Shown here one piece after another: positions 1 to 32,000 of a stretch of DNA of 32,000 bases. The notes below the pieces were generated by a model that made no database searches, was not told the DNA's origin, and worked only from the letters and a program-made list of their open reading frames with translations. The DNA comes from Microcystis aeruginosa NIES-843 (lineage in GTDB: Bacteria > Cyanobacteriota > Cyanobacteriia > Cyanobacteriales > Microcystaceae), in NCBI RefSeq assembly GCF_000010625.1, contig NC_010296.1:2400001-2432000 (forward strand), given 5' to 3'. Every line of letters starts with the position of its first letter. The stretch's first letter is position 1. The translations under genes and the position numbers were made by a program.

Positions 1-794
1 TTCTTTAATTGTTCATGGAAAGTTTCTGAATTTCCTTTTTTGATCATAAAACAGACTCGTTTTTTGTCATTATATCTTAAGGCTCCCATCACATTCACCC
101 TTCCTCTTTTTCTTTGTCCATTCACTTTTTTTCGCTTTCCTTTTTTTGTCCAAGCTCTCCTTCTTATTACTCTCAAACTAAATCCACACTCATGAGGGGC
201 TGTGTGGCGAACCTGCGTCGCCACCTTGAAAGCCCCGTCCCAAAACCATACCTGGATTGACTCTGGCTTTTCTTTAGCCAACCTTAAATATTCATCTAAT
301 TTTTCTTTAAATGCTTTTCTTAATTTCTTGTCTTGCTTATCTTCTAGACTATATTTCGCCCAGATATACACATACTTTTTTCTTCTCAATATTCTTCTCA
401 CTTGCGAGCCACTCAGTTTAATTCTTGTTTCCTTTTCTAGATGCTCTGCTAATCTTGCCGCTGTCCATCTCCCGAATTCATATCCAAATTCCTTCGGGTC
501 TTCATCAACTATTTTTAATAGTAAATTAATATATTCCTCTGTGGCTTTTTTATGATTTCCATTTTTTCTCCCATCTTCTAGACTTTCTAAATTGTTAGGA
601 TCACCGTGAACACACCAAGGGGCGACCGTTTTGAGTGAACAGCCAATAAAGTCAGCTATTTCTCGTTGAGTTTTTCCGTCGTTTAGCAAGAGAAACATTA
701 AAATTCTTTCCCTAACCTCTGCTCTTTCTTCTTCTTTAAGAGCTTTTTGTAAGTTTTTCTTTTCTTCTAAGTCTAGGAAATCTTTTGCTGGCAT
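1..794 (-). CDS. IS630-family (Tc1/mariner-like DDE) transposase, N-terminal about 264 codons; continues past the left window edge
   Basis: Minus-strand ORF from the ATG at 794-792, open to position 1. It is missing from the ORF track because it has no stop in the window. Manual translation: MPAKDFLDLEEKKNLQKALKEEERAEVRERILMFLLLNDGKTQREIADFIGCSLKTVAPWCVHGDPNNLESLEDGRKNGNHKKATEEYINLL..GYEFGRWTAARLAEHLEKETRIKLSGSQVRRILRRKKYVYIWAKYS..VWFWD[15 aa]ECGFSLRVIRRRAWTKKGKRKKVNGQRKRGRVNVMGALRYND. The HTH region plus the WFWDE-GF and GxRxNVMGA patterns are typical of cyanobacterial IS630 transposases. Confidence 0.85.
   Translation of the reverse strand, partial: MPAKDFLDLEEKKNLQKALKEEERAEVRERILMFLLLNDGKTQREIADFIGCSLKTVAPWCVHGDPNNLESLEDGRKNGNHKKATEEYINLLLKIVDEDPKEFGYEFGRWTAARLAEHLEKETRIKLSGSQVRRILRRKKYVYIWAKYSLEDKQDKKLRKAFKEKLDEYLRLAKEKPESIQVWFWDGAFKVATQVRHTAPHECGFSLRVIRRRAWTKKGKRKKVNGQRKRGRVNVMGALRYNDKKRVCFMIKKGNSETFHEQLK
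193..237. repeat. 45-nt in-frame insertion with a nested hairpin inside the IS630 transposase ORF
   Basis: GGGGCT..GTGGCGA-acctgcg-TCGCCAC..AGCCCC. The inner 7-bp and outer 6-bp arms are exact reverse complements. It adds GAFKVATQVRHTAPH between the D and E of the expected WFWD-E(S/C)GF motif. Confidence 0.6.
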
Positions 795-851
795 AAGTAG
801 GATTTTTCTAAAATTACTATTTCTATTTTAGGTGGTTTAAGTGCGTTTTAG

Positions 852-1262
852 CTTATCTGGAATTTATTTGGTCAGATAGGAGAGAAACAGGAAAGAATTG
901 AAATATTGGATTGGTATCATTTAATCGAAAACCTCTATAAAGTTGGCGGGTCATTCCAGCGGATTGATGAGGTAAAATGTTTTCTATGGAAGGGGGAAGT
1001 GGATGCTGCTATCTCCTGTTTTGAGGGATGGTCAGAGCCGCAAGTGGAGAATTTTATTATTTATTTGAACAAGCATAAACATCGAATTGTCAATTATGGT
1101 TATTTGCAGGCAGAGGGCATTTCGATTGGCTCTGGCTCTGTTGAATCAAAAATTAAACAAATTGCTCATCGTCTTAAAATTACTGGTGCAAGTTGGGAAT
1201 CTGGTAATGTACCGCAAGTCCTTCGTCATCGCTGTGCTTATCTAAATGGTTGCCTTTTTTAA
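852..1262 (+). pseudogene. ISKra4-family transposase, C-terminal fragment; 5' part displaced by the IS630 insertion
   Basis: The frame is open from 852: LIWNLFGQIGEKQERIEILDWYHLIENLYK...NFIIYLNKHKHRIVNYGYLQAEGISIGSGSVESKIKQIAHRLKITGASWESGNVPQVLRHRCAYLNG. The pattern LDWYHL..NL, RI.NY, IGSG.VES, GA.W matches my recollection of ISKra4-type transposase C-termini. There is no N-terminal part on this side of the IS630 element. Confidence 0.65.
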
Positions 1263-1316
1263 CTTTTTTATTGATCTCATTAAGCATTTCTACTTATTGC
1301 AAAGGTGAGATGCTCC

Positions 1317-2186
1317 CTAGTTAGAGCTTGTTTCCCGCCAGGAATAACCCGGTATTTCTGAATCGGTTAACTCTTTTTCTGAGATGCTATCGACTAACTC
1401 TTGAGCCTCTTTAATGCTTAATGGTACTCGAGACAACCAACGCATTTCTTTCATTAGTTTTAAATTCTCTTTGCTATAGAGGGCGCTATCGCCGACTATT
1501 AAACTGTCAAAGTCAACTTGTTTTTTAAATTCTCGGGCGATTTGACCAAAAACCGCTTTGTCCGCTTCATTTCCGTCCCCTACTTTCAGGAATAAAGGTA
1601 CATCTCCATCCCCACTTACGATTAAGTCAATCATAAATTGTTTTAAGTCAGGTCTTCGGTCGCGGGAGTATCCGTAGGTAATTTTTATTGGCTGTTGTCT
1701 GGTTTCAATTTCTTCTCCCACTGCTCCTGATTTCAGGATTTCTACTGTTGGGTATTCCTTTTTATATTCTCCTTCTACTGATAGAGAAGTCGAATCTAAA
1801 TGGGAGTTCTCGGTTGCTACACCAAATTTTTTCACGGCGGCTAAACTGATGAGTAGGAAAATGACCGAAACATTAAGTTGATAAAGTTTGTCCATTACTC
1901 GACCAATTTTATCATCATTCAAGTGCTTGGGTTCGATGCCCTCTCCCAGCAGATGTTCGGTTGCTTTATCTTCAAAAAATTGAGGAAATAAATACAAGGC
2001 TCGGGAGACAAATCCCAATCCATTCAGGATAATTGCTTTCACTACTTGCCCCGCTGTGACAATTTCTCCTCGCTCAATTGAGACTTGTTCGTTGATAATT
2101 TCAACGATTCCTATTTCATCGATAATTCCGGCTACTAATCCCAGATGGTCTAGATTTTTGACTTCAATTTCTGTTGATTGATTCAT
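1317..2186 (-). pseudogene. Truncated IS1634-type transposase (first about 289 of 552 codons)
   Basis: The 294-aa track ORF 1317..2201 is identical in sequence to the N-terminus of the 557-aa ORF 29325..30998. Its stop is supplied by the junction with the inserted element. Confidence 0.9.
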
Positions 2187-2354
2187 GGTCGAACAGCCCA
2201 CTGCCTAAGTTTTCCAACAATTCCTATTTTTTCATAATTAGGGGTCTCAAGCTCCCCCTAACGGCCACCGAGAAAACCTTCACCAGCTAGGTATTTTTAC
2301 TCAAGTCTCTGGAGGGGGACAGCTTATGTGACAGTTGAGGGTGCGGAATGTGGG
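1318..2354 (-). mobile_element. IS1634-type (IS4 superfamily) element, copy A: left inverted repeat plus the first 1037 bp, cut at 1317/1318 by the ISKra4-type element
   Basis: It is the reverse complement of 29172 to about 30208 of the intact copy, with apparently very few differences by eye over the stretches checked. The terminal repeat AGGGTGCGGAATGTGGG lies at 2338-2354. Identity with copy B stops exactly at 1318. Confidence 0.9.
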
Positions 2355-2359
2355 TTGCA

Positions 2360-2635
2360 TCATGGCTTTGTTCTCAGGCTCCTTGCGCCAAAGTGATCAA
2401 CGGCTGAATGCCCAATGCGAACAAACCATGTCTGAGTATCAGGCACTCGTGCAGAAAGTTGCTTCGCTGCGCTTACCAAATCATCCGCTACTTCAAAAGC
2501 CCCTGTCTCAATATCGATCGCCACAATTCTCCCCTGATTTCCCTCCTCGACTTGGGGACGCACCTGAGATTGATAAATCTCATTACCACGTCGAGCAAAT
2601 TCTTCTTTACTGTAGCGGGGTTGTCGAACTGTCAT
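2360..2635 (-). CDS. Small conserved protein (91 aa), the usual upstream partner of a cyanobacterial retropepsin-like protease gene
   Basis: ORF MTVRQPRYSKEEFARRGNEIYQSQVRPQVEEGNQGRIVAIDIETGAFEVADDLVSAAKQLSARVPDTQTWFVRIGHSAVDHFG... Its stop TGA (2362-2360) sits in CCATGATGCAA directly against the IS end. The ATGA overlap with the protease start can be rebuilt from 31245 (see findings). Confidence 0.7.
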   Translation of the reverse strand: MTVRQPRYSKEEFARRGNEIYQSQVRPQVEEGNQGRIVAIDIETGAFEVADDLVSAAKQLSARVPDTQTWFVRIGHSAVDHFGARSLRTKP

Positions 2636-2715
2636 TGAAGCGACCCTGTGGCAACTTTTGCCCCTCTATTTTAACCAAACATTGGGAATCTTCCCTAACA
2701 TTCCTCAACCGGGCC

Positions 2716-2832
2716 CACCAGAGCGGCATCGCACTTAAATTCACAGCTTTAATACATGGGCATGGTGCGTTCCCAAAAATCGCTCGGTGGAGCAGTAAGA
2801 CCCTTATTAGGGAACGCACCCTACAAGAGCGG
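2716..2832. repeat. About 120-bp hairpin repeat (MITE/REP-like), copy 1
   Basis: CGGCATCGCACTTAAATTCACAG...CATGGGCATGGTGCGTTCCC..(35 nt)..GGGAACGCACCCTACAAGAGCGG. The arms GGTGCGTTCCC (2764-2774) and GGGAACGCACC (2810-2820) are exact reverse complements. A second copy lies at 3524-3659. Confidence 0.8.
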
Positions 2833-2833
2833 C

Positions 2834-2950
2834 TCAAGTGTCAAAGTAGTCATGCCATGTATCGAGTAATGTTGTTTGATGTTCTATCACCAGCCTATCA
2901 ATTTGATTCAACTCATGTTCTTTAAAGCCTATGTTAAAATCATAGTGGTT
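2834..2950 (-). pseudogene. Possible C-terminal remnant of a DUF4160-like gene
   Basis: Only the last roughly 38 aa (..YDFNIGFKEHELNQIDRLVIEHQTTLLDTWHDYFDT) resemble the DUF4160 C-terminal pattern (GF...EL..I..LV.E....L...W..YF). The upstream part of track ORF 2834..3070 is antisense to brnT and not credible. Confidence 0.3.
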
Positions 2951-2969
2951 AGGCTTATCAACTCCGCCT

Positions 2970-3254
2970 ATGGATGAAAGCTTTGAATGGGATGAAGATA
3001 AAAATCGTTTAAACCAACAGAAACACGATGTTTCCTTTGAATTAGCCCAATACGCATTTTTTGACCCCAAAAGAGTTATCGTACAAGATCTGGCTCACAG
3101 TCAAGAAGAAAATCGATTTTACTGTATGGGGCAAGTCAATGAAGGAATTATCACAGTACGCTTTACTTACCGGGAAGGAAAAGTTAGAATTTTTGGAGCT
3201 GGTTATTGGCGAAAAGGACGTAAACTATATGAACAGCAAAATAACTTATACTGA
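2970..3254 (+). CDS. brnT: BrnT-family (DUF497) type II toxin
   Basis: FEWDEDKNRLNQQKHDVSFELAQYAFFDPKRVIVQDLAHSQEENRFYCMG...ITVRFTYREGKVRIFGAGYWRKGRKLYE matches the DUF497/BrnT pattern (FEWD..K...N..KH.VSFEEA..VF.DP......D..HS..E.R). Confidence 0.85.
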   Translation: MDESFEWDEDKNRLNQQKHDVSFELAQYAFFDPKRVIVQDLAHSQEENRFYCMGQVNEGIITVRFTYREGKVRIFGAGYWRKGRKLYEQQNNLY

Positions 3255-3414
3255 TGAACCAATGGAACTGGGACAAGTCGTTAAAGATTTTTTACCGCCT
3301 CCAGACCAGTTAGTTCCTAAAGGTAAAACCAAAACTACTCAAGTAACATTAGAATTAACAGAAGAAAGTGTAACCTTCTTTAAATCTCAAGCAGCTCGAA
3401 AGCAAATTCCTTAG
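3229..3414 (+). CDS. brnA: BrnA-like antitoxin, ended early by an in-frame TAG; the same frame stays open to 3474
   Basis: The ATG at 3229 overlaps the brnT 3' end. MNSKITYTDEPMELGQVVKDFLPPPDQLVPKGKTKTTQVTLELTEESVTFFKSQAARKQIP*EKIIELLVEQYAHECISDG*. The pattern Y.DEP...V.DFLP.P..L.......KVT..L...S..FFK matches BrnA. The TAG sits where I recall BrnA homologs having a Tyr. Confidence 0.7.
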   Translation: MNSKITYTDEPMELGQVVKDFLPPPDQLVPKGKTKTTQVTLELTEESVTFFKSQAARKQIP

Positions 3415-3523
3415 GAAAAAATAATCGAATTACTGGTGGAACAATATGCTCATGAATGTATATCTGATGGTTAAACGCTTCATAAGAGCATTGTCTAACC
3501 GACATTATAGCTGACTTGAAAAA

Positions 3524-3659
3524 GGTGCGTTACACGCGCGTTTTCGCACCCTACAAGATCGGCATCGCACTTAAACTCACAGTTTCAATCCATGGGCATG
3601 GTGCGTTCCCCAAAATCGATCGGTGGAGCGGTAGAAGTTGCATTAGGGAACGCACCCTA
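3524..3659. repeat. About 120-bp hairpin repeat (MITE/REP-like), copy 2
   Basis: Same family and orientation as 2716-2832. Arms GGTGCGTTCCC (3600-3610) and GGGAACGCACC (3646-3656), plus a leading short hairpin GGTGCG..CGCACC at 3524-3550. Confidence 0.8.
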
Positions 3660-3696
3660 GGGCGACGGCGATACCACTACGAGAGCAGCAATTATT

Positions 3697-3816
3697 GTAG
3701 GTTGGGTTGACGCAAGGAAGCCCAACAAAGAGTAACCTTTGGGGTGGTTGGGTTTCGCTTTTTCAAGTGAGTTGAGCTATTTTCGACCCAGTATTGTTTC
3801 GCTCAACCCAACCTAC
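3697..3816. repeat. 120-bp MITE-like element with perfect 14-bp terminal inverted repeats
   Basis: GTAGGTTGGGTTGA (3697-3710) and TCAACCCAACCTAC (3803-3816) are exact reverse complements. The interior carries GTTGGGTTTCGC, a motif I recognise as a common cyanobacterial dispersed repeat. Confidence 0.7.
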
Positions 3817-3865
3817 GAGACTACGAGACTCAACCCACTAACGACAAAGGCAACGTGGCCTAAAA

Positions 3866-4369
3866 TTATCTGCGTTTAATGAGAAAATCGAAAAATCCGA
3901 AACCTGAACGAAACTTCATGTACTGGTAAGCAGCTTGCCCTCCTTGTTTATCTAAAATTGCGTCATAAGCTTCAGCAGCCTTTTCATACATTTTTTGTGT
4001 ATCTCCCCTTTGAGCAGCTTGGCAGGCAACCGCATCATGCACTCTCCCTGCTGGGAATAAATTGTTTACTTGGTTATAGAAGCGGTAATCTCCACAAGGT
4101 GGCATCCAAGAGTTACCTTGCTGGAAATTTAATTCGGTGCATCTTGCATTCATGGCTGGATAATTTTCTGGACAGATATACCCATCGAACTGCATCGTTG
4201 GCAAATTGATTGGAGGCTTTTGCCCTTCTGGTTTTTGTGGAATGGTTGAGCGATCGCATAGAAGCGCACTCGCGTTAAGTCCGCATGGCGGTAGTGCATT
4301 AGCGGGAACAATTCCTGCCCATGCGGGAATAAAGGTCATTGCGATCAAAAAAAGTTTTACGTTTTTCAT
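3866..4369 (-). CDS. Hypothetical secreted protein (167 aa, Cys-containing)
   Basis: N-terminal signal-peptide-like MKNVKLFLIAMTFIPAWAGIVPANA followed by 8 Cys. No family recognised. Confidence 0.6.
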   Translation of the reverse strand: MKNVKLFLIAMTFIPAWAGIVPANALPPCGLNASALLCDRSTIPQKPEGQKPPINLPTMQFDGYICPENYPAMNARCTELNFQQGNSWMPPCGDYRFYNQVNNLFPAGRVHDAVACQAAQRGDTQKMYEKAAEAYDAILDKQGGQAAYQYMKFRSGFGFFDFLIKRR

Positions 4370-4385
4370 GGTTTTTCAGGTTAAA

Positions 4386-4832
4386 CTATCTGTACTCAGG
4401 AGGTGTCCATCCAAATAGTTGAATCATACTTGCGGCTTGTGAGTCCAAATACTTCTTACGTCCAGCCTCTCCATCAAAATAGTTGTTGGAATATAAAACG
4501 TCAGCAAACCTTTTGGTGAGAATCCATACAGTATTATAGTCACCCTTTGCAAGAGCCTTACATAGGGCTGAGACAATTTCTCCCAAACCCAAAGCTCGCC
4601 AATTAGGGAGTTCATTGGTTACATTATTGAAACATTCTTGAAACTCTTGTTGTGCGGAACGAACAGGCTGCTGCTGCGGCTGTCGCAGTTGTTCCATCAT
4701 TCGGTCATGCCAGAACCATTCTTCATCTTCGCGGGTGAACACGTCGTCTGCCTGAGCAACGACTGGATGCAAAACGAAGAATAGTAAAATCCCAGTAGAT
4801 AGAAAGGAGTAAGGCCCCCTGCGAATCTTCAT
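4386..4832 (-). CDS. Hypothetical secreted protein (148 aa)
   Basis: Signal-peptide-like MKIRRGPYSFLSTGILLFFVLHPVVAQA. It lies 16 nt upstream of the 167-aa gene on the same strand, so the two are probably an operon. No family recognised. Confidence 0.6.
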   Translation of the reverse strand: MKIRRGPYSFLSTGILLFFVLHPVVAQADDVFTREDEEWFWHDRMMEQLRQPQQQPVRSAQQEFQECFNNVTNELPNWRALGLGEIVSALCKALAKGDYNTVWILTKRFADVLYSNNYFDGEAGRKKYLDSQAASMIQLFGWTPPEYR

Positions 4833-4868
4833 GGTAAAAACGGGTGTTGTTTATTTATTTCACGACAA

Positions 4869-4897
4869 TTTCCGTATAACTATTGATTATACGGAAA
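4869..4897. promoter_or_regulatory. Perfect 10-bp inverted repeat with a 9-nt spacer upstream of the secreted-protein operon
   Basis: TTTCCGTATA-actattgat-TATACGGAAA, 37-65 nt upstream of the start at 4832. It could be an operator or a 5'-UTR hairpin. Confidence 0.35.
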
Positions 4898-5303
4898 CTT
4901 TCTGCACAACACTCTCCAGAGTAACGATATGGGTCAACTTTCTGTATATCACTCCATTTAGGCGTGATCGCAAGAAACTTTCCCTATATTACGCCCAAAA
5001 GCGTGTTAGCCAGATTAGCTTACTGCAAACAACCTCCTTTAAGGAGACTGATCACAGAATCTTTCTAGAATTCTAGCAAAGATTCTTATATCTGACTGCA
5101 CTTTGTCACAAAATTTCACTATTATTTTGACACTCTTAATGGTTAGAAGGGACACGTTGAACGCCAAGTCTGGTCAATTTTTGTCCAACGCATTTCAGGA
5201 AATGACCTAAATAAGTAGCTAGACATAATTAATTACACATATTTAACCACCTGTTGCCTATTCTAACCAAGAAATTAATTTTGCACCACTACTTATTACT
5301 TAA

Positions 5304-6728
5304 TTACTGTTTATTCTGTAATTTTATCACTAATTCTTGGAAAGGTTGCCAATCGTCTTTAGAGGTAATGGCTTCCCAGACCGATTCGATTAGCGGTCTA
5401 AGTAAAGCGGTTTTAGGATTATAATGCGTTAAGGTGTCCCCAATTTGAGCTAAGGAATCTAGGGGTAATTGATTTAAGACCAAACTATATAATTCTCGCC
5501 AACGTTGCCAATCAGCTTTGGGTAAATCCATATTTTCAAGAATTAGAGAACTATTTTCTCGCCAACCGTAATTAAATTGTTCACTTAATTGATAGAAAAA
5601 TTCGTGATAACCGAGGCCAGTTTCTTGGAGAACTTCCACGGTTTTGCTGACCAGTAAAGCGGATTCGGGAGTAAAAATATCCTCAAAACCTAACTTTTTG
5701 AGCATCATTTTTTGATAATAAAAATTGTAATGCTGGTCATAGTTAGCCAAAGCCAGATCTAACTCTAACAAGGAGACGACCATGGCCAGGGGAGATTGCA
5801 GTAACTCTAGATTTAAGCGACAGATAAAAGGCTGATTGCCATAACTATAACGACCACCGTAGTCGAAATAGGCCGCCGTAAATTGGGGGTTATAGGAAGG
5901 AATAAAAGCGTAGGGACCATAATCGAAACTTTCCCCGGTAATTGACATATTATCGGTATTGAGAACCCCATGACAAAAACCGGCGGCCATCCATTGGGCT
6001 GCTAATTTAGCGGTTCTTTCAATCAAAGCGGCGTAAAATTTTAAATAGCGATCGCTATCTTGGGGATCGATTTCAGGATAATAATAAATAATCACATGAT
6101 CGAGGAGTCTTTTAATTAAATCGCTACGTTTAATATGAAATAAACGCTCAAAAGTCCCAAAACGAATATGAGAATTACTAACTCGAATCATCACCGAAGA
6201 TCGCGTCGGGGAAGGTTCATCGCCGCGCCAGAGAGCTTCCCCCGTTTCCACCAAACTCAAACAGCGAGAGGTATTCACCCCTAAACCCCGTAAAGCTTCC
6301 CCGGCTAAGACTTCTCTAACTCCACCCTTGAGAGTTAACCTACCGTCCGCATGACGGGAATAGGGGGTCCGTCCCGATCCTTTCGTACCAAAATCGTATA
6401 ATTTGCCATCAATACCCCTAACTTGACCGTAGAGAAAACCGCGACCATCTCCCAAGAAAGGATTATACTCGCCAAATTGATAACCGTGGTAACGCAGGGA
6501 CAAAAAGGGGTTCAGGGATTGAAATTTACCAAAAGCCTCGATAAAATGCTCATCTAAGGTTAATTCTGGCTGAATTCCCACCAAAGGTAATAAAGCATCA
6601 TTGCGAAAACGAAGGATATGACTGGGAAAATCCGCAGCCGCAACTTGATCGTAGTATTGGTCCCCCAAGTCCTGCATGGCGCTTTCGTAAGGGAGACTGA
6701 GAAAGGGATTGGTGAGATGGTCTGTCAT
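5304..6728 (-). CDS. selO: Protein adenylyltransferase SelO (YdiU/UPF0061 family)
   Basis: [59 protein letters not shown] and [23 protein letters not shown] are hallmark SelO motifs. The ATG at 6728 (MTDHLTNPF..) is preferred over the TTG at 6779. Confidence 0.9.
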
Positions 6729-6810
6729 AGTGGTGGTGTCGATCGAGCGTTGAGGCGATAAAGTGATAAAGATAGCCAAAAAATTTTTCTACTGAGACTA
6801 TCAAACAGCG

Positions 6811-7068
6811 ATGCCCGATTCTATTATGTATCAAGGGGACTATTTTCTTGTCCTTGAGGCCGATCAACCTGAACAATTCCAGACTCCCGACCAGTTGCGG
6901 GATAAGTTAAAAGATTTAATCACCGCAAAACCAGAGATTTGTCCCCGACAATTGGCGAAATTCTCTAGTTTTGAGGAAAAATCTCTCTATCTGCGCGATA
7001 ATTACTGCGAGTTAGACCTGGGTGAGGAGGGTTATCTACAATGGTATGTGGTCCGTTTGGAAAAATAA
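6811..7068 (+). CDS. Small conserved cyanobacterial protein (85 aa); possibly DUF3571/CRR7-like (tentative)
   Basis: MPDSIMYQGDYFLVLEADQPEQFQTPDQLRDKLKDL...GEEGYLQWYVVRLEK. I recall this pattern (MYQ.D.FVVLE..QPEQ....LQWY.VRLEK) as widespread in cyanobacteria. The family name is from memory only. Confidence 0.6.
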   Translation: MPDSIMYQGDYFLVLEADQPEQFQTPDQLRDKLKDLITAKPEICPRQLAKFSSFEEKSLYLRDNYCELDLGEEGYLQWYVVRLEK

Positions 7069-7112
7069 GGAAACCCGTTATTCAGTAGTTAGGTGTTAAA
7101 AACTGTCAGACA

Positions 7113-7131
7113 CCCCCCTTATCAAGGGGGG
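7113..7131. repeat. GC hairpin CCCCCCTT-atc-AAGGGGGG followed by a second GGGGGG run
   Basis: An exact 8-bp stem 45 nt after the 85-aa gene, with no adjacent T-run. It resembles a common cyanobacterial intergenic repeat (GGGGGGATTAAGGGGGGAT) more than a canonical terminator. Confidence 0.4.
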
Positions 7132-7241
7132 ATTAAGGGGGGATCCATCTTCAATTTAATTATAACCAGTTACTTAGTTATTAAGGCAGAGGCAATCAGA
7201 GCAATTATCTTTTTAACTTTTTACTTTCTAACTTGATCATT

Positions 7242-7652
7242 ATGGGAGAAATAGAAGATTTACTGGCACAAATGAAGGCAGAATACCAGAAACGGGATCA
7301 GGAAAAACCGATGCCGTCCCCTTCTTCTCGCCAAGAAAAAGATCGTTACCCAGACGAATTTAAGGTTAATTATACCAGCGATTCTGCTACCGATGCGCTT
7401 TTAAAAGCTTTAGCCTTAGAAAACCAAGAAAGGCAACAACAGGAGGCAGCGGAAAAAGAAAAAGCAGCGGCATTAAAACAGCAGCGTAAGCGAGAAGCTT
7501 TAACTAGAAAGGCGAAGCAATGGTTAGATAAATTGGATGCTAAATCGGAGGAAGGACGCTGGTTTGAGGAGTTTTCATATAGCTACGATTCTCCTTTAGA
7601 AGCGGCGATCACCTATCTAGAAGCTTTGGGAGAAGTGGACATTTCTAAATGA
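7242..7652 (+). CDS. Hypothetical charged/coiled-coil protein (136 aa)
   Basis: ORF with an ATG at 7242 (MGEIEDLLAQMKAEYQKRDQEKP...). It has a Lys/Glu/Gln-rich centre and the conserved-looking C-terminus GRWFEEFSYSYDSPLEAAITYLEAL. Confidence 0.6.
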   Translation: MGEIEDLLAQMKAEYQKRDQEKPMPSPSSRQEKDRYPDEFKVNYTSDSATDALLKALALENQERQQQEAAEKEKAAALKQQRKREALTRKAKQWLDKLDAKSEEGRWFEEFSYSYDSPLEAAITYLEALGEVDISK

Positions 7653-7658
7653 TCAGGT

Positions 7659-24167: not shown

Positions 24168-24518
24168 TTAGCAGGGAACTAAGGCTGCTTCTCCCTCTGC
24201 GGTTCCTTGAGCGCCAACGGGTTCGGGAACTTCGAGCGGGAACTCGTCGCCGACTATTCCGGGCTGGCGTTTGATTGACCTTAGCCGATCTTCTTTCATC
24301 ACTAAGGCGGCATCACACTCGGGACAGACATGAACCTGATAGGTTTTGCCATAGGCGGCGGCTTCGATTTCTTCTACCTTTTCGGGGTATTTTAGGTAGA
24401 AAGCGATCGCTTTCTCCACCAGCCCTGACATCGATTCTTCATCGATCGCGGCTCTTATCTTTAGTTGACGATGGACTCCAGGGGGAAGGTACAGTGTGAC
24501 TTTTTGCTTGTCTTGCAT
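24168..24518 (-). CDS. Small protein with an RHH-like N-terminus and a CxxC motif; first gene of the ycf46 operon (slr0373-like by position)
   Basis: MQDKQKVTLYLPPGVHRQLKIRAAIDEESMSGLVEKAIAFYL (a CopG/RHH-like beta-helix-helix) followed by YQVHVCPECDAALV. The ATG at 24518 is preferred to the upstream start in the track. Confidence 0.65.
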   Translation of the reverse strand: MQDKQKVTLYLPPGVHRQLKIRAAIDEESMSGLVEKAIAFYLKYPEKVEEIEAAAYGKTYQVHVCPECDAALVMKEDRLRSIKRQPGIVGDEFPLEVPEPVGAQGTAEGEAALVPC

Positions 24519-24756
24519 ATCACTAAATTGGTTTACCCGGGTATGTGTCCTTACTATAACCACTGTCTTTCCCTCCTGTCAAGATGGTAAGCTGTTATGA
24601 CAGCATAATTGTAACATTTCTTTACAATTGTTGGAGAAGTGGGGTGATGGGGTGTGGGGTGTGGTGCGATTCGTTGGCTAGAAACTAGACAGTAAGACGT
24701 TTAGAGGATTAGTCGCTTGGTAAATGTAGTACCTTGATAACTTTATAACCCTACAG

Positions 24757-25447
24757 GTGCGGGTTAGTAATAACCTTAGTCCTGTCCTCTAGATGCCTAG
24801 AGTGACGGCATTTCCTGCTGCTTGAGACCGGGTACATCTGAGGTAGTGAGCGAGGAAAAAAAGCGGTATCTGATGGCCTAAATCAGAAACCCGTTGAGCC
24901 AGAACTTATGGATAGCCCTGGGGCGAAGATACGAATTAACCATCGTCAACACCCACGAGCCAAAAGGCTGACAGGCTCGAAACAAAAGTTAACAGAGTTG
25001 GGGCTGATAGCTTACACCACTATCAGTAAGGCATTCCCGTTGCTCTGTTGTGGACAGTATCATCCTAACGGTTCAACCAATGGTTATAGGGAACGAAGTA
25101 ACCCTGATTGACTCTGCCCGTTCTGGGCAGTAGGAAACCATCCGCAAGTCAATAGAGGGAGAGGATGTCCTTAAAAGCCAAGGCTTTGAGTAATATCAAA
25201 GATATGCTGACAAAGGACGGGTAACTAGGAAGTCTAAGCAACAATCAACGGTCATATACGCCCTAAAACCAACAATCTTGTCTGGTGGGGATACAGCCAA
25301 GAGGGTTGAATAGACAAGGAAATAATCATTCCCATTATTATTCTACTAATGACATTAGCCTAGTTACTCAGGAGCCGGATACGGCGAAAGTCGTAAGTCC
25401 GGTTTTGAAGCAGGGGGTGGGAAGGCGACTTCCTGCTCTACTGTAAC
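24757..25447 (+). ncRNA. ORF-less group II intron (691 nt)
   Basis: The 5' end is GTGCG (24757-24761). Domain V is at 25372-25405, GAGCCGGAUACGGC-GAAA-GUCGUAAGUCCGGUU(U), with an AGC triad, a GAAA tetraloop and a 2-nt AA bulge on the 3' strand. After a 3-nt linker, domain VI has a GCGA loop and a bulged A at 25440, 7 nt before an ..AAC 3' end at 25447. There is no ORF longer than 67 aa inside. Confidence 0.7.
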
Positions 25448-25657
25448 GGGTGTGGGGTGTGGGGTGTGGGGTGTAGGGTGTGGGGTGTGGGGTGTAGGGT
25501 GTGGGGTGTGGGGTGTGGGGTGTGGGGTGTAGGGTGTGGGGTGTGGGGTGTAGGGTGTGGGGTGTGGGGTGTGGGGTGTGGGGAAGTGGGGAAGTGGGGA
25601 AGTGGGGAAGTGGGGTGTAGGGTGTGGGGTGTAGGGTGTGGGGTGTAGGGTGTGGGG
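25448..25657. repeat. G-rich microsatellite: about 25 x GGGGTGT/GGGTGTA heptamers with 4 x GGGGAAGT octamers
   Basis: Read directly from the sequence. It starts at the nucleotide after the predicted intron 3' end. Confidence 0.95.
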
Positions 25658-25665
25658 AGAAAAAA

Positions 25666-25774
<109 letters not shown>

Positions 25775-25794
25775 AATACTGAATTGAGCAAACC

Positions 25795-26550
25795 CTAATT
25801 ACTATTGATGCGACTTAAAAAGGCTTGTAAGCGCTCGCTGTGGGGATTATTAAAGAAGGTGTCGGGATCACCTGCTTCTTCGATGACACCTTGATTAAAG
25901 AACAAAACCTTGTTAGAGACCTCCTTAGCGAACTGCATTTCGTGGGTGACGACTACCATAGTCATCCCCTCATCGGCCAATTGACGCATAACGTTTAACA
26001 CTTCCCCGACTAATTCCGGATCCAGGGCCGAAGTGGGTTCATCAAATAAAATCACCTCTGGTTTCATGCAGAGACTGCGAGCGATCGCCACTCGTTGTTT
26101 TTGTCCTCCCGATAATTGGTCGGGATAAACATCGGCTTTTGGGGCTAATCCCACCTTTTCCAGATAATGAATTGCCGTATCTTTAGCCTCATTTTCCGAG
26201 TGGTGTAACACTTGCTTGGGGGCCAACACCAAGTTTTGTAAAACGGTGAGATGGGGAAAAAGATTAAAGTGTTGAAACACCATACTTACCCGGCTGCGTA
26301 AGTTGCGGAGGACCGATTGATTTAACTTCGGGGAAGAGATGTCAATCCCCATCACCTCCAAGCGGCCACCGTTAATTGTTTCCAAACGATTGAGACAGCG
26401 TAAAAAGGTACTTTTGCCGCAGCCAGAGGGACCGATTACCGATACCACGTCCCCTTGATAAAGAGTGCCTGTAACTCCTTTAAGTACCTCTAAAGAGCCG
26501 TAACTTTTGCGTAAACCTTCACTAACAATCACAGGGGTGGTAGTGGTCAT
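25795..26550 (-). CDS. bgtA: Amino-acid ABC transporter ATP-binding protein (BgtA/GlnQ type)
   Basis: Walker [11 protein letters not shown]-loop, signature [13 protein letters not shown], Walker [13 protein letters not shown]-loop VVVTHEM. 251 aa, typical of polar amino-acid uptake ATPases. Confidence 0.9.
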
Positions 26551-26561
26551 GATGTCCTCTC

Positions 26562-26575
26562 GTAAAAAATTTTAC
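26562..26575. promoter_or_regulatory. NtcA-consensus-like palindrome GTA-N8-TAC in the bgtA/bgtB divergent region
   Basis: GTAaaaaatttTAC, with a TAgttT (-10-like, TAN3T) 23 nt downstream on the plus strand at 26599-26604. The context is AT-rich, so a chance match is plausible. Confidence 0.3.
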
Positions 26576-26748
26576 ATTCTGTATAAAAGTATCCAGATTA
26601 GTTTCTGCCAGATTGTATCCTTGACGACATTTTATCAAGAGGAATAATCATAATACTCAAATAGTCTCTCTACATCTGTCTTGGGTGGGAAGTAGGACGA
26701 AATTAATAACTTAGTTGAGCGAAAAAATCAAGGAGAAACAATTAAAAA

Positions 26749-28260
26749 ATGATTAAATTTTGGCGAGGGCGGGCGGTACAGAGAGTTATCTTTGCCTTGT
26801 TAGGATTAGTCTTGGCGCTCGGATTAACTGTTATTCCGGCTTTTTCTCAGACCCCTCCTAATCCTTTTCGAGTAGCAACGGAAGCGACTTTTCCGCCCTT
26901 TGAATTTCAACAAGGGGGACAATTAACTGGGTTTGATATCGATTTAATGCGGGCGATTGGGGAGGAAGCCGATCTCAACATTGACTTTAGAAATTTACCC
27001 TTTGATGGCATTATTCCGGCTCTACAAGCGAGAACAGTGGAAGCCGCTATTAGTGGCATGACTATCACCGCCGAACGCGCCCAAGCGATTTCTTTTTCTC
27101 GACCTTATTTTAGGGCTGGTTTAGCGATCGCTGTTCGGGAAGATAATAAGACAATTAAAAATTTTGAAGACTTAAAAGGCAAAAGAATTGCCGTCCAAAT
27201 TGGCACAACGGGAGCCTTAGAAGCGACAAAAATACCGGGGGCAACAGTTAGTCAATTTGACTCGGCGGCTTTAGCTTTGCAGGAATTAATTAATGGTCGA
27301 GTTGAGGCGGTAGTTAACGATAAACCCGTGACTTTGTATGCAATTAAACAAGCGGGTTTACGGGGAGTAAAAGTTGTCGGAGAATTATTAACGGAGGAAT
27401 TCTATGGCATTGCTTTACCCAAAAATTCCCCCTATCTCCAGTTAATTAATGATGCTCTCGGTCGAGTCATAGAAAGTGGTCGGTACGATGCTATTTTTAG
27501 GCAATGGTTTGGAGAAAAACCGCCAGAATTACCTTTAGTTGCCCCAGCTTTAAAGAATTTACAGGAATCAAGTTTTAACTGGGGAGAATTATTCTATAAC
27601 CTGATTTTTAAAGGGGTTCCCTGGACAATTCTGTTAACAGTTCTGTCTTTTCTGTTCGGGTTAATCGGCGGAACTTTAGTGGCCATTGCCCTGATTTCTC
27701 CCTACAAATGGTTAAAAATAATTTGCCGCATCTATGTGGATTTCTTTCGGGGAACACCGATGCTGGTGCAATTATTCTTGATCTATTTTGGTTTGCCAGG
27801 GTTGTTCCGAGAAATTGGCTTAAATATCGACTTAGATCGTTTACCGGCGGCCCTATTTGCCCTAAGTTTAAATGTGGCGGCCTATTTAGCTGAAATTATG
27901 CGCGGCGGTATTCAATCGATCGATAATGGTCAATGGGAAGCTTGTTCTAGTCTAGGAATGTCCCCAGTGCAAACCATGCACGAGGTGATTTTTTCCCAAG
28001 CTTTTCGCCGGATGTTGCCACCCTTGGGGAATGAATTTATCACCCTAATTAAAGATACCAGTTTAGCGGCAGTAATCGGTTTTGAAGAGTTATTCCGGCA
28101 AGGTCAGTTAATGGTAGCCACTACCTATAAAGCTTTCGAGATTTATATCGCTGTTGCTGTAGTTTATTTGGTTTTAACTACCCTTTCCTCTGTGGTATTT
28201 AAGCGCTTAGAGATTTATATGGATCCCCTACATAAATCTAAACAGGAACAGAAAGCTTAG
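26749..28260 (+). CDS. bgtB: Fused periplasmic substrate-binding protein / permease of a basic amino-acid/glutamine ABC transporter (BgtB type)
   Basis: 503 aa. A signal or TM segment is followed by an SBP_bac_3-like domain (FRVATEATFPPFEF....LTGFDIDLMRAIG) and then a His/Glu/Gln/Arg permease domain with the EAA-like motif (ACSSLGMSP.QTM..VIF.QAFRRMLPPLGNEFI.LIKDTSLA). AAGGAG ribosome-binding site upstream. Confidence 0.9.
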   Translation: MIKFWRGRAVQRVIFALLGLVLALGLTVIPAFSQTPPNPFRVATEATFPPFEFQQGGQLTGFDIDLMRAIGEEADLNIDFRNLPFDGIIPALQARTVEAAISGMTITAERAQAISFSRPYFRAGLAIAVREDNKTIKNFEDLKGKRIAVQIGTTGALEATKIPGATVSQFDSAALALQELINGRVEAVVNDKPVTLYAIKQAGLRGVKVVGELLTEEFYGIALPKNSPYLQLINDALGRVIESGRYDAIFRQWFGEKPPELPLVAPALKNLQESSFNWGELFYNLIFKGVPWTILLTVLSFLFGLIGGTLVAIALISPYKWLKIICRIYVDFFRGTPMLVQLFLIYFGLPGLFREIGLNIDLDRLPAALFALSLNVAAYLAEIMRGGIQSIDNGQWEACSSLGMSPVQTMHEVIFSQAFRRMLPPLGNEFITLIKDTSLAAVIGFEELFRQGQLMVATTYKAFEIYIAVAVVYLVLTTLSSVVFKRLEIYMDPLHKSKQEQKA

Positions 28261-28493
28261 GGGCAACAGATGGGAACTGATAAGTAATAGGGCAAAATTA
28301 ACTTCTTGGTTAGGATAGGCAAGAGGCAAGAGGTAGTTAAATATGTGCATTTAATTGTGTCTAGCTACTTACTAAATCGGTTTTTAATGGTATGATTGAC
28401 TCCCGATCGAACTTTAAAAACCCACTTGCCACTTGCCACTTCTCAATCCCCACTTTCCTATCCTCTTTATAAATCTGGTTATTAAAAACTGAT

Positions 28494-28718
28494 TATTTAG
28501 GGTTTGCTGAATAAATCTAAAAACCTTGTTGGATAGGGTTTTTAGACTTGTTTTCCCTCAAAAAGTGCCGACCTTTGGAGTGATTGGGGGGAAAATTCCG
28601 GGACTTTTTCCCTGAAAATTAGGTAATTGACCCCCTGAAAATGGGTAAAACCCCACACCCCACACCCCACACCCCACACCCTGCCCCCAGGAAAAGCTTT
28701 TTCAGCAAACCCTATTTA
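28494..28718. mobile_element. MITE-like element (225 bp) with TATTTAGGGTTTGCTGAA / TTCAGCAAACCCTATTTA ends
   Basis: Terminal inverted repeats match at 16/18 positions and are the same as those of 18503-18704. The interior holds a (CCCCACA)n tract at 28651-28682. Confidence 0.55.
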
Positions 28719-28832
28719 TTCCCCCTTTTGCATGAGTGCCTCTCCTGATATGTAGCCCATACTCAACGGATTTAGTATGATAACCGATAACTCTTTCATC
28801 GCCTTCATAAAATTTAACATTAACGCCATTTT

Positions 28833-28862
28833 CTCAAAAAAATCGACCCGCCCTTAGGCGGG
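28833..28862 (-). terminator. Rho-independent terminator downstream of the FGE-domain gene fragment
   Basis: Minus strand: CCCGCC-TAAG-GGCGGG followed by TCGATTTTTTT. The stem arms at 28847-28852 and 28857-28862 are exact complements. Confidence 0.7.
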
Positions 28863-28924
28863 AAAGAAAAGAAAAGAGAAAAAATAGGGAATAAGGGTAA
28901 AAAGGGAAAAAAAGAGAAAAAGGG

Positions 28925-29171
28925 TTACAGGGTCCTCCCAGCACCGCACACCACCCGAAAACCGAGGTTGAAGTTGAGGTCGCGGCGGCCGTAGTTGTCG
29001 CGGGAAGCGGAACGGCAGTAAGGCGGATAGTAGTACCAAGAACCGCCCCGCAGAGGAGAACGATTATCATCCCCATTTTCTATCCAGACACTGCCATCCC
29101 TCGGCGCACCATGATAATTATCGTGCCAAGTATCGGCGCACCATTCCCAGACATTGCCGTGCATATCGTAG
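28925..29171 (-). pseudogene. Formylglycine-generating-enzyme (FGE-sulfatase/SUMF1) domain protein, 3' fragment cut by the IS at 29171/29172
   Basis: ..YDMHGNVWEWCADTWHDNYHGAPRDGSVWIENGDDNRSPLRGGSWYYYPPYCRSASRDNYGRRDLNFNLGFRVVC is the C-terminal FGE-sulfatase signature (DMHGNVWEW, RGGSW, CRSA.R, GFRVV). The first 7 codons of the track ORF (MRVRNVG) are read out of the IS terminal repeat. Confidence 0.85.
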
Positions 29172-31244
29172 CCCACATTCCGCACCCTCAACTGTCACAT
29201 AAGCTGTCCCCCTCCAGAGACTTGAGTAAAAATACCTAGCTGGTGAAGGTTTTCTCGGTGGCCGTTAGGGGGAGCTTGAGACCCCTAATTATGAAAAAAT
29301 AGGAATTGTTGGAAAACTTAGGCAGTGGGCTGTTCGACCATGAATCAATCAACAGAAATTGAAGTCAAAAATCTAGACCATCTGGGATTAGTAGCTGGAA
29401 TTATCGATGAAATAGGAATCGTTGAAATTATCAACGAACAAGTCTCAATTGAGCGAGGAGAAATTGTCACAGCGGGGCAAGTAGTGAAAGCAATTATCCT
29501 GAATGGATTGGGATTTGTCTCCCGAGCCTTGTATTTATTTCCTCAATTTTTTGAAGATAAAGCAACCGAACATCTGCTGGGAGAGGGCATCGAACCCAAG
29601 CACTTGAATGATGATAAAATTGGTCGAGTAATGGACAAACTTTATCAACTTAATGTTTCGGTCATTTTCCTACTCATCAGTTTAGCCGCCGTGAAAAAAT
29701 TTGGTGTAGCAACCGAGAACTCCCATTTAGATTCGACTTCTCTATCAGTAGAAGGAGAATATAAAAAGGAATACCCAACAGTAGAAATCCTGAAATCAGG
29801 AGCAGTGGGAGAAGAAATTGAAACCAGACAACAGCCAATAAAAATTACCTACGGATACTCCCGCGACCGAAGACCTGACTTAAAACAATTTATGATTGAC
29901 TTAATCGTAAGTGGGGATGGAGATGTACCTTTATTCCTGAAAGTAGGGGACGGAAATGAAGCGGACAAAGCGGTTTTTGGTCAAATCGCCCGAGAATTTA
30001 AAAAACAAGTTGACTTTGACAGTTTAATAGTCGGCGATAGCGCCCTCTATAGCAAAGAGAATTTAAAACTAATGAAAGAAATGCGTTGGTTGTCTCGAGT
30101 ACCATTAAGCATTAAAGAGGCTCAAGAGTTAGTCGATAGCATCTCAGAAAAAGAGTTAACCGATTCAGAAATACCGGGTTATTCCTGGCGGGAAACAAGC
30201 TCTAACTATGGGGGGATAGAACAAAGATGGTTGCTAGTTGAAAGTCAAGCTAGACAAGAATCAGACTTGAAAAAATTAGAGAAAAAAATCGAGCAGGAAA
30301 AGAATTCTGCCCAAGAAAAAATCCGGCAACTATCCCGAAGAGAATTTGAGAATAGAGCGGTGGCGTTGGCGATAGCCAAAGGATTATCTGACTCCTTAAA
30401 ATCTCATCAGTTAACGGAGATTAAAGTCAATCTCATTCCGCCTGAGTCCCAGGGGTCAAAACTCAAATCAAAAGACGATTTACCCTCTCAAAGCTATCAA
30501 GTTCAAGCCAAATTAGAGTTGAATTTGACCGCCATTGAGAGGCTAAAGAAACGAGCAGGACGATTCGTTTTAGCAACTAACGATTTGGAGAAACAACGAT
30601 TAAGCAGTGAGGATATACTCAAAAAATATAAAGGGCAACAAGCTCCGGAAAGAGGATTTTCTTTTCTCAAAGACCCCTGCTTTTTTGCTGACAGTGTCTT
30701 TCTCAAATCTCCCCATAGAATCGAGGTCATGGCCATGCTCATGGGCTTGTGCCTGCTGGTTTATACTATTGGTCAAAGACAACTTCGTTTAAGTTTAAAA
30801 CAGCAGGAGACGGGACTGAAAAATCCGTTGGGTAAGTTAACTGACCGACCGACGTTACGCTGGATATTTCAGTGCTTTCAAGGGATTCATCTCCTACGTA
30901 TTCAAGACAATCAAAAGATTAGCAACTTAACGGATGAGAGGCGCAACATTTTGAGATTTTTTCCCAAACCTTGCCAGGAATATTATCTCTTATCTTGACC
31001 AGATGGATTGACTTCAAGGGGTGACAAAACTTAAGCACTACTCGAACATCTCGACGCTAGATGTTAAGTCTGATTGCCCAGCCATTCTCAACAAGCACTG
31101 TTTATTGAGAATGACCGGGGGAACTCTGAAATTTTCGGCTTAGTTGCCGGCAGCTTGCCGCCAACTCACTCCTCTAGATAAGTATTTTGACTCACGCCCC
31201 TTCCTCTTTTGAGACGTTGTGACACTTAGGGTGCGGAATGTGGG
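29172..31244 (+). mobile_element. Intact IS1634-type (IS4 superfamily) insertion sequence, copy B (2073 bp)
   Basis: Perfect 17-bp terminal inverted repeats CCCACATTCCGCACCCT (29172-29188) and AGGGTGCGGAATGTGGG (31228-31244). It contains a single transposase ORF. The left 1037 bp is duplicated in inverse orientation at 1318-2354. Confidence 0.9.
29340..30998 (+). CDS. IS1634-family DDE transposase (552 aa from the ATG at 29340)
   Basis: MNQSTEIEVKNLDHLGLVAGIIDEIGIVEIIN... is a typical IS1634/IS4 N-terminus (DH.G..A.......I). It also has LDSTS (D1 region), VGDSALYS (D2 region), a long coiled insert, and FLKD..F.....FLK...RIEAL-like LKSPHRIEVMAMLMGLCLLVY. Confidence 0.85.
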   Translation: MNQSTEIEVKNLDHLGLVAGIIDEIGIVEIINEQVSIERGEIVTAGQVVKAIILNGLGFVSRALYLFPQFFEDKATEHLLGEGIEPKHLNDDKIGRVMDKLYQLNVSVIFLLISLAAVKKFGVATENSHLDSTSLSVEGEYKKEYPTVEILKSGAVGEEIETRQQPIKITYGYSRDRRPDLKQFMIDLIVSGDGDVPLFLKVGDGNEADKAVFGQIAREFKKQVDFDSLIVGDSALYSKENLKLMKEMRWLSRVPLSIKEAQELVDSISEKELTDSEIPGYSWRETSSNYGGIEQRWLLVESQARQESDLKKLEKKIEQEKNSAQEKIRQLSRREFENRAVALAIAKGLSDSLKSHQLTEIKVNLIPPESQGSKLKSKDDLPSQSYQVQAKLELNLTAIERLKKRAGRFVLATNDLEKQRLSSEDILKKYKGQQAPERGFSFLKDPCFFADSVFLKSPHRIEVMAMLMGLCLLVYTIGQRQLRLSLKQQETGLKNPLGKLTDRPTLRWIFQCFQGIHLLRIQDNQKISNLTDERRNILRFFPKPCQEYYLLS

Positions 31245-31610
31245 ATGCAAGGTCGTGTAAATCAAGGGTGTGAGGCGATGTTGGCGATCGCGGTCAGAAA
31301 TAATGAAACTATGCAGATAGTAGATGCTGTAATTGATACAGGATTTTCGGGTTTTCTCACCTTGCCGTCTGACATAATTGCTAGGTTAGGGTTTATTTGG
31401 GAGGGTCGAGATCTTGCGACATTAGGCGATGGGACTTTCTGCACGTTTGAAGTTTACATCGGGCTTGTGATCTGGGACGGGCAATATCGTGAGATTTACA
31501 TCAACGAATCAGAGACGGTTCCGTTGATTGGGATGCAGCTATTACGAGGATACGATTTGCGAATTCAGGCAGTTGAGGGTGGTTTAGTTACGATCGAAGC
31601 GTTGAAGTAG
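31245..31610 (+). CDS. Retropepsin-like (clan AA) aspartic protease, 121 aa
   Basis: VDAVIDTGFSGFLTLP carries the D-T-G active site. DGTFCTFEVYIGLVIWDGQYREIYINESETVPLIGMQLLRGYDLRI is the flap and C-terminal pattern of the bacterial retropepsin-like family. It starts at the first base after the IS right end. Confidence 0.8.
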   Translation: MQGRVNQGCEAMLAIAVRNNETMQIVDAVIDTGFSGFLTLPSDIIARLGFIWEGRDLATLGDGTFCTFEVYIGLVIWDGQYREIYINESETVPLIGMQLLRGYDLRIQAVEGGLVTIEALK

Positions 31611-31784
31611 AGTGCGATGCTGAAGGCACTGGGTAGCAGTACGCCATCGCTGTAGCAACGTGGAAGCTAGAATATATTAAGCCCTATACGTTAGATGTTG
31701 TATTGTAAAGTTTTGTAAAAAATATATGCAAATGACTGCAAACAACTGCTAATATGGTTAGTACAAGTTTACGTTGCAGTTCAC

Positions 31785-32000
31785 ATGAAACTATCAGATT
31801 ATGCTAAGAAAAAAGGGATCAGTTATGACACTGCTTGGAGAATGTGGAATCGAGGGCAGTTACAAGGAGAACGTCTTCCTACAGGAACAATTATTATTTT
31901 TGAAGATGACCGTTCTTGCGGTGAAAATAAAGTAGCTATTTATGCGCGAGTTTCTAGTTCAGAAAATCAATCTAACTTAGAGACTCAGGCAAAAAGATTG
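31785..32000 (+). CDS. IS607-family serine-recombinase transposase (TnpA), N-terminal 72 codons; runs off the right edge
   Basis: Manual translation from the ATG at 31785: MKLSDYAKKKGISYDTAWRMWNRGQLQGERLPTGTIIIFEDD..KVAIYARVSSSENQSNLETQAKRL. This is a MerR-like HTH followed by the resolvase catalytic region (YARVSS). It is missing from the ORF track because it has no stop in the window. Confidence 0.8.
   Translation, partial: MKLSDYAKKKGISYDTAWRMWNRGQLQGERLPTGTIIIFEDDRSCGENKVAIYARVSSSENQSNLETQAKRL

Follow-up and report, generated by a model that had tools for sequence, protein, structure and literature searches.

Class C (IIC) group II introns have their insertion sites just behind transcription terminators or attC sites; they are shorter introns without EBS2, and they recognise a DNA stem-loop together with a short IBS1. 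In cyanobacteria, the TeI3 introns of Thermosynechococcus elongatus arose by loss of the ORF from domain IV of ORF-carrying introns, trans mobilisation of the ORF-less introns of this species by the proteins of related introns has been shown experimentally, and one of its intron families targets a repeated element, an insertion sequence of the IS200 family (PMC2882425). In Trichodesmium erythraeum, 10 of the 17 introns splicing in vivo are without an ORF, and maturases from other parts of the genome are presumed to assist them (PMC4649490). Seven group II reverse transcriptases (RTs) have been counted in Microcystis aeruginosa NIES-843 (PMC8934634).

We analysed a stretch of 32,000 nt of the NIES-843 genome, hereafter the window, whose positions are used throughout; all intron features given below lie on the plus strand. 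The segment 24664-25447 (784 nt, from GTGCGA to CTGTAAC) is a complete ORF-less group II intron, probably of type IIB/chloroplast-like, and belongs to a multi-copy family. Taken jointly, the observations are best explained by such an intron having been reverse-spliced into a heptanucleotide repeat array with an RT supplied from elsewhere, a reading to which we give a probability of about 0.8.

The sole Rfam match at gathering level across the 32 kb window was that of RF00029 at 25370-25447(+), which covered the full model with 55.0 bits (gathering score 40; E 2.3e-8). The plastid ndhA/ndhB domain V model RF04356 scored 41.7 bits (E 5e-8) on domain V, under its cut-off of 61, and this likeness is consistent with a chloroplast-like IIB lineage. 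The covariance-model search proposed in the earlier note was therefore positive for domains V/VI (RF00029, 55 bits) and negative for domains I-IV, on which the Rfam D1-D4 models gave nothing significant. The best match of the latter, a sub-threshold one of D1D4-2 at 24808-24877 (model positions 45-118), scored 19.6 bits (E 0.28) for a cut-off of 36.

The MFE fold of the entire element yielded domains I to VI. We scored 99 pairs in 15 helices on an alignment of eight family sequences (A2), from which the structure tested had itself partly been derived, and found 91.8% of the pairs formed, compared to 36-48% when partners were slid by 1-3 columns. Changes on both sides were present in 56 pairs versus 6-19 in the slid controls, and, on four of five measures, the values obtained were reached in 0 of 500 shuffles. 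In the RNAalifold consensus, the 5' strand of helix I(i) was joined to J5/6 and two doubtful long-range helices were proposed; this part was replaced by hand. The fold thus provided the expected six domains, backed by covariation in the family alignment, and candidates for the tertiary motifs EBS1, EBS2 and zeta were found in the intron. The 5' GUGYG and 3' AY termini also match the ends of the mobile unit, GTGCGA (24664) to AC (25447). Together with the copies and empty sites described below, the RF00029 score and the covariation-supported fold confirmed the identification as an ORF-less group II intron made previously from the sequence alone.

A DNA transposon or MITE bearing by chance a domain-V-like hairpin would likewise be a short, non-coding, multi-copy intergenic repeat, and its target-site duplication would be invisible here because the target is itself a 7-nt repeat. 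We nevertheless hold this explanation to be extremely improbable: no terminal inverted repeats link the ends of the element, which are the canonical GUGCG...AC, the 15 covariation-supported helices build six domains with RF00029 above cut-off, and insertion always occurred in one orientation relative to the G-rich strand.

Distant relatives came out of a scan of genome contigs with a degenerate domain V pattern, which returned at least 120 loci from many phyla, with no Microcystis among the matches listed. ORF-less relatives were recovered in Okeania sp. SIO3B5 (L061), Cyanobacteria bacterium P01_H01_bin.35 (L124) and Hormoscilla spp. (L120, L083, L118, L051). Like the Microcystis intron, they display the 5' end GTGCGATTCGTT or GTGCGAAACGTT, the domain I-to-II junction GGAACGAAGUAACC, the domain III core and domain V, and L061 and L124 share with it the 3' end GACTGTAAC. 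Each of them is shorter than 1.2 kb and has no ORF. They differ from the Microcystis intron, to which they are about 48-50% identical, by their EBS loops and by exons unrelated to GGGGTGT. Hormoscilla L021 is an ORF-carrying relative that encodes an RT + maturase + HNH protein.

The earlier note had correctly placed the 3' end of the intron at 25447 but put its 5' end at 24757, for a length of 691 nt. Empty sites, copies and relatives all indicate that the real start is 24664 and the real length 784 nt. When we aligned the window to the empty-site loci L001-L006, the insert absent from them ran exactly from 24664 to 25447. The other Microcystis copies (more than ten, 94-99% identical) begin with GTGCGATTCG and finish with CTGTAAC, and L129 and L130, the two full-length ones, have the length (784 nt) and the ends of the window copy, at 97-98% identity. 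Relatives from Okeania and Hormoscilla, at about 50% identity, have the 5' end in common and lack the internal GTGCG.

Keeping the 691-nt boundaries would require the upstream 93 nt to be foreign. A GTGCG does stand at 24757, and the D1D4-2 match, non-significant, would place the model start at about 24764 if this model began at the 5' end of the intron. However, 24664-24756 is likewise missing from the empty sites, GTGCGATTCG immediately follows the heptamers in all full-length copies, and in the relatives the 5' end carries GTGCGATTCGTT and the internal GTGCG has no counterpart. In addition, the helix closing domain I involves 24670-24675 and exhibits compensatory changes, and IBS1 and IBS2 stand upstream of 24664, not of 24757. 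With a start at 24757, domain I would lose its initial 93 nt and, with them, the 5' strand of the helix that closes it. We thus consider the 691-nt reading as already refuted. The GTGCG at 24757-24761 (intron position 94) is no splice site but an internal chance match; it is without conservation in L061, L124, L120, L083 and L051, and the odds of finding a second GTGCG by chance inside 784 nt are about 50:50.

Domain I (24664-25100, 437 nt in the MFE fold) is closed by helix I(i), in which 24670-24675 (UUCGUU) pairs with 25092-25097 (AACGAA); this helix is 100% paired in eight sequences, with two pairs switched from UA to AU in Hormoscilla. An 11-nt GAAA-tetraloop receptor motif provides a candidate zeta receptor, made of a 5' half UAUGG at 24907-24911 (AUGG kept in 7/8 family members) and a 3' half CCUAA at 25064-25068 (kept in 6/8, and mutated in L130), which would form the zeta tertiary contact with the GAAA loop of domain V. 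Compensatory changes support 3 of the 4 pairs of the inner helix of domain II (25102-25159, from the MFE fold) and 7 of the 12 pairs of the outer and inner helices of domain III (25167-25218). They also support 9 of the 10 pairs of the stem that closes domain IV (25219-25228 with 25360-25369), a domain of 151 nt (25219-25369) without reverse-transcriptase ORF.

Domain V (25372-25405, 34 nt, from the RF00029 alignment), whose helix is 99% paired in the family, comprises the AGC triad at 25373-25375 and a GAAA loop; its lower helix has 9 bp and its upper helix 5 bp, and two nucleotides (AA) bulge out of the 3' strand. Domain VI (25410-25444, from the RF00029 alignment and the MFE fold) has a GCGA loop and a single bulged A at 25440 (A777, invariant in 8/8 family members), the candidate branch point, followed by the 7 nt CUGUAAC. 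For these two domains, the RF00029 alignment and the fold agree with what had been read from the letters, both for domain V (34 nt, AGC, 2-nt 3'-strand bulge, GAAA loop) and for domain VI (GCGA loop, bulged A25440, CUGUAAC at the 3' end).

The absence of an ORF claimed earlier also holds for the extended element, since nothing longer than 67 aa is present inside the 784 nt. This longest ORF has no Pfam hit on record, an exact look-up of a 53-aa ORF returned nothing on record, and we detected no RT/maturase ORF in the intron or elsewhere in the 32 kb window. The sole protein-like match was a 22-aa stretch overlapping domain V (blastx, nt 679-747). We rejected it as an ORF remnant in domain IV, because it corresponds to protein coding ends that overlap the conserved domain V; this C-terminal match reads as a marker of lineage and no independent proof of an ORF deletion. 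When the L021 protein of Hormoscilla was used as query, no Microcystis entry was found among the best 120 of 7999 relatives, and a tblastn search of plasmids gave no Microcystis record. By analogy with T. elongatus and T. erythraeum, it is reasonable to suppose that splicing and mobility would proceed via a protein supplied in trans (PMC2882425, PMC4649490). Gene callers have called ORFs of 67 to 95 aa inside the intron, and of 108 to 117 aa across the array in the empty-site strains.

The intron sits within a heptamer array. Its 3' exon (25448-25657) consists of some 29 units of a (GGGTGTG)n array (Tandem Repeats Finder), and its 5' exon is the left remnant of the array, GGGGTGATGGGGTGTGGGGTGTG, at 24641-24663, at the end of which the alignment with the empty sites diverges exactly; once 24663 and 25448 are joined, the heptamers are again in phase. 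The microsatellite had previously been described as the 3' exon, which is right as to the array starting at 25448 but overlooked the remnant on the left and thus the position of the intron inside the array. The six independent 5' junctions all read RGGGTGTG/GTGCGA, and the first base of the 3' exon was G at 10/10 distinct sites, with a GGG start at 8/10. All copies therefore occupy one phase of (GGGGTGT)n, after ...GGGTGTG and before G(GG).

We propose that the last bases of the 5' exon, GGTGTG (24658-24663), correspond to IBS1 and GGGTGT (24650-24655, exon positions -14 to -9) to IBS2. The candidate EBS1, UACACC (25013-25018), is complementary to IBS1 (GGUGUG) and lies in a hairpin (25003-25027) with a stem formed by 25003-25008 and 25022-25027, all six pairs of which show compensatory changes. 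The EBS1 loop paired best with its own 5' exon in Microcystis, L061 and L124 (6, 6 and 5 bp, versus at most 4 with foreign exons), and other Microcystis copies have CAUACC at EBS1 with the pairing to IBS1 retained; in the Hormoscilla copies, the EBS1-homologous loop was without match to their own exons. The candidate EBS2, ACACCC (24949-24954), is complementary to IBS2 (GGGUGU). In L061, the homologous segment (UUAAU) pairs with AUUAA at positions -13 to -9 of its own exon, with the same 2-nt spacing from IBS1, a parallel that is suggestive for the EBS2 assignment. We discarded EBS searches by complementarity alone, as a shuffled intron gives about nine six-nt G·U-tolerant complements of the G/U-rich IBS1. 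Because chance complementarity to such an exon is common, our assignments rest on position and covariation in three lineages. The G at 25448, the first 3'-exon base, is a candidate IBS3, and the family alignment offered for EBS3 no column complementary to this base in all members.

We incline, by a rather small margin over even odds, to the view that Microcystis harbours a non-autonomous group II lineage specialised on dispersed (GGGGTGT)n as homing site, with two consecutive units read by EBS1 and EBS2. If so, each array would present a large number of interchangeable targets, all in phase and in intergenic DNA where insertion does no harm, making repeated and even tandem insertions possible. 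The inferred 17-nt target is also present in the window in 23 perfect but unoccupied copies, indicating that site use is not decided by sequence alone. The literature that we searched held no account of a (GGGGTGT)n-type microsatellite as target of a group II intron, and such a target for an ORF-less intron of this kind was apparently undescribed before.

The comparison with related strains that had been suggested in the earlier note recovered intron-free arrays in six Microcystis assemblies (L001-L006, among which, from the accessions, M. aeruginosa NIES-88). These encode an identical neighbouring ABC protein and have an unbroken repeat array instead of the intron, the gap between the RHH-like and ABC genes being 275-415 nt in them and 1231 nt in the window. 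Since the site is polymorphic among strains with identical flanking ABC protein, recent movement is indicated. Ten metagenome loci share domains V-VI, two of them with the full-length element, and we found additional copies at L139-L148, including L147, whose ORF variant P0125 bears the NCBI name Microcystis aeruginosa. In total, at least eight distinct sites are occupied, at 94-99% identity, in addition to the presence/absence polymorphism. All Microcystis copies seen are intergenic, in either orientation and beside unrelated genes, and the majority are located at contig ends.

L145 contains two copies exactly three heptamers apart, and in L142 a pair of copies abut directly (CTGTAAC/GTGCGA), which could reflect a circle-derived or tandem integration. 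Other copies are dead: L140 carries an IS630-like insertion, and L147 is without DII-DIII and domain V. We considered a twintron in L140 and dismissed it, the 1.34-kb insert being a degraded IS630-type element. A search of plasmid DNA for the intron gave only a 53-nt match in Nostoc, and two scans of viral contigs gave nothing.

The genes flanking the window copy (24168-24563 and 25795-26550) are both on the minus strand, the setting being between an ABC-transporter gene and an RHH/AAA-ATPase operon. These coordinates and strands bear out the placement already proposed, intergenic, antisense to both neighbours and interrupting no coding exon. We recognised no plus-strand promoter-like site upstream of the intron, and on the minus strand the RHH-like gene has a strong promoter-like site at 24582-24553 (11/12 matches), 82 nt from the intron. 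From its antisense position and the lack of a recognisable promoter upstream, the window copy is probably rarely transcribed.

The proximity of this minus-strand promoter-like site, together with the occupation of the same locus in several Microcystis populations (L131, L139-L141), might suggest that the copy was co-opted as a structured spacer, as a source of antisense RNA or, in the manner of a terminator, as an insulator of the minus-strand genes. Yet many strains have no intron at this locus with flanking genes unchanged, copies elsewhere lie in both orientations beside unrelated genes, and no sequence feature requires a function beyond that of an intron. We thus regard co-option as very unlikely.

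In the mechanism that we favour, that is, reverse splicing into the array with an RT from elsewhere, a lariat of the excised intron RNA would reverse-splice into the array on its G-rich strand, EBS1 (UACACC) and EBS2 (ACACCC) pairing with two successive repeat units and an EBS3 with the G that opens the 3' exon. The RT/maturase of an autonomous group II intron located elsewhere in the genome would then convert the inserted RNA to DNA. Because the target is a dispersed intergenic microsatellite, insertion would be harmless and later splicing unnecessary.

Alternatively, this copy or the whole Microcystis family could be a fossil that retrohomed once and is now decaying in a neutral repeat. The antisense position without plus-strand promoter-like site upstream would fit this scenario, as would the failure to find an intron-encoded protein in the window, from Microcystis among the best 120 matches to the L021 protein, or on Microcystis plasmids, the vacancy of the 23 perfect targets of the window, the broken copies L140 and L147, and the mutated CCUAA of L130. 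On the other hand, copies at separate loci are still 97-99% identical, the full-length ones being exactly 784 nt, and their presence or absence among strains with identical ABC protein points to recent movement. Moreover, the AGC, bulge, GAAA loop, branch A and supported helices of the window copy are all intact, and where copies differ in the EBS1 loop, pairing with the exon is preserved. We thus consider the fossil scenario possible but rather unlikely, and retain trans-assisted reverse splicing as our preferred reading.

For annotation, these results mean that the region should be described as a 784-nt ORF-less group II intron rather than as hypothetical genes. For Microcystis genomics, they reveal an assembly-breaking repeat family that is also a marker of recent strain-level differences, and they add a family of ORF-less introns that spans distant cyanobacteria (Microcystis, Okeania, Hormoscilla). 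Should the preference for this target be borne out, the microsatellite would serve as a multi-copy safe harbour in which one short repeat is read by both exon-binding sites. The family would be a natural, testable example of the persistence of a non-autonomous intron, and might yield a compact ribozyme whose target is simple and repetitive.

The Microcystis family resembles the TeI3 introns in being cyanobacterial, multi-copy, mostly intergenic and ORF-less (PMC2882425). In T. elongatus, autonomous partners with nearly identical RNA are known, whereas our searches found no partner for the Microcystis family; the T. elongatus introns also retain recognisable N- and C-terminal ORF remnants, whereas only the stretch overlapping domain V is left in Microcystis. 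A heptanucleotide microsatellite target is specific to the Microcystis family in this comparison, being absent from the T. elongatus report (PMC2882425). The introns of Trichodesmium lie within protein-coding genes and have to be spliced out, in contrast to the Microcystis copies seen, all of which are intergenic. We excluded an assignment to class IIC because no stem-loop is present in the G-rich linear repeat that forms the 5' exon and the 437-nt domain I includes an EBS2 candidate. The large domain I, the candidate EBS1 and EBS2 and the linear repeat target thus distinguish the Microcystis intron from IIC introns, although both use an abundant intergenic motif as a "safe" multi-copy target.

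The only match to reach the gathering threshold in an Rfam scan of the whole window was that to RF00029 (group II intron, domains V and VI), at 25370-25447 on the plus strand, which covers the full model and scores 55.0 bits (curated cut-off 40). The RF00029 alignment and the fold of the element placed a 34-nt domain V at 25372-25405(+): its AGC triad occupies 25373-25375, its helix has 9 bp below and 5 bp above an AA bulge in the 3' strand, and its loop is GAAA. In domain VI (25410-25444, plus strand), which is capped by a GCGA loop, a single A (25440) is bulged; CUGUAAC comes after this A, the 3' end of the element being 25447. All these features agree with those previously read from the sequence, as does the absence of a coding region, no ORF in the element being longer than 67 aa. 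The covariance-model search proposed in the earlier note was successful for RF00029 but not for the Rfam D1-D4 models, which gave no significant match (best score 19.6 bits vs. a cut-off of 36); we read these weak scores as the Rfam models not covering the lineage of this intron. The element lies, as described, on the plus strand between two minus-strand genes, an RHH-like gene (24168-24563, next to which comes an AAA ATPase gene) and an ABC-transporter ATPase gene (25795-26550). The sole strong promoter-like site near it, on the minus strand at 24582-24553, serves the RHH-like gene, and no plus-strand promoter-like site was found upstream of the intron. This minus-strand site is sigma-70-like (TTGACA, 18-nt spacer, TATAGT, 11/12) and overlaps the start of the 131-aa RHH-like ORF, whose true start probably lies further downstream and would yield the 116-aa product annotated in other assemblies.

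The earlier note had placed the 5' end at the GTGCG of 24757, for an intron of 691 nt. A second GTGCG is present at 24664, immediately 3' of GGGGTGATGGGGTGTGGGGTGTG, and joining 24663 to 25448 restores the heptamer phase. Three independent lines settle the 5' end at 24664. First, the ABC protein of the window is encoded residue-for-residue on many contigs, including those of Microcystis aeruginosa NIES-88 (JXYX01000001, AP024565). At six such loci (L001-L006), the gap between the RHH-like and ABC genes consists of 275-415 nt of unbroken GGGGTGT/GGGGAAGT repeats, vs. 1231 nt in the window. The alignment of these empty sites, the comparison suggested earlier, tracked the window as far as ...GGGGTGTGG and diverged beyond, and sequence resembling 24664-24756 was absent from all six. 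Second, a 34-nt piece of domain V specific to this lineage, scanned against metagenomes, recovered ten loci. Two of them (L129 and L130) carry full-length copies of 784 nt, 97-98% identical to the window copy, starting with GTGCGATTCG directly after ...GGGTGTG and finishing with CTGTAAC. The other eight are truncated by contig ends at 110-150 nt into the intron, which is to be expected of repeat copies, and all finish at CTGTAAC followed by unrelated sequence. A spurious ORF of 67 aa within the intron led to further copies (L139-L148). Third, a profile search among the loci listed from an overly general domain V scan recovered, among these matches, full-length relatives in Okeania sp. SIO3B5 (L061), Cyanobacteria bacterium P01_H01_bin.35 (L124) and Hormoscilla (L120, L083, L118, L051). 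The first two are about 48-50% identical to the window intron. Each relative is shorter than 1.2 kb and devoid of ORF; all begin with GTGCGATTCGTT or GTGCGAAACGTT, and none has GTGCG at the position homologous to 24757. The latter is thus an internal chance match at intron position 94, and we rejected the 691-nt intron in favor of an element of 784 nt (24664-25447).

The microsatellite was rightly recognized as the 3' exon, with 29 copies of (GGGTGTG)n from 25448, but the intron sits within the array and not just before it. Two further repeats adjoin the heptamers, (GTGGGGAA)4.8 at 25578-25615 and, with perfect units, (CTGTCTC)15 at 25667-25774. Over the repeat array of empty-site strains (L001, L002), gene callers called "proteins" of 108 to 117 aa, whose window counterpart is a minus-strand ORF at 25438-25791.

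The minimum-free-energy fold of the 784 nt gave the following layout in intron positions: domain I at 1-437, closed by helix 7-12 with 429-434, domain II at 439-496, domain III at 504-555, domain IV at 556-706, domain V at 709-742 and domain VI at 747-781. Of the 104 pairs that RNAalifold predicted on an alignment of eight family sequences, 58 showed compensatory changes; as the 5' strand of the helix closing domain I was paired wrongly, we replaced this pairing in a hand-corrected structure of 99 pairs in 15 helices. Standard pairs occupied 91.8% of the cells in this structure vs. 36-48% when partners were slid by 1-3 columns, and 56 pairs were changed on both sides vs. 6-19, a contrast inflated by the structure being derived partly from the same eight sequences. 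On four of five measures, the observed values were reached by none of 500 shuffles. The closing helix I(i) (24670-24675 with 25092-25097), which needs sequence upstream of 24757, is paired throughout in all eight sequences, with two U-A pairs swapped to A-U in Hormoscilla. UAUGG at 24907(+) and CCUAA at 25064(+), candidate halves of an 11-nt GAAA-tetraloop-receptor-like motif, are mostly conserved in the alignment and bracket the sub-domain with the exon-binding sites; they may act as the receptor of the GAAA loop of domain V, as expected for zeta, a contact that we infer.

Every recoverable 5' junction reads ...RGGGTGTG|GTGCGA (window, L129, L130/L142/L144, L143, L145, L148). The first base of the 3' exon is G at all ten distinct sites, GGG is present at eight of them, and GGGTGT comes next at about half. 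These uniform junctions indicate that the intron inserts in a single orientation (G-rich strand) and a single phase of the heptamer. Complementarity alone is no evidence for an exon-binding site, a shuffled intron holding about nine G·U-tolerant complements of the exon. The candidate EBS1 hairpin (25003-25027, plus strand) has compensatory changes in all six stem pairs, and UACACC in its loop (CUUACACCA) is complementary to the final six exon bases GGUGUG; in other Microcystis copies CAUACC takes its place and keeps the pairing (C-G and U·G). In Okeania the homologous loop CAUAAG is a perfect complement of its own, unrelated exon end CUUAUG, and in L124 the loop forms 5 bp with its own exon. 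In the matrix of own against foreign exons, Microcystis, L061 and L124 scored 6, 6, and 5 with their own and at most 4 with foreign ones; the homologous loops of the Hormoscilla copies did not match their own exons. The candidate EBS2, ACACCC (24949-24954, plus strand), is complementary to GGGUGU at -14 to -9 of the exon, paralleled in L061 by UUAAU with AUUAA, likewise 2 nt from IBS1. Folding of the element, as earlier proposed for domains I-IV, yielded six domains, covariation and candidates for zeta, EBS1 and EBS2, but no covarying alignment column for EBS3.

The inferred 17-nt target has 23 exact matches in the window, all unoccupied, so that insertion is rare or requires more than sequence. 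Two more short (GGGGTGT)n arrays (9132-9167 and 28650-28681, G-rich strand minus) hold three exact targets each, all empty. Several target arrays (3' flanks of L130, L142, L148, and L133) share a dispersed sequence that comes after them, GGGGTTTTACC.GATTTTGAGG…TTTTCAGGGAAAAAGT.CCT.AATTTCCCCC.GATCACTCCCATATCTGGTACTTTT…, and some heptamer arrays seem to belong to a MITE-like repeat family.

The intron site is polymorphic between strains sharing an identical flanking ABC protein, and copies at different loci are 94-99% identical, which points to recent movement. Every copy lies between genes, in one or the other orientation relative to them. Some copies are dead. The same-locus copy of another Microcystis population (L140) is broken at intron position ~114 by a 1.34-kb degraded IS630-type element (L140:2529-3868), which has terminal inverted repeats (TACCAAATTTC…) and a duplicated TA, its transposase ORFs being broken into fragments. 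From the decayed copy in an M. aeruginosa MAG (SFBH01000034; L147:1-300), deletions have removed domains II-III and the greater part of domains V-VI (…CTCAGGAGC|ACTGTAAC), with GGGTGTGGGG repeats still after it. At L145:1-95 two copies lie 21 nt apart in one array (GGGTGTAGGGTGTGGGGTGTG, exactly three heptamers), the 3' exon of one being the 5' exon of the next. At L142:106-1673, two identical 784-nt copies abut with no exon between (…CTGTAAC|GTGCGATTCG…); L144 has the same flanks but a single copy. This abutment could be real tandem DNA, an intron-circle product or an assembly artefact. In L139 (2513-5300), L141 and L131, at the locus of the window copy, the intron has a different 3' flank (GAAGGGGTGGGAAGTG…), and an additional gene, for a WbsX-type glycosyltransferase, precedes that of the ABC protein; this intergenic region of repeats is a rearrangement hot spot. 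In Hormoscilla (L051:2425-2480), a family member is nested within a further copy of the intron, and the sequence of its 5' exon (CGTTCGGGTGTAAACAAGAC…) is that of intron positions 8-27.

Elsewhere in the window, a gene for a class I lysyl-tRNA synthetase (PF01921, E 4e-88; 20448-22055, plus strand) lies between DUF1257 and methyltransferase genes that are adjacent in NIES-88 (L001, L002), and is thus a strain-specific insertion. Four tandem small ORFs made of 33-nt and 417-nt repeats (units such as AGGATGTTAACCAGAAATTTGACAGCCTACAGA) at 13402-15219 form a repeat-rich paralogous gene cluster. An IS element with DUF4277 and a DDE transposase occurs twice, truncated at 1317-2201(-) (294 aa) and full length at 29325-30998(+) (557 aa).

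By analogy with what is established for group II introns, and with T. elongatus and Trichodesmium as precedents (PMC2882425, PMC4649490), splicing would most likely be aided by a maturase/reverse transcriptase (RT) that another, autonomous intron of the genome encodes. The particle of lariat and protein would then most likely reverse-splice into the G-rich strand of a (GGGGTGT)n array via EBS1/EBS2 pairing, and the inserted RNA would most likely be copied into DNA subsequently. No RT is encoded in the window. M. aeruginosa NIES-843 has seven group II RTs, of which six are almost identical and contain a domain of HNH type (PMC8934634), so that candidate partners exist in the species. In Hormoscilla, L021 carries an ORF with RT, maturase and HNH domains inside an intron of the same RNA lineage; no Microcystis protein was among the best 120 of its 7999 relatives, and no Microcystis plasmid with a relative was found. 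The translation of intron nt 679-747 matches the extreme C-termini (...TxDKSLITEEPDEAKVSRPVLK) of these relatives because their ORFs run into domain V. This match ties the intron RNA to that protein lineage but is no proof of deletion.

The element is real, and its reading as an ORF-less group II intron was right in substance. The correct description is an ORF-less group II intron of 784 nt, a six-domain ribozyme whose ends are those of the mobile block, inserted within a (GGGGTGT)n array in Microcystis. Tested as a class C intron and as a DNA transposon, the element fitted neither. We found no group II intron family homing to a heptanucleotide microsatellite in the searchable literature, which is weak evidence of novelty; the target specificity is neat and testable, and the family is newly delineated across distant cyanobacteria. 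The element itself belongs to the ORF-less group II introns well known in cyanobacteria (PMC2882425) and already counted in systematic surveys (PMC8919778), for which mobilization in trans has been demonstrated experimentally (PMC2882425).
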